Shown here piece by piece: positions 1 through 64,000 of a DNA stretch of 64,000 nt. The position numbers and the translations under genes are program-made. The notes below the pieces were generated by a model. The model saw only the letters and a program-made list of their open reading frames with translations, searched no databases and was not told the DNA's origin. The stretch is from Methanobacteriota archaeon (GTDB lineage: Archaea > Halobacteriota > Bog-38 > Methanoflorentales > Methanoflorentaceae): contig CAVRAO010000012.1 in the NCBI GenBank assembly GCA_963719035.1, forward strand, positions 1 to 64,000, in the 5' to 3' direction. Each line of letters starts with the position of its first letter. Within the stretch, counting starts at the first letter, position 1.

Positions 1-227
1 GATTTTGGTGGGGGGATCGCTGATTGGCAACAATCTGATGGTCGAAAAAATATTGTTTTTTCAGGATCTAACTGACAACAAGTTTGGGACAACACCTATA
101 ACGTTGCAGATTTAACGAATTGTTCGGGTTGGTTTGGGGTAGCGTTTCGCTAGGCGGTAAGGCCGATCCCCAAACGTATCGGTGGGAAGCCTTGAGGTTC
201 ATTCTAATCGTCGGTGCAAAGTCTTTT

Positions 228-530
228 ATGGAGCTGACGAACGCCAACGTAGCAGATTGGCAACTGTACGGTACGACGTTTCTTGAATGGAAAGAGGAAA
301 CTGGGAAGGACTATGATAGCTGGGTGAACGAACGAGTCATCCCAGCGTTAGACCTGTTTGATTATCTAGCGTGGTATGAGGACGGATCGCTGCACAGCTA
401 TGAAGGCGGATATAGCGTCATACTCGATCAGAGCTTCGGACTCTGGACGGGTGAAATACTCGCTCGCGCTAAAAAACTTGGATTGAGCATCGAGGAAACG
501 CAGAACGGCTCCGGATGCGGGATCGGATAG
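228..530 (+). CDS. Hypothetical protein (ORF open from 120; ATG at 228 preferred)
   Basis: Protein-like, Trp/Tyr/acidic-rich translation; no recognised motif. Confidence 0.5.
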   Translation: MELTNANVADWQLYGTTFLEWKEETGKDYDSWVNERVIPALDLFDYLAWYEDGSLHSYEGGYSVILDQSFGLWTGEILARAKKLGLSIEETQNGSGCGIG

Positions 531-664
531 GTCAAATTTGCAGTGCTGGCAAGCACTGACAAAGCAGCTGCCCTCCTTTCGCGCAGTTTTGTGATATGGA
601 CTATTGCGGTTTTCAGCTAAGATTGCCGCAGAAAACGGCTTAAGGAAGCTATGTGCGCCTGTTC

Positions 665-934
665 CTAAAACTCTTCTTCAAAGCTCGGAAACTGGAACTG
701 CAACGCCTTGAATCCCTTATCGTCAACAAATCGGTCGTCAAGCATATGCCGCTTGGATCGGCCCATTGAATCAGTTGTGACACCGAGCAGCGCTCCGTCG
801 CTCCGGATCATAAACGTTGAATACTTCGCAAGCAGTTCTTTGATCGTCGACGGTTCCCCCTCATCACGTGCTTGCCACTTCGAAAAGGTTTGCCGTTGTA
901 ACAGCTTAAATTGCCGTGAGGTCAGCGTCATCAC
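665..934 (-). CDS. Hypothetical protein
   Basis: Purine-rich GAAGGGGG upstream; follows 964-1266 on the same strand. Confidence 0.5.
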   Translation of the reverse strand: MMTLTSRQFKLLQRQTFSKWQARDEGEPSTIKELLAKYSTFMIRSDGALLGVTTDSMGRSKRHMLDDRFVDDKGFKALQFQFPSFEEEF

Positions 935-963
935 GCGAATCTTGATATTTTAACCCCCTTCAA

Positions 964-1266
964 TCAACTGACTGCCTTCTTTACTAACGTAAGTAAATCT
1001 TCTCGTGTTCGCACGCGCTCGCGCGTCTTGGTCTTCCCACCCTTAATGACATTTGCAAAAATCTCGGGCAAGTCCCCCTCTGAGCTTCCTGTGAGGCCCT
1101 GGATAATTCCGCTAAAGACGTCACGCGTTCTTCTCTCCTCTAACGTGATATGTCCAAAATTGCGGAACCACATCTCTATGCGCGTGTCTTCCGACACGAT
1201 CGTTATTTTGCGTATCTGTTTCTCCCACCAGAGGTGGATCATGATATCATACTTCTTCTGTTCCAT
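964..1266 (-). CDS. Hypothetical protein
   Basis: ATG start with GAGG upstream; globular-looking 100-aa translation. Confidence 0.55.
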   Translation of the reverse strand: MEQKKYDIMIHLWWEKQIRKITIVSEDTRIEMWFRNFGHITLEERRTRDVFSGIIQGLTGSSEGDLPEIFANVIKGGKTKTRERVRTREDLLTLVKKAVS

Positions 1267-1433
1267 TTATCCTCGCGCCGTGCTAATGCGTCGTTCTTGC
1301 TCTGTAATAATCGAGTTCCTTGTTCTTATTATTGCGGAATCTTCAGTGCTCAGCTAGGTGCCCATAAAGCGCTCGCTCTTACGGTGCAAAAAAAGAAAAA
1401 AAGCGGTGCAGCGTGCGTGCACCTATTTCATCT

Positions 1434-1697
1434 CTACCCCTGAGCCTCTTCCTTCCCTGCCTGCGTCTCTTCAGCCGTAGCGCGCGAGGCGGCACGTGCG
1501 ATCCAAACGGTTGCTAACACTGCGATAATAGTGACAATAATTGCGTATGAGAGGGTCGCTGGGATACTTGTAGCAGTTCCTAACACTTCTGTAAAAATAG
1601 CCGTAATGGCAGCCTGCCAAGCAAGAGCAGCGATTAACGCGAAAGCGGTCGTGACAAGGGTCGCCATCACTTTCAGATATTCAGCTTTGCCCACCAT
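1434..1697 (-). CDS. DUF5654-like two-TM membrane protein
   Basis: TLVTTAFALIAALAW and YAIIVTIIAV motifs; RBS GGAGGTGA before the ATG at 1697. Confidence 0.8.
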   Translation of the reverse strand: MVGKAEYLKVMATLVTTAFALIAALAWQAAITAIFTEVLGTATSIPATLSYAIIVTIIAVLATVWIARAASRATAEETQAGKEEAQG

Positions 1698-1838
1698 GTG
1701 TTTCACCTCCGGTAATTTAGTAACATTGTACTTCAATTAACATAAGATAAAGAGCTTTCTAATTGCTCGTTTTTTTGGCTATTCGGCGCCGAAGTTCAGT
1801 CCAATGAAAGAAAACGCTTATGCTTGGCGTTAGTCTGG

Positions 1839-2315
1839 CTATGTGCGATAGACGATCAGCAAAACGACAAGCAGCAGCGGGAGGAGGACGTCGTTTATGT
1901 AAAGCACCGGTCCTGCATTACCGGGCGCAAAGTTGCGGCGCAGCCGTATATCGCGAATGTGGCCGTACGCCGCTCCGAGTCCAAACACCGCAAAGGCGAC
2001 GACGGTGGCGATCCAGAAGTCGCCGCGTAGCCAAAAGCTCAGTACCCCTAAGACCCCTATGGCCAGGTCGTGCAGCGCTACCTCAAATTGAAACGGGCTT
2101 CCAGGGGGCCATCCTATGCTCCGTGCCACGTCATCGGCAGCAAATGCGTGTCCTATGAAAGCGTAAAGCGAACCAAAGCCGACTACGACAACAAGCAACC
2201 AAAGGAGAAACGACTCGACAACCCCCCCACCAAAGAGCGCGATGTCAAGGATTGTGGCGATGATCGCGACGCCGAATAAACTGTAGGGCAAATACTCTGC
2301 TATACGGTTGACCAT
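1839..2315 (-). CDS. DUF6790-like membrane protein
   Basis: GHAF..D.VARSIGWPPGSPFQFEVA and NFAPGNAG motifs; several TM helices; ATG 2315 preferred over 2396. Confidence 0.75.
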   Translation of the reverse strand: MVNRIAEYLPYSLFGVAIIATILDIALFGGGVVESFLLWLLVVVVGFGSLYAFIGHAFAADDVARSIGWPPGSPFQFEVALHDLAIGVLGVLSFWLRGDFWIATVVAFAVFGLGAAYGHIRDIRLRRNFAPGNAGPVLYINDVLLPLLLVVLLIVYRT

Positions 2316-2482
2316 AAAGAGCAATATTCTTTTCTTTTGCGATCCCCTCGCCGTACGCGGGTTTAAGGTTATTGACCCTTTGGGCCACAGTCCCATTTGG
2401 AACCGTTTCGTGCAATTAAGGGGCTATCGCTTCTCGAACTCCGCCACAACGGTTTTTATGCTCTATTAGTATATCGTTATAT

Positions 2483-3214
2483 GTGAGTGATCACGTCGAT
2501 AGAAATAGCAACGTAAAAGCGTTGCTGCTGCCAGTTGGCCTCGATAAGCAGTCTGCTGGCGCGTATGGCCCCATATTCGAAGATGGATCATTTGAGTACA
2601 TCCCGAAGCCCGCAGACAATGAGAGCGCAGCTCATGCGACTTATAATAAACGGCTTGGTCGAAAGCGCCTTCCACTTGCAGTGTACTTGCCTCGAACCCT
2701 CAAAAATGCCGCGATTGACGAAAATCCAAACTTTCAGGCGTATCAGTATAATGTCGATCCTTCGCTTTGGGTTTTCCTTCGCCCACTTCTAAGGGGCGAT
2801 TTGCTCGTTTTTTGCGCGGGTCTTCAACCGTTTCATACCGATGTGTATCGCACAGGACTGTACATTATTGGGTATTTCACAGCAAAGGACGTGATTGCCT
2901 TTGACGATCTCGCTCAGGTAGACGAGCAACGCCGCAGCAACCAAATCGTTAACGGCGATGCCAAGTCACGTGATACGCCTAGCGTTACGCTCGTCGTTGG
3001 TGATGATGAGCATAGCAAGCTCTTAGACACGGCGGTACCTCTTGCAAACTATGTGGTAAACCGTGATAAGAAGGCGGGAGCTAAATTTTCGTCCTCTGAC
3101 GAAATGGTCGAATTTATAGGGTTACCAAGCACTATTAACAACAGCGATCTACCGATTTGGATAGTCGGTCAAGAATACATCAAGAATTTGAAGCAGCTAC
3201 TTGGCTTGTTGTGA
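2483..3214 (+). CDS. Nmad3-like (nucleotide-modification-associated domain 3) protein
   Basis: VGLD...GPIFEDGSFEYIP, L.RGDLLVF.AGL and GLYIIGYF motifs. Confidence 0.65.
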   Translation: MSDHVDRNSNVKALLLPVGLDKQSAGAYGPIFEDGSFEYIPKPADNESAAHATYNKRLGRKRLPLAVYLPRTLKNAAIDENPNFQAYQYNVDPSLWVFLRPLLRGDLLVFCAGLQPFHTDVYRTGLYIIGYFTAKDVIAFDDLAQVDEQRRSNQIVNGDAKSRDTPSVTLVVGDDEHSKLLDTAVPLANYVVNRDKKAGAKFSSSDEMVEFIGLPSTINNSDLPIWIVGQEYIKNLKQLLGLL

Positions 3215-3418
3215 CTTCTGTCCTTTTATGTCGCTAGCTTAGATGCCGGAACAAGTCGATATAACCTCAAACGCTCTATCCGGGAGGCTCCCGCGAACGA
3301 TGAAGTGGTGCTTCGTTCGAGTTTTAGTAGCGTTCAAACACCGACATTTAACGAAGTTAAAAAACGCCACGGTAATATAATGCCTCAGATTAATTATATA
3401 GACTAAAGGAGGTCTTCT

Positions 3419-3604
3419 ATGCTAGACAAGACGATTTCTGAGCATTTTATCAACAAAACGATAGAAGTGTACTTCGGCGGCAGACCCAACGAAACCATCA
3501 CCGGTAAGGTAGTCGGAAGCGCCGACGGTGTTGTTGTGCTCGAGCACGACCAACGTCGGGATTTTATCAACGTGGGAAAAGTTGTGGCCTTCTGGGAAGT
3601 GTAG
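3419..3604 (+). CDS. MM0924-like small Sm/Lsm-fold protein
   Basis: 61 aa, GKVVGSADGVVVL...FIN..KV.AFW; RBS AAGGAGG; TATA-like element near 3393-3400. Confidence 0.75.
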   Translation: MLDKTISEHFINKTIEVYFGGRPNETITGKVVGSADGVVVLEHDQRRDFINVGKVVAFWEV

Positions 3605-3728
3605 GATCGAAGCGTTCAATTCGGATACACTATACCTGTGCTCTTGCACAATGCGCGAGAGGTTCATCCCGCGGTGATTAGGAATCTTTGGATCGCCTTT
3701 TCGTCAACGCATCGTGCTTAGAAAGGAG

Positions 3729-3757
3729 TTGAGACTAGGTTAGCGACTTAGTCTCAA
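3729..3757 (+). terminator. 11-bp hairpin between convergent genes
   Basis: TTGAGACTAGG / CTTAGTCTCAA with a 7-nt loop. Confidence 0.45.
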
Positions 3758-3789
3758 GCACACGCTGCGATGTGTAACGTTACGTGAAG

Positions 3790-4314
3790 TTAGGTTTTGG
3801 TCTTACGCGGCTTGCATAAGATTTCGCGGATTTCAAGCTCATAGAACTCGTCACTCGTCGCGGCCTTAATGACGAGTGCGGTATCGAACCCTTTTGAACT
3901 TCCGCCAAGAGCCACGACTTCTGCGCCTGATTCGACGATCTCTTCCTGTGCTGCAATCAATGTCAACTCAACGGCGACTTTGGTTCCTTGCCCGAACCTT
4001 CGCAAGGCGTTTTTTACCTCATCGGGGTACGAATAATCAACCTGTTTATAAAACACGAGTTTGAGTCCCGAATCTTCAATGCGCTTTTTAGTGTCTGGCG
4101 AAAATCGCGCAGGATCGGTGCCTACGAAAAAGAGCGTTATGTTTGTATTTGCAAAGAAATCCAACGCTTTTTCTGCAGAATCGCCTCGTACGGAGGGGAT
4201 TAAGACGTGCTTGATGCCGAGTTCGTCTGCGCGCTCTTTAGCGCAGGTCAGCACGGCAGTTGTGTTCTCCTCCCCAGGAGCGTCGAAATAGACTATCTTC
4301 CTTTCTAGTGTCAT
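3790..4314 (-). CDS. Pyruvate kinase alpha/beta C-terminal-domain-like protein (MTH1675 family)
   Basis: KIVYFD.PGEENT, LRRFGQGTKVAVE, GFDTALVI and EILCKPR motifs. Confidence 0.85.
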   Translation of the reverse strand: MTLERKIVYFDAPGEENTTAVLTCAKERADELGIKHVLIPSVRGDSAEKALDFFANTNITLFFVGTDPARFSPDTKKRIEDSGLKLVFYKQVDYSYPDEVKNALRRFGQGTKVAVELTLIAAQEEIVESGAEVVALGGSSKGFDTALVIKAATSDEFYELEIREILCKPRKTKT

Positions 4315-4522
4315 TGTGATGGTACCTCCCTGTACCGAGGTCTAATAGGAATAAGAATGCGTAAAACTTTCTGTGAATGAAGCACGCGTAAAATCAAGCC
4401 GCATTTAGCACGTGAGCGGCCATACGTTGCGTGACAGGGGTGTGTACCACAACAAAGAGCAAAAAGCAAGCAGTTTTTTCACGCGCTGTGACTTCCCACG
4501 CGTAGGTTCTAGAGTACATTCT

Positions 4523-4906
4523 CTACGTCCTTCGTAGTGTCCGAGAAGGCGTGTTGAACTTGTTCTTGTGATTTGAAATCTCGCTCTCACTTGGCAAAGG
4601 CACGACTTTTGATAACTCGGCACTGATCTGTTCACGCGTTTCAGTCTCGAGCTCAAGCGAATCGAGTGCCGCTTCGGTGATGACCCAAAACGCGTGTCGA
4701 TGTGACACCTCATTAATTAACTCGACGCTTATGACCCCGAGCGGGACTATCTCTCTTTGCGCTAGATTGTGTGAATTAACAAATGACCGCTCAAAGCTCG
4801 CTTGCAGCATGTATGGTCCGTACCGTTCCGCCTTGCGTCCATCGTTAGCGAGGTAATTCCATTGAACCGTATATGTTGATGGCCTGATTTTCGGTCCTCT
4901 CCTCAT
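4523..4906 (-). CDS. Hypothetical protein
   Basis: ATG with GAGAGGGA RBS; 127 aa. Confidence 0.5.
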   Translation of the reverse strand: MRRGPKIRPSTYTVQWNYLANDGRKAERYGPYMLQASFERSFVNSHNLAQREIVPLGVISVELINEVSHRHAFWVITEAALDSLELETETREQISAELSKVVPLPSESEISNHKNKFNTPSRTLRRT

Positions 4907-5036
4907 AAATCGTCCCTCTCTTGCACGATCATGCGCCTTTCAGGTTGTGCGAACGCACCTCTGAGTACGGCGCAGCAATCGTATGTTGGCCGCTCTGGAT
5001 AAAGCAGTACAAATCGCAGCCCATCGTGCAACGAAA

Positions 5037-6603
5037 TCACGCCCTCGTTTGTGTTTGCTCACGGACGTAAGAGAGCAGATAGGTACGGCCCCCCAACTCC
5101 TTTTCCGGTTAACCCGCTGGCCTTCCATCCACCAAATGGTTGAACGCCCGGCCAAGCACCGGTCGTTGCGCCGCCGCGTCGATTCGCGTAACACACACCG
5201 AACTGCATCGACGCGAAGAAACGCTCAACCTCGCCTCTATCTTCAGAAAAAATGCCTGCCGTCAGTCCGTATTCGGTTGCGTTAGCCTCTCGCAAGCCCT
5301 CTTCGAGTGACGTTATGGTATCGATGAGCAGAAACGGCACGAACAGCTCCTCGTTGAACAGGCGATGTCCTCGCGCCAGCCCCATCATGATGGTCGGTCG
5401 TACGTAGCATCCCTTGTTCAAAACACCGTCGCGCAGCACTGTTCCACCCGTTACGAGGATTCCTCCGTTTGTAAGGCCGTCCTTGACTGCATCGGCGAAC
5501 CTCGTACGTGCTGTTTCGTCAATAAGGGGGCCAACAAAAACGTCGGTCTTGCGCGGGTCGCCGACAATAAGCTGCTCGGTCTTAACACGGAGCTTTTCGA
5601 TGAAGTCAGCGGCTACTGAAGATTCAACGTACACGCGAGACGTTGCGCTACATTTCTGCCCGCTGTAGCCGAAGGCTCCCTTGAGCACGCCTTCGACCGC
5701 CTTGTCAAGGTCAGCGGAAGCTGTGACGATAGCAGGATTCTTGCTGCCCATCTCTGCGACAAATGGCTTAGGGTAAGGTTGTCGTACGGCGAAGTTGTGG
5801 TGCAACCACATTCCTGCGTCACGTGACCCTGTAAATGCGATGCCGGCGACGTCGGGATGGGCAACTGCGACCGCTCCAAATGGGTCTCCTGGACCGGTTA
5901 TGACGTTCAGCGCGCCTCCCGGAACCCCAGCTTGCTCCCACGCGGCGAACAGCTTCAAACCAGTCAGTGGCGCTTTGCTCGTCGGCTTAAACACGACCGT
6001 ATTCCCGGTGAGGAGTGCCGCTGAAATCATGCCTGCAGCGAGAACGAGCGGGAAATTGAAAGGGGAGATTACCGCCCACACGCCGTACGGCCGCATGGTG
6101 CTTATACTCCGCTCTCCTGTTACCTGCGACATAGGGAGGGTGAGGCCCTCTCGCTCCTCGAGGATAGCACTATTATACCTCAGCATCTCGACCGCTTCAC
6201 ATACCTCGGCAAGGGCCTCGGACCTGTTTTTTCCCACCTCATACGTCATAAGCGCAGCGAGGAGGGCCCCGTCTCTCTCTAAGCGGTCCGCGACAAAACG
6301 AGTAATCCGCACGCGTTCTACCCAATCAATTTGACTCCATCCCGGAAACGCCTCCTTCGCCTCGGCAACCGCAGACTGTGCCTCTGCCTCTCCGCCCTTT
6401 TGAAACGTGCCGATGACGATGTCGTTATCGATGGGCGATCGCGTCTCAAAATCCTCGATAGCAGCCACCCGCCGTCCACCGATGAACATTGGGTGGTGCT
6501 TTCCTAACTCTCCTTGCACCGCGTCCAGCGCCCGTTCGTATCCCTTGTGAATATCTCTGCTATCGAGAAGCGAGGTGTAGGTGAGTTTTTTCTTTTTCGG
6601 CAT
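5037..6603 (-). CDS. Aldehyde dehydrogenase, 1-pyrroline-5-carboxylate dehydrogenase-like; +1 indel near the C-terminus
   Basis: ISPFNFP, FTGS, EMGSKNP, GQKCSATSR and EELF motifs; removing one C in TAC-C-TAT restores the ending GGPYYLLSYVREQTQTRA* at 5037. Confidence 0.85.
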
Positions 6604-6887
6604 GTTCGGGTCCTCCTAAGCGAATCATTTGAGAGAACACTACTTTTTCACGCTCGATTCGCCCTGCCTGTATAATATCCTATCGTCTCCTAGGTCTACT
6701 TTTTGCTATTGCTTAAGATGCCTAAACCGTCGAAGCGTCACAATTTATCAAGTCGGGCGGAGGCTGGAAGTACACGAAAAAACAGGGGAGATACGTCGGC
6801 TCTTTATGGAGCTTAATTTTATCCACGTAACCGAAAGATACTAGACATAGCCAGCTTTGAAAGAACTAAAACGAAAAGGTCGATCAA

Positions 6888-7517
6888 ATGACATCAGACC
6901 CCGCAACGGGCGAACCCTACGGTCGTATCAAGCGAACGATGGAGTCTATTGCCGGAAGAGTACGAAAAGAGGCAAATTCGCTCAGCCGGTCTGAGGTGAA
7001 CGCATTTGTCGCTGAGATCATTACGACGTACGAAGAGCGGCATCGTATATTCGTTCTTGGAGAAGGAAGGTCGGGTTTGGTCGCGCGTTCCTTTGCTATG
7101 CGGTTAATGCACTTAGGTTTCGATGTTTATGTCTTTGGGGAGGTCGTTACCCCTGCTGTACGAGAAAACGACCTCGTGATCGCTGTTTCAGGGACAGGCG
7201 AAACGGCTCCTGTCAACGAAATGGCGAGGATTGCCAAGCAGCACGGGGCCGGAATTGCTACCGTCACCTCCAATCCGGACTCATCCCTAGGGAAGCTTTC
7301 TGCAAAAGTTGTTACCATCCGGGGTCGAACAGAAGCTGATGACGTGAGCTTCTTAGAGCGCCAGGTGACAGGCATTTCAATCACTCTTACGCCGTTAGGA
7401 ACGCTGTTTGAGATTAACGTGATGGTATTCTTGGATAGCGTCATTGCAGGTCTCATAGCGATTTTGGAGAAAAAAGAGGAAGAACTAGCAGAGCGGCACT
7501 CAAACATGAGAAGCTAA
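6888..7517 (+). CDS. hxlB: 6-phospho-3-hexuloisomerase (SIS domain)
   Basis: GEGRSGLV..SFAMRLMHLG, SGTGET, PLGTLFE and C-terminal RHSN motifs. Confidence 0.9.
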   Translation: MTSDPATGEPYGRIKRTMESIAGRVRKEANSLSRSEVNAFVAEIITTYEERHRIFVLGEGRSGLVARSFAMRLMHLGFDVYVFGEVVTPAVRENDLVIAVSGTGETAPVNEMARIAKQHGAGIATVTSNPDSSLGKLSAKVVTIRGRTEADDVSFLERQVTGISITLTPLGTLFEINVMVFLDSVIAGLIAILEKKEEELAERHSNMRS

Positions 7518-7683
7518 AGCGAAGCGTCGTCAGCCGACCCGAACGCTAGTTGTATATCGTGACGCGTTGCCCATTCACGCGCTTTTCAACGAAGCTCGTC
7601 TCATAGCGCCTCCGCCCGACACGGTTAAAAGCGTGTGCATTAAGTAGTAAGGGTGTAGAGCGGATACAGCAGGTGACTCTAGC

Positions 7684-8046
7684 ATGGAAAGCATAATCCT
7701 TTACGTGCTGTTAGGGGCGACGGCCGGAGTTTTAAGCGGTTTGCTGGGAATTGGCGGCGGTATCATACTTGTCCCAGCGCTCGTTCTATTTATCGGGCTC
7801 ACTCAGCACGAAGCGCAAGGCACCACGCTCATTCTGTTAACTGCACCGTTTGGGCTACTGGCTGCTCTGACGTACTACCAAAGCGGCTATGCGGACTTGA
7901 AAATAGCGGCATTTCTTGGCATTGGCTTCTTTTTCGGAGCCTTTCTCGGGGCGAAAGTCGCAACGAATATCCCAAATGAAGTGCTCGAAAAGGTCTTTGG
8001 TGTGGCGCTGTTACTAATCGCATTAAAAATGCTCCTTAGCAAATAG
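7684..8046 (+). CDS. TauE/SafE (TSUP) family half-size permease
   Basis: SGLLGIGGGIILVPAL and Q.EAQGT motifs. Confidence 0.85.
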   Translation: MESIILYVLLGATAGVLSGLLGIGGGIILVPALVLFIGLTQHEAQGTTLILLTAPFGLLAALTYYQSGYADLKIAAFLGIGFFFGAFLGAKVATNIPNEVLEKVFGVALLLIALKMLLSK

Positions 8047-8139
8047 CCTCGGAAACCTTTTTTGCTCTCCGATTTAGGGCACATTACGACGAATAAACAA
8101 AAGAAAGGACCCACGGTCCCCCAACAAGAAAGGAAAGTG

Positions 8140-8146
8140 TTATAAA
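8140..8146 (+). promoter_or_regulatory. BRE-TATA promoter predicting a ~140-nt 5' leader for the 8310 ORF
   Basis: GAAAGTG followed by TTATAAA. Confidence 0.5.
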
Positions 8147-8309
8147 GGGCCTAAGATTATGAAAGTATTTGGCAAATCAAACCCTCTCATCAGCTAAAGG
8201 CCACTATCAAGCCTATTAAGGGCTCGCCGTAGGGGTTCACTGTGTGTGGCTTTTCGCAAGTCGAGAGCGTGAGGCGTCTGATGATACCAGGATCAAGGAG
8301 GTTAAAAAG

Positions 8310-8609
8310 ATGGGTCTTATTAAACTGATGTTTCTGCCATTGAGAATGCTGATGTGGCCCGTAATGGCCCCGTTGCGTATGTTAATGTGGCCATTCAAGA
8401 TGGCATTTCGTTTCGGCACGGTGATGCTACTGTTCGCGCAGCTTATGGTTATGTTGTTCTTGGCTGCCATGTTCATCATGTTCACTGTTATCCCAACCGT
8501 CATTTGGGGGTTGTGTTGGATAATGAAGAAAAAAAAGCACATGGGACGGCTGGGACAGCATGGAAAAATGCATATGCACATGCCCACACCCCGTCGGTTT
8601 AAACTTTAA
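8310..8609 (+). CDS. Met-rich, basic, hydrophobic 99-aa membrane protein
   Basis: RBS AAGGAGGTT; PLRMLMWP twice; 18 Met, no Asp or Glu; His/Met tail. Confidence 0.7.
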   Translation: MGLIKLMFLPLRMLMWPVMAPLRMLMWPFKMAFRFGTVMLLFAQLMVMLFLAAMFIMFTVIPTVIWGLCWIMKKKKHMGRLGQHGKMHMHMPTPRRFKL

Positions 8610-8687
8610 CCTGGACAAACAACAGCGCTGTAAACTTAAGGAAACCCCTACGGTGAATTTACTATAGAAGCGCTGACTTTTTTTGCG

Positions 8688-8857
8688 CTTGCGAAGCTTG
8701 TTAGTCTTGTAAACGACGATATGCCCCCAAAAATAGACGTTAGGATTTCGAAAAAACGGTTGAGATAGATACAGGCTAATCGTTTTTCTTGACTCGACTT
8801 TTAACTATTACTGGGCATCATCATCAGCCGTAGCACACGAGCTTAGAAGAACGCAAG
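8688..8857 (+). ncRNA. Candidate rod-like structured RNA or 3' UTR
   Basis: Five collinear helices of 6-10 bp, detailed in findings. Confidence 0.4.
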
Positions 8858-9375
8858 TATCACTGTATCATTGAGTTAAGCTCTCTCAACGCACGGAAAC
8901 CATTTTGGCTTCGCGCTTTGAGCTAAAGCTTGGCAACGTTCAACAAGCGCTGGCGCTATTTTGCGACAAAAGTTCGCGTGGGACACTGACTCGTCTCTCG
9001 GTCACCTGGTACATCGTGGCCGAAGCAGCTACCCTTGCTATCATCGATTGGCTCATAGAATTTACAATCCTTGCACGTTGGCACGAGCTCACCCCCTCAA
9101 TTGCCTGGTAAAAAAACGTGTTATCGCCTCTTAAACGTATGCACTAACTTATGTTCTGCAGATCGTGTTAAACTGCGTTGAGTGACCAGTGCAGAACTTA
9201 TAGGAAGTTTGCCATGGACGAAGCTCGGTCGACCGAACCAACGGCTCTATCTCGCTTCATATCCTCGCCCCGTTATAAGCCGCAGCAAGAGACTAGCCTT
9301 CAAAGAGAACAGGGCGAGTGGCTAGACGATCCAATCAGACCTGCTAATCAATCACCGACGCGCTAGCGTCAGCAA

Positions 9376-10244
9376 TTACGCCAGATGAGCGCTGAAAAAT
9401 TCGTTCACCTTTGTCCAAGCATCATCTCTGGCAGCGGCATTCGCGCTTTTGGTACCACCAAGCTTCATACCCTGGGCCTGCCGCGAGCGTGTTGGGGTAA
9501 GTCGGCTTGGTCCAGCTACGAGGTGCCCTGCGCCTTCGTACTTCAGGTGCTGGAAATGAAACGCGAAATGGTGCTGCCTGAGCCGTTTGATAGCTTGCTC
9601 GCACATCTTACTTGCTGGCCAAATGGTATCTTCCGTGCCAGACAGCAATAAAATTGGCCCGTTAATATGCTCAACGGGAATGGTTGCACGCTCCACTGCA
9701 TGCCGATCTTGAAAACTGCCGAGATAAAGCCCTAAATAGAATCCATATCGGTCAATGCAGTCGTAGTTTATTCGGAATGGCACAAAAGGCACGGGCTTGC
9801 CGTCCAGCGTCCACGATGATTTTGGAATCGTCTCTTTAAGTCCTGTTTCTGCGATACCTTGAAAAACTACGTGACTTGGGGAATATGCAACAACGGCCCC
9901 TACCTCTTGATACGTGGCGCTTACCAACAACGCACCTTCGCCCCCCTTGGAGGTGCCTATGAGGCCTATTTTGCTCGGCTCCACCGATGGATGTGAGCGC
10001 ATATAATCGATTGCTCGCTGGAAATACTCAAGTGGTATCTCTTCAAGTCGTGTCGGGAGGTCTTCGATCCCAAAGTACGCTAAAGCGAGCGCTGCATATC
10101 CAGCCTCTGCTAGCAGTGACCCAACGGCATTTGCACTGCTTAAGGCCCGCCGCCCATAACTATGATTCCTGGATGCTCGCCAGGCGTTGAAGGATGGTGA
10201 AAGTTGGCAATGAGGCCACTCTCCCTGACTGCCACAGTTTGCAT
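9376..10244 (-). pseudogene. BAAT/acyl-CoA thioesterase alpha/beta hydrolase with a frameshift near codon 33
   Basis: GTSKGG nucleophile, SGTED..WP and GAGH; the N-terminus MQTVAVRESGLIANF..PGIIVMGG is in a different frame. Confidence 0.75.
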
Positions 10245-10368
10245 ACAATTGACGCCGCCTTCTACGTTGTGCCCTCTTATAAGACTATACAAATGATCAC
10301 TGTTGGACTAGTGCCGACTTAGCGTTTCAGCAGTTACTTAAAGTACCAAACAATACGCACACGCACCG

Positions 10369-11178
10369 ATGAAGGAACTTGAGAGCCGGTGGGCTTTGTC
10401 TGACCTGCAGCGTACTATCAACTGGTGCGCACGTCGGAACGCCCAGGGTATCCGATGCATCATCGACATACTTGGGGAATACGCGCGTGACGAACTCCAG
10501 GCTACCAGTTCGGTTGAGACTTATTTAGTCGCTGCAAAGGCAATTTCTGATCATGGGCTAAATGCATCGTTAACCGTCAAATTGAGCGCGCTGGGGGTTC
10601 TGTTCAATCGGGAGGGGTGCCGAAAAAACGTGCAGAGAATCGCCCAGGAAGCAGCAAACCTCGGCGTCGGATTCGAAATCGATATGGAAGGGCAAGGTTT
10701 GGTCACGTACGCGATCGACGTGGCAACAGCTTGTGTGGAAAAAGAGTATAGTATAAGCCTTGCATTGCAAGCGTATCTTGACCGCACTCGTGATGACCTC
10801 AAGCGCGTGTCGGCGCTCGGCATCACAGCGCGGATCGTGAAGGGTGCGTACGTCGGCTCAATCAAGGACTTTGCTGAAATCCAGCGGCGTTTCAAGGAGC
10901 TTGTAAGCGTCCTACACGCACGACCGACTTTTTTTACAGTCGGGACACACGATCCCGAGGTCCTCGAGTGGACAAAGGCACAAATGGGGGCGAAGCGAGA
11001 CTTAATCGAGTTTGGCTTCCTTAAAGGTCTTGCAGATCGAACGAAGGTCGCAATGGCTCAAGATGGGTGGCGCGTTTCGGAATACGTGCCGTTTGGTGAG
11101 GGTCTCGCTGCATATGAAGCGAGGCGCAAAAAATATCTGAACGAGCTTCAGAAGCTAGGCAGGATCTCCGTTCCTTAG
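10369..11178 (+). CDS. Proline dehydrogenase family protein
   Basis: D.LGE, VKLSALG, IDME, LQAYL.RT, RIVKGAY, GTHD and YVPFG motifs. Confidence 0.85.
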   Translation: MKELESRWALSDLQRTINWCARRNAQGIRCIIDILGEYARDELQATSSVETYLVAAKAISDHGLNASLTVKLSALGVLFNREGCRKNVQRIAQEAANLGVGFEIDMEGQGLVTYAIDVATACVEKEYSISLALQAYLDRTRDDLKRVSALGITARIVKGAYVGSIKDFAEIQRRFKELVSVLHARPTFFTVGTHDPEVLEWTKAQMGAKRDLIEFGFLKGLADRTKVAMAQDGWRVSEYVPFGEGLAAYEARRKKYLNELQKLGRISVP

Positions 11179-11465
11179 GCGCCAAAATAGATGCAACGCT
11201 ATAGTGAGCTAGGAGTTCAAAAAAAAACGCTAGCGTGCGCTTCGTTTTCCTAAGACCCAATATATCGCGATTCCGGCAGCCAGAAGCACCCCCATAATCG
11301 CCATGTTTTTTGGCTCTGCGTATGTACGGGCAGGACTTGTCACACTGCTTTTAGATTAGCCCACGCGCAGATTATTATGGTTGAGCACAAGCTACGCTCA
11401 TTCTTCAGTTCGATGCATCGGGGCGCTCTTTCTTATCCCCGAGCTTGCAAAAGGCTGGGGATGGG

Positions 11466-11993
11466 TTACACCCATCTCCCAAGAATGCCTGAGACTATCG
11501 ACTCTAATCCGAAGATTACCAGGAACACCGCGAGCAGGAACACGAGCGTTGCCAAGCCGACACCCGGGAATATTATCACGGCAAAGCCTATGATAATGCC
11601 AAGTATCCCGACGATGAGCCCTCCTGCTGTACCGCGCGCGGCACTAGCTATCCCGGCAAACAACAATGCTAAGCCGAGCAGATAGACGAGCGTTAGCGAT
11701 CCATAGATAAACGGATTGGCGATTACAGCGGCGGCGATTATGATTGCCAGCGCTGACAGAATCAGATTGAGCAGTCGTCGCCATCCAGTAATGCCTTTTG
11801 CAAATACTCGTATGAAGTAGTCAATTCCAATTATAATCAGTGCGATTGCTAGGAAGAGTATGAGCGTTGCTATTGCCACTCCTGGATACGCAATAACGTA
11901 GCCGGCTAGGACAACGATGATAAAACCTGCGATGATTTCAAGGATTCGCAGCCACATAGAACTCTTTTGTTGATCAGCAGTAACAATTTCCAT
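11466..11993 (-). CDS. HdeD/DUF308 family membrane protein
   Basis: Repeated helix-Pro-helix units; RBS GGAGGTGA. Confidence 0.8.
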   Translation of the reverse strand: MEIVTADQQKSSMWLRILEIIAGFIIVVLAGYVIAYPGVAIATLILFLAIALIIIGIDYFIRVFAKGITGWRRLLNLILSALAIIIAAAVIANPFIYGSLTLVYLLGLALLFAGIASAARGTAGGLIVGILGIIIGFAVIIFPGVGLATLVFLLAVFLVIFGLESIVSGILGRWV

Positions 11994-12204
11994 TCAATTT
12001 TCACCTCCTTTGGCGTTTTAGAAGTTATCTGCATTAGCGTGTTTATATCGGTTCCGGTTTGTCAAATAGCCGTTAAAATGCGAATAGTGGGCATCACACA
12101 GTGCGTTTCGAGCCAGAATCGTCCCATAAGAGTGTCTCGTAGAAAGGAACCGTGAGTTCTCCTCTAAGCTCTAGGTATGGCAAAAAAAGAAAGAGAGCGG
12201 CGTG

Positions 12205-12765
12205 CTAGCCGCTTTTCCTGGCTGCTCCCGATGCGATGAGCTCGATACCGAACAAGCCGAAGATCAGAGCCACCAACCAGCCGATGAGTGTTTCGCCAAG
12301 CCCAGGCCAAACGATCACTGCTATAGCAATCAGTAGCACTATTACACCAATTACTATACTTCCTGTTCTGGCCCACTGTGGCACTCCAGCGCCTACTTCG
12401 AATCCTGCGAATGATATTCGTCCAATAGCGCTTAACAATAGTCCGAGCGCGAATAGGAAGATGACCAATGCATTGCCTAAGTCCGGGTAAATTATACAAT
12501 AAGCCCCGAGAGCCAGAACAATAATCCCCAGTATGACGTTGAGTATTCTGGCCCATCCCGAAAGGACGTCTGAAGTAGCTCCGCGTACTGCTAGGAGCAC
12601 CCCGAGGATTATCAATCCTATCGCAAGCAAGGTCCTGACTAGGCCAACTCCAAGGCTCGGATTAAAAACGAAGTACACTGCTATAACAAGAAGAATTATG
12701 CCGGCAATGATCTCGAGGAGACGAGCCCACATTGGGGTACCTTTTTCAGCCATTTTTGATTTCAC
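12205..12765 (-). CDS. HdeD/DUF308 family membrane protein (tandem paralog)
   Basis: Shares W.R.LEIIAG and W.R.LN.IL with the neighbouring gene. Confidence 0.8.
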   Translation of the reverse strand: MKSKMAEKGTPMWARLLEIIAGIILLVIAVYFVFNPSLGVGLVRTLLAIGLIILGVLLAVRGATSDVLSGWARILNVILGIIVLALGAYCIIYPDLGNALVIFLFALGLLLSAIGRISFAGFEVGAGVPQWARTGSIVIGVIVLLIAIAVIVWPGLGETLIGWLVALIFGLFGIELIASGAARKSG

Positions 12766-12975
12766 CTCCTTTATAAATTGTCAGTTTTATGTTGCGTCAA
12801 GAGTTTATTTATATTTGCCGCTTTGTTAAGTCAATCAGCTCGCTTGACCGCGTTTTTGGCGCTTTTAGAGCACTGTCAAGAGCTTTGTGCAGTTTTAAAG
12901 CCGTTAGTTTGAACAGCGACTCCTAGCGAGGTAACTAGTCAACTGCTTCTACGTGCCGTATAACAGCGTTACTGC

Positions 12976-13435
12976 GTTACAGACGGATGTAACAAACCTT
13001 CTTATAGCGGTTAGCGTAAGACTTGTTTGCCAAGACCATTCAAGGCGGTTTGTTGCAGCGCCACACGTTACGTGATGTTGCTTCCTTAGAAGGTGTTTTT
13101 AAGAACAAACCATGACCTCAGTTTGGTAGCACTGCCCCAAAGGAGAATGCGTGGCGCTGCCTCCTCCTTTTTTCCATATCTCTTAGCTAGCGGCGGATTT
13201 TGCACTTATCCTAAGTTGAGGTGCAGTCTACTCATCGCAACATGTGTTGTGTGCCAATCGCATGTCTTTGCTGCGCCGTGAAGCTAACTAGCTGGAGATT
13301 GTACAACTAGACCCCTTAGCGCGTTTTTCGTAAGTTTGTAGGAGCGGGTGCAACACAAAGGATGGGACACTTTGCGATCGAACGGCCGGCATCCACTTAT
13401 CCTACTATGAAGGGGGAGAGGGACCTATGCAATCT
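12976..13435 (+). ncRNA. Candidate multi-domain structured RNA A
   Basis: Four domains closed by 8-12 bp stems; the last has five collinear helices; no credible ORF. Confidence 0.45.
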
Positions 13436-13529
13436 TAAGTAATGTTTGTCCTCCTTCGCCCTAGATCAGCAATAGGTAGATTAATAGTAAATTAATAACT
13501 AAACCGATTTTACAGGAGTTAGGGATCCA

Positions 13530-13869
13530 ATGGACACAACGAATATCGAAAGAATCCAAAAAAAGCTGCAAACGGATTGGGCCGACTGGACTAATGACGA
13601 CGACAATCAATGCATAACCATATGCAAAAAAGAGCTGATGGTTGCAATTCAGGGTACTCAACGCTTATCTCGTGAACTATGACCTAAAGACGAGAATTGA
13701 AAAGGACCCCGCCGCGAAGGTCTGTGAGTTTTGCGAGAAGACGTACAAAGGGGCCGAACCAGTCTGTAACACATGTCTATTAGACATGAAATTCAGACTC
13801 CGTAGGCTCAGCTATTTGTTAAGCGAAGAGGACATACGCAAAATATATACTGAACCCATCGTTCTGTGA
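13530..13869 (+). pseudogene. Cys4 (CxxC-x10-CxxC) small protein, copy 1, with an extra G at CAGGG (~13651)
   Basis: MDTTNIERIQKKLQTDWADW aligns with the 14390 copy; frame shifts before VLNAYLVNYDLK. Confidence 0.75.
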
Positions 13870-13925
13870 CTTAGCCTCATCACTGAGAAGAACTTTTTTT
13901 TGCATTATATTTTCCTTCTTGAGGG

Positions 13926-14320
13926 CCTAGAAGCAGTGCGTTGTGTCTTCTGTGTAACGGATGGTGCGAAATTTGGCACCGCACCCAGAAGATAGAAAGG
14001 GCCTAGACAAGTAGCTCAGACGTAATGAGTGGGATAAGCAGCAGGGTGGTCGCAATATGGCTAATAGCTGCTTATACAACTATCATTCAATCGTAGTCCC
14101 GTTAGCTGTCTACACCCTCCCGTTCGTTGCTCCAAGTGACGTAACGCGAGTGACACAACCACTCAAGAGGTAACTACCGGTTTAAGCAGCCAGTTAGTGC
14201 GTGTTCTGCGTGTTTTTAGGTATAGGAGACTCGGTGGTCGGAATGCACCCCCTACGCTCAGCCGTAATCTCCAATCAAATGCTTGGAAAGGGCAGAAACG
14301 TTCATTTTAAGCAATTGTGG
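13926..14320 (+). ncRNA. Candidate multi-domain structured RNA B
   Basis: 10-bp closing stem plus several internal hairpins; no ORF. Confidence 0.45.
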
Positions 14321-14389
14321 GCGCATTGATGCTTATAGGATAAAAAGACTAATCAAGTAGCTTGACTGTACAAGGATAAATGTGATCTA

Positions 14390-14728
14390 ATGGACCCGAT
14401 GGACATCGAAACACTCTACAAAAAGCTGCAAACGGATTGGGCCGACTGGACTGATAACGACGACCATCCATGCATAACCATATGCAAAAAAGAGCTAATA
14501 GCTGCAAATCAAGCAATCAACGCGTATCTCGTAAACTATGATCTAAAGACGAGAATTGAAAAGGACCCTACCCCGAAGGTCTGTGAGTTTTGCGAGAAGA
14601 CGTACAAGGGGGCTGAACCAGTCTGCGACAAATGTCTATTAGACATAAAACTAAGGCTCCGTAGGTTTAGCTTTTTATTAAACGAAGAGGACATGCGCAG
14701 GGTATATGGTGAACTGTTAGATCGGTAA
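14390..14728 (+). CDS. Cys4 putative Zn-binding small protein, copy 2 (intact)
   Basis: CEFC..x10..CDKC, plus CITIC; close paralog of 13530. Confidence 0.75.
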   Translation: MDPMDIETLYKKLQTDWADWTDNDDHPCITICKKELIAANQAINAYLVNYDLKTRIEKDPTPKVCEFCEKTYKGAEPVCDKCLLDIKLRLRRFSFLLNEEDMRRVYGELLDR

Positions 14729-15012
14729 CTTAGCCCCCCTCAAAACTGCCGGATCTTGAATAATATTCTCGTTTTTGAAGGCCAAAAAGCAGTAGTTTAC
14801 GTCATCTTTGTAATGGCTGGTATATGGAGTTTCAGCTAAGCACGCTGGTTTGCGATGACTCGGACAAGGTTGTAATTTACGCACCAGCGTGCTGCGTACC
14901 ACTGAAGGTAATCAATTCGGCACAACAAGACCGATCATTTCGTCTTAGCAATATATAGAGCGCTGCGACCTTTCCAATGGCTTTTTTTGATGATTTTAAT
15001 GACTTACGCGCG

Positions 15013-15222
15013 TTAGTCCATAAAGTAGTCAAGCGCCTCTGGACAGCGGTTCGTTAATTGTTCGTAGAACCTCCGAGTGAGGTCTCGCGTGCTTGTATCG
15101 AGAGCGTGCTTATAAGCTTCTACGAGAGGGGCTGGCAGCTTTCTTTTTCGCTTCATAATGGTAACGACGGTCTCTAAGGATACATCAACCTCTTCCGAGG
15201 AACTCCAGATACTGTCTGTCAT
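15013..15222 (-). CDS. Small hypothetical protein
   Basis: Helical protein-like translation from MTDSIW. Confidence 0.45.
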   Translation of the reverse strand: MTDSIWSSSEEVDVSLETVVTIMKRKRKLPAPLVEAYKHALDTSTRDLTRRFYEQLTNRCPEALDYFMD

Positions 15223-15482
15223 GCTATTACGGTTAATCCGTCTTTCTAGATAAGACCGTGTCACCCTTGTCGCTCACGTGCTAAACCGACACTCGAAGGT
15301 TGAGGCGTTGCAGTGGTTTGCGTTGATGCGTTCGAACCCGCTTGCCGTTAGCAGCCGCATACCATCTCCTACAACACATCGCGGCCTTCAAATAGCTGTG
15401 CGCGATTTAAATAGGACGACCAACAGAGACGACAAAGAGCAATCGACGCATAAATTTAGCGCTCTTGTAGGAGGGGGCGATT

Positions 15483-15923
15483 ATGAAGTATCACAACATC
15501 CTCGTCGGAACCGACGGAACGGCAATCATGGATGCCGTCCTCGACGAATGCGCATATCTTGTCCAATTGATGAGAGCGACGATCCACGTAGCGTACGTGT
15601 TAGATACTACGGGCCTTGGCGCTCAGCCGATTGACGCGACGTGGGAAGAGATGCACGTCATAGTCAAATCAGAAGCGAGGCGCATCCTCGAGGTAGCACG
15701 AGAAGCGCTTGTGAAGAGGGGCGTAGCAGAAGAGTCAGTTATAGAGATCGTGTTCGAAGGACACCCGGCTGAAGAAATGAACAAGTACATCAAAGACCAC
15801 GCGATCGATCTCATTATTATAGCCACACGGAAGGAAAGGCTCAGATCGACTGCTTAGAGGCAACCTAACCGACAAGTCATCAGGATGGCTATGGTTCCAG
15901 TGCTCGTCGTGCACGGCGCGTAA
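15483..15923 (+). pseudogene. Universal stress protein with two small deletions in the C-terminal motif
   Basis: ILVGTDG and EGHPAEE; repair gives ATHGRKGSDRLLRGNLTDKVIRMAMVPVLVVHGA*. Confidence 0.8.
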
Positions 15924-16149
15924 ATGGGCATCTAAGCATGAAATGGCGAATTTGGGAGCTAAAGAGGCAATTTCACACAGCTAGGTGTCTGGCGTTGATG
16001 ATGTGGGTGGGCTGGGGAAGCACGTTCGAAAGCTGGGAGGTATGTGCAAAAGGTGTCGTAGTACTAATACGAATGAGAAGTGCGGTTCATATCTTCTTAT
16101 AAATATTACTGGATAAATATATTAAATATGAGAACTAGTACATGATCAT

Positions 16150-16299
16150 GCTAATGGGGCGATACCTCGGTGGGGGCGTTGCGTGCAGGCCTACTTGCAC
16201 GATTGCCTAATTTCCTTACACCTGCAGGCTTTTTTTGGATTCACCTCCCTAGCTACAAGGCAAGGTTAAACGGCAGCGCCTTCGATCTTCCCCATTAGC
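16150..16299 (+). ncRNA. Candidate 150-nt sRNA
   Basis: Perfect 10-bp terminal stem; TATA-like AT tract about 25 nt upstream; internal hairpins. Confidence 0.45.
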
Positions 16300-16497
16300 C
16301 TCCTTTCAATATCTGCAATGAGGGGTCTTACTAACACTTCTTTTTCGTTCGGCATCAAAGGGCGGTTGCAGTGGCGTTACATGTAGCTTTATTTCTCTAC
16401 ACCAGTGATTGAACAAATATCTCCATCATAGAGAGAGGGGCAATCAAGCGGAGTGCCAAACTAGCTTTGACAGGTGGGCTTGGTTTTCCAATGCGGT

Positions 16498-17754
16498 TTA
16501 TAAAAACATGGTAACGATAAGCCCTACACTTAGCCCGATCATGATAACTACGGTCGTCCACGTAATGTAGTTGTAGATCTTCGAATTGACGTGGTCACCC
16601 ATCACCCGCTTATCGTTAACGATAACGAGCATGAATATTAGGACAATGGGTAGAAGGATCCCATTAATAACTTGAGAAACGTATAGTATAGAGAGCAGGG
16701 GGACGTCCGGAATCATTATCACGAGCGCACTTACCGCGATAATACCCACGTAGAGGCCGTGAAATGCCGGCGCTTCTTTGAAACTCTTCGAAACGCCAGC
16801 TTCGAGACCCAAGCCCTCACTCACGACGTACGCCGTGGAAAGCGGTAAGATGCTAGCTGCAAACAGGGAAGCGTTGAGAAGGCCAAACGCGAAGAGGACA
16901 CCCGCATATTGTCCCGCTAAAGGCAACAATGCGGCTGAGACATCGGCGACATTATTGACCTGGACTCCATTTGTGAAGATTGTTGCGGCGCACATCACCA
17001 CTATGAAAAAAGCGACGATGTTTACGATGATCGCACCGGTGAAGGCATCGATTCGTGAATAGATTAGATCCTTCACAGGTACGCCTTTTTCGACGATTGA
17101 TGACTGAATATAAAACTGCATCCACGGGGCGATCGTTGTTCCAACTAAGCCAATGAGCATGGCTAAGTATGCTTGGTTAAAACTAATCTGGGGCAACGCG
17201 ACACGAAGCGCTGCTTGGTTCCAATCGGGATGCGCCAATAACCCTGCTAAGATGTATGAGACGTAGAGCAATGACGCAGCGAGAAATATTTTTTCTACAC
17301 TTTTGTAGCTCCCTTTGACGACGAGCCCCCAGACAAATACCGCCGCTAACGGAAGCGCAATCAAGCGGGAAACGCCAAATATTCCTGCGCTCACTGCTAT
17401 GCCAGAGAACTCAGCAAGGGTATTACCAAAATTCGTCAACAGCAGCGCAAACATCAAGAAAAAAGTAATGCGCACGCCTGCTCGTTCCCGAATGAGACTG
17501 GCAAGGCCTTTCCCCGACACGACTCCCATTCGTACGCCCATCTCTTGAATGATAGCAAGCGCTATTGTGATGGGAATAAACGTCCACAGCAAGACGTAGC
17601 CAAACTGGGAACCAGCGAGAGAATACGTGGTAATGCCGCCCGCGTCGTTATCGACGCTTGCGGTAATAATGCCAGGGCCCATTATTGACAGAAATATGAT
17701 TAATCTAGTCAGCGTGGGTCCTCTTAGGTGCCGAAGGAAAATGTTGTAGTCCAT
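16498..17754 (-). CDS. NRAMP-family divalent cation transporter, Mg2+-type (NRMT-like)
   Basis: GPGIIT..DNDAGGITTYS and GTTIAPW motifs; multiple TM helices. Confidence 0.9.
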   Translation of the reverse strand: MDYNIFLRHLRGPTLTRLIIFLSIMGPGIITASVDNDAGGITTYSLAGSQFGYVLLWTFIPITIALAIIQEMGVRMGVVSGKGLASLIRERAGVRITFFLMFALLLTNFGNTLAEFSGIAVSAGIFGVSRLIALPLAAVFVWGLVVKGSYKSVEKIFLAASLLYVSYILAGLLAHPDWNQAALRVALPQISFNQAYLAMLIGLVGTTIAPWMQFYIQSSIVEKGVPVKDLIYSRIDAFTGAIIVNIVAFFIVVMCAATIFTNGVQVNNVADVSAALLPLAGQYAGVLFAFGLLNASLFAASILPLSTAYVVSEGLGLEAGVSKSFKEAPAFHGLYVGIIAVSALVIMIPDVPLLSILYVSQVINGILLPIVLIFMLVIVNDKRVMGDHVNSKIYNYITWTTVVIMIGLSVGLIVTMFL

Positions 17755-17770
17755 GGGTTGGCCTCAACGG

Positions 17771-19012
17771 TCAGCCAAACATCTTGGGCACTTTTTTCTT
17801 CCACGCAGTGGGCAAAACAATGTCAATCGCATCGTCCACAGTAACGATGCCTTTAAGCTTGGTCTCCTTTTCGACGACGGGGAGCGCAAGTAAGTTGTAC
17901 TTCGCAATTTTTCGAGCGACCTCGTGTTGATCCTCTCTGACGTCGGCGGTAATAAGATCCGTATGCATCAGCGTGGCAAGCTTCGTGTCAACAGGCGCGG
18001 TAAGGATCTCGCGAAGCGAGGTGACACCGACGAGATCGTTGCCATTAGATGTAACGTAAATATAATAGATTGATTCCACTGATTTTGCGGCTTTCCGGAC
18101 CTCTCCGAGGGCCTGCTCGACTGTCTGCTCTTTGTTAACCGCGATAAACTCATTTGTCATGATGCCGCCGGCCGTGTCCTCTGGATACTCTAGGAGCTCT
18201 TTTATGTCCTCCGATTCGTCCGGCTCCATGAGCTCTAAAATAGCTTCAGCACGATCAGCAGGTAAGTCGCCAAGGAGGTCTGCTGCGTCGTCTGGTGACA
18301 TCTCTTCTAGAATATCAGCGGCGCGCTCAGCGTCCATTCCTTCAATGAGCGAGACTTGCCGCTCTTCACTTGTCTCTTCGAGCGTGTCGGCTGCTGCCTC
18401 CTCATCGAGAGAGTTGATGAGCGTTAGCCCCTCTTGGAGATTGAGCTGATCGACGATCTCAGCGATATCAGCGGGGTGGAGCTGCGTTATGTTGTACTTA
18501 GGGACGGTCAACTTCACGCTCATAGGGTCGCTTCGTATCGAGTCGACGTCCGTCCAAGCAATGTAGTTCTCTTCGGGGTGAATCCCCATGCGCTCTGCCA
18601 TGCGCTCGATTCCAAGCCGTCGCAAGAGCCCCGTAACGCCAATGTCTACGCCGATAAGGCGGTAAGAGCCATTCGTTGGTGCGAGCCGCAGATCGTTCAC
18701 GCGGCGCAGCTTCTTTCCTTCAACGTCAACGACCTGTCGGTCGAGCACATCGGAAGCGAGAAGCACCTCGTGCTCCTCTTTTTGGTATGTAGCGACGTCA
18801 TCCGCCGCCACTTTCAGTCGCATGTCCTTTTCTAAGCGTTCAACTTGCTCCGACGGGATGGTGACAGTTTTGCCTTTTGCCGTGCGGACGCTGAGTGCCT
18901 TGACCTTCGGATAGGGGCGATCGGCTGACACGACAACGTCAACAAGTTTTCCGACCGTTTTTCCCGCGTTGTCAACTACCGGCTTTTTTATTATTTCGCT
19001 TAGAAAGGGCAT
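17771..19012 (-). CDS. PRC-barrel + MgtE N-terminal + CBS-pair soluble protein
   Basis: HPADIAEI, MSPDDAADLL, YPEDTAGGIM and GIVTVDD motifs; no TM domain. Confidence 0.9.
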   Translation of the reverse strand: MPFLSEIIKKPVVDNAGKTVGKLVDVVVSADRPYPKVKALSVRTAKGKTVTIPSEQVERLEKDMRLKVAADDVATYQKEEHEVLLASDVLDRQVVDVEGKKLRRVNDLRLAPTNGSYRLIGVDIGVTGLLRRLGIERMAERMGIHPEENYIAWTDVDSIRSDPMSVKLTVPKYNITQLHPADIAEIVDQLNLQEGLTLINSLDEEAAADTLEETSEERQVSLIEGMDAERAADILEEMSPDDAADLLGDLPADRAEAILELMEPDESEDIKELLEYPEDTAGGIMTNEFIAVNKEQTVEQALGEVRKAAKSVESIYYIYVTSNGNDLVGVTSLREILTAPVDTKLATLMHTDLITADVREDQHEVARKIAKYNLLALPVVEKETKLKGIVTVDDAIDIVLPTAWKKKVPKMFG

Positions 19013-19026
19013 CGATCTCTCCTCCG

Positions 19027-19494
19027 TTACTCTATCAGTGGGACTATCTCCTCCTTCACGCGCTCCATGACGATCATTTCGGTCAGATCATCAACGCCGT
19101 CAATCGAGCGTATTTTACTATTTATGACGTGATTGAGCTCTTCCATGTCGTGAGCCCAGAGCTTTATCAGAAGATCATACTCTCCCGACACGCTGTACAC
19201 CTCGGAAACTTCTTCGAGCTTCGAGAGCGCGATTTTCGCCGCGCCATGTTTTTCGGTCTCTGTCTGGATGATGATAATCGCGGTCATTTCGAGGCCGATT
19301 GCTGGTGGGTCGAGGATCACGGTGTACCCCTTGATCACCGTCCGTTCAAGCCGCTTGAGCCGGTGCCAGATGGTCGCATCAGGCACGTCGATCTCTTGTG
19401 ACATCTTCGATATCGTAATTCGCGCGTTCTTCATGAGAGAATGAAGGATTGCTAAATCCGTCTCATCCATTTCAGAGTCAACGTCTTCCGTCAT
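19027..19494 (-). CDS. Lrp/AsnC family regulator
   Basis: [19 protein letters not shown]...IKGY and SGEYDLLIK motifs. Confidence 0.9.
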
Positions 19495-19764
19495 AGATAC
19501 AGTCGAGTGTATTACTCTACATTTATATGATTTTCGGTGGAATACCAAAAAAAATTATTTTTTATTAGAAAATAACTAATAATTGCGATCGATTTGAGGA
19601 AATAATCAATTTTTTAAAAGCGTCTAGGGACGCACATTACGGTCTCGCGCTTGGCGTCGAGAACCACTCAACTACGTGCCTATCCAGGGGTGCGATAATC
19701 TGCTGAACGACGTAAACGACGTAACACGAAGGGGGTCCAGCACTTCGAGCTGCACCGCTCAAAA

Positions 19765-20514
19765 TTAGTTGCGCTCGAGCCGTACGCGCCAATCCTGCAC
19801 CCACGCAGCATTAATTCGCTCGAGCCGTTTCTTTTTGAGATTTTCCCTCATTATCCAGCGTATATCCTTGTCTCTATTCGAAAACCACTGTTCCATCATG
19901 GGCATTCCTGCATCGGGATTCGCAGCAACCGCCACACTCCAGCAATATCCCATACTCTTTCTTAAGGCTTTGAAAGCGTCCGTGTTGCGAATTTTCGCAC
20001 CTGAAATCGATGTGGTGATATGATCCAGAATAAGGAGCGTTTCGTTCGCGTGTTCTGTCTGCTTCAGCAGCCTGGGTTCGCATAAAGAAGCAGCAGCGGC
20101 CCGCATCTCAAGGAAGTTGCCTCGACTCCAGCGTTTCATCTCGCTGAGGAGGCGCTCCATATCTGTGTCGCCGAGGCGTTGGAGGCCCATCGCTACACCT
20201 TCGCGCACGCGCCAGCGTGAATCAGAAGCAGCTGCTCGGAGTATTTGCAGGGCGCCGGAATTGCCTTGTGTGAGGAGTCGTCCCATGCCCACAACACCGC
20301 ATAAGGCCAGAAACTCAAGCTGTGAATTGCGCGGGGCCCTCCTCTCAGCAAACGTCAGGAAATGTCTGAACTGAGCTTCAGTCCCTTCGTCAGCAACTAC
20401 GTTGACTAGCTCAAGATTTGCTCGTGGACCTGGCAATCCGGACTCTTTCAGCAGGAAGCTATCCCAATCGGCTAACGTTTGAAGTGTCTTACGATAGTAC
20501 TCGGTCTTGCTCAT
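19765..20514 (-). CDS. HEAT-like repeat (AlkD-like) conserved protein
   Basis: SGLPGPRANLEL, DSRWRVREGVAM and WIMRENLKK motifs. Confidence 0.75.
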   Translation of the reverse strand: MSKTEYYRKTLQTLADWDSFLLKESGLPGPRANLELVNVVADEGTEAQFRHFLTFAERRAPRNSQLEFLALCGVVGMGRLLTQGNSGALQILRAAASDSRWRVREGVAMGLQRLGDTDMERLLSEMKRWSRGNFLEMRAAAASLCEPRLLKQTEHANETLLILDHITTSISGAKIRNTDAFKALRKSMGYCWSVAVAANPDAGMPMMEQWFSNRDKDIRWIMRENLKKKRLERINAAWVQDWRVRLERN

Positions 20515-20717
20515 ATTGCTTTTTTCGTGCAAGAATTGCGGAACACACCTACTAATAGTCGGCGGTAAGACACAAAAAGGGACCCCCGTAGTTGATGACT
20601 AAAGGCGCCTTCCCATAAGGGGTTAAGCGAGACCGGCAAGTTTAAAATGTGTATTGCTGACTGCATGTAGTTCGCAGAACGCAAAGATTACGCAAACCGA
20701 TCTGAGGCGGGCACGGG

Positions 20718-21194
20718 ATGGATGAAAAAAAGAAACTATGCACATCGTGTAAACTGATCCTCCCAAGCGAGTTTACGTACTGTCCAATGTGTGGAGAGCC
20801 AGTTACCGATCGAGCGTCTCCTTCGCATACGCCACCATACGAGCCCCCGCCCCAGGATGAAAATCTAATTTTGTTGGAGCGACTAAGCGGGGCGCTTGGA
20901 GGAAAGAAAGTGATCATCATCGGCGTAGTCGCTCTTGTGCTAATTGTATTAGGCGCGATAGCAGTTATCTCACTTTCTCAAAGTCAAAACTCCCAACCTA
21001 TCGTGATTCCTTCAGAAACCCCGACACCATCTCCAAGCCCCTCTCCCACACCCCCCCCAACACCGACGCCAACGTTATTCCCGACACCTACTCCCACGCC
21101 CTTCCCGACACCGACGCCCACACCCTTCCCGACACCGACGCCCTTCCCCACACCAACCCCTTCCTCGCCCCCCATAACCCGACTTGTCAGTTAG
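20718..21194 (+). CDS. Zinc-ribbon + single TM + Pro/Thr-rich tail protein
   Basis: CTSC...YCPMCG; hydrophobic helix; PT repeats. Confidence 0.75.
21018..21165 (+). repeat. Coding (PT)n / FPTPTPTP repeats
   Basis: Repeated CC(G/C)AC(A/G) and TTCCCGACACC units. Confidence 0.8.
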
Positions 21195-21344
21195 AAAAAT
21201 AGCAGTACTGATATGAAATCGCTAAAGTCGGTTTGGTCTGGAATAAGAACGGATGAATGGCGGCGAAACGCCCTCAACGCAAACTGGTGCAACTTGACAC
21301 GGCCGCCTGTCTGGAAGAATCTAGGCAGTGACTATAGAGCCCAC

Positions 21345-21716
21345 TCAGGACGAATTGTTTGCAGGCGTAGTAATGGCGGCAACATGATCAATCATCTTTA
21401 GAAAGGTTTCGATGTGTTGACGTCGTTCGAGCGCACCACGTCGAAGGGTTTGTTTTCCTTTTTCAGTGATTTTGTAAACAATCTTTTCGCGGCCGCCTGT
21501 CGGTTCACCTGCCTCGACATCACCAGCCTCTTTCAGTTCGTGTAGTCGTGGATAGACGTTGCCAGCGGTTGCTCGAAAGAGCCCGCTACTGCGATCCTTG
21601 ATGAGGTGAGCTAGCTCGTAGCCGCTCATAGGGCCTTCAGTATGAAGAAAGTACAGGACGAAGAATGAATACACGGTAAGCTTATGTTGCTCAAGCAGCC
21701 CTTGTTCGGTCATCAT
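21345..21716 (-). CDS. PadR family regulator
   Basis: GYEL...I, G.VYP.L..L...G and Y.ITEKG motifs; divergent from the MFS gene. Confidence 0.9.
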   Translation of the reverse strand: MMTEQGLLEQHKLTVYSFFVLYFLHTEGPMSGYELAHLIKDRSSGLFRATAGNVYPRLHELKEAGDVEAGEPTGGREKIVYKITEKGKQTLRRGALERRQHIETFLKMIDHVAAITTPANNSS

Positions 21717-21868
21717 CCAACATGCGTCATTTTTATATATAACAATTACTGTTATGTAAAAAACTGATATGTACTTAGCTGATCTAAAAAGTCGTCATAG
21801 AAGCCTGGCGCAGGGCACTGACGCAACGGGCGGCATGTGTCTTTGGCGTGGTCAATGAGAGAGTAGCA

Positions 21869-23338
21869 ATGAACGAAACAAATACAGTGCTGATTAAGCA
21901 AAACGGAACGAGCTCCATTCTGATTATCTTGAGTCTTATAGCCATTATGGTTATGTTCACCGAATCAATGCTTATCCCAGCATTACCTACCATCCAGGCG
22001 GAGTTTAACACGACTGCCACGTGGACGTCGTGGATACTTTCCATCTACTTAGTCGCAGGAGCAGTTTTTACGCCTATCTTTGGCAAGCTCGGCGATACAT
22101 ATGGAAAAAAGAAGCTCCTAGTCATCTGTATGAGCCTTTATACCTTTGGAGTGGTCGCAACGGGATTTGCTTGGAACATCCAGAGCTTGTTAGTTTTTAG
22201 AGCGTTGCAGGGCTTAGGCATGGGCATGTTTCCGCTTGCTTACGCGCTTATTAGAGATGAGTTCTCTCCGGAAAAGGTAGCGATGGCGACGGGTATCATC
22301 AGCGCGATGTTCGGCGTTGGGACGGCAATTGGCCTCGTTGTCGGCGCGTGGATTAGCGAGAACTTCGGATGGAGGATGACCTATCATACTGTCGTTCCGC
22401 TAGCCATTGGCGTTACACTGCTGGCTATTTACAGGTTGCAAGAATCTCCGATTCGTAACCCGTCTAAGGTTGACGTCATCGGAGCTGCGACCTTCTCGGT
22501 CGCCATCCTCGCGTTCCTCGTCGCGATGACTGAGGGGGAGCGTTGGGGGTGGACTTCGCTCAACACGTTAGGCCTCATCGCGGTATCATTCGTATTCATC
22601 GTGCTCTTTGGCCTCGTTGAGCAGCGCGTGCGCGATCCGATGATAGACCTTGCAGTGCTAAGCAAGCGGAACGTCTTCTTTACGAACATCTCAGCGTTCG
22701 TCGTTGGCCTGGGCATGTTTATGATGTTCCAATCTATCACATACCTCGTACGAACGCCGCCACCCGTTGGCTTCGGCGCGAGCATCTTTGAAGCGGGGCT
22801 CCTCCAAGTTCCTGGTTCAATACTGCTCCTCGTCGCCGGCCCGCTTGCAGGGATTCTTGTCAACAAACGTGGCGCGAAGATGCCGTTAGTGCTAGGCAGT
22901 ATCGTTCTCTCAATAAGTTTCTACTTCTTCTATGCTTTCCACGATACAAAAGCGCAAGTCGTCTTTGGGCTGATAATCATGTCAGTCGGGATGGGGTTCA
23001 TGATGGTGTCGATGATTAACATCATCATACAGTCGGTATCACAGCTGGAGACGGGGATTGCTACTGCTATGAACACAATCTTTAGGACGATTGGCGGCGT
23101 TATAGGCCCCACCATTGCAGGAGTCTTCCTTGCGCGGTATGTTTCGCCGCTCGTCATTCAAACTCCACGCGGCCCGGTTATGGGGCCCCTTATTCCCAAT
23201 GCGACGGCGTTCAACTACATATTTCTGACCGCGCTTGGTGTCTCGCTCGTAGGCGTCTTGGTGACGCTTTTAATCAAAGGAAAGGGAACGGAGATAGAGC
23301 GACAAGGGCTTGTTGAAGAAGGAGCATTAGAGGTCTAA
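21869..23338 (+). CDS. MFS drug:H+ antiporter, DHA2-like
   Basis: GKLGDTYGKKK, RALQGLG and FGWR motifs; about 14 TM helices. Confidence 0.9.
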   Translation: MNETNTVLIKQNGTSSILIILSLIAIMVMFTESMLIPALPTIQAEFNTTATWTSWILSIYLVAGAVFTPIFGKLGDTYGKKKLLVICMSLYTFGVVATGFAWNIQSLLVFRALQGLGMGMFPLAYALIRDEFSPEKVAMATGIISAMFGVGTAIGLVVGAWISENFGWRMTYHTVVPLAIGVTLLAIYRLQESPIRNPSKVDVIGAATFSVAILAFLVAMTEGERWGWTSLNTLGLIAVSFVFIVLFGLVEQRVRDPMIDLAVLSKRNVFFTNISAFVVGLGMFMMFQSITYLVRTPPPVGFGASIFEAGLLQVPGSILLLVAGPLAGILVNKRGAKMPLVLGSIVLSISFYFFYAFHDTKAQVVFGLIIMSVGMGFMMVSMINIIIQSVSQLETGIATAMNTIFRTIGGVIGPTIAGVFLARYVSPLVIQTPRGPVMGPLIPNATAFNYIFLTALGVSLVGVLVTLLIKGKGTEIERQGLVEEGALEV

Positions 23339-23351
23339 TGTGGTGAGCTCA

Positions 23352-23795
23352 ATGGACTACAAACAAATATTGATCGGAACCGATGGGGGGGATCTGATGC
23401 CCCCTGTTTATGACCACGTGGCTTATTTAGCACAACTCGCCGGCGCGACCGTGCACGTCGCTTACGTGCTCGACATCGCAGGGTTTACAGCGTACCCTGT
23501 TGATTCGTCCTGGGAAAACATGTACGACGTGCTTCTCGATGAGGGAAAACAAATCGTGGCGAATGCAAAAAACGACCTAACTTCGCGCAGCGTGAATGAA
23601 GATCGTATTGTCACGGCAGTGCTGGACGGGCATCCAGCTGAAGAACTGGACAAGTACGCGAGCAGTCACGATATCGATCTCGTCGTTATTGGATCGCACG
23701 GGCGGAAAGGGTTGGATCGCCTGCTTATAGGAAGCGTCGCCGATAAGGTGGTACGAGGGGCTAAGGTTCCGGTGTTGATTATCAGGAGCCGGTAA
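23352..23795 (+). CDS. Universal stress protein
   Basis: ILIGTDG and GSHGRKGLDRLLIGSVADKVVR...PVLII motifs. Confidence 0.92.
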   Translation: MDYKQILIGTDGGDLMPPVYDHVAYLAQLAGATVHVAYVLDIAGFTAYPVDSSWENMYDVLLDEGKQIVANAKNDLTSRSVNEDRIVTAVLDGHPAEELDKYASSHDIDLVVIGSHGRKGLDRLLIGSVADKVVRGAKVPVLIIRSR

Positions 23796-24048
23796 AGCGT
23801 TTTTCACGGGTCGGATTCGGGACATAAACGAACTGTGCTTTATAGCCGTTATTCGATATTGTCCCCACTCTTTTACGAGCCGACAATGGAAAGCTTTTTT
23901 TAGTCGAACCTCGGTCGTCTGTCTTTAAGCGGTTCAGATTCCTCAGTCGATACAAGCGAAATAAGAACAGAGAGTCCCGCCTCGTGTTTCGGTTAGGGTC
24001 GACTTCGTTACGTTATTGTTAAGGCCGTGAGGCTGTATTGGTTATGTA

Positions 24049-25746
24049 ATGTATTTCGCTGAGCTTGCTTCCCTGTTCGATGAGCTGAGCGCCTATTCTT
24101 CGAGACTTAAAAAGACTGATATTATAGCTGACTTTTTGACGCGAGCGTCTGAGGATGTTATCGAAATCGTGTGCACCTTTCTAACCGGTCGGATATTCCC
24201 TGCCTGGGATACGCGCGATATCGGCGTGGCCGGGAAAACGCTGGTCAAGGTCATTGCGAACATTAGCGGTAAAAGCAATGAAGAGGTCGTAGAGAGCTAT
24301 CGCGACACGGGACACCTCGGCATTACAGCAGAACGGCTTCTCGGGAAGAAGGTCGCAATGAGCCTTGCGACGTTTGAGGAGGATCTCACAGTCGTTGAGT
24401 TATACCATCAATTCGAGGAAATGGCCGCAACGACGGGAAAAGGGTCAGCGCAGAAGAAACAGCGAATGCTCGCGAGTCTCTTAAGCAGGGCAATGCCGCG
24501 GGAGGCGTATTATGTAGTAAGCCTCGCGATGCGCAACCTCTTGATCGGCTCAAAAGAAGGCGTGACCGAAGATGCCGTTGCCCAGAGCTTCGGCGTTCCG
24601 TCTGACGCGGTACGTCGCGCGTGGATGCTCACCAACGACATCGGCCTCGTCGCGAGAATTGCTAAAACAGAAGGGCTGCCTGGTTTACAAGCGCTCGATA
24701 TCGAACCGATGCGTCCTGTCAGGCCTATGCTCTCACAAAATGTCGCCGATGCGAGTGAAGCGTTAGACGTAATGGGCGGACGAGCAGCGTTTGAGACGAA
24801 ATATGACGGGGCGCGGATTCAGGTTCATAAGGCCGGGTCAGACTTCAAGCTTTTCTCGCGCAAACTGGAGGATCTCACGGAGGCGCTTCCCGAAATTCGC
24901 GTGGCGGTTAAAGAAAGCGTTCACGCTGATTCGGTTATTCTTGACTGCGAGGCTATCGCCGTCGACAAACGCACCGGTGAGGTGATACCGTTTCAATACG
25001 TGTTAAACAGGATCCGGCGTAAGTATAAGGTCAAAGAGCTGAGCCATCAGATCCCTATGCAACTTCGGCCTTTTGATATCCTCTACTTAAACGGCGTCAG
25101 CCTCGTTGACCTTCCCTTTGCAGAGCGACGTGTGCTCCTTGAAAAAACTATAATGCCCCTCGATGGTCGATGTAAGCCTTCTGAATTCAAGATTCTTGAC
25201 GATCCCAAGGCTGTAGCTGAGTTTTTCAGACAATCGATCGATGAAGGACACGAAGGGCTGATGGCGAAAGAGCTTAGCGCTGATTACAGCCCAGGGATAC
25301 GTGGGCGGAAAATGGTGAAGCTCAAGGAAACCCTTGAGAGCCTTGACCTCATCATCATCGCCGCTGAGTATGGCCACGGGAGGAAAGCAGGCTGGATCAC
25401 GTCGTTCGAGCTTGCGGCACGAGACGAGGACAACGAGCAGTGGGTGCCAGTCGGGCGCGTATCGAGCGGCGCCTCAGATGAACAACTTAAAGAGCTGACT
25501 GAAGAGATTAAGCCCCTCATCATCAGCGAGCGCGGGCGTATCGTCGATCTTGAACCGAAGGTCGTGCTCGAAGTCAAATTTAATGAGATCCAGAAGAGCC
25601 AGAACTACGCTTCGGGTTACGCGCTGCGATTTCCTCGTATCATCCGAATACGAGAGGATAAGGGTTCTGAAGATGTTGAAACGCTCGAGCGCGTTGAAGC
25701 GTTATATCGTTTGCAGTTCAAACTCAAAGGAATATCTCAAACTTAA
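24049..25746 (+). CDS. lig: ATP-dependent DNA ligase
   Basis: ETKYDGARIQ (motif I), FDILY, EGLMAK and LRFPR..RIREDK. Confidence 0.96.
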   Translation: MYFAELASLFDELSAYSSRLKKTDIIADFLTRASEDVIEIVCTFLTGRIFPAWDTRDIGVAGKTLVKVIANISGKSNEEVVESYRDTGHLGITAERLLGKKVAMSLATFEEDLTVVELYHQFEEMAATTGKGSAQKKQRMLASLLSRAMPREAYYVVSLAMRNLLIGSKEGVTEDAVAQSFGVPSDAVRRAWMLTNDIGLVARIAKTEGLPGLQALDIEPMRPVRPMLSQNVADASEALDVMGGRAAFETKYDGARIQVHKAGSDFKLFSRKLEDLTEALPEIRVAVKESVHADSVILDCEAIAVDKRTGEVIPFQYVLNRIRRKYKVKELSHQIPMQLRPFDILYLNGVSLVDLPFAERRVLLEKTIMPLDGRCKPSEFKILDDPKAVAEFFRQSIDEGHEGLMAKELSADYSPGIRGRKMVKLKETLESLDLIIIAAEYGHGRKAGWITSFELAARDEDNEQWVPVGRVSSGASDEQLKELTEEIKPLIISERGRIVDLEPKVVLEVKFNEIQKSQNYASGYALRFPRIIRIREDKGSEDVETLERVEALYRLQFKLKGISQT

Positions 25747-25846
25747 CGCTTTTGCTTTCCGTTAATGCTTTTGCCATCTGAATGGCTTAGAAAGCCTTAA
25801 ACGACGAAAGGGTCGATCAGCGATTTAATGTAGGGTTTAGGATGGG

Positions 25847-26152
25847 ATGAATAGGAGATATGACGCGAAAGCGGTAAGGCCGTGCGCTAGCGGCGGACTG
25901 GTCGTCGAGGCGCATTTTGACAAGGGCTTTTCTATGAAAGCGCTCTGCAGGCTTTTGGAGGGCATTGCGCAATGTTCTAAGAAGCTTGGGGTCGCAAGAC
26001 TTCACCACAAGGGACGCACGCTCACGTTATACAGAAGCGGGAGGGTCGATGTGCATCGTGTCGAATCTGAAAATGAAGCAATCCGATTGATCGACGACAT
26101 AAAGCCAATGATCGAGGAAGCATTTATTGACTCACCCACGTCTTCACTCTGA
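25847..26152 (+). CDS. Hypothetical protein with a TBP-like half domain
   Basis: LTLYRSGRV..V.SE.EA..L pattern. Confidence 0.6.
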   Translation: MNRRYDAKAVRPCASGGLVVEAHFDKGFSMKALCRLLEGIAQCSKKLGVARLHHKGRTLTLYRSGRVDVHRVESENEAIRLIDDIKPMIEEAFIDSPTSSL

Positions 26153-26380
26153 CTTTTTGCATACCGTCGTCATTTTTTTATACAGATCTTTACCTGCTGA
26201 CGTGAGTTCGACTTCGCTCCCACTTTTGACAGCGTAGCCCGCCTCAATGAGGTGCTGCAACTCGTTATTGATGAGCTCATCTCGAGCGACGCCATAAGCT
26301 TCGCGATATGCCTTTTTTGCCCCCAAGGACATAAGCCGCCAGAGCAGGTCGTGCGCTGCGATGTTGACGTCGATTTCCAT
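26144..26380 (-). CDS. Small winged-helix protein
   Basis: L..LIEAGY...ELTSAGK pattern. Confidence 0.55.
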   Translation of the reverse strand: MEIDVNIAAHDLLWRLMSLGAKKAYREAYGVARDELINNELQHLIEAGYAVKSGSEVELTSAGKDLYKKMTTVCKKSE

Positions 26381-26485
26381 AGTCAGATTTTTGTGAATTG
26401 AGGAGTATACCTTCACGGCAGCTGATTAATACTATCGCATGTCCAGGTTTCGAGGTGCTTACCTCGCTACCTGAGCAAGAGGGCC

Positions 26486-27433
26486 ATGAACGTGTACACA
26501 ATTAAGCTCATTTCGATCCAAGTCAAGGAGAAGATGGCAGAACGATTTGGTTCCCAGACTCCGTACGAGGTTAAATCAGACGTTTATGGGTGCTGCATCA
26601 AGCTCCTCACCGACAGGCAATCGGTCGCAACGCGGTGGGGCCAGAGCTTCTATTTTATGTCACAAAATATTCGGTCGCACGGGCGTCTTTATGTCGTCAA
26701 CGATCCGGAGGGAGAGAAGAATAAGGTGTGCTATGACCCTCAGTCAAAGACAGCATTCCTGTCAAACTTCGACTACTACGGATGGATCAAGTCGCTTGCG
26801 TTGAGCGTTGCAGGAGACGTTCTTGAAGACGAACACGACATCTACTCCATACACGGCGCATGTCTCGACTATAAAGGGCAAGGGGTGTGTATTATCGGAG
26901 AATCAGGAGCTGGAAAGACGACTCACACCTATGGTCTGTTGAGACACCCGGACGTGCGCGTCGTTTCAGATGACTGGTTCTTCTTGCGGAGTTATGGGCG
27001 AGACATACTAGCCTACAGCTCGGAAAAGAACTTCTACATACGCGCAGATCTCGCTAAGATCTGGAGTGAGTTTAGTTGGCTAGTTGAACATGCGGAGTTT
27101 GATGGCGACGGCCGCGCTGTCGTCGATCTGCGACTAGCAATCGGAAAAGGGCGCATTTTGCCCTTAACGACGCTTACCAAACTAATTATTCTTAAACGCG
27201 ACACAACTGATCTGGAATTCGTTCGAGAGCTCACGGCAGCCCAAGCATTGGCAATGCTTGAACGCAATAACTATTTCAATCCACATTTTCTCGTAAATAC
27301 CCCATTTAAGCGACGGCTTCGCAAGGCGTTTTTTCGCGCGCTTCTTCAAAGAGTCGCAGTGTACATAGTGAATACAACGGACGAACCTGAACAGAGTCAG
27401 AAGCGCATAAGAAAGATTATCGGATTGTCCTAA
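26486..27433 (+). CDS. HPr kinase/PEPCK-like P-loop protein
   Basis: HGACLD, GESGAGKTT and VVSDD motifs. Confidence 0.85.
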   Translation: MNVYTIKLISIQVKEKMAERFGSQTPYEVKSDVYGCCIKLLTDRQSVATRWGQSFYFMSQNIRSHGRLYVVNDPEGEKNKVCYDPQSKTAFLSNFDYYGWIKSLALSVAGDVLEDEHDIYSIHGACLDYKGQGVCIIGESGAGKTTHTYGLLRHPDVRVVSDDWFFLRSYGRDILAYSSEKNFYIRADLAKIWSEFSWLVEHAEFDGDGRAVVDLRLAIGKGRILPLTTLTKLIILKRDTTDLEFVRELTAAQALAMLERNNYFNPHFLVNTPFKRRLRKAFFRALLQRVAVYIVNTTDEPEQSQKRIRKIIGLS

Positions 27434-27727
27434 CTTTTTGTTTTAAACTGAGCACTGCCCCCGCAAAGCATCGCTAAGCGCGAGAAATGCCGTTACAGCC
27501 TGATGATAAAGATCAGCGTTGCGGGAGCAACCGGCAGCGTTACCAGGCTTCATCACTAGCAAAGACGTTTACCATACGAACGGTGACGCGTGACCGGTCG
27601 GTTGGTGAGTATTAACTTTCTTAGAGACTAAACGAGCTTATGCGATCAAGTGGACGGGCAGAATCCTGAAAAAATTGCTCCGATCGTTTTTTTTAACGTT
27701 AGCACGCTCTCAGTTCTTTTAGCGTTT

Positions 27728-27760
27728 CAAAACTTTACCAAAACTTTACCAAAACTGCAC
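27728..27760. repeat. Three tandem 11-bp repeats
   Basis: CAAAACTTTAC CAAAACTTTAC CAAAACTGCAC. Confidence 0.75.
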
Positions 27761-28007
27761 CATTTTTCAATGCGGATTTAAGTTGTCTAAGAATACTTGT
27801 GGCCTAGAGGGTAATCGATATCAAGTATAATCTTAGGTCAAACGAACGTAATTAATTATTTATCCTTTTTTATATTTATCTATATATTTATATAAATAAC
27901 TAAATGAGCTCACCGAGATATGAATTTACGTGCGCTGCAATATGACAGGCGTTCCGGGAAACTTTTCTTTGTCTTAAACCGGCGTACGTGTGCTTTTTTA
28001 AAAAGTA

Positions 28008-28907
28008 TCATTTTATTTCGTATAGACAGGACTGAATATCCTCTCCAAGTTTTCCGATTGCATCTGCCCGGCACCGCTTGCAATGGCGCATCTGTTTTAA
28101 GTATTTCGCACATTCGTCCTGCATTTTACGCTTCATCTCAGTTGTGGGCGGCGTAATATCGGCAAACTTGTATTGTGCAATAAGAGGGATGACGTTGAAT
28201 GTATACACCCCCATTTCGCCTACCTTTTTCGCAATCTCCGGAATATGTTTGTCGTTGACACCCGGAATATAGACCGTATTGATTTTGACGATCATATGCC
28301 GCTTTACCGCCTCTTCAATGCCTTTTAACTGCTGGGAGAGGAGGATTTTTGCGCCTTCGATCCCCGTATAGCGTTTGCCCTCGTAATTAATAAACTGGTA
28401 GATCTTTGCGCCGATCTCCGGGTCAATCGCGTTAAGGGTGACGGTGACATTACCCACATCGTATTTCTCGAGCAGGTCGATCTTTTCGGGGAGCAATAGT
28501 CCATTTGTACTGATGCACTTGATAACGTTGGGGTACTGCTCGTGAAGGCGGCGAAGCGTTTCAAAGGTCCCTTCATTTGCGAGCGGCTCACCCGGCCCGG
28601 CGATCCCTATGACCTTAATATATGCATATTTGTCAAGTGCTTGTTTAACCAGTTCCAGAGCCTCATCAGGATTGAGCACTTTTGTTGTTACGCCGGGGCG
28701 GCTCTCGTTCACACAGTCAAAGTCACGAATACAGTAGTTGCACTGGATATTGCAGTTGGGTGCTACCGGAACATGACACCGCCCGAATGTGTGGCACGCT
28801 TTTTCGTCAAAGCAGGGGTGTTCCTTGATCTTGCGCATCTGAGTCGGGTCCCACTGAACTTTACTACCTGCGACATCGGCAATTCTTATTTCATCTGACA
28901 TAGTCAA
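28008..28907 (-). CDS. nifB: FeMo-cofactor biosynthesis radical SAM protein (SAM domain only)
   Basis: HPC, CNIQCNYC, ESRPG, AGPGEP and CKRCRADA motifs. Confidence 0.93.
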   Translation of the reverse strand: MTMSDEIRIADVAGSKVQWDPTQMRKIKEHPCFDEKACHTFGRCHVPVAPNCNIQCNYCIRDFDCVNESRPGVTTKVLNPDEALELVKQALDKYAYIKVIGIAGPGEPLANEGTFETLRRLHEQYPNVIKCISTNGLLLPEKIDLLEKYDVGNVTVTLNAIDPEIGAKIYQFINYEGKRYTGIEGAKILLSQQLKGIEEAVKRHMIVKINTVYIPGVNDKHIPEIAKKVGEMGVYTFNVIPLIAQYKFADITPPTTEMKRKMQDECAKYLKQMRHCKRCRADAIGKLGEDIQSCLYEIK

Positions 28908-29523
28908 CAGTACTATGTATCGTTGTGAATGTATAAATAAAGTTCAATTGTGACAGAGTGATCGACTTCACCCCTAACCTTTGTGTTCCCATTTGTTTGA
29001 AAGGTTGTCCAGTTTCATTATAGAAAAAAAAGGGATGGCTACGAGGGCGATGAACCCAGCTCCAGATACGTATGCACCAATCTCAATCCTTTATCGCGCA
29101 AGTCCTGTTGTAGCGTCATCTTCCGCACAAAAAATCGTTTTCGTATGATGAAAGACGTTGGAGACAGGATAGAAATGAAGGCCGTTCCGGTTCTCTCCCC
29201 AATAATAGAGACTCTCTTTCTCATCAGCGTCTTCGCCGGGCTCTCGCCGTCTTCGTAGCGAACGATCCGATGTAGCTCCACTACAACGCTAAGCACGCTA
29301 ACGCTGAAGGAACATCTCGGCAGGGGTCAGACCGGGCAATCAATCGCGGTGGACCGTCTCGATGGGACATCTACGACGCAGAGACTGTCTCTCCAATCTA
29401 AGCCTATGGTACGATTTACAAAGGGAGTTTATGTGCTTATGATAACCATTTCTCGCCTTCAATGCGACCGCCGACTCACAGCAAAGGTCATAAACAAGGC
29501 GATTAAAAAGGTGCAGATACATT

Positions 29524-32193
29524 GTGTGGGGGGAGAGTGAAATTAGCACCTTAGATCCCGAAGACTGGCACGCGCGGAGTCCAGAAGACACGTTCCGCCT
29601 AATAGGTTCAAACCAGCAAGGGCTGACGCAAGTGGAAGCTGCCAAACGTCTCTCGACGGTTGGAACGAATGAACTTCCACAAGCGAAAAAGCCGCACAAG
29701 CTCCTAGTTTTCCTCAGGCAGTTCAAAAGCCCGCTGATTTATATTTTGATTGTCGCTGCCGTTATAACGCTCTTCTTTGGCTCCATTATTGACGCGCTTG
29801 TGATAGGGCTCATCTTGGTGATAAATGCGATCATTGGCTTTGTTCAGGAAAACAAGGCGGAAAACGTCCTTGAAACGTTGAAGGAACTTACCGCCCCCAA
29901 GAGCACAGTGGTCAGAGCCGGCGTTTGCGAAGTGATCGACACCAGACAAATTGTCCCCGGTGACGTGATACAGCTCCAGGCAGGAGACCGAGTACCAGCA
30001 GATGCGCGCCTGTTTACCGTTAAGTCGCTGAAAGTAGACGAGTCGATGCTCACCGGAGAATCAGAGACGGTGGGTAAACAGACGCACGCTCACACGTCTA
30101 ACATCATGTACGCTGGAACAGTCATAACTGAGGGGCGCGGGGAGGCAGTCGTTGTCGCTACTGGACGTGCCACTGAATTTGGGAGCATAGCGGAGTTTGT
30201 GCAAAGCGCAGAGCGTGAAGAAACACCGCTGCAGAAGGATCTCGGAGTGCTGGGAAAATGGATCGGCATCCTCGTCCTCGTGATTGTTGGCATCCTCTTT
30301 GTCGTGGGCGTGCTCCGGAGTTTTTCGCTCTTTGAGATGTTTCTAATAGCGGTCAGTCAAGCAGTTTCAGCGATACCCGAAGGACTGCCCGCCGCAATCA
30401 CGGTGGTTATGACGGTAGGGGTCCGGAAGATGGCAGGGGAAAATGCCATCATTCGACGTCTTTCTGCCGTTGAAACGCTTGGATCGACTGACGTCATATT
30501 GACCGATAAGACCGGGACGCTGACGCTCAACAAGATGCGAGTTGAAGAGCTATGGGTGCCAGATGGAGGCGCCGTCCCGTTCCCAGCCGATACCTCTGGA
30601 CCTGTTATCAAAGGTGAGGCCGGGATGACAGCGAAAGCCGACGAAAGGGTGCGCGAGTTGCTGACAGCGATGGCATACGCCAATGATGCCCAGCTCACAG
30701 ACGGCAACGCCATAGGCGATCCCACAGAGCTGGCGCTTCTCGTAGCTGCAGCGGAGGCAGGCATTGAAAAACAGGCGCTCGAAGACGTGTATCCGCGCGT
30801 TGATGAGATCCCCTTTGATCAGGAGAAGCTGTATATGGCTGCCGCGAGCAGCGGCCGGGTGTACGCCAAGGGCGCCCCGGAGGTTATACTAGCCCGCTGT
30901 GAAACCATCATCACAAATGGATCGAAAAAGAAGATCGACGAAACGGTCGTGCAAGAGATCCTGAAGGCGAACCGAACAATGGCAGCAAATGGGTTGCGGG
31001 TACTCGCGGCAGCCACGCGTGACATTGCTGCCGTGCCCGTGAATGAAAGCACGAGCGACACGGCCATAATCGACGATGATTCCCTCGTGGGGCTTACATT
31101 TCTTGGCCTCGTTGGCATGAAAGACCCGCCACGACCAGAGGTAAAAGACGCGCTCGACGTAAGTAGAAGGGCGGGCATTCGTACGGTCATGGTTACCGGG
31201 GATAATCCGCATACGGCGAAGGCCATCGGCGTCCAGCTAGGTATTATTGGCAAAACGGATCCCGTATTGACAAGCGACGAACTCAACGCTTTGACTGACG
31301 CTAAGCTCGCCAAATCAATAAACGAGGTTTCGGTATTTGCCCGCGTACGACCCCTTGAGAAGCGACGCCTCGTCGAAGCGTTCAAAAAACAGGGACACAT
31401 CGTGGCCGTCACAGGCGACGGGGTCAATGATGCACCCGCACTGATAAGCGCGGATATCGGGGTCGCTATGGGTAAGGGTGGAACTGACGTTGCAAAGGAG
31501 TCGGCTGATATGATCCTCACTGACGACAACTATGCGACGATAATTAAGGCGGTAAGTGAAGGCCGACGAATCTTTGCAAACATTAGGAAGGTGATTCTGT
31601 ACCTTCTTTCGACCAATATCGCCGAATTAATCTTCATTTTTGCAGCTGTAATCATTGGCCTGCCTCTTCCACTGTACCCGGTTCAGATTCTTTGGATTAA
31701 CCTCGTCACTGACGGAGTGTGCGTCATTCCACTTGGGCTGGAACTGGCAGAGCGCGACGTTATGGAACAGCGACCGCGCGAGACGAAAGAGGGTATCATC
31801 TCGAAGCTGATGATTCGGCGGATTGCATTTATGTCCGCTATCATCAGCGTTGGAACCTTACTTCTGTACGTTAACGTGCTATCCACCACCCCTGAACAGG
31901 CGGTCACGATGGCCTTCCTTACGATTGCGATCTTTCAGCTTGTGAACGTGTTTAACTGCAAATCTGAGCGCTCTGTTTTACACAGAAGCGCTTTCACCAA
32001 CCGCTGGCTAATAATCTCGGTGATGGTCGCTCTTGCCATTCAGCTCGCCGTCGTTTATGTGCCAGCGCTCCAGTCTGCTTTTCGGACGGTTCCCGTTGCG
32101 CCCTCCCAGCTTGCGTACGTTTTTGCCGTGTGTCTTTCGATCTTTGTATTAGAAGAGGTACGTAAGCGATTGATGCCAGTTAAGGCTACGTAG
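29524..32193 (+). CDS. P-type cation-transporting ATPase (type IIA, Ca2+-like)
   Basis: TGES, PEGL, DKTGTLT, KGAPE, DPPR and GDGVNDAPAL motifs; start uncertain. Confidence 0.95.
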   Translation: MWGESEISTLDPEDWHARSPEDTFRLIGSNQQGLTQVEAAKRLSTVGTNELPQAKKPHKLLVFLRQFKSPLIYILIVAAVITLFFGSIIDALVIGLILVINAIIGFVQENKAENVLETLKELTAPKSTVVRAGVCEVIDTRQIVPGDVIQLQAGDRVPADARLFTVKSLKVDESMLTGESETVGKQTHAHTSNIMYAGTVITEGRGEAVVVATGRATEFGSIAEFVQSAEREETPLQKDLGVLGKWIGILVLVIVGILFVVGVLRSFSLFEMFLIAVSQAVSAIPEGLPAAITVVMTVGVRKMAGENAIIRRLSAVETLGSTDVILTDKTGTLTLNKMRVEELWVPDGGAVPFPADTSGPVIKGEAGMTAKADERVRELLTAMAYANDAQLTDGNAIGDPTELALLVAAAEAGIEKQALEDVYPRVDEIPFDQEKLYMAAASSGRVYAKGAPEVILARCETIITNGSKKKIDETVVQEILKANRTMAANGLRVLAAATRDIAAVPVNESTSDTAIIDDDSLVGLTFLGLVGMKDPPRPEVKDALDVSRRAGIRTVMVTGDNPHTAKAIGVQLGIIGKTDPVLTSDELNALTDAKLAKSINEVSVFARVRPLEKRRLVEAFKKQGHIVAVTGDGVNDAPALISADIGVAMGKGGTDVAKESADMILTDDNYATIIKAVSEGRRIFANIRKVILYLLSTNIAELIFIFAAVIIGLPLPLYPVQILWINLVTDGVCVIPLGLELAERDVMEQRPRETKEGIISKLMIRRIAFMSAIISVGTLLLYVNVLSTTPEQAVTMAFLTIAIFQLVNVFNCKSERSVLHRSAFTNRWLIISVMVALAIQLAVVYVPALQSAFRTVPVAPSQLAYVFAVCLSIFVLEEVRKRLMPVKAT

Positions 32194-32231
32194 TCATCCA
32201 TTTTTTGTCAATAAACGACGTAGGAACAGGG

Positions 32232-32690
32232 CTAAGGTCGAGGAGGCCGAACGATCATAACGCACGCGTCTGCGTTACGCATTATTACGGTGAGCGTCCC
32301 ACCCAAGAGTCGTCTTGCTGGGGAGAGACTTTTCCTATCTCCGAGCACGACGAGATCGTATATGCCTTCGCGCAATTCGTCCAATATCTCCTCACCAGCT
32401 GGGCCCTCCCGAACGATTGCACGTGCGGTAAGGCCATGCTCGCGCATGTATTCGCACAGGGGGAGTAAAAAGATCCTTTTTGCCGCTTCTTTCTCTGAAT
32501 CAACGTCTTTGAAGAGTCCTTCTATTCGTTCCAAGTCCTCTCTAAAGATTCTCTTGTAGCTGTCGTAGATGCCATGCTCTTCAAGCACGTACAGGAGCGT
32601 ATACTCGATATCCTTCCGAAGCGCATCGACAGCACACTTAAATCCCTCATTCGTGACGGGTGATCCGTCAACGCAGATAAGGACTTTCAT
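32232..32690 (-). CDS. Universal stress protein
   Basis: KVLICVDGS, EG..GEEI, DLVVLG and LLG motifs. Confidence 0.85.
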   Translation of the reverse strand: MKVLICVDGSPVTNEGFKCAVDALRKDIEYTLLYVLEEHGIYDSYKRIFREDLERIEGLFKDVDSEKEAAKRIFLLPLCEYMREHGLTARAIVREGPAGEEILDELREGIYDLVVLGDRKSLSPARRLLGGTLTVIMRNADACVMIVRPPRP

Positions 32691-32715
32691 ATAACCACCA
32701 CTGCTAAGCTTTCCA

Positions 32716-34023
32716 TCAGTAAAACCCCACGAGGTACTTTATGTAGAGGAGGAGATTGCAGAGCACGAGAGCCAGCAACGTCGGCGGAGCTGCAATTTTT
32801 ATCCATCTAAGCCACCCCATGCGGGTCCCATGCTTTTCAAGTGAGCTGTAAGCTACGACGTTTGCAGACGCGCCAATGGGCGTCAGATTGCCTCCGATGT
32901 CCGTACCTAATGACACCGCCCATACCATCATGGATGTCGCAAGAATTGACGGGACAAACGACATGTCCCGGATGACATAGCTCATGGTTAAAGCGAATGG
33001 CACGTTATCGATCACGCCGCTCGCAAAGCCCGATCCCCACAAGAGCAGGGACATGAGTACTACGTTGTTGCCAGCTGCGAAGCTTACCAATCCGCTGGCA
33101 AACGCTGCTATAACGCCCGTTTTTTCGAGCCCTCCGACGATGATGAAGAGACCGATAAAGAACAGGAGCACGTCATAGTCGACCTTTTTAAGGACCGTTT
33201 CAGTCTCTTGTCCTCCAATGAGCAAGAGGACAAAGGCCGGAATCAACGCGGCGAGGGGAACGGTTATCGGAATATTCCACGCTTCCTGAATGTATTCGTG
33301 AGTGATAAGGAGGACCACGGCCGCTAGAAGTGCGCCAAGGCCGAGGCGGAGCAGCCACTTGTTGGTGATTGAGCGCTCTGGGCGAATCGCAGCAAGCGCA
33401 GAGGTGTCGATCTCAACCGAAGACGTCACGTTTTTTCGCTGCATGAGAAAGAGCACGCCAACTGCGAGCAGCGCAGCGACGACCGCAATAGGACCGTTAT
33501 TTACAGCAAATTCGTTAAAGCCAAATCCGAGTTGCGTGCCGAGAATGACGTTGGGCGGATCGCCGACGAGCGTTGACGAACCACCAATGTTAGCGACGAC
33601 GACCTCGCCGACGACGAGCGGAACCGGGTCAATCTTCAGAATCTTGGCAATCTCTATAGTGAGCGTCGCTAAAAAAAGCATGACGGTGATGCTGTCGACA
33701 AAGGCTGCTAGCAACCCAGCGAGGAGCGGGAACACAATAAGCATCGTCCGGGGGTCGTACTTGAGCTTCTTTGCTACGACGAATGAGAGGTACGAAAAGA
33801 ACCCCGCATCGGACAACACGATAACGATGACGAACATCCCGAGGAGGAGGCCGATCGTCTCCCAGTTGACGTAGTTGATTGCTTCGTTCAGATCTAGGAT
33901 GCCGAGGATGAGTAGGACAATGCTTCCGGCACCGACGATGATTGTTCTGTTGATTTTCTCTGTCGCTAAAATGCCGTACACTATGAGGAACGTCAGAAGG
34001 GCAATGATAGCGGCTGATTCCAT
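32716..34023 (-). CDS. ArsB/NhaD (SLC13-like) ion transporter
   Basis: NIGG.STLVGDPPN, DNVPF and GGNLTPIGASANVV motifs. Confidence 0.9.
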   Translation of the reverse strand: MESAAIIALLTFLIVYGILATEKINRTIIVGAGSIVLLILGILDLNEAINYVNWETIGLLLGMFVIVIVLSDAGFFSYLSFVVAKKLKYDPRTMLIVFPLLAGLLAAFVDSITVMLFLATLTIEIAKILKIDPVPLVVGEVVVANIGGSSTLVGDPPNVILGTQLGFGFNEFAVNNGPIAVVAALLAVGVLFLMQRKNVTSSVEIDTSALAAIRPERSITNKWLLRLGLGALLAAVVLLITHEYIQEAWNIPITVPLAALIPAFVLLLIGGQETETVLKKVDYDVLLFFIGLFIIVGGLEKTGVIAAFASGLVSFAAGNNVVLMSLLLWGSGFASGVIDNVPFALTMSYVIRDMSFVPSILATSMMVWAVSLGTDIGGNLTPIGASANVVAYSSLEKHGTRMGWLRWIKIAAPPTLLALVLCNLLLYIKYLVGFY

Positions 34024-34524
34024 CGGGGATTCACAGCTCCGTTGCAGAAGCGGCTTTTATGAGCGTAAATAGCCAAAGAAGATTCTTTAAGATATAGGTT
34101 TCACATTGATCCATTTTCTAGGATCAAGCGGACAGAGGAATATTTCGTGCGGATTTTAATGTTTAGATGGCAAAACAACATCTGATTGACAAAGTAAGGG
34201 CTTGTTTAATTTTTTTAACAAAAAATAGCGGGGATTTACTATAACACCGCATCAAGAAGGCGGAGGTCAATATAAGCTCACCCCAGTTTGCATCTGAGGT
34301 TGTTTCTGTGGAGCGCTTTAATCCTCCTCGCTGCTTTATTGAGCACGAGGGGGGAAAATCTCGGGCGGTCGTCTATTATCGTCAAGCCACAACCGAGCTA
34401 AGCTGATTTTAGCGTAAGCAGCCGACCAGCAACGGCATGCTCTGCGTGTCGCGCCACTTTCACTGGGAGTACATTTATACTAATTGACATACATGATACG
34501 CGCTCACTCGAAGGGGATAACCGC

Positions 34525-35289
34525 GTGAAAATTAGCTGGCGAGTGTATTTCGGGGCTTTGTTGGTTGCGATCTCGGCACTTCTCTATTTGGTTCATTATT
34601 ATGAATTTCGCGACCTCCATCACCTCGCAATCTACGGACTTGGTGATCTTGCCTTTCTGCCGATCGAAGTACTTCTCGTCGTCCTTGTAGTTGACTGGGC
34701 AATCAACGAGCAAGAAAAGCGGAGTCAACTTACCAAACTTAACATGGTGATCGGCATCTACTTCAGTGAGGTCGGCACCGCGCTGCTGAAAGCGTTTTCA
34801 AACTTTGACCCGAATATCGAAAGTATACGCGATGAGCTTTTAGTGAAGGACAGATGGACCACTCGCGACTTCAGCGAGGCGAGCGTACGTCTGAAAAAGC
34901 ACAAATATAAGCTCGTTTACGAAAAGGACGACCCAAAAGCAATGAAGTTTCTAGAGAATCTGCGCAGGTTCCTCATCTCAGAGCGGGCGTTTTTGCTCCG
35001 CCTCCTCGAAAATCCGAACCTCCTCGAACAAGAAACCTTCACCGATCAGCTTTGGGCGGTCTTCCATCTCGCCGATGAACTCCAGTACCGATCAGATCTC
35101 GTTCACCTGCCCGATAGCGATTACCGACACCTCGCTGTAGACGCGGGACGAGCGTATAGCGCGCTCACCTCCGAGTGGCTCAGGTATATGGCGCACCTGT
35201 TGAAGCGATATCCGTACCTCTTCTCCCTAGCGTTGCGCACAAATCCATTCGACGTGTCTGCTTCGCCCATAATCAACGACGCAGGCTAA
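34525..35289 (+). CDS. Conserved hypothetical membrane protein
   Basis: Two N-terminal TM helices; LLENPNLLE.E.FT..LWAVFHL and YPYLFSLA.RTNPF motifs. Confidence 0.75.
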   Translation: MKISWRVYFGALLVAISALLYLVHYYEFRDLHHLAIYGLGDLAFLPIEVLLVVLVVDWAINEQEKRSQLTKLNMVIGIYFSEVGTALLKAFSNFDPNIESIRDELLVKDRWTTRDFSEASVRLKKHKYKLVYEKDDPKAMKFLENLRRFLISERAFLLRLLENPNLLEQETFTDQLWAVFHLADELQYRSDLVHLPDSDYRHLAVDAGRAYSALTSEWLRYMAHLLKRYPYLFSLALRTNPFDVSASPIINDAG

Positions 35290-35551
35290 TTCCCTGCAGC
35301 AACGGCTCGATCCGCTACACAGCCCTTTTGTAGACAGTGCGGTGCAGAACTCGAAAAAAGCGGCACGTACTTGAGCAGCCGCTAAGAGGTATGATCCCGT
35401 ATCATCACTAGCTATCTTAACTTAACATAAACCCTCCAAGTCGATTAACACAGTTAGTTAGGCATAAAAAGTCAAATAGCCCCCCTATTAAGATGTCGCC
35501 AAAAGCGATGAACGAAAAAACATTAAGCGCGCAAGGTCCCTAGTTCTTCCT

Positions 35552-36196
35552 ATGAATTACAAAGACGTTGCGGGTGCGCTGCTGCTCATCGCAGGTATCG
35601 TCGCAATAATGGGAATAATTACCACTGAAGCAACATATCCTGGCTATAGCACAGCAAAGAATGATATTAGCGATTTGGGAGCAACAAGACCGCCCAATAG
35701 CATAATCAAACAGCCCGCTGCGACTATCTTTAGTGCGACGCTCGTCGTAGTAGGCCTGCTTATGACAGGTGGTGCTCTTTGCACCTATCGCGCTTATGGA
35801 CAAAGCAGGTCGTCGGGGCTTCTCGCACTCTTTCTTGGGCTCTTTGGCGTCGGCGCGATAGGAGTAGCGCTCTTTAACGGAAGCACCGATGCGAGCCTTG
35901 TTGCCCACACGCTGTTCGCGCTGCGCACCTTCATAGCGGGGGCGGTCGCCGCTATCGTGGCCTTTGCAGTGGTACGTTCACCATTTCGCTACATTTCTGT
36001 GGTACTGGGTGTCATCGCATTAGCAGGTCTCGTGCTGGTCATCATCGTCGGGGATGCCAACCCCGTCTTTTCGGCTATTGGCAATGGAGGAGCAGAGCGA
36101 TGGATCGTTTATCCATCTGTTCTCTGGGTCATAGGATTTGGCGGTTACTTGATGGGGCTCCCGCTCCCGCGGAATGAGCACGTTAAGGCGACGTAG
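35552..36196 (+). CDS. DUF998 family membrane protein
   Basis: YPGYS...NDISDLG and GGAER.IVYP motifs. Confidence 0.8.
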   Translation: MNYKDVAGALLLIAGIVAIMGIITTEATYPGYSTAKNDISDLGATRPPNSIIKQPAATIFSATLVVVGLLMTGGALCTYRAYGQSRSSGLLALFLGLFGVGAIGVALFNGSTDASLVAHTLFALRTFIAGAVAAIVAFAVVRSPFRYISVVLGVIALAGLVLVIIVGDANPVFSAIGNGGAERWIVYPSVLWVIGFGGYLMGLPLPRNEHVKAT

Positions 36197-36296
36197 ACCT
36201 TTCGTCAAGCAGTACATCGTTTGGGGCACAAAATCAGCGGAGCTGGCTTCATACCCCATCATCGGATTTATCAAAAAGCCACTTTCGCAGCTTTTT

Positions 36297-37577
36297 TTAA
36301 TTCTTTTTCTGTAAGGTCAGGTACGAAATGCCCAGCGTAATAGCCAGCAGGGCTGACCCGATGGCCAGCGTATATAAGGTGAGCTGGAAAAGGAAAAACA
36401 CGCAGACGAGCGTCCCCAGTATGGGGGTGACCGGGATTCCCGCCAGACTAACCGGGACACGGAAAGGGCGGTGAAGCTGTGGAGAGTGTAAGCGCAGTGC
36501 GATCACCGCCGCGTTGATCACGAGGAAGGTCACATAGAGGGTGAAGTTCGTAATCTGGGCATCCTCTCGTATGTCGCCTAAGAGAAGGAAGACTAGCGAG
36601 ACGCCGATGACGACTGCGATAGCGATCCCCGGGGTGCGTCGGGTTCGATGCACCGTAGCGAACCGTCCGGGAAGAGAACCGCTCTTCGCCATCCCATAAA
36701 CGAGCCGGGAGGAAGCGATGAGCATAAGGAGCACGGTGTTTGCCGTGGCGAAAAGCGCAATGATGGTGAACAGGGTAGAACCGCCGCTTCCCAGATACGT
36801 ACTGGCAATCTCTGCGAAGGGAGCCGGTGAGGAGGCGAGGCTCATAAAGCCCACCGCGCTCACCGCGGCCACAGCCACCAGCAGATAGAGGACGATGGTA
36901 ATGACCAGGGCGAAGATGAGCCCGCGGGGAATGTTCTTTTCCGGCTCCCGCGTCTCCTCTGAGAGTTTCACCATCTCTTCAAAACCCTGGAACGCAAAGA
37001 AAATCAGGGCGGCCCCGGCAAACACCCCGGAGAGCCCGGATGGCATCTCCAGGTAGTTAACCGAGCCGAGGTGGGGTAACCCAATGGCGATAATCCCTAC
37101 AAGACCCGCTACTTCTATGAGGGTGAGCACGATTGCCACCCTGGTGGACTCACGGATGCCCCAGGCGGTGAGGAAGCCTAGCCCAAGCAGGAGTGCCACT
37201 GCCACCGGAACGAGAGGGAGGCCAGTAAAGGAGGTAAAGTAGCCCGCAAAGCCTAAGGAGACCGTAGCTGCACCCACCACCCCGGAGAGGATCACCATAA
37301 TCCCAATGATGAAGGCGAGCCTTTGGTGGAAGGCATTTGAGACATAGTCGTACTCTGCTCCTGCGGTGGGAAACATCGAGGAAAGTTCCGCGTAAGAAAG
37401 CCCGGTGAACACGGCGATGAGCGCTGCAAATGCAAAGGAAAGCCAGACCGCGTTGCCGGCGAGTCCTGCCGCCTCCCCGATCAGGACATAAATGCCCGCG
37501 CCAAGAATGATTCCCGTCCCGGAGAGGGTCACCTCCAGGAGGCCGAGTTCACGTTTCAGGGGCACCGGTGATTTCAT
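36297..37577 (-). CDS. APC family amino acid permease
   Basis: GIILGAGIY, SYAELSS.FP.AG and FFAF.GFE...SEE motifs. Confidence 0.92.
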   Translation of the reverse strand: MKSPVPLKRELGLLEVTLSGTGIILGAGIYVLIGEAAGLAGNAVWLSFAFAALIAVFTGLSYAELSSMFPTAGAEYDYVSNAFHQRLAFIIGIMVILSGVVGAATVSLGFAGYFTSFTGLPLVPVAVALLLGLGFLTAWGIRESTRVAIVLTLIEVAGLVGIIAIGLPHLGSVNYLEMPSGLSGVFAGAALIFFAFQGFEEMVKLSEETREPEKNIPRGLIFALVITIVLYLLVAVAAVSAVGFMSLASSPAPFAEIASTYLGSGGSTLFTIIALFATANTVLLMLIASSRLVYGMAKSGSLPGRFATVHRTRRTPGIAIAVVIGVSLVFLLLGDIREDAQITNFTLYVTFLVINAAVIALRLHSPQLHRPFRVPVSLAGIPVTPILGTLVCVFFLFQLTLYTLAIGSALLAITLGISYLTLQKKN

Positions 37578-37726
37578 ATGACGTACGCTTTCTTATGCAC
37601 GAGGGAGAGACAAATATCACCCCTCAACCTAACACGGGTCAGGCGGTCATCGCCAGTTTGTCGGTGTTCCAGCTTCGACTGGACTAAAGGAACAAATTAA
37701 TTGTCGATTAAGGTACCTGATACGAG

Positions 37727-38236
37727 TCAGGCCGTTGCAGTCACTGTCGTAGTATTGCGTGCTGCTTCAAATACGAGCTGAGGGTTGCCCAGACTGTCTG
37801 ATAATGTCAACTCGTTATTGCTCATCGCATACGAGGTAACGTTCTTGAGCAACAGTAAATAGGTGGTCTCCTGAATCATTACGCCGTCTGGATCTGCACA
37901 GAACATAAGCGTTGACCCTACCTGCTCGATATTTATCTCTGTTTTATTGAGCTCATAGCTTCCAAAGTAGCGGTTGCACCCGGAAGAGCCCGTGATATTC
38001 CCGTCGTCAAAAATAGCGGTGATTGTCGTATTGGGCAGCGTGTTTTTCACACCTGTTTCGGTCGCAAGCGATGTAAGTTTCCATGTCGTCCCTTTGAGCT
38101 GCAGAGCGGGCGATGTGGTTGATGTCGTTGCGTTTGGCGAAGGCGTCACGTTGCTCGTGCATCCCGCAGCAGCTGCTGTGGAGAGTAACAACATGCTCAT
38201 CAGTAAAACAAGGGAGATTTTTCTCATAATATCCAA
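37727..38236 (-). CDS. META-domain lipoprotein
   Basis: AAAGC lipobox; W.L.S, GSSGCNRY and STLMFC motifs. Confidence 0.85.
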   Translation of the reverse strand: MDIMRKISLVLLMSMLLLSTAAAAGCTSNVTPSPNATTSTTSPALQLKGTTWKLTSLATETGVKNTLPNTTITAIFDDGNITGSSGCNRYFGSYELNKTEINIEQVGSTLMFCADPDGVMIQETTYLLLLKNVTSYAMSNNELTLSDSLGNPQLVFEAARNTTTVTATA

Positions 38237-38343
38237 TTCACCTCAGCAGGGAGCTAGAAGTGGCTTTAGACACGTACGTCATTGCGCAATGTCGATATTC
38301 ACACTTCTATCGGGTATAGAGAAGTTAATATAAACGCTTTTGT

Positions 38344-38385
38344 TTCTGAGTATTCTGATTTATCTGAAAAATATAAATAGGCTGA
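38344..38385 (+). promoter_or_regulatory. Promoter with TTCTGA direct repeats (9-bp period) abutting the TATA box
   Basis: TTCTGA at 38344 and 38353, ATCTGA at 38362; AATATAAA; conserved in the second cassette. Confidence 0.6.
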
Positions 38386-38399
38386 AGACCATGTATAAT

Positions 38400-38672
38400 A
38401 TGACTATGCAAAATCAAGCCTCGTATAGTGTGCCTGGTGATTCTGACAAGAATACCTGCAAGGTTGAAGCGGTGGTGAGCGTTGACGAGCGTGGGCAGAT
38501 GGTGTTGCCTAAAGACCTCCGTGACCGTGCCCAGATACGGGCAGGTGACAAACTGGCGGTCGTTAGCTGTGAACGAAACGGTACTATCTGCTGCCTCTCT
38601 CTTATCAAGGTCGAGGAACTGTCTGCAACGGTTAAGGGCTTTTTAGGCCCTATCTTTAAGGATACGCTCTAG
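38400..38672 (+). CDS. AbrB-type Cys-rich regulator (HgcC-like), copy 1
   Basis: CKVEAVVSVDERGQMVLPKDLR..GDKL...CC motif. Confidence 0.85.
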   Translation: MTMQNQASYSVPGDSDKNTCKVEAVVSVDERGQMVLPKDLRDRAQIRAGDKLAVVSCERNGTICCLSLIKVEELSATVKGFLGPIFKDTL

Positions 38673-38689
38673 CAAAGGGGTGAATTGTT

Positions 38690-39517
38690 ATGGAAGAGGA
38701 GAAGATAAAGGGCGCCGTCAGAGACGCCTATGCGAAAGTGGCAAAGAATGAGCCACGCAGCTTCGCTGTGAATAGGTGCTGCGGCGGGAGCAGTATTTTT
38801 GTGCGTGATATAAGCACGGCAGTGGGTTACAAGAAGGAAGAGCTCGACTCAGTGCCAGCGGGGGCCAATCTTGGCCTTGGCTGCGGCAATCCCACGGCAT
38901 TGGCCTCGCTGGAAAAAGGTGACACAGTGCTTGACCTTGGAGCGGGTGCGGGTTTCGATTGTTTCCTTGCTGCCAATATTGTCGGCGTGGACGGAAAGGT
39001 AATAGGCGTTGATATGACTCCTGAAATGGTTGACAAGGCCCGGTCGAATGCGCGTGAAGGCGGCTATAAAAACGTCGATTTTATGCTTGGTGAGCTGGAG
39101 CACCTGCCGGTTGTAGACCATTCAGTAGACGTCCTTATTTCGAACTGTGTGATCAATCTGACGCCTGACAAGGCGGCGGTCTTTAACGAAGCGTTCCGCG
39201 TGCTGAAGTCTAAGGGGCGATTTGCTGTTTCTGATATCGTTTTGCTAAAGGAGCTTCCTGAAGCTGTGAAGCAATCAGTTGCCGCATACGTTGGCTGCCT
39301 TTCAGGGGCAATTATGAAGGATACCTACTTGGAAACTATCCGTGCGGCCGGGTTTGAGGGCGTGCGCATTGTTGATGAGGCTGCGTTCCCACTTGACTGC
39401 ATGGCGAATGATCCTACTGCACAGACGATCGGGAACAGCCTTAACCTGACCCCTGAAGAGTTGGATGATGTTGCAACCGCTGTGAGAAGCATAAAAGTTG
39501 TTGGGGAAAAGCCTTAA
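38690..39517 (+). CDS. arsM: Arsenite S-adenosylmethionine methyltransferase
   Basis: [28 protein letters not shown] and YVGC motifs. Confidence 0.92.
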   Translation: MEEEKIKGAVRDAYAKVAKNEPRSFAVNRCCGGSSIFVRDISTAVGYKKEELDSVPAGANLGLGCGNPTALASLEKGDTVLDLGAGAGFDCFLAANIVGVDGKVIGVDMTPEMVDKARSNAREGGYKNVDFMLGELEHLPVVDHSVDVLISNCVINLTPDKAAVFNEAFRVLKSKGRFAVSDIVLLKELPEAVKQSVAAYVGCLSGAIMKDTYLETIRAAGFEGVRIVDEAAFPLDCMANDPTAQTIGNSLNLTPEELDDVATAVRSIKVVGEKP

Positions 39518-39607
39518 AAGCCCCTGGAAACGGTGCTAGCGCTCGCAAAAGCGCTTGGATGCAACTGACGCTCTTAGCTTTGCCCCTAATAGCAGCTTAA
39601 GCGTGAA

Positions 39608-40792
39608 CTAGGTGGTCGAACGTTGCAAGCTGTAGATGTAGCCGTCAGAAGCACAGAAATAGAGCCCGTCCTTTTGGTCGAGGCCAAAGGACGTAATACG
39701 AACGCCCGTAGCCGCAAGCTCACTGTTGGTGCTGTTCATACCGTCATACCGCAGCGCCCAAATCCGACCTGATCCATAATCTCCGAAGACGTAGGAGCCC
39801 ACTAGCTCAGGGAACGCGGCACCTCGATAAACGAAGCCTCCGGTAACGGAATATCCAAGGGTGCGATTATAGTCCCAGATTGGGAGAGCGAGGCCCGTTT
39901 GATTGCATCCTGACTGAGGAGAATAACAGAGGTTCCCTTCCATAATGTTCCAGCCGTAATTACCGCCACTCTTAACGATATCGATCTCTTCTATCCTATC
40001 TTGACCGACATCTCCAACCCACAGCCGACCTGTCAGTGAATCAAAGCTAAACCGCCACGGATTACGCAAGCCATAGGCGTAAATTTCCTCACGGAACCCT
40101 TGGCTGTTTCCAACGAAAGGATTGTCACGGGGGATGCTGTAGTTTAAGCTGCCAGACGCAGAATTAACGTCGATACGTAAGATCTTGCCAAGCAGCGTCG
40201 AACGATTTTGCCCGTTGCCTGAAGGATCGCCCGCGCCACCACCATCGCCCAACCCGATATAGAGGTACCCGTCTGGTCCAAAAGATATTTGTCCGCCGTT
40301 GTGGTTGGGGAAGGGCTGCTCGACTTGCAGTAAAACCTTTTCGCTGTTTACGTCTGCTTGGTTACCGTTGATTTGGGAAACAGAGAAACGCGAGACGACA
40401 GAGCGTAGCGGATTGTTAGTTGTGTAATACACGTAAAAAAAGCCGCTCTCGTTAAATTGTCGGGGAAACGCCAAGCCCAAAAGGCCAAGCTCTCCGCCGG
40501 AAGTAACACGATCGCTGATGTTTAGAAAGGTACTCGCAGCGTTCGCGCTCTCGTTGTTTTTAAATACCTTTATCACGCCAGCCTGTTCGACGACGAAAAG
40601 CCTATCACTCCGGTCTCCTGCGTTGTAGATCCCAACGGGGTCTCGGAACTGAACGTTGGGAAAGGCGACTTTAACAGTGTACTGATGTGGCGTTTCAGAG
40701 GTTGGAGAGTTCAGAAGGCCTTGGAATACAGAAACGCCTACGATTAAGGCAATTAATGCGATAACGATGAGGGCAGCAATTTTTCGCTTCAT
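39608..40792 (-). CDS. Glucose/sorbosone (PQQ-type) dehydrogenase beta-propeller, exported
   Basis: GELGLLGLAF, NHNGG.I.FGPDG.LY, GLRNPWR and GGNYGW motifs. Confidence 0.9.
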   Translation of the reverse strand: MKRKIAALIVIALIALIVGVSVFQGLLNSPTSETPHQYTVKVAFPNVQFRDPVGIYNAGDRSDRLFVVEQAGVIKVFKNNESANAASTFLNISDRVTSGGELGLLGLAFPRQFNESGFFYVYYTTNNPLRSVVSRFSVSQINGNQADVNSEKVLLQVEQPFPNHNGGQISFGPDGYLYIGLGDGGGAGDPSGNGQNRSTLLGKILRIDVNSASGSLNYSIPRDNPFVGNSQGFREEIYAYGLRNPWRFSFDSLTGRLWVGDVGQDRIEEIDIVKSGGNYGWNIMEGNLCYSPQSGCNQTGLALPIWDYNRTLGYSVTGGFVYRGAAFPELVGSYVFGDYGSGRIWALRYDGMNSTNSELAATGVRITSFGLDQKDGLYFCASDGYIYSLQRSTT

Positions 40793-41016
40793 TTGAAACG
40801 CCCAACGTCCATTTGTGATTGATCCCGTTCCATTACCAATCGCTTTGAAGCTCTAAATATATTAGTCTAACGGTACAGACGCTCATGTCCAAATTATCTT
40901 ACCGGCGTCTGCGCTGCGTTATTCGCGCGTTTTTAACAGCTTTAAGGCCGTAAGGGGGGGTGTACAGGGAGTTAGCTCTAAATAGGTTCAACCCTTTTTA
41001 TAACAGAGGTATGTGT

Positions 41017-41256
41017 ATGGTTGTCGGAGTTACGCTCGTAAACGTCGTTCCGGGCTTCGAGCGAAGCGTTTTTGACGCGCTCAAGACGATGTCAAGGATC
41101 AGAGAACTTTATCACGTTTTTGGGGAGTACGATTTTTTGGTAATTTTAGAGGTAGAAAGCCTTCCGGTGCTTAGCAAAACGGTTGATGAGATAAGAGCTG
41201 TGGAAGGCGTTACAACCACTCATACCGTCGTTGGCGCGGAACTCCCAGACTCTTAA
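41017..41256 (+). CDS. Stand-alone Lrp/AsnC ligand-binding (RAM) domain
   Basis: VFGEYD and IR..EGV..T.T motifs. Confidence 0.85.
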   Translation: MVVGVTLVNVVPGFERSVFDALKTMSRIRELYHVFGEYDFLVILEVESLPVLSKTVDEIRAVEGVTTTHTVVGAELPDS

Positions 41257-41555
41257 CGGACGCTCTTACGTCTGTTGATCCGGTCGAACAACTTAGATAC
41301 TTTCGAATGGACGTATTAACGACCCTTAAGGTCCAAACGAATCAACAGCGTGAAGTCTAGCCCCTCTTAAAGGCAACGTGCTTAAATTTATTGTCAGTCG
41401 TTAATTTCTCGGAACAAGCTGCTTGTCATCAGAACTTAAATAGTTAAATACAAAACAAATCCAAGATGAGAGGATGATGAGCGAAATAACAAGTCCTGGA
41501 CGATTCTGCACAGGGTGCGTACGCTTCAGGTATTCGTAGATAGACGCACTAAAAA

Positions 41556-42284
41556 ATGATCCAACAAGCATTCGGTGCAGGCTTTTTGGCCGCCTCCGCA
41601 CTCCTTCTTGGCAGCCTCATCGTCATACTGCGACCTGTCAAAACACGCACGATCGGCCTAATCATGGCTTTTGGATCAGGGGCTTTGATCAGTTCGGTGG
41701 CTTATGAACTAGTGGCGGAAGCTTACACGACGGCACCCGGCGAGCCAGTAGTGGGATTAGCGTTTTTCCTGGGCGCCTTTACCTTTTATATTGGCGATAT
41801 ACTGATCGAACGCATAGGGGGGGCCAAACGCAAGAGCGCACATGGCGAACAAAGCGAAGCGTCTCTCGGGATCTTGTTGGGGTCGATCTTAGATGGTATC
41901 CCTGAATCATTTGTCCTCGGAATCTCACTTATTGGTGGGGGGGCCCTCAGTCTAGCGTTCTTCGCCGGCGTGTTCTTATCCAACTTGCCGGAAGGGTTAT
42001 CAAGCACTGCTGGCCTTCTAAAGGCGGGATACGACCGCAAATGGATTCTGACGTTGTGGGCCATCATCGTTGTGATCTCAGCGTTCTCAGCGGCGCTCGG
42101 TTATGCGATTTTGAGCGATGTATCCCCATTTGCCGGCGCGGCGCTGCTGACTTTTGCTGGCGGTGCCATTCTTACAATGCTTGCTGATTCTATGATGCCT
42201 GAAGCGTTTAAGGACACCGGTAAACTCGCAGGGCTGTTAACTGCGCTCGGGTTTGCTGTGATCTTCGTTCTAGGGGTTGCTTAG
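41556..42284 (+). CDS. ZIP (GufA-like) metal transporter
   Basis: LDGIPES, SNLPEG and MMPEA motifs. Confidence 0.85.
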   Translation: MIQQAFGAGFLAASALLLGSLIVILRPVKTRTIGLIMAFGSGALISSVAYELVAEAYTTAPGEPVVGLAFFLGAFTFYIGDILIERIGGAKRKSAHGEQSEASLGILLGSILDGIPESFVLGISLIGGGALSLAFFAGVFLSNLPEGLSSTAGLLKAGYDRKWILTLWAIIVVISAFSAALGYAILSDVSPFAGAALLTFAGGAILTMLADSMMPEAFKDTGKLAGLLTALGFAVIFVLGVA

Positions 42285-42459
42285 GTAGTTTTAGAGTCAG
42301 CGAGGGGGACTTTGAAGCTAGCCTTCTGTTAATGCGTAATGTAAAGGGCGTTTTTGCTGCTGTGCAAACGCGAAGCTCGCAGAGAATTCGGAGATACTAA
42401 ATAGTTACTCCAAACAAGAATATCGCAAGCAATCACCCCCAAACGATCAATAAGCCACT

Positions 42460-42892
42460 ATGTTGAAACAAGTGGACGACAAGAAAAAGATACTCTTCTT
42501 ATGCACCCATAATGCCGCACGCTCGCAGATCGCCGAGGCGTTTATCACTGCACGGTTGGAGGATCGATTTGTAGCACGCAGCGCGGGAAGTGAACCGACT
42601 GAGGTGCATCCATGCGCCGTCGAAGTGATGGTCGAACTTGGCATCGACTTGTCGAGACAACGTGCGAAATCATTGAACGAGTCTGATGACATACCCTTTG
42701 ACTATGTTGTTACCATATGTGCTGACGCCGCGGAGAACTGCCAAATTTTTCCGGGTGGAGCGACTTACATCCACCATCCCTTCGATGATCCGGAAGTGGT
42801 TGCGGAATCAGGCGCCGAGCACGTGCGCCTTTCAGATACGTGCGTGCCGAATCGGAGAGTGGATCGAGGCTACATTTTCTCAAAATCCGTAA
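42460..42892 (+). pseudogene. arsC: Arsenate reductase (LMW-PTP fold) with frameshifted C-terminus
   Basis: CTHNAARSQIAE, SAG and FDDP motifs; the final helix (F.....IGEWI) lies in another frame. Confidence 0.75.
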
Positions 42893-43055
42893 GCCTCTAG
42901 CAATATTAGTCGAATATGATTTAACGAAAAGAACACAGAGCTAGTTTGAGTGTTGTCGTTTAGCTGCGCACGTCTCCAACAAACGCGTATTCGCGGCCGG
43001 TAGAAAAAAGAAAAAAGTGCCAATCCAAATTTATCAAACCGGCTGTGCGTCTCTT

Positions 43056-43358
43056 CTAATCTAACGCAGTCAAACCCGTTATGCGTCGCAGCTGAGCATG
43101 ACTATCCGCGATAGTGGCCTCTAGCTGCTGGTGCGTCGTGTCCGCTAGCTCTAAGATGTGCTTTGCCTCTCCCTGTTTCAAGCTAGCCTCGAATATGACT
43201 GCGGCGTGTTGCCCGCCGTCAAGCGATTTAATCTCATCCTTGAGCATTTTGGCCGTCCGCTCCGCGTTGCCGATTTCAGTTTTCTTGTTGGCGACATTAT
43301 TCGTACTGACAGCGACGCGGCCTGCCTCGTCTTGTTCTGTTTTTGTTTTTTCTTCCAT
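43056..43358 (-). CDS. Hypothetical coiled-coil protein
   Basis: Helical, charged translation from MEEKTK. Confidence 0.5.
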   Translation of the reverse strand: MEEKTKTEQDEAGRVAVSTNNVANKKTEIGNAERTAKMLKDEIKSLDGGQHAAVIFEASLKQGEAKHILELADTTHQQLEATIADSHAQLRRITGLTALD

Positions 43359-43625
43359 CAAAGGTACAACGACGGGTGATAGCTTATAGCTGCGCAGGTT
43401 CAATACGTCGAAAAAGGAGGGAGTCCAAAACTGTCTGAGCGCATGCGCTGCGCGCTACTATATTGAGATAAAAGTCGTTCCTGTAGGCGCCTCAGTTTCG
43501 TATTTGTGGCGTGGAGAATGAGACGCCCCGCCGTTACGTGTGACACAAAGGCACTGTCACGCTTTTCCACACAATCCCGGTCTCACGCGGCCTTATGAAA
43601 CTACTCCGTGTAGTCCTGATTGGAG

Positions 43626-43799
43626 ATGAACGTGATGGCAACGAATGCAACGACCATAAAAAACGGGGCCTGCTGGTATGGCCCCCATTTCGGCTGCTTG
43701 AACACCACAAACGATCCGAACTGCACCAAGTGCGCAGAGCGTCTCGCCCACGCCGTGGACAGCGAACGTCACCCCGGCATAGCAGCGCTAACTGAGTGA
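43626..43799 (+). CDS. 57-aa Cys4 peptide (absent from the ORF track)
   Basis: MNVMATNATTIKNGACWYGPHFGCLNTTNDPNCTKCAERLAHAVDSERHPGIAALTE; stop overlaps the next start (TGATG). Confidence 0.5.
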   Translation: MNVMATNATTIKNGACWYGPHFGCLNTTNDPNCTKCAERLAHAVDSERHPGIAALTE

Positions 43800-44113
43800 T
43801 GGCAAACAAGCAATCAAAAAAGGTTTTGGGCGCGGGTACAGCGCAGAGAGCTGATAGCGTTTGTGATCAAAACAAGGCACGTCTGTGGCTGAGCGATTTC
43901 CGCAAGTTTGCAGAGCAATATGGAGACATCATAGGCTGGGATGCCACGAACCGCAAATATGTCTTGGCGCACGGTATCACGGGAATTGATTGGGAGCACT
44001 ACAAGCATCCGTTGCTGGAACACGTCTATGACGTGTATATAAAGTGCTGGAAAAAAGTAGTGTTCACACGTGAGACGAAAAAGGTCAAGCACCGGTTGTT
44101 GGCGCTTAATTAG
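43799..44113 (+). CDS. Hypothetical protein
   Basis: Coupled to the upstream ORF; 5' end contains a dispersed 36-bp repeat. Confidence 0.5.
   Translation: MANKQSKKVLGAGTAQRADSVCDQNKARLWLSDFRKFAEQYGDIIGWDATNRKYVLAHGITGIDWEHYKHPLLEHVYDVYIKCWKKVVFTRETKKVKHRLLALN
43826..43861 (+). repeat. 36-bp exact dispersed repeat, copy 1 (copy 2 at 49713-49748)
   Basis: TTGGGCGCGGGTACAGCGCAGAGAGCTGATAGCGTT with similar flanks. Confidence 0.9.
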
Positions 44114-44199
44114 ACAGTCCATCAAACAATTCGGTTGAATGAGGATTACGTTACATCAAGCGTTTGCTTTTACACGGGACGTTCAGTGTGCAGACTAGG

Positions 44200-44571
44200 C
44201 TAGAACCGCGAAAATCCTGAGCTGAGTTCGTGCACGACGACGGTCGACCCACCCGTCGTCTGGGAGAGTCGCATCTTTTCCAACAGACTCTGACTTGGCT
44301 TGCCGTAGATGTCGATTTGAGACAGATTGATGAGCTCTTGCGGGAAAGCGGATCCTGTCATTTCCATGTGCAACTCCACTGATGCGGAATTGGGGTGTAC
44401 CTGGATGACTGTCAGTTGCGTGCCGCCTTCGTTGAGGTATGCGTTATAGGCGCTCATCTGAGGCTCTTTTGCCTTGACTAACTCGACCAAATTGTTCATT
44501 ACCGCCTTGAGCTCCTCGAGCTTTCCCTCACGGATTTCAGAGCAGCCTACGATCACTATATTCTCTGACAT
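44200..44571 (-). CDS. ABM-like dimeric alpha/beta-barrel protein
   Basis: EGKLEE.K...LVE.V...EP...Y and H...S...H pattern. Confidence 0.7.
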   Translation of the reverse strand: MSENIVIVGCSEIREGKLEELKAVMNNLVELVKAKEPQMSAYNAYLNEGGTQLTVIQVHPNSASVELHMEMTGSAFPQELINLSQIDIYGKPSQSLLEKMRLSQTTGGSTVVVHELSSGFSRF

Positions 44572-44804
44572 GTTATCACTCCTTTAACGGACATTCACGC
44601 TGGATGATGCGAAAAGCCTTCTCCTGTTTATCCAAGACCATAACAACGTTTAGAAGTAGACTGAAGAACAGACCCGCGGATACTCCTTCTATTGCGTGCT
44701 CATCTTTCTCATCGTTCGCCTTTTTCACTATTTCAAAACCAATCGTGTCGCAGAAACGGTTATACGTGGAAGTGTCCGCTTCAACTTGTGGAGGTAGGTA
44801 AAAT

Positions 44805-45010
44805 ATGGGCGATATAGACATAGACGACTTAAAAAAGTATTGGAAGCGTTGAGTAACAGGAACGCACTGCACGATGGTGATGTTATAGAGGTAGCCAAAG
44901 AAGGCGAACAAGAACCAACCAGGGTAGCGATTTCTGTAATTGATAATGAAGTGGAGTGTAACCAATGTGGTCCGCCGACGCCGCGCAAAAACAAGCAGCA
45001 AAGCCATTAA
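44805..45010 (+). CDS. Small CxxC protein interrupted at A_AAA_AAG (needs a -1 shift)
   Basis: RBS GGAGGT; MGDIDIDDLKK then VLEALSNRNALHDGDVIEV...CNQCGPP in the -1 frame. Confidence 0.55.
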
Positions 45011-45099
45011 GCCGCTGGGTGATAAGCGCGTGTTAGCCCTATACGCACACGCTAGTGTTTGGAATGACAAATTGCATTATTAGGACACAAGGAGAACAC

Positions 45100-45702
45100 A
45101 TGATAACAAGCGCTTTTTCACTATTATCGATTGGCGGGGTGGCTATCGCTACTGGGGTTGTGGGTCTATTGGCGTTGGTCACCATCGTCTTGTTCTTTTC
45201 TATTGGTCAACCCTTCGGCACAATTAATGATTATTGCATTGGTCTGACGGCAATCTTGAGCATGGTTTTAGTTTGGATGTTATATCCCGAACATCATGCG
45301 CAGTCGCCGATCTTAAGCCAGGTTTTGCTTATTGTTGCATTGATCGGCGCGATAGTTGTTGTTATTGGTGCAGCACTTACCATCTCAGGAAAAACTGGCT
45401 TTTACCTGTCAGGCATGTATATGGCTGCTGGAAACGCCTTGATTGGATTGTGGCTATTAGGACTAAACTACTCTGCTCTGAGAGGCGATCCTTGGCCGCA
45501 CAGTCTGACCATATTGGGGCTTGTTAGTGGTGTGTTCTTGGCACTCGGCCTGGTGGCCATTCTTGGGATAATCCGCGGCATTGATACAAAAGAGTACGTA
45601 TTTTCTACATACAATGGTATTTGGGGGACAAGCTTTCTTGGATCACTTGTTCTTTATCCCATCTGGTGCATTCTCTTAGGACGCTATCTCTTGCTAAGTT
45701 AA
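45100..45702 (+). CDS. Hypothetical multi-TM membrane protein
   Basis: RBS AAGGAG; about six TM helices; FG.IND and YPIW motifs. Confidence 0.75.
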   Translation: MITSAFSLLSIGGVAIATGVVGLLALVTIVLFFSIGQPFGTINDYCIGLTAILSMVLVWMLYPEHHAQSPILSQVLLIVALIGAIVVVIGAALTISGKTGFYLSGMYMAAGNALIGLWLLGLNYSALRGDPWPHSLTILGLVSGVFLALGLVAILGIIRGIDTKEYVFSTYNGIWGTSFLGSLVLYPIWCILLGRYLLLS

Positions 45703-45994
45703 ATTGACGAGAGATTGTATAGCAATCAGGTGCAGGTATACAATCCTATGCTTAAGCCACAAAAAAAAGAATATTTTGAGTTATTTGGCGCCATAAAAAA
45801 GGGTTTTGAGAGTTTTGCGAGGCGATATAGTGGGATGGAATGGATCCAATCGAGCGTATATTCCGACCCACGGTGCGAGGCATCGAGTGGAGTAATTATC
45901 GGCATCCCTTGCCCGAGCACGTGTATGCTGTGTATATGCAATATTGGAGAGCCGTGCAGTTCGATCTGTGATTACATTGCGTGATGGGCAAAAC

Positions 45995-46095
45995 GTAGTC
46001 AAAGTGGGATGGAAAGCGGAACCCGGCCAGTATCCCCAGACGGATTTGCTCACGTGTGCGATCACCGCCGAGCGGGCAGGCTTCGACTACTTTTG
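45995..46095 (+). pseudogene. N-terminal relic of an F420-dependent LLM oxidoreductase
   Basis: KVGWKA..GQYP..DLL..AI.AERAGFD, then truncated. Confidence 0.55.
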
Positions 46096-46114
46096 TCGGC
46101 TGTTCGCCGGCGAG

Positions 46115-46367
46115 TTGAAAAAAAATCGAAAACTTCTATTAGCTCTTGTTGTTTAGTTGCTGTTTGGATCTGGGGAGAACAATACGGTATTTAGTAGTTA
46201 ATTCGATACTGGGCCTCATCGTACTAGCTTTGGCGAAATTCCTTGGACTCCCAGTGCCCATAAATTGGATCACTGTACTTATTTGTGCACTGGCGGGTAT
46301 CCCTGGAGCTTTGCTCGTGATACTATTATACTGGCTCGGCATCGTCATCCCCATCATCATCCCGTAA
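46115..46367 (+). pseudogene. BofA-like small membrane protein with frameshifted N-terminus
   Basis: NSILGLIVL...PINWITVLICALAGIPG motif. Confidence 0.65.
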
Positions 46368-46452
46368 ATAAAAAGCAGATTTTAGGGGCAAAATGCATTC
46401 CTTGCGTTGCCAGACCCATTAGTCCCTTGCGAACTATCCGCACCTAGAATTT

Positions 46453-47481
46453 CTACTTCCCCAGTCGATAAGCGTAGTTCATGTAAGTTGATAAATCCCA
46501 TGAAAGCACCAGAGAAGGCTCCACATAACAATGAAGGCTACACTCTACGCAGTCCCGTGTTCCCTTCCAGTCAAATCCGCTGATCGCCGATTTTATACCA
46601 GTTTCTAAAACCGAAGCGCTAGCCGTGTATTCGTTGCGAACATAACAAGGCAGCACCAATTTTCCATACGGGTCGACGTTAATTACCGCCCAGGGCTTAC
46701 ACCTCCATCTCTTCTCATGAGCTATCACTTTAAAATAATTAATCGAATTAACGAGCGGGTAGCCTTTTTTCTTCATATCAACGAGTTTCCTAGCTATCTC
46801 TGCGACTTCGTGAGCGTTGAGTGCAGACGCCTCGGCGTCGGAGTACGCATGAGCAACGGAGACGGATATTCCGGCACCCAACTCCTTTGCCAACCGCACC
46901 ATGTCCTCTATCTCATTCAGGTTCTCCTCCACGATCGTCGTGTTGATTGTCACAGGACCCCGCTGTGTGGCCGCAGCTACACCCCGTATAGCTTCTTTGA
47001 AGCACCCGTTAACGCCCCTGATCTCATTATGGGTCTTCTCCAAGCCGTCTAGCGAAACATAGACGACGCCGTTGATGTATGGTGTAATTTCATCTATCCT
47101 TGATTCGAGGAGAGTGCCATTGGTTATGAGACTCGTGTGCAGCGGCAGAGAACGAGAATAAGCAAGAATCTCGACCAAGTCTTTTCTAAGCAGCGGCTCT
47201 CCGCCTTCAAACGCTATCGCACAAACACCAGAATCATAGATCTGCCTTAGAATCGCTTTTTCTTTCTCCAGAATCAAATCTTGGCTGGATCGTTTCCAGA
47301 AGGGGCACATCTTACACCTGAGGTTGCAGTTGTACGTGAGCTTGTGTCCGCAGAACAGCGGAGCCCTTACTCCCAGCGAGTTAGAGATGAGCCCTCGATA
47401 TATCCTCAGACCTAGTCGCAACGTTTCCCTGTAGGCGCTTGCGTGATTTTCTGTGTTAGTATACTTGGTTGCCCGTCTCAT
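46453..47481 (-). CDS. Radical SAM protein (PTO1314-like)
   Basis: GHKLTYNCNLRCKMC, GGEP, VSLDG and C-terminal Cys cluster. Confidence 0.88.
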   Translation of the reverse strand: MRRATKYTNTENHASAYRETLRLGLRIYRGLISNSLGVRAPLFCGHKLTYNCNLRCKMCPFWKRSSQDLILEKEKAILRQIYDSGVCAIAFEGGEPLLRKDLVEILAYSRSLPLHTSLITNGTLLESRIDEITPYINGVVYVSLDGLEKTHNEIRGVNGCFKEAIRGVAAATQRGPVTINTTIVEENLNEIEDMVRLAKELGAGISVSVAHAYSDAEASALNAHEVAEIARKLVDMKKKGYPLVNSINYFKVIAHEKRWRCKPWAVINVDPYGKLVLPCYVRNEYTASASVLETGIKSAISGFDWKGTRDCVECSLHCYVEPSLVLSWDLSTYMNYAYRLGK

Positions 47482-47921
47482 TTTCTAGGTCATTTGTGTT
47501 TGTGGATCTATAGAATAAAAACAAAAGCGAACGGCGACTTAAAAATTTCTATTCTATGCGAACGAATTTGTGCAACATCTATTGCATATATTACAGCTCA
47601 TTCTTGGCCTTATTTGCGCTTAATAGTAAGTCTGTACAAACGACATGATAGTTGAATCTTATATTTCGCGCAGAACGCGAAAGAATACAAAATCTTTTTT
47701 TGAGAAGTCGCTAAGCACGCAGCACTAACCGTTATTTTGAGGCCCATGTACGTTAGCCGCATTAAGGTAATATCCGTTCTCAAAGTGATAATGTGTGCTT
47801 GACTATATGGGTTAAAATCCCGTCAAGCCGTTGGTTTGTCAGAAAAGTGTATGAGGGTCTAAACACTCTTTTAAATGTGGTGGCTCGTATTAACTGCAAT
47901 AACATAACTGGAGGGACGAAC

Positions 47922-48074
47922 TTGATCGAAAGCGACTTTGAAGAGCTGAAAAAACGAGTTGAACAGCTTGAGGCGTGTTGTAGAGAATTGCGGGAGAAAA
48001 TACGTCCTGAAAAACTAGTGCCAGATATCTACGAATTTGACGATGAGTTGGCCCGGCTCAAAGGCCGCCTTTAA
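47922..48074 (+). CDS. 50-aa coiled-coil protein with CC
   Basis: RBS GGAGGG before TTG; ELKKRVEQLEACC. Confidence 0.55.
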   Translation: MIESDFEELKKRVEQLEACCRELREKIRPEKLVPDIYEFDDELARLKGRL

Positions 48075-48110
48075 GGTTTATTTGACATGGCACTTTTTTG
48101 AAAGTGAGAT

Positions 48111-48767
48111 TAGCCCGAATGATAAGAACGGTACAAGCACCGCTATTCCACACCAGCGTACGCTTTGACAGGCGCCTAGTGAACACACCACCCTGATCAA
48201 GCACAGCGCTTCATGCTTTCTTCAAACAACGTTACCACTGAGACATCAGTCCTTTGATAATTCCTCACAGACGAATTTGGTTTCTCATTGAAAGTGCTAT
48301 ACGCGAAATTGCTCAGAGGAAAGCTTCACCATATAGTCGGCAGTAGAATCCGACTACTCGCTGCTGGAAACATAATTGCCAACTAGTAATTTGTCATGCT
48401 GTCCTTATTTTTGACCAAGACTGCAAGTGGATTATGCGCGTTTCCACGTGTTTCTTAACGCGTAGTTATAGAGCTTGGTTCGAGAGTGGCGTTAACAAAA
48501 AGGCGCTTTTTTTAACAGCGTGTTATGAATCGCACGTTTGTCTCACCTGAAAGTAGCGAATCGAACATATGATGAGCTGAGCTGCGAGCGTAATCGGGGA
48601 CAAAGGTGGACTCGGCTAAGGTAGGAATGGCGATAGTCGTTGTGCTGAGCTGCGGTTTTTCGACGATTGCCCTCGCAAGAGTTAACGGGTCGCGCCATCA
48701 AGGGAGTGCTCCCGCGTCCGTCAAGGTTTACGGTGCCCCTAACGATAGCCGTTTGATTCGAGGGCTA
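48111..48767 (+). ncRNA. Candidate large (~655 nt) structured ncRNA
   Basis: 5'-3' collinear closing helices, nested domains and a GCAA tetraloop; no ORF of 60 aa or more in any frame. Confidence 0.55.
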
Positions 48768-49196
48768 CTTCGGCATTAACACGGCGTCAATGATGTGAAC
48801 GACCCCGTTAGTGCACTCAAGGTTGGCTTCTTTAACCGCAGCATCGTTTATCTTGATCCCGTGCCGCAACCAATGATGTTCGTGAACCTCGAGCATATCA
48901 CCTTGGACAGTAAGAAGAGTCTGCTGCTTGGCCAAATCAGCCGCAAAGTGCTTGCCGGCCACCACGTGATACGTAAGAACGCTCGTCAGCTGTTCCTTGT
49001 CTTTGAGCAAACTGTCAAGTGTGCCAGCTGGAACATTACTGAATGCCTCATTATCAGGAGCAAAGATCGTCAAGGGGCTTTGCCCTTTGAGCGTTTCTAC
49101 CAGATCAGCTGCAATCGCTGCCTTTAAAAAAGTGGATAAATCATCAGCTTGCGTTACTAAGGTCGCAATATCTACATTGAACTTCAATTTAGTCAC
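48765..49196 (-). CDS. Fasciclin (FAS1) domain protein
   Basis: TIFAPDNEAF, LTYHVV and NGVVHIIDAVL motifs. Confidence 0.92.
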   Translation of the reverse strand: MTKLKFNVDIATLVTQADDLSTFLKAAIAADLVETLKGQSPLTIFAPDNEAFSNVPAGTLDSLLKDKEQLTSVLTYHVVAGKHFAADLAKQQTLLTVQGDMLEVHEHHWLRHGIKINDAAVKEANLECTNGVVHIIDAVLMPK

Positions 49197-49641
49197 CTGC
49201 TTTACGATTTGGCTTAAAGCCGTTTCTTTTTGGACAGTTATGATAGTTTAAGTTATCGCGCTGTACGCGCGAATAAGCGTAAAAGCTCAAGCTTTTAAAT
49301 AGGCTCCTTATCGCGACGGAGCTCCGAGGGAAGTCCCCGTTCTGTCTGCAGCAACGTCTCTAGATTCGCGACCTTTTGCTATAAGAGTAGTTCGATCTTG
49401 TCTTGCAGGCCTATGGCGACCACGTCCCTCGAATTCTTCGCCAGCTGCGGCTTTTCTGTAAACGAACGGTTGCACTCATTTGCTCCGCAAAAAGAAAACG
49501 TATAAGATTATTCGAGCTAAAATAATCGCACTTAAGTGAAAAAGTGCGGCGTGTGGGCAAGTCAAAAAGTACTACGTTGAATGCCAACTATGCGGCGTAC
49601 GGGTAACGCGCCAGAATTCCTAGAGCGGCGAGGGGGATACT

Positions 49642-49812
49642 ATGACCGACGATAAAAATAACGGCAGAGAATTGCGCGAACCAGCGACGGAAAGCAAGCG
49701 ATCAAAAAGGCGTTGGGCGCGGGTACAGCGCAGAGAGCTGATAGCGTTCGCGATCATCATCGGTATGTTGATAGTCACCGCCACGCTAATCGTGGTGTAT
49801 TTATTAGTTTAG
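49642..49812 (+). CDS. 56-aa basic single-TM protein (absent from the ORF track)
   Basis: RBS GAGGGGG; MTDDKNNG...KRRWARVQRRELIAFAIIIGMLIVTATLIVVYLLV. Confidence 0.65.
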   Translation: MTDDKNNGRELREPATESKRSKRRWARVQRRELIAFAIIIGMLIVTATLIVVYLLV

Positions 49813-49845
49813 AGGCGATATCGGTCAAAGGAGGTGGTAAGGTAT

Positions 49846-49926
49846 ATGGGCGTCAGGGACTTAGTATGGCTTATTATCGTGATTATAGTCATAGTCGTCG
49901 TTCTGCGTTTTTTGGGTATCCTCTAA
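49846..49926 (+). CDS. 26-aa single-TM peptide
   Basis: RBS AAAGGAGGTG; MGVRDLVWLIIVIIVIVVVLRFLGIL. Confidence 0.7.
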   Translation: MGVRDLVWLIIVIIVIVVVLRFLGIL

Positions 49927-50019
49927 GAGGATTAGACAAATCACTTGCTTATGACGACTGGACGAACGGAATTACCTTAATCATACAAAGCTCGCTTGGC
50001 GTCACACGGCGTATCGTGC

Positions 50020-50304
50020 TTGCAGGCCCCCAAACCGTATCCTACGACCATGATGGGCTTGCGCCTGCCCCACTTATCCGAAAGCCAGCCGGAAAAGATT
50101 TTGAGGATGCTCGCCGTACTCTCTGCTACTCCCTCGATCGCTCCCACGTAACGTAGCTTGCACCGATGACGCTCACGAGGAACAGCGGTATCAGGGGATA
50201 GATCATCTCACTGCTGATATAGTAAAGAGGCTCACCAGCCCCAGGACGATGATGTTTGGTCCCAGACCTGCCAGCATCCGATCCCTCACGTTTGAGCTCC
50301 TCAT
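50020..50304 (-). pseudogene. Truncated, frameshifted MFS transporter relic
   Basis: NIIVLGLVSLFT / ISSEMIYPLIPLFL / GAIEGVAE..SGWLSDKWGRRKP spread over frames. Confidence 0.75.
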
Positions 50305-50854
50305 CTCTTCATTCGAAGGCATATAAGGTCTCGGTCATTTCGCAAAATCATTAACTGTCGTCGCCAGTACACCTTCATCCCGCGCGATTTCACCAGATGG
50401 ATGCTGGCCGACGTAGCGCGACTAAAATAGCGAGTAAAAAAGCGGTAATCACGAGCAATGGGGTCGCATCAAGATACACGGTGACTTCCTCAATCGGCTA
50501 GCGATCTTGTGGGAGTCATCAGCCTTATGCGATTACAGTGAACTCCATCACCCGTATGTGGGACATAACCATGTTCTTACATAGCTATTACTACTATCTC
50601 GCTCCCGCACGAAAAGTGCTTTGGGGACATCAAGTCACTTGGAATGAGTGAATGTATCCAACAAACAGCTGAAATCGAGGACACGAAGTGCGGGAACAGA
50701 CGACACTGAAAGAGAGCGAAAATGTTAAACAGTTGGAATACCAATTGATATATTGACTAAACCCCCTCCTTGCAAGTCGATATGTTGCACGTCTTGTTCT
50801 TGGGCGTGGTTTAGTCTCTCCGCAATTTATTCAATCGATAACCTTACACAATCT

Positions 50855-51388
50855 ATGGTCTTCGGGTTCGGCACGCCAAATGTGCAAAAAATGAGCGAGA
50901 AGCTCGACATTAAAGGGCTCATCAAGGCCTTAGGGTATGAGAAGGACAGTGACGTTCGCCGTGAGGCTGCAAAAGCCCTTGGCAAGATCGGCGATAGCAG
51001 GGCAGTGGAACCGCTGATAAATGCGCTCAACGACTCTGACAGTGACGTTCGCCGTGAGGCTGCAAAAGCCCTTGGCAAGATCGGCGATAGCAGGTCAGTG
51101 GAACCGCTGATAAATGCGCTCAACGACTATGAAAGTCGGGTCCGCTTATGGGCTGCGACCTCCCTTTCTAAGATAGGTAAACCAGCCTTTGAGCCGTTGA
51201 TAAAAGCGCTCAACGACTCTAACAATGAAGTTCGATGTGCGGCTGCTAAAGCCCTTGGTGAGATCGGCGACAGCAGGGCAGTGGAGACCTTAACTAAGGC
51301 GTTAGACGATACTTGCGTGGATGTTGGCACGAGTGCAAAGGAAGCCCTTCACAAGATGAGCATCAACAGAGGATGCTGTATGGTATAA
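50855..51388 (+). CDS. PBS-lyase HEAT-repeat protein
   Basis: VR.EAA.ALGKIGD.RAVEPLI.AL.D repeats. Confidence 0.9.
50945..51128 (+). repeat. Near-identical 93-bp tandem duplication (one HEAT unit)
   Basis: GACAGTGACGTTCGCCG...CTCAACGACT twice, one mismatch. Confidence 0.9.
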
Positions 51389-51760
51389 CCCTCACTTAAT
51401 GCGCCGAGTTCCATAGGTGCCAGTTGGGCTCAGTAGGCCATCTACAGACGAATACGTGATCTTATTTGGGGAAACAGCGCCTATAGAAAGCGATCAACCG
51501 AAACTCCTCACTTCTCGTAATAGTTCACTTCTGAGGAAGAATTTTCCGGCAAAATCTTACCTCTTCCAAAAGAGTAACAATAGGTGATAGACTTAAGCGT
51601 TATCGTTTTGGTTGCTAGATGTATCCTCACTCATATCTTCTTGTGGCTAGACGTAAATGGAATCCGCTAAATGCTTGAAATCGAAAAAAGAAACAATAAG
51701 CTAGAAGATGAGGATTAGATTATAGGGACCCATTTCTAACTTTTTTAATCAACAAGTCTG

Positions 51761-52294
51761 CTATGCGGTTATAGTAATCTTTGACTGTATTTGCGAAGGT
51801 TGATAACAACTATCACCCGCAAATTTTAGTATGACGTCGTACGTGCCCGGATTCAAGCTGCTTGTGTCGAGATACGCTGTATAAAAACAGTCGGAACCTC
51901 CAGACGATACCGCGCCAATTGTCGCAGAGACCGTTCCGTGGCCACAAATCCGGATCCCTGACGCAAGAACATTGATTCCCATACTGGTTCCCTTTGCCAC
52001 ATTTGGATCGCTGACGAATTGTATTGAGGTCGCTATCATCGCTGAAGGTGTAGGCGTCGTTGCAGTTGGCGATGCGCTCGGTGATGGTGCAACTGTGGGA
52101 GAAGTTGTGGCGGCTGTGGTGGTGGCAGCTGTGGTGGTGGGAGCTGTGGTGGTGGCCGATATAGTAGTCGAAGAATTCGTGCTTGGCATAGCACTTGGTG
52201 TTTGATTAGTATTGCTTGTCGTGCAACCCGCTACTAAAATAGAAGCAACCACGAGCAATAGAACAGCTATCGCAGTTATTAGTTTTAGTTGCAT
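51761..52294 (-). CDS. Lipoprotein with Thr-rich linker and Ig-like domain
   Basis: LVAGC lipobox; TTAAT repeats; PGTY.V..KFAGD..YQPS. Confidence 0.8.
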   Translation of the reverse strand: MQLKLITAIAVLLLVVASILVAGCTTSNTNQTPSAMPSTNSSTTISATTTAPTTTAATTTAATTSPTVAPSPSASPTATTPTPSAMIATSIQFVSDPNVAKGTSMGINVLASGIRICGHGTVSATIGAVSSGGSDCFYTAYLDTSSLNPGTYDVILKFAGDSCYQPSQIQSKITITA

Positions 52295-52391
52295 ATGCTA
52301 ATGCAAGAGGCGAATGTTGGCTTAACGTTTACTGTTTAGAGAGATTAAATGGAACGCGTTATACACTCCTTATATTCCTTGAACAACCGCG

Positions 52392-52763
52392 TTATGATCT
52401 CGTCATACGTTTCGCCTTTCTCACGATGACTTGGGAGAGAGCTTCAATCTCCTCGGACCGAACCTCTTGCATCCCGCGTTTGATGATTCCTTCCCTTGTT
52501 GCAACAATGTACACATCTGGTCTCGTTCCGATCGTATCCATTCTCTTTTTTACACAGCACTCCTCACACCCATCTACCGCGACGAGATTTTCCTCGTCTT
52601 GGAGTTCCTCCTCCAGCGGACGTTTCAGGGCGGTAAGATGGAGATGACGAGCAATCAGTTTCGGATGTCGGTAACGGAGCCAGGTTCCGGTCCTGGTGGT
52701 GAGCTGCCCCGTATGGGAGATCCCAGAGCATGTCAGGAGGAGGACCTGCCGGTCATCCTTCAT
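52392..52763 (-). CDS. DGC-domain putative zinc-binding protein
   Basis: CSG.S..GQL and AVDGCEECC motifs. Confidence 0.85.
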   Translation of the reverse strand: MKDDRQVLLLTCSGISHTGQLTTRTGTWLRYRHPKLIARHLHLTALKRPLEEELQDEENLVAVDGCEECCVKKRMDTIGTRPDVYIVATREGIIKRGMQEVRSEEIEALSQVIVRKAKRMTRS

Positions 52764-52938
52764 GCTGTTTCCTCTCGTTGTCGAACTACTAGTAGATTCA
52801 TTCGGTTCCCTGATCCGGACTATTGATTAAAAGTTTATTGGAATTCCTAACACCTTAGAACGCCCATGATCGCATTTGCGACGATCTGCTTAGTTTCTCC
52901 CCTATACTGCAGATGGCAGCTAACAACGAATCTTAATC

Positions 52939-53801
52939 CTACCAGCTTTCGGCTGTTGCATCTGCGGGCTGCGGCTTAGTCCCTACCACTTTTATGCTCC
53001 GCACCGCATCCGCGACGTCACGTAGCTCCTCAGAGGTGAGCACCACACGTTGTTCGATCGCTTGTGCAGACGGGTCATTCGCCATACACTCAAGCGAAAA
53101 GGGCGTCTCATCATCGACCCGCGCACCCTCAAATCCGGCATCACGAATGGCCTGCAGATAGGCGTCTTTTAAGATCGCCCCAGATAAACATCCAACATAC
53201 GCGTCAATCGACTGTTGCACGGCATCAGGCAGTTCCTTGAGTACGACGATATCGGAAACGGCAATGCGGCCGCCAGGCTTGATACCCTGAATGCTTCGCT
53301 AAAGACGGCCCCTTTATCGGGGGTCAGATTGATCACGCAGTTAGAGATCACAACATCAACAGAGTTGTCTGCAGCAGGCAGATGCTCAAGCTCCCCGAGC
53401 CTAAACTCGACGTTTTCGTAGCCACCAGAGCGCGCGTTCGCCCTCGCCTTGTCGATCATAGCGGGCGTCATGTCAACGCCGATAACCCTTCCCCCTTCGC
53501 CTACAATGTTGGCAGCGAGGAAACAGTCAAACCCAGCGCCCGACCCTAAGTCGAGCACGGTCTCGCCTTCTTTGAGTGTGGCTAACGCAGTTGGATTTCC
53601 ACAACCAAGGCCAAGATTTGCCCCATCAGGGACCGAGCGTAGCTCTTCATCCCCGTACCCAACGGCCTTGCTAAGCTCGTAAGCTCGATCGGCGCTGCCA
53701 CAGCAGCCGCCTACTGGGATAAGCGTCAGGGGGTCGCGTTCACGCTTCGCAACCTTTGCATATGCGTCTCTCACGACGCGTTTAACCTTGTCTTCTTCCA
53801 T
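52939..53801 (-). pseudogene. arsM: Arsenite methyltransferase, copy 2, one-base deletion at RV(L)KPGG (~53283)
   Basis: Paralog of 38690; the halves join if one C is restored (GTA cTC AAG CCT GGC GGC). Confidence 0.85.
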
Positions 53802-53819
53802 GTTACATACTCCTCCTTT

Positions 53820-54083
53820 TTAGTGTAAGCCCATAAAGATGGGGCCGAGCACGTCTTTTACCGTTCCTGAGAGCGCATCAGCTTTGATAAGCGAGATGCA
53901 ACAGACCGATCCGTCACGCTCGTGGCCCACCAGAGCTAGCTTATCTCCTGCGTGGATACCAGCGCGCTCGCGCAGCTCTTTTGGCAGCACCATCTGTCCG
54001 CGCTCATCAATGCTAATGACTGCTTCGACCTTGCAGGTAGTGCTATCGCTTTCAGGCGTACAACAAACGTCTTTATCAGTCAT
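53820..54083 (-). CDS. AbrB-type Cys-rich regulator (HgcC-like), copy 2
   Basis: CC..CKVEAVISIDERGQMVLPKELR...CC motif. Confidence 0.85.
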   Translation of the reverse strand: MTDKDVCCTPESDSTTCKVEAVISIDERGQMVLPKELRERAGIHAGDKLALVGHERDGSVCCISLIKADALSGTVKDVLGPIFMGLH

Positions 54084-54107
54084 GATAATCCTGAACGTAC
54101 TTTGATG

Positions 54108-54150
54108 TTCAGCCTACTTAAATATTTCTGTAAAATCAGAATAATCGGAA
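54108..54150 (-). promoter_or_regulatory. Second copy of the TTC(T/C)GA 9-bp-period operator plus TATA
   Basis: Minus strand reads TTCCGATTA TTCTGATTT TACAGAAATATTTAAGTAGGCTGAA. Confidence 0.6.
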
Positions 54151-54462
54151 TAATGTGCAGAAATATAGGATTTCGAGAACGATAGTTTATCTAGCGCTCC
54201 GACGAACCTCGTCGCCCAGTGAGCGGTATTGGGTTTTACCAACTGAGCGTATTCCACTAACCCCGCGATTACTCCACTATTTTCAAGTTACATTTCCTAT
54301 GACGATTTCAAAGACGTATCGAATTGAACGACGTAAATCCACAGCTATAAATAACATCAATATATGCAAATATGAATATATAAGGGCATTATAATGTAGG
54401 GCACATTGTCTGGAGGTAATGGGCTAGCCGATAATTGTTCACATATTTTCGAGGTAATCAGA

Positions 54463-55422
54463 ATGCCACGATCGGCCCAAAGGATGACATTGTTGCTGCT
54501 GTCTATCATTGCTGCATTGTTGCTCGTAAGTTCCACAATAATTAATACGTCGGCAACCACCATCGTCCAACTCCAGCCTAACACGGCTAATTCGGGTGAC
54601 AAGGTGTTAGTGTCAGCCAACATGGCGCGAAATGCAAGTACGGTCACGCTTTCGTATTACGCTGATTTAAACAAGAACGGCAAGGAAGACGACGGCAGCG
54701 CGTCGGTGAAAATAGCGAACGTCACTGATGGACGCGCAAACGATGCTGACAACTCTACCAATGGTTTCATACTTTTCTCGTGGCTAACTCCACAATTCGC
54801 CCCTGGGCAGTACTTCCTCAAAGTTGAAGATCCAAATGGACCGACAAGAACCACTGTTTTGACTGTACAGAATGCTCAGCTCAAGCTGATACCAACGATC
54901 TACGGGCCAAACATCAAGACGGACAAAGGACTGATTAAACCAGGAGACACTTTTTCTGTAAGTACGCAGGTGACTGGTAACTGCCGCCTTTGTCATACGA
55001 CAGATAATCCGACGACGCAAAACCCAGGCGTAGATGAACAAAAGGTCAAAAAGGCGTTTTCTGCCGATTTAAGTCAAATTACAGGGAGTCCAAGCGATAC
55101 TGCCGTTGCTCCCGATTATGTGCATCACCTTTTAATCCAATGGATGCCTCTTGCGAGCAAAACGCTTGCCGATAATAAGACTGTCAGTATCACCGTTACT
55201 GGCACTAATCCTGCTGGCAACTTAACAACACAATCGATAGCGTTCGCCGGCGTAAACAAAGCAGTCAATATACCACCAAAGTCAACAAACGAAGACAATC
55301 AGAGCAATACTGCTTCAGCACAATCAACTGGTTCGACAAGCAGCCCACTGCCTGGATTTGAAGCAGTGTTTGTCGTGTTAGGATTGACTTTTGTAGCTTA
55401 TTTGGTGAATAGAAGGCGATAG
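54463..55422 (+). CDS. Secreted PGF-CTERM surface protein with one CxxCH motif
   Basis: Signal peptide; CRLCH; C-terminal PGFE..TM..RRR. Confidence 0.85.
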   Translation: MPRSAQRMTLLLLSIIAALLLVSSTIINTSATTIVQLQPNTANSGDKVLVSANMARNASTVTLSYYADLNKNGKEDDGSASVKIANVTDGRANDADNSTNGFILFSWLTPQFAPGQYFLKVEDPNGPTRTTVLTVQNAQLKLIPTIYGPNIKTDKGLIKPGDTFSVSTQVTGNCRLCHTTDNPTTQNPGVDEQKVKKAFSADLSQITGSPSDTAVAPDYVHHLLIQWMPLASKTLADNKTVSITVTGTNPAGNLTTQSIAFAGVNKAVNIPPKSTNEDNQSNTASAQSTGSTSSPLPGFEAVFVVLGLTFVAYLVNRRR

Positions 55423-55424
55423 TT

Positions 55425-56011
55425 ATGCGAAAACATATTTCCACAGTAATCGTGGTCGGACTACTGCTTGTGGCGATGATCTTCGCTGCAGGGTGTACCT
55501 CCAGCGATAACTCACCTACTCCAAGCGTCCCTTCGGCGACAAGGGATCCAAAGTTCGTTCCAAAAAACATATCAGGATATCGTACCTCTCGGACCGCTCT
55601 GTGGGTATCTCGATACAGTACCCCTCTTCGTGGCAAGCGAAAAATGGTTCAGGCTACGAGATCGTTAGTTTTAACGTGAGTGGATCCCCCAGTATGTCGT
55701 TTACGATTTATACCCAGGACTTTTCAGGGACATCGACAACGCTTAACGACTTCTCGCAGAGTGCGCTGCCAACGAATTTGACTAACTTCAAGCTGCTCAA
55801 CTCCACCAATACCACGCTTTCGGGTTATCCTGCCAAGAAGCACGTATTTACATTCATGACTTTCGATAGTGCGACTGCACAAGGCATGCTTCAGCTCACT
55901 TTGGTTAACAGAACTGGTTATATGTTGCTGTATGTAGCGACGCAGGACGTTTACCCGAATTACCTGGGAATTGTGCAAAACATGACGCAGTCGTTTAACG
56001 CAGTCAAGTGA
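55425..56011 (+). pseudogene. PsbP-like-domain lipoprotein split by a 1-bp deletion (~55586)
   Basis: FAAGC lipobox; Y.D...GISIQYP..W, TTLSGYPA and M.QSF motifs. Confidence 0.75.
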
Positions 56012-56133
56012 CTAGGCCAAGGCACCAATCCCAACACTGTTTCCAAATCCGGCGGTTGACTTTTCGCAGTCTCTGCGCTATCTGGAAAAAAAACAGAAAA
56101 ACTACATTTATTCAGGAAAGAGAGGGATAACAA

Positions 56134-56664
56134 ATGTTCCTCAGTGACTATACCGTAAGGTTAGTTCTCTCAGACTGCAATCCTTCATCTCAAAAGGTGA
56201 ACGCCCTCGTGGATCTATCTGAGGACATTAGCGAGGTACTTCCCTATCTCAACACCGTTCTGAAAGGATTGCAGTATGATCAGGATGAGAAGTTCTTAAC
56301 CGTGAGGAAAGAAGGGCGCTTGATTACCTTCAGGTCAAAACAGATAGCAGTCGCTAAACTAGAGGATGAAAATGAAGCAAGGTCGGTCATGGAAGAATTG
56401 AAAGAGATTGTGAATGCGACTTACGCGAATAGAGATCATATCAAACCGACCTATAGTTCTAGACCGGCCCCCCGGCCTCTTGAGATCTTTAAACTCATGC
56501 CGGGAAATAACTGTAAAGAATGTGGGGAGCCAACCTGCATGACCTTCGCTTTAAAACTGGGTAATGACGAAGTGAAACTAAGCCAGTGTCCGTTGCTCTT
56601 CAAAAAAGAATTTGAAGTAAACCGTTCTATACTAAACGAGATCTTGCCCGACTTGGAAATATGA
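56134..56664 (+). CDS. Fe-S cluster domain protein
   Basis: PYLN; MPGNNCKECGEPTCMTFA...CP.L. Confidence 0.85.
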   Translation: MFLSDYTVRLVLSDCNPSSQKVNALVDLSEDISEVLPYLNTVLKGLQYDQDEKFLTVRKEGRLITFRSKQIAVAKLEDENEARSVMEELKEIVNATYANRDHIKPTYSSRPAPRPLEIFKLMPGNNCKECGEPTCMTFALKLGNDEVKLSQCPLLFKKEFEVNRSILNEILPDLEI

Positions 56665-56840
56665 CGTGGAAAAGAAGGAGCCTTTGTACAAAAGAAAAAC
56701 AATAAAATTAGCTTTTTGTACCTTCGGACGATGCTGTTTCTTATCGGATCTTTATAACCTCAAATAGGCTGTCGATCGCAGTGGCATCTTTTCACTCTTT
56801 TCTATAGCGCAAGACAACCCAGCCTCCGATCGGTGGCCCT

Positions 56841-57638
56841 CTAAATCTCCTTCCCCTTGTTCACCGCGCGTAACGTACCTCGTCGGCCCCACGTTACCTC
56901 GAAACCTCGCGCTGTCAACACGTCTGCAATTTTTGCACCATCTCGGGCATACTTGACGACGATGGCTCCGATCCGATCAAAAACGTTTTGCGGGGTATGC
57001 GTAAGGATGTCGAGTTCAGCGCCTTCACAATGCATTTTAAGAAAATCGATGCGGTCGAGCCCATTGGAACTGAAGACATCCGCGAGCGTGACAGATTCGA
57101 CGTCAATGGCGCTGACAAAACCCCGGCCGTTCGACGGATAGAACGTGTGTCCGTAACTCTTTTTCTCAGAAATCCACAGCCTCTTAATGCCGCGTGAATC
57201 ACTGACCGCTTGCCTGAGCGCTTTGACGTTGTTTAGCCCGTTAAGAGCTATGTTTTTCTGCAAAAGCCCAAAATTGCGAGGATCCGGTTCGTAACAGATT
57301 ACAGTGTCGCTTGACGTGGTCGCTTGTACGGTAAATACTCCTATGTGTGCCCCGATATCAACCACCGTTCCGTACACGGGCCATTGTGAGTATAGGTCGT
57401 TGCGAAGGATCTCGTTAAGGATTGACAAATCCCCCATTTTAGGACGGAGAACGTATTTTAAGCCATTTCGCGTGGTTATCAGTGTCCCACCGTCCATCGG
57501 TGCAGATGGAAAGAAACGGATGAATAGTGGTACGTACCAGTTTCTTACGAGTACGACTATTCCAATGAACGCGTTTATAAGCGCAGCTATTCCCTTGACG
57601 TAAGAGAACAAGCGTTTGACCGCCCCCACTAGCACCAC
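56841..57638 (-). CDS. FkbM family methyltransferase
   Basis: VDIGAHIG, YEP, N..LN and KM.CEGAE motifs. Confidence 0.88.
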   Translation of the reverse strand: MVLVGAVKRLFSYVKGIAALINAFIGIVVLVRNWYVPLFIRFFPSAPMDGGTLITTRNGLKYVLRPKMGDLSILNEILRNDLYSQWPVYGTVVDIGAHIGVFTVQATTSSDTVICYEPDPRNFGLLQKNIALNGLNNVKALRQAVSDSRGIKRLWISEKKSYGHTFYPSNGRGFVSAIDVESVTLADVFSSNGLDRIDFLKMHCEGAELDILTHTPQNVFDRIGAIVVKYARDGAKIADVLTARGFEVTWGRRGTLRAVNKGKEI

Positions 57639-57818
57639 CTCAATTGTGCAGACACACGATTAAACTCTCTCAAAACTAAATGCCGCAGCATTATCTTTCG
57701 GTTATTTTTTCGCGGTCATTTTGTCACCTATTGGGCGCGAAAGTTAGGGTCGGATCGTTAGTATATTAGATGGCATTTTCCAAAAATCCTCAAAAATCTA
57801 AGAGGCACGTCTGAATAT

Positions 57819-58442
57819 TCATATTACCGACTGCTTCCCTCTTAGTTTATCCAAAGCGATTAAGGCCGCCGTTTGAACAGGCAGTATGGTGTCGCTCTGC
57901 AACTCTTTTAACGGCTCCACTGCGCGTAAATCGCCAAGCTCTCCAAGTGACGTGGCCGCTGCTATTCGGACATCATAAACAGGATCACGCAATGCATCGA
58001 TGAGCGGGGGAACCCCTCTAATGTCGGACAACTTGCCAAGAGCTTCAACCGCCGCTCTTCGAACCTCCCATTCATCATCTGAGAGCACCTCGATGAGGGA
58101 TGGCACAGCCTGTCGTTCTCCGACCTTACCAAGGGCAACCGCAGCTATCGTGCGGATTTCTTCGTTTTTATTTCCAAGAACGTGTATGAGTGTGTTGACT
58201 GCTTTTTGATCGGCTATCTCGCCAAGCGCTTCTGCCGCTTTGACTCGGACAAACTCTCGTTCATCCCCCAGCGCTTTTGTAAGTGCTGGTACTGCTCGTT
58301 GCGCTCGAGCAACACCTAAAGCCCTTGCAGAAGCGGCACGCACGCGGTAATCGCGTTTGTATTGGAGGGCTCTTATAAGCCCAGCACTGTCTCCGTTTGC
58401 AGCTAGTTTTGCTATATTTGGTTTGAATAATGCTAGGACCAT
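57819..58442 (-). CDS. PBS-lyase HEAT-repeat protein
   Basis: HEAT repeats; N-terminal PNI.KL...D..GLIRAL shared with 50855. Confidence 0.9.
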   Translation of the reverse strand: MVLALFKPNIAKLAANGDSAGLIRALQYKRDYRVRAASARALGVARAQRAVPALTKALGDEREFVRVKAAEALGEIADQKAVNTLIHVLGNKNEEIRTIAAVALGKVGERQAVPSLIEVLSDDEWEVRRAAVEALGKLSDIRGVPPLIDALRDPVYDVRIAAATSLGELGDLRAVEPLKELQSDTILPVQTAALIALDKLRGKQSVI

Positions 58443-58570
58443 TTTTTTTCTCAGGAACGATCCGATACGAGCCGATCGTCGAAGCGTGACAAATAATGAG
58501 GACTATAACGTCAGACGACACAATTGAAACCCGCAATATCAACGTGTCAAGAGGCTGTCAAGTCGCTCTA

Positions 58571-59941
58571 TTATCCTCTTCTCATAAGCATGTAAGTGGC
58601 TCCGGCGATCACTATTGGTACGCCGAGTCCTAACAACGAAAACTCTAGTATGGGCTGTGGTGGTGAGCTCGAAACGCTATCAGTTTGAGCTGCTCGGAAA
58701 GATAGCTCCAGCACTGAGTCGTTCCCTAGGGCATCTGACGCACTGGTTGTGCCGATTACCTGCTTAGAGGCTGTCACTTGAGTGGGCGTCGAAGTAGCCT
58801 TACTAATGGGGGCGATTTTTGTCGGTTGCGGCACTGCCTTCACCGTTGGCACTGCCTTCACCGTTGGCACTGCCTTCACCGTTGGCACTGCCTTCACCGT
58901 TGGCACTGCCTTCACCGTTGGCACTGCCTTCACCGTTGCCGTCGCCGTAGGGGTTGCCGTTGCCTTCACTGTGCTCACTGCCTTCACTGTGCTCACTGCC
59001 TTCACCGTTGGCACTGCCTTCACCGTTACCGTCGCTTTAGGCGTTACCGTCGCTTTAGGTGTCGGCGTTACTGCCTTCGATGCTGACGTTCCAGAAGACG
59101 CTGCTGTTGTGGCAGGATACGTCTTTTGCAGCTCGTTGACGATCTGCTCAAATCCCAGTTGTTTGTATAAAGCTAGGCCGTTGGAATTTATGCTGCACCA
59201 CACGTGAAAATGAGTGAAACCGACCCCATTAGAATAGGACCAGTCGAGCATTGACTTGTAACTCGGTGATCCCCCATTCTTCGAGTTGGTTAGTATCGGG
59301 TTGTGATCGACCCCTTTAGAACTCCCCCACACCCCGGCAAGGATTCCGTTCGTCTTACCTAACGCGGCTGATTCCTTTGCTCCCTGCTGGATGTACTGCC
59401 ACTCTGACGGATAAAAGCTCTCCCAGCTGTTCATCACCGTGCCTGACTGGAGGTGCATGTTCTTCCATAAGCCGCACTGGTCACAGTTGTAGTTAACGTA
59501 GCCCTTGAAGTACCGCGCGAGATAGTTGGCGTCACCTTCACGACCGCCTTCGGACGCGACGTATTCCCATCCCGCAGCTTTGAGTGATTGGAAATATGAG
59601 GCAAAGTTTTCGATTGGAACGCTCTTCTTCTTGCCCGCGTCCCAAATGGGGATTTCGATATCAATAATCCCCTTCATACCGAGCGATTTGATCTTTGCGA
59701 GCTCTTCCTTGTACGGCTTCTGATCACGAACGACAAGATGGACCGTGGAGAACCCGTGCGCTTTAAAGTAGTCAAGCGAGCCATCCCATATCATCGCTTG
59801 GCCACAGCCAACATGATATTCAATCGGGCGGGTTGCCGCAGCCGGTTTGGGCGCGACAGGGGCCGCTGTTGTCGGCGTCATTACAGCTGAAAAGATAAAT
59901 AACGAAAGAATGCTGCAAGTTGCTAGGGTCTTCTTTTTCAT
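58571..59941 (-). CDS. Secreted, C-terminally anchored protein with TVKAVP linker repeats
   Basis: Signal peptide; ~240-aa globular domain; PILEF + TM + RR tail. Confidence 0.8.
   Translation of the reverse strand: MKKKTLATCSILSLFIFSAVMTPTTAAPVAPKPAAATRPIEYHVGCGQAMIWDGSLDYFKAHGFSTVHLVVRDQKPYKEELAKIKSLGMKGIIDIEIPIWDAGKKKSVPIENFASYFQSLKAAGWEYVASEGGREGDANYLARYFKGYVNYNCDQCGLWKNMHLQSGTVMNSWESFYPSEWQYIQQGAKESAALGKTNGILAGVWGSSKGVDHNPILTNSKNGGSPSYKSMLDWSYSNGVGFTHFHVWCSINSNGLALYKQLGFEQIVNELQKTYPATTAASSGTSASKAVTPTPKATVTPKATVTVKAVPTVKAVSTVKAVSTVKATATPTATATVKAVPTVKAVPTVKAVPTVKAVPTVKAVPTVKAVPQPTKIAPISKATSTPTQVTASKQVIGTTSASDALGNDSVLELSFRAAQTDSVSSSPPQPILEFSLLGLGVPIVIAGATYMLMRRG
58830..59060 (-). repeat. 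Coding 18-bp tandem repeat (six perfect copies at 58830-58937 plus degenerate copies)
   Basis: GGCACTGCCTTCACCGTT on the + strand, encoding TVKAVP. Confidence 0.92.
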
Positions 59942-60125
59942 TGCCTTTCAAGCCTCCGTTTGCTGTTTTGTTAGCTAAGCGTTCTTCCTATATTTTGGAT
60001 CGTGCAAAAGAAAACACGGTACGCTAATCAAAACATATGAAAACATAAAAATGTATCGATGTATAGGTATAGTACTAAAAGTCCTTCAGGAGTCGGCATT
60101 AAACATGCTTTTGTCGCGCTGCACT

Positions 60126-61391
60126 TCACTCATCTCGTCGCGGGGCCCATTTAAGAATGACGGTTATGGCTACGATTATGCCGACGATTATTACCAACGC
60201 CGGAATAGCCAGAGCACCAACTCCTCCAGCTAACGCGGATACGCTCTGCTCTGAGGCACTTACGTTCTCATTCCCTCGTCCGACACCCGATCCCGTTGCA
60301 GATGCAAGCTGAACTTTTTCGTATTGCCCTATAGGATGAACAAGCGGGTATCCGTCCCCTGTGGCTGAAGGGGTATCACCGATGCCGTTTCCGTCGCTAT
60401 CCACTCCTTTGTAGTCGGAGTAGTAATTGCCCACGTAGCTCGAATAGGTGCCGCCACTGTACGTATACGTGTACTTCTCGGTCGAGTTCACTAAGTTTCC
60501 TTTTGGGCTTGCAATTGCAACGGGGTTATTAATGAAGTCGTTAAGGTAGAATCGATTTCCCGACGAATAGCCACTATAAACAGCGAGTTTAGCGTTGCCT
60601 GAGAATGTATTAAAAGTAAAAGTGTTGTTATTTGAGTTATCACGGAGGCGAACGGCAAACTCCTCATTTGCATTAATGCTGTTGTTGCTTAGCACGTTAT
60701 TGGACGAGCTGAGCAAGGAGATACCGTAAACGTGGTTGTTGCTGAGGACGTTTTGCACTATGGCATTTGAATTTGACTCACGCATATAAATCCCGTCACC
60801 CAGCGCGTTGCCGTTCCCGCTTTCATGCGTGGCGACGTTGCCGGAAAAGGTATTCCCCGACGACCCATCGAGGTAAATGCCGTAGCCATTATTAGAGAGG
60901 TTGCTGGCGCTCACTTTGTTGTTGGCGGCATGCTCGATGAGCACTGCGTAGACGTTATCGTGCGCAATTATATCGGTCACACTGGACTGTGATGCACCCG
61001 AAAACTCCACGCCAGCGCGTCCGCCTGTAAGCGTGAGCCCTTCTACCAGTATGCCGCTTCCTGAGAGCAAAAATACGTCGTTTGATGGCACCGCCGCATT
61101 CACAATCGTTGTTGCCGCCCCAGCCGATGATTTAATGGTGAGTGATTTGTTTACAACTACGTTCTCGCTATACGTTCCCGGCGGAATGAGGACGGTGTCG
61201 CCTGGCTGAGCTGCATTTACTGCCGCTTGGATCGTGGTATACTGCCCCGTCCCAACGGTAAGCTCATTTGCACTTGCTTGTGTAACGAGCCCAAGGAAAA
61301 GCGAGAAAAGGAGAATGCTGGCAAGCACCCACGGGCGCGCACTCTTTTTTACGGCTGCGCGTTGCTGCGTTGAGGTGAACGTTAATTGCAT
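60126..61391 (-). CDS. NosD/CASH parallel beta-helix surface protein
   Basis: YTTIQAAVNAA.PGD...PGTY.ENV, GI.L..SS.N repeats, GNYYSDY.G.D..GNGIGD and a C-terminal TM. Confidence 0.88.
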   Translation of the reverse strand: MQLTFTSTQQRAAVKKSARPWVLASILLFSLFLGLVTQASANELTVGTGQYTTIQAAVNAAQPGDTVLIPPGTYSENVVVNKSLTIKSSAGAATTIVNAAVPSNDVFLLSGSGILVEGLTLTGGRAGVEFSGASQSSVTDIIAHDNVYAVLIEHAANNKVSASNLSNNGYGIYLDGSSGNTFSGNVATHESGNGNALGDGIYMRESNSNAIVQNVLSNNHVYGISLLSSSNNVLSNNSINANEEFAVRLRDNSNNNTFTFNTFSGNAKLAVYSGYSSGNRFYLNDFINNPVAIASPKGNLVNSTEKYTYTYSGGTYSSYVGNYYSDYKGVDSDGNGIGDTPSATGDGYPLVHPIGQYEKVQLASATGSGVGRGNENVSASEQSVSALAGGVGALAIPALVIIVGIIVAITVILKWAPRRDE

Positions 61392-61666
61392 TAACGGGGG
61401 AACCTCGCTACTTGATGGATAAGATCAATATATAAAAATTTATTCATATGAATAGTCCTGCGGCATCGCAGCCTTTCTTGTACCTGATCTTATATGTAAT
61501 CATAACTACATATGAACAACCATAGATATATATGTAGGAGGTATTACTGCGTACCAAGCTGAACTCGGTGTGAAGCATGCCACGTACATCATATCGCTGC
61601 GCTGAAGCGCAGAATATAATGCATAGTACGGATACGAGCGGACCACGTGTCACAAGAGGGTACATA

Positions 61667-62857
61667 ATGGGCAATGCAAAGACGCCACCAGAACGTTCAC
61701 AACGTCTACTAGAACTTGACATACTTCGAGCATTTGCCATTTGCTTGATCGTGTTCTCTCATTTTCCGCCCCTCTCTACTATCTATATCGATTTATCAGC
61801 CCGGCTATGGTGTGCCACCTTTGGCTTGGCGCTTTTCCTGTTTCTCTCGGGGTTCAGTTTACACCGCAGCAACAGCATCACGAGCGCTGCCGATGTGCTA
61901 CCATTTTACAAAAAGCGCATCATAAGGATCTATCCACTCTACGTGCTGATCATTGCGGTTTATGTGCTGCTCCAAGTCTTGCCGCTTGGTACCCCATTCC
62001 TCGAGACCACGCTGACTTCTGGAGAAATCGCCGTGAACGTGATCGGGTTGCAGGCGCTCTTGAATACTCCCTCATACAATGCGCTCTGGTTTATTGGGTT
62101 AATTCTGACCTTTTACATGATCTACCCGGTAATGATGCTCGCATCCTCAGAAAAAGCCGTCAGGATTGTCATCTTTTCGTGCGCGGCGCTTGCGCTCTTT
62201 GCGTTCTTGAGAATAGCATTTGATATCGTCAACCTTCGCCTGATCTATTATTACGTTATATTTGTCGGCGGGATCCTTGCGAGTAAAGCGCTTTTGACCC
62301 ATGCACACCGATCACACTTCTCGACTCGGCGCAGCCGCATTGTATATATCGTTGGCGCGCTTTCCCTCTTGGGCATTGCGATGGCGTTTTATCAACAAAA
62401 CCTCGGAGAAACAGGGGAGCTTGTAAGCTTTTATGCCAATATGGCTAATTACGTGCCAAAGGCGCTGATCTCGTTTCTCTTTATTTCGTGCGCCCTTTGT
62501 GCTGCTCGGGTCGTGACTATGACGTTTAACAAGCGCTACTACGCCCTCTCACTCTTCATCTCGCTTCTCTCGTACAGCATCTACCTAGTTCATCCCTTGG
62601 TTCTCACCGCGTGCACACGAGCACAGCTCGTTGCTCCGCAACTGAGAGGAGCACAAACTGATGCGATACTCATTTTTATTGGCATCCCGGCGATAGTGTT
62701 AGCTTCATACGTCCTCCAGAAAGGCGTAAATATGCTCACTCTGAGCTTGTGGGTACGAAGAGTGAGTGAACACCTCCACGTGCGTGTACAAAAATCAGTG
62801 AACACTACAACAATCCTGAGACGTGAGCTTAGTATGAAAAAGGTGGATTCGAGATGA
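61667..62857 (+). CDS. Acyltransferase family 3 (OafA-like) membrane protein
   Basis: LD.LRA.AI..IV..H, FLFLSG, KR..RIYP, WFI and SY.IYL.H motifs. Confidence 0.88.
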   Translation: MGNAKTPPERSQRLLELDILRAFAICLIVFSHFPPLSTIYIDLSARLWCATFGLALFLFLSGFSLHRSNSITSAADVLPFYKKRIIRIYPLYVLIIAVYVLLQVLPLGTPFLETTLTSGEIAVNVIGLQALLNTPSYNALWFIGLILTFYMIYPVMMLASSEKAVRIVIFSCAALALFAFLRIAFDIVNLRLIYYYVIFVGGILASKALLTHAHRSHFSTRRSRIVYIVGALSLLGIAMAFYQQNLGETGELVSFYANMANYVPKALISFLFISCALCAARVVTMTFNKRYYALSLFISLLSYSIYLVHPLVLTACTRAQLVAPQLRGAQTDAILIFIGIPAIVLASYVLQKGVNMLTLSLWVRRVSEHLHVRVQKSVNTTTILRRELSMKKVDSR

Positions 62858-63798
62858 CGGAAAACAATCTGGCGATTGATGTGACCAACCTCGCAAAGCG
62901 CTTTGGCCCCCTCGTCGCCGTTGACGGTCTCTCCTTTAGCGTCGCGAAAGGTGAACTGTTTGGATTTCTCGGCCCAAACGGCGCTGGAAAGACCACAACG
63001 ATCAGGATGCTCACGGGCCTGCTCACGCCGGACGCCGGGGAGATCTCGATTGGAGAGGTTAACCTACAAAAGCGTCCAATCGCTGCAAAGATGCAGATGG
63101 GCGTCATCCCCGAGATGAGCAACGTGTACACCGATTTAACCGCCAAACAGAACGTCGCGTTGGCAGGGCGGTTTTACGGTATGTCCCGCAAAGCAGCCGA
63201 AAAACGCGCTGACGAGCTCCTCGAGCAGTTCGAGCTCTCAGAAAGAAAGAATGACAAAGTCGGAGGGTTCTCCAAGGGCATGAAACAACGCGTGCTCATC
63301 GCAAGCGCTCTCGTACACGATCCGCACGTGCTCTTCCTTGACGAACCGACCTCAGGACTCGACGTGCACAGCCAGCGCCTTATACGGGCCATCATCAGGG
63401 AGATGAACGACGCGGGCACGACGGTGTTCCTCACGACCCACAACATCGAGGAGGCTAACGCCCTCTGTGATCGGGTTGCAATAATCAACCGCGGGAGGCT
63501 TGCGGCCATCGACACGCCTGAGCGGCTTAAGCAGGCGTTCAAAGAGACACAATCCGTCGAGGTCGCGTTTGATGAACCAGTTGATGTGAGCCCAATCGAA
63601 CGGAGCGGCCTCGTTATCAGGACGGAAAGAGATGGTGAGAAGTGGCGCTTTTACACCGACGATCCCGATGCGCTCGCCAAATTCATCTTCGCCCTCGCCG
63701 AAGCACAGCACCTCATCTTCACCGCATTGAGCATCGAGGGCGCCAGCCTCGAAGACGTCTTCGTCACCTTAACGGAGGGCACAGCACGTGTTCAGTGA
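62854..63798 (+). CDS. ABC transporter ATP-binding protein (DrrA-like)
   Basis: GPNGAGKTT, FSKGM, LDEPT and TTH motifs. Confidence 0.95.
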   Translation: MTENNLAIDVTNLAKRFGPLVAVDGLSFSVAKGELFGFLGPNGAGKTTTIRMLTGLLTPDAGEISIGEVNLQKRPIAAKMQMGVIPEMSNVYTDLTAKQNVALAGRFYGMSRKAAEKRADELLEQFELSERKNDKVGGFSKGMKQRVLIASALVHDPHVLFLDEPTSGLDVHSQRLIRAIIREMNDAGTTVFLTTHNIEEANALCDRVAIINRGRLAAIDTPERLKQAFKETQSVEVAFDEPVDVSPIERSGLVIRTERDGEKWRFYTDDPDALAKFIFALAEAQHLIFTALSIEGASLEDVFVTLTEGTARVQ

Positions 63799-64000
63799 CT
63801 CCATGCGCAGCCACCTGCGCAGCATCGCGCTCGTAGCGGAAAAGGACATGCGCATCTACTACACGAAGCCGCCCGTGTTCATCTTCGGCTTCCTGTTTCC
63901 CTTTATAATGTTCATGGCGTTCTACTTCGGCCGCAGCGCCGACATGTACACGCTCTTTCCCGGACTTGCGGCGATGTTCGTCTTTTTCATCGCCTCGTCC
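63788..64000 (+). CDS. ABC-2 permease (partial, runs off the window)
   Basis: IA..A.KDMRIYY.KP..FG.LFP...PGL.AM; overlaps the ATPase stop. Confidence 0.8.
   Translation, partial: MFSDSMRSHLRSIALVAEKDMRIYYTKPPVFIFGFLFPFIMFMAFYFGRSADMYTLFPGLAAMFVFFIASS

Follow-up and report, generated by a model that had tools for sequence, protein, structure and literature searches.

A candidate small RNA gene beside duplicated Cys4 mini-genes in one genus of peat methanogens

What kind of genetic unit has short genes for a cysteine-rich protein set apart by long stretches without conserved reading frames? The question is raised by positions 12976 to 15012 of the 64,000-nt stretch of archaeal DNA considered here (the window). 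The initial annotation saw in this region an alternating array of three structured RNAs and two mini-genes, in effect a duplicated module of RNA and zinc-finger protein. The best overall explanation, which I favor by a modest degree, is a genus-specific neighborhood in which three small transcription units stand separately and do not form an RNA/protein array. The best reading of the conserved element upstream of the mini-genes (E1) is an independent candidate sRNA gene beside self-contained mini-gene transcription units. The host archaeon carries mcrA, and its relatives are recorded from metagenomes of peat.

The mini-genes and their protein

Both mini-genes lie on the + strand, copy 1 at 13530–13869 (C-terminal EPIVL subtype) and copy 2 at 14390–14728 (C-terminal ELLDR subtype). 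Their paralogy, claimed at the outset, is plain from two blocks of direct repeats: 13524–13651/14384–14511 (86%) and 13658–13876/14517–14735 (85%). The claim that both encode proteins of about 112 amino acids holds for copy 2, which is intact at 112 aa, but not for copy 1, which is frameshifted. A 1-nt insertion at 13653–13655 splits copy 1 into two ORFs (13530–13682 and 13642–13869), and the start-to-start spacing of the repeats shifts from 860 in the first block to 859 in the second. The window reads GGG at this site, where two genomes (G006 and G005) and a metagenome locus (L113) read GG, and orthologues of copy 1 in relatives are intact. Copy 1 is here either inactivated by the insertion or mis-assembled.

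Of the motifs listed in the initial annotation, DWADW, CxxC-x10-CxxC and RLRR are borne by the ORF of copy 2, but the two cysteines of the N-terminal CxxxC are not conserved together, as C32 is replaced by R or Y in several of 19 aligned members. The same alignment shows C79 and C82 to be invariant and C65 and C68 to be kept in at least 90% of sequences. A structure model predicts a helix, a long helix, a Cys4 hairpin and further helices, with strands at residues 62–64 and 71–73 and a helix from residue 80. Sequence and model together place four conserved cysteine ligands on a beta-hairpin, as in a zinc ribbon, and the hairpin would be expected to bind zinc.

Neither the protein nor the RNAs had been recognized initially, and neither proved to belong to a described family, whether in Pfam, in Rfam or, searched by profile, among 1.84 billion representatives. 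That profile search gave 8 cluster matches to the mini-protein at E ≤ 1e-3, and a word search for the family gathered 46 proteins. Nothing significant was found in Pfam, PHROGs, NCBIfam or PADLOC: Pfam DZR_2 reached 13.2 bits (E 0.079), short of its gathering threshold of 27, and the match to the ComF N-terminal family of NCBIfam (E 0.017) was far below its cut-off. The PDB held no match by sequence and, by Foldseek, none at E ≤ 1e-3. The best match in a wide VIA-align search had a Z of 6.3, with generic helical matches, and the best score in the ESM Atlas was 0.89, with unnamed clusters. Members occur in 15 of the 17 other genomes of the genus, in none of six genomes of the sister genus and in none of 37 other genomes of the phylum. 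As far as these sequence searches reach, the mini-protein is an orphan family confined to one genus of peat methanogens.

The flanks of the two genes show how much of the locus was duplicated. An AT-rich box precedes copy 1 on the + strand (13480–13499), with a block, ATTAATAA, that is conserved in copy-1-type genes some 30–50 nt ahead of the ATG. Another precedes copy 2 (14336–14354, + strand), at the start of the unit common to copy-2-type genes, and this one is conserved in all eight aligned copy-2-type loci, which represent five different genomic contexts. Both boxes are possible promoters. Copy 1 is followed by a run of eight T's (13894–13901), terminator-like as read from the sequence, a shorter version of which is retained in G006 and G005; copy 2 is followed by a terminator-like run of five (14772–14776) that ends the shared unit, and there ATTCTCGTTTTT is retained in six of the eight aligned loci. 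Each mini-gene would have its own promoter-like box some 35–55 nt upstream and its own T-run terminator some 25–50 nt downstream. Similarity among the eight copy-2-type loci extends from AT-rich box to T-run only, and what was duplicated at this locus is the gene together with flanks of about 55 nt (upstream) and about 50 nt (downstream), not a module of RNA plus protein. In another genome, G010, the gene lies within a 1.1-kb repeat present at two places.

The spacers

The initial annotation described the flanks of the mini-genes as free of ORFs and densely pairing. ORFs of 40–62 aa do exist in them, though none is conserved. The dense pairing was not borne out by comparison of minimum free energies with those of dinucleotide shuffles: the z-scores are +0.81 for 13176–13529, −1.05 for 13870–14389, +0.97 for 14729–15012 and −1.32 for 13025–13178, the segment taken for E1.

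On the initial model, the RNA encoded by each of the three spacers would be structured and would act together with the zinc-finger protein, whether in an RNP, as an antitoxin or as a leader. In its favor are the length of the spacers (about 260–760 nt), their lack of conserved ORFs and the ORF-free flanks, of 350–600 nt, that copy-2-type genes have elsewhere. Such stretches are common, however: 268 in this genome run for 500 nt or more with no ORF that reaches 100 aa, and 12766–14389 ranks 18th among these. Spacers B and C fold no better than shuffles, the very result that had been named beforehand as refuting the alternating array. No second copy of E1 was found within 12500–15300, spacers B and C included, and no spacer has an Rfam match, a permissive search of 12700–15100 giving one chance-level match to suhB inside coding sequence. 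The 10-mer GAGGTAACTA thought to be shared by the upstream elements does occur exactly twice in the window (12928 and 14167), but the combination ACTC...GAGGTAACTA is lost at both sites in the nearest relatives. In other genomes the flanks of copy-2-type genes are unrelated in sequence, and E1 is absent from them.

The three flanks for which z-scores are given above are conserved in the nearest relatives only, with indels, and conservation of spacers B and C is limited to the three genomes with the tandem layout. Spacer B (13902–14335, + strand) is present in only two of the 17 other genus genomes, G006 and G005, with 77–85% identity and indels that are not multiples of three; its structure conservation index is 0.68, as compared to 0.69 for a coding control, and its covariation term is positive. 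Positions 13911–14072 are missing from the close relatives L146 and L133. In the part from 14077 to 14335, identity to G006 and G005 reaches 81–85%, on a par with that of the coding sequence ORF83, and this part is also found upstream of copy 1 in G006 and L146; it may have some function. Spacer C (14777–15012, + strand) has 72–75% identity to G006 and G005 with 11–24 gap columns and a structure conservation index of 0.47, and the right arm of its main hairpin (14840–14894) is deleted in G005. The spacer from E1 to copy 1 (13174–13479, + strand; A3 type) has an index of 0.33 over four genomes; G006, L146 and the G009 clade carry other types of sequence in its place, the G009 type having an index of 0.19 over 23 sequences. 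Blocks common to all types of this spacer lie about 80–110 nt before the ATG of the mini-gene. The reading of the locus as an alternating array is very improbable, and 13174–13479, 13902–14335 and 14777–15012 are best explained as unstructured sequence that evolves fast and was left behind as gene units were duplicated and recombined.

E1 and its relation to the mini-gene

E1 is a discrete conserved block of about 190 nt (12988–13173) inside spacer A. Near its 5' end is a box on the + strand (12989–13007), an A-rich BRE-like stretch followed by a TATA-like CTTATAG, that is nearly invariant in 16 aligned copies of E1 and resembles, compared by eye, the boxes upstream of tRNA genes in the same genome. 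(The window itself gave no tRNA or tmRNA.) The sequence suggests that the box is the promoter of E1 and that the archaeal terminator-like T-run at 13168–13173 (+ strand), where conservation stops in all full-length copies, is its terminator. A scan for bacterial-type promoters and terminators gave no more sites than in shuffles. The predicted transcript, a candidate small RNA of about 140 nt (13030–13173, + strand, its ends being estimates), would have three parts: a hairpin on the 5' side, a domain enclosed by a 10-bp helix (5' arm GCAGCGCCAC at 13055–13064, 3' arm GTGGCGCTGC at 13151–13160, both as read on the + strand) and a pyrimidine-rich tail ending in T6.

Conservation is 0.64–0.87 in E1, 0.01–0.56 in the spacer and 0.49–0.77 in the gene, so that of E1, sharply bounded, at least matches that of coding sequence. 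No reading frame is open across all 16 copies: indels of 5, 7 and 1–2 nt, along with stops, disrupt every frame across clades. The secondary structure is weakly supported. Besides the modest fold z-score, the structure conservation index of 0.55–0.68 is not above that of coding controls (0.69–0.93), and compensatory changes occur in 3 of 35 predicted pairs, a number reached by 73 of 500 and 234 of 500 shuffles, in sequences that vary little. All ten pairs of the long-range helix are identical in 15 of 15 sequences, and since the helix never varies, it provides no covariation evidence and could equally be an inverted repeat at the level of DNA. In the 5' hairpin, an alternation of U-G and C-G keeps pairing only on the + strand. 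Its long unpaired stretches, which are invariant, suggest sequence-specific pairing or the binding of a protein. E1 is probably a small RNA gene.

By BLAST, E1 is found in 14 of 17 genomes of the genus and in none of six from the sister genus, and a covariance model gives the same counts. Some 290–360 nt downstream of it, the same strand bears a copy-1-type gene in 13 of the 14 genomes and in 39 of the 41 metagenome loci with enough sequence downstream of E1 (37 of 39 when the suspect contig L145 is left out). The distance to the gene is 288–356 nt in 38 of the 39 metagenome loci that bear it. On L145 the module appears duplicated, as two inverted E1-plus-gene copies with divergent proteins; this I have rejected as a probable artefact of assembly or read errors, because frameshifts abound in its ORFs and the contig is a palindrome centered on a broken DUF308 gene. 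On the other side of the locus is ORF83 (15013–15264, − strand), a small gene that is limited to the genus, runs convergent to the mini-genes and is part of the same conserved neighborhood. It has matches in all 17 genus genomes, one to four in each, and in none of the six sister-genus genomes, and none in Pfam, NCBIfam or PADLOC.

This linkage is what survives of the initial idea of a module: E1 is conserved upstream of the copy-1-type gene, although the unit duplicated is the gene alone with its short flanks. Might the E1 RNA and the mini-protein nonetheless be functional partners, in an RNP or with E1 regulating the mini-gene in trans or in cis, and the module be kept together for that reason? 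The two are restricted to the same genus, they are consistently adjacent, the distance between them is narrowly kept despite the unconserved sequence of the spacer, and in four metagenome loci (L120, L126, L131 and L140) they are inverted together relative to DUF308 and ORF83. The constant distance, the joint inversion and the shared blocks before the ATG are hints of a functional tie that a model of independent units leaves unexplained. Against this, all the loci are kin within one genus, whose neighborhoods are syntenic as wholes, and DUF308 and ORF83 are linked to E1 as consistently as is the mini-gene. E1 is present without a mini-gene in G016, L143 and L149, and the copy-2-type genes elsewhere and the divergent homologue in G001 have no E1 beside them. 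In G005, E1 is truncated, with the 3' helix arm and the terminator lost, yet the gene is intact. Duplexes of E1 with the regions of the mini-gene, ORF83 and DUF308 were no better than those with 400 random segments of the genome, by a crude calculation that ignores intramolecular structure. That E1 is not duplicated, is absent beside copy-2-type genes and is present without a mini-gene speaks against an obligate RNA-protein pair, and the reading as partners is unlikely. A specific form of it, rather doubtful, would make E1 a new lineage-specific archaeal RNA that the neighboring Cys4 protein recognizes through the RNA's invariant clamp helix and its roughly 40-nt unpaired stretches; the two would form a bipartite RNP or regulatory module that originated in one genus of uncultured peat methanogens and whose protein gene later spread to other sites as a self-contained unit.

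Two other readings concern E1 by itself. As a cis-acting leader or attenuator, it would have transcription begin at its own promoter and allow regulated read-through of its T-run, some 330 nt onward into the first mini-gene. Its orientation and constant distance would fit, the GC-rich helix directly before the U-run resembles a terminator or attenuator, and the organism does use RNA leaders, to judge from the fluoride riboswitch at 50503–50561, far from the locus and the sole element in the window to pass at Rfam gathering level. This reading is nevertheless quite improbable: in G016, L143 and L149 only a convergent gene follows E1, the mini-gene is preceded, a short way before the ATG, by a conserved AT-rich box of its own, the intervening spacer is conserved in neither sequence nor structure, the helix encloses about 85 nt and so is not a local terminator hairpin, and no Rfam family matches. 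Alternatively, E1 might act as DNA, either as a protein-binding regulatory region or as a recombination site around the 10-bp inverted repeat beside a variable region. Here the arms that never vary, the weak structural statistics and the highly variable content 3' of E1 are all in favor, the interval to ORF83 ranging among genomes from 106 to 3209 nt in the pattern of an insertion hot spot. I consider this, too, rather unlikely, given a promoter-like 5' box and a 3' T-run on one strand, pairing preserved by U-G/C-G alternation on the + strand only, and no recombinase gene nearby. An inverton in particular is rejected, because the interior of E1 has the same orientation in 48 of 48 metagenome and 16 of 16 reference-genome matches.

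There remains E1 as a gene of its own, which would run from the BRE/TATA-like box to the T-run and produce a non-coding RNA most likely acting in trans. G016, where E1 stands alone between DUF308 and ORF83, indicates that it is an independent unit. As to possible targets, exact complements of 14–16 nt across the genome were few and at chance level.

The gain from this locus is descriptive rather than conceptual, in that one candidate sRNA gene and one orphan zinc-finger family are left. Almost nothing is known, however, of gene regulation in this uncultured methanogen lineage, and the candidate sRNA and the two genus-specific families of small proteins (the mini-gene and ORF83) offer examples of young, lineage-restricted regulators and concrete targets for metatranscriptomes of peat.

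Comparison with known systems

Like riboswitch and attenuator leaders, E1 is conserved, non-coding, on the strand of the downstream gene and ended by a helix and U-run. Unlike them, it is about 350 nt from that gene across a non-conserved spacer, belongs to no Rfam family and persists without the gene in G016, L143 and L149, so it is not the 5' leader in all members. A type III toxin-antitoxin system was also considered and rejected, since neither E1 nor the spacers contain tandem or direct repeats beyond the gene duplication and short pairs at chance level.

There is some resemblance to box C/D sRNAs: most of the 16 copies have a C-box-like GUGAUGU after a terminal helix, with UUGA or CUGA ahead of the 3' arm. 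This D-like box is missing from the E1 of the window and its clade and from L026 and L028, and E1 is about twice as long as is usual in archaea. The nearest family in Rfam is eukaryotic, SNORD125, to which one copy (G009) has the only match, sub-threshold at 17.5 bits (E 0.93) against a gathering score of 56. In the 13-kb region that contains the rRNA operon there is no perfect complement to E1 of at least 11 nt, and a single 10-mer falls in a variable hairpin of E1. A box C/D RNA would need a C box (RUGAUGA) and a D box (CUGA) beside a terminal stem, in a K-turn, and upstream of D or D' a guide of 10–12 nt to rRNA or tRNA. Identification as a box C/D RNA was rejected, and the K-turn was dropped after a search by eye gave no canonical register.

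The archaeal trans-acting sRNAs of methanogens and halophiles (those of Methanosarcina mazei, for example) are intergenic stand-alone units of about 100–250 nt, with their own BRE/TATA-like promoter, an oligo-T end, a narrow range and conserved unpaired stretches. E1 is like them as a predicted intergenic stand-alone unit within that size range, and in its promoter-like box, its oligo-T end, its narrow range and its conserved unpaired stretches, which could pair with targets; it differs in that no relationship by sequence or Rfam and no target was found, and in its weakly supported structure.

For the mini-protein, the comparison is with small zinc-finger proteins of archaea: Brz of Halobacterium salinarum and, in Haloferax volcanii, the C(P)XCG micro-proteins. 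The latter are described as having at most 70 aa and two C(P)XCG motifs (PMC6562870, PMC10716476, PMC11241148, PMC2253796). The mini-protein has no detectable homology to either, its family being confined to one genus, and it differs from the C(P)XCG proteins in its 112 aa, its CEFC and (P)VCxxC motifs and its extra helical parts. What it shares with these small proteins is to be a small archaeal protein with its own gene and a single Cys4 site as its only recognizable feature. By this analogy, a nucleic-acid-binding or regulatory role is plausible for the mini-protein.

Folding and conservation of the spacers

The initial annotation read this locus as an alternating array of structured RNAs and Zn-finger mini-genes, a duplicated module of RNA and protein. 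The observations behind that reading hold in part, but the interpretation as an array is not supported. All three spacers fold no better than shuffles, with z-scores relative to dinucleotide shuffles of +0.81 for the spacer between the conserved block E1 and mini-gene copy 1 (A3 type; 13176-13529), −1.05 for the one between the two copies (B; 13870-14389), and +0.97 for the one between copy 2 and the small gene ORF83 (C; 14729-15012). None has a match in Rfam, whose only match in the window is a fluoride riboswitch (crcB motif; 50503-50561, − strand; 38.1 bits vs. a gathering score of 34). The structure conservation index is 0.33 for A3, 0.68 for B and 0.47 for C, as compared to 0.69-0.93 for coding controls; the spacer type seen most often in other genomes (23 distinct sequences) scores 0.19.

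Spacer B is present in only two of the 17 genomes of the genus, G006 and G005, the match being confined in the remainder to its last ~50 nt. Against these two genomes it is 77-85% identical, with non-triplet indels, and spacer C 72-75% identical, while the mini-genes reach 87-94% and the coding ORF83 83-84%. The 5' part of B (13911-14072) is missing from two further loci (L146 and L133), and when four sequences of its 3' part are folded to a consensus, the covariation term is positive, i.e., a penalty. The best hairpin in C (arms near 14840 and 14884) has lost its right arm in G005. Stretches poor in ORFs are common in this genome, with 268 of at least 500 nt lacking any ORF of 100 aa or more, and the spacers of the mini-gene locus are probably unconstrained DNA. 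The 10-mer GAGGTAACTA, noted previously as shared by the upstream elements, is indeed confined to 12928 and 14167, but as the nearest relatives have it at neither site, I attribute the pair to chance. A separate short block, lying ~80-110 nt before the ATG of E1-linked mini-genes (~13445-13470 and ~14296-14312 in the window), carries TTTAAGCAAT, followed by a T-run or a G-rich stretch, and is common to all three spacer types, which are otherwise unrelated. Possibly it acts as a terminator or belongs to a longer 5' UTR.

A conserved non-coding block upstream of copy 1

Comparison with relatives brought out E1 (~12988-13173, + strand), which is 74-94% identical across the genus and occurs once in the window's genome. 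Mean pairwise identity per 30-column bin (15 sequences, excluding the truncated E1 of G005) is 0.64-0.87 in E1, 0.01-0.56 in the adjoining spacer and 0.49-0.77 in the mini-gene. E1 is detected by BLAST and by a covariance model alike in 14 of 17 genomes of the genus and in none of six from the sister genus. Two of the three genomes lacking it have contig breaks beside ORF83 or the mini-gene; the third has a distant ORF83 paralogue and no other ORF83 that could be found. Because clade-specific indels (5, 7 and 1-2 nt) and stops break every frame, E1 is evidently non-coding. Divergent from it lie two tandem genes for DUF308 (HdeD-like) membrane proteins (11466-11993 and 12205-12765, both − strand), whose DNA varies more within the genus than that of E1.

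The 5' 20 nt of E1 contain an A-rich-plus-TATA-like box (12989-13007, + strand) that resembles, by eye, those preceding this genome's tRNA genes; ~20 less conserved nt follow, and then a core that ends exactly at a T-run (13168-13173, + strand). The predicted RNA (~13030-13172, + strand) would have a 5' hairpin, in which the alternation of U-G and C-G is consistent with the + strand, and an invariant long-range helix of 10 bp (13055-13064/13151-13160), predicted to enclose a domain of ~85 nt. The structure is weakly supported: the z-score of the fold is −1.32, and double changes occur at 3 of 35 predicted pairs, a count that 73 of 500 shuffles reach when 15 sequences are used and 234 of 500 when 36 distinct metagenome sequences are used, a set in which the search pattern itself forces the helix to be invariant. 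What the alignments firmly establish is a strongly sequence-conserved, non-coding unit running from a putative promoter to a T-run.

The mini-genes and their protein

The assembly containing the window (contig C12:1-64000) is archaeal (2.19 Mb in 13 contigs, with mcrA present). The two mini-genes are indeed paralogous, with DNA identity of 85-86%, and copy 2 (14390-14728, + strand) is an uninterrupted ORF of 112 aa, but copy 1 (13530-13869, + strand) is broken into two ORFs (13530-13682 and 13642-13869). One extra G accounts both for the split and for the change in repeat-block register from 860 to 859 nt: copy 1 has GGG at 13653-13655, vs. GG in G006, G005 and metagenome locus L113. Given that G and the unbroken frames of copy-1 orthologues in relatives, copy 1 must be a strain-specific pseudogene or an assembly error, and a programmed frameshift is rejected. 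The tandem layout is found besides the window only in G006 and G005 among reference genomes, and in some metagenome loci.

The protein occurs in 15 of the 17 other genomes of the genus, in none of six from the sister genus and in none of 37 others of the phylum. A word-based search gave 46 proteins, every one unnamed or "hypothetical", a profile search of 1.84 billion representatives matched 8 clusters at E<=1e-3, and family and fold searches gave no significant match: the family is an orphan. A homologue in G001 is divergent (38% identical). Two subtypes differ at the C-terminus (...EPIVL in the copy 1 kind, ...ELLDR in the copy 2 kind). Cysteines C65, C68, C79 and C82 show little or no variation, unlike the N-terminal CxxxC remarked on in the initial annotation, which is not conserved in the family alignment. 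An AlphaFold model (mean pLDDT 79) has helices at 6-14 and 33-57, a beta-hairpin at 62-73 bearing the first Cys pair and a helix beginning at the second, suggesting a zinc-knuckle-plus-helix arrangement.

When eight copy-2-type loci, drawn from five genomic contexts, are aligned, their similarity starts at an AT-rich box (14336-14354 in the window) that lies ~35-55 nt ahead of the ATG, and it stops at a T-run ~45 nt past the stop codon (14772-14776). Copy 1 has an analogous box (13480-13499, + strand) and a downstream T8 run (13894-13901, + strand). In G010, two copies of a 1.1-kb repeat, 88% identical, lie far apart beside ordinary genes, and each carries a copy-2-type gene. These copies (L009 1148-2240 and L020 1099-2184, at ~1.015 Mb and ~1.417 Mb of a complete genome) have ~350 nt of ORF-free flank on either side of the mini-gene, and the 3.3-kb loci show no mobility gene. 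These patterns point to each mini-gene being a transcription unit complete in itself, one that has undergone several duplications or relocations.

Linkage of E1, the mini-gene and their neighbors

A copy-1-type gene lies downstream of E1 on the same strand in 13 of the 14 genomes having E1, mostly after 320-375 nt (77 nt in G005, 144 nt in G015). Scanning metagenome contigs with a search pattern yielded 53 loci, 47 of them with E1 (48 matches in total). Where at least 700 nt follow, 39 of 41 matches have the gene at 288-356 nt (one at 135 nt), or 37 of 39 without the suspect contig L145, though many loci are near-identical kin and the counts are not independent. L145 (4069 nt) is palindromic, with two inverted copies of E1 plus mini-gene around a frameshifted DUF308 gene, and the abundance of broken frames points to an artefact of read errors or of chimeric assembly. 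In four loci (L120, L126, L131 and L140), E1 and the gene have been inverted together with respect to DUF308 and ORF83.

Against an obligate pair stand several observations. E1 directly adjoins ORF83, the mini-gene being absent, in G016, L143 and L149; no E1 was found alongside copy-2-type genes elsewhere or the G001 homologue, nor a second one in the window; and DUF308 and ORF83 are linked to E1 as constantly as the mini-gene. Moreover, the E1 of G005 (L037/L008; G005:C10 ~8449-8690) lacks both its 3' helix arm and the T-run: 77 nt before the gene it has become joined to the AT-rich box of a copy-2-type upstream region, a natural variant produced by deletion or recombination.

ORF83 (15013-15264, − strand), always within the E1 neighborhood, is found in 17 of 17 genomes of the genus (1-4 matches each) and none of six from the sister genus. 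A family search gave no match, and it forms a second genus-restricted small-protein family. Paralogues lie at G000:C8:100320-100547 and C6:74099-74293. The content between mini-gene and ORF83 differs between species, which makes the region 3' of E1 a variable one within the genus. In G010 (L056 3334-5858) this interval holds a gene for a predicted multi-pass membrane permease and ~900 nt without clear ORFs.

On the most likely reading, the locus is a genus-specific neighborhood with one candidate sRNA gene, E1, and an orphan Cys4 mini-gene in two copies, one broken. A functional partnership of E1 with the protein is the most interesting reading remaining, albeit an improbable one. Nothing on either was found in a search by the lineage's names or in the accessible part of the literature on haloarchaeal zinc-finger micro-proteins. 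Both lie outside any described family, in keeping with the initial failure to recognize them, but the kinds they represent, archaeal sRNAs and small zinc-finger proteins, are known.
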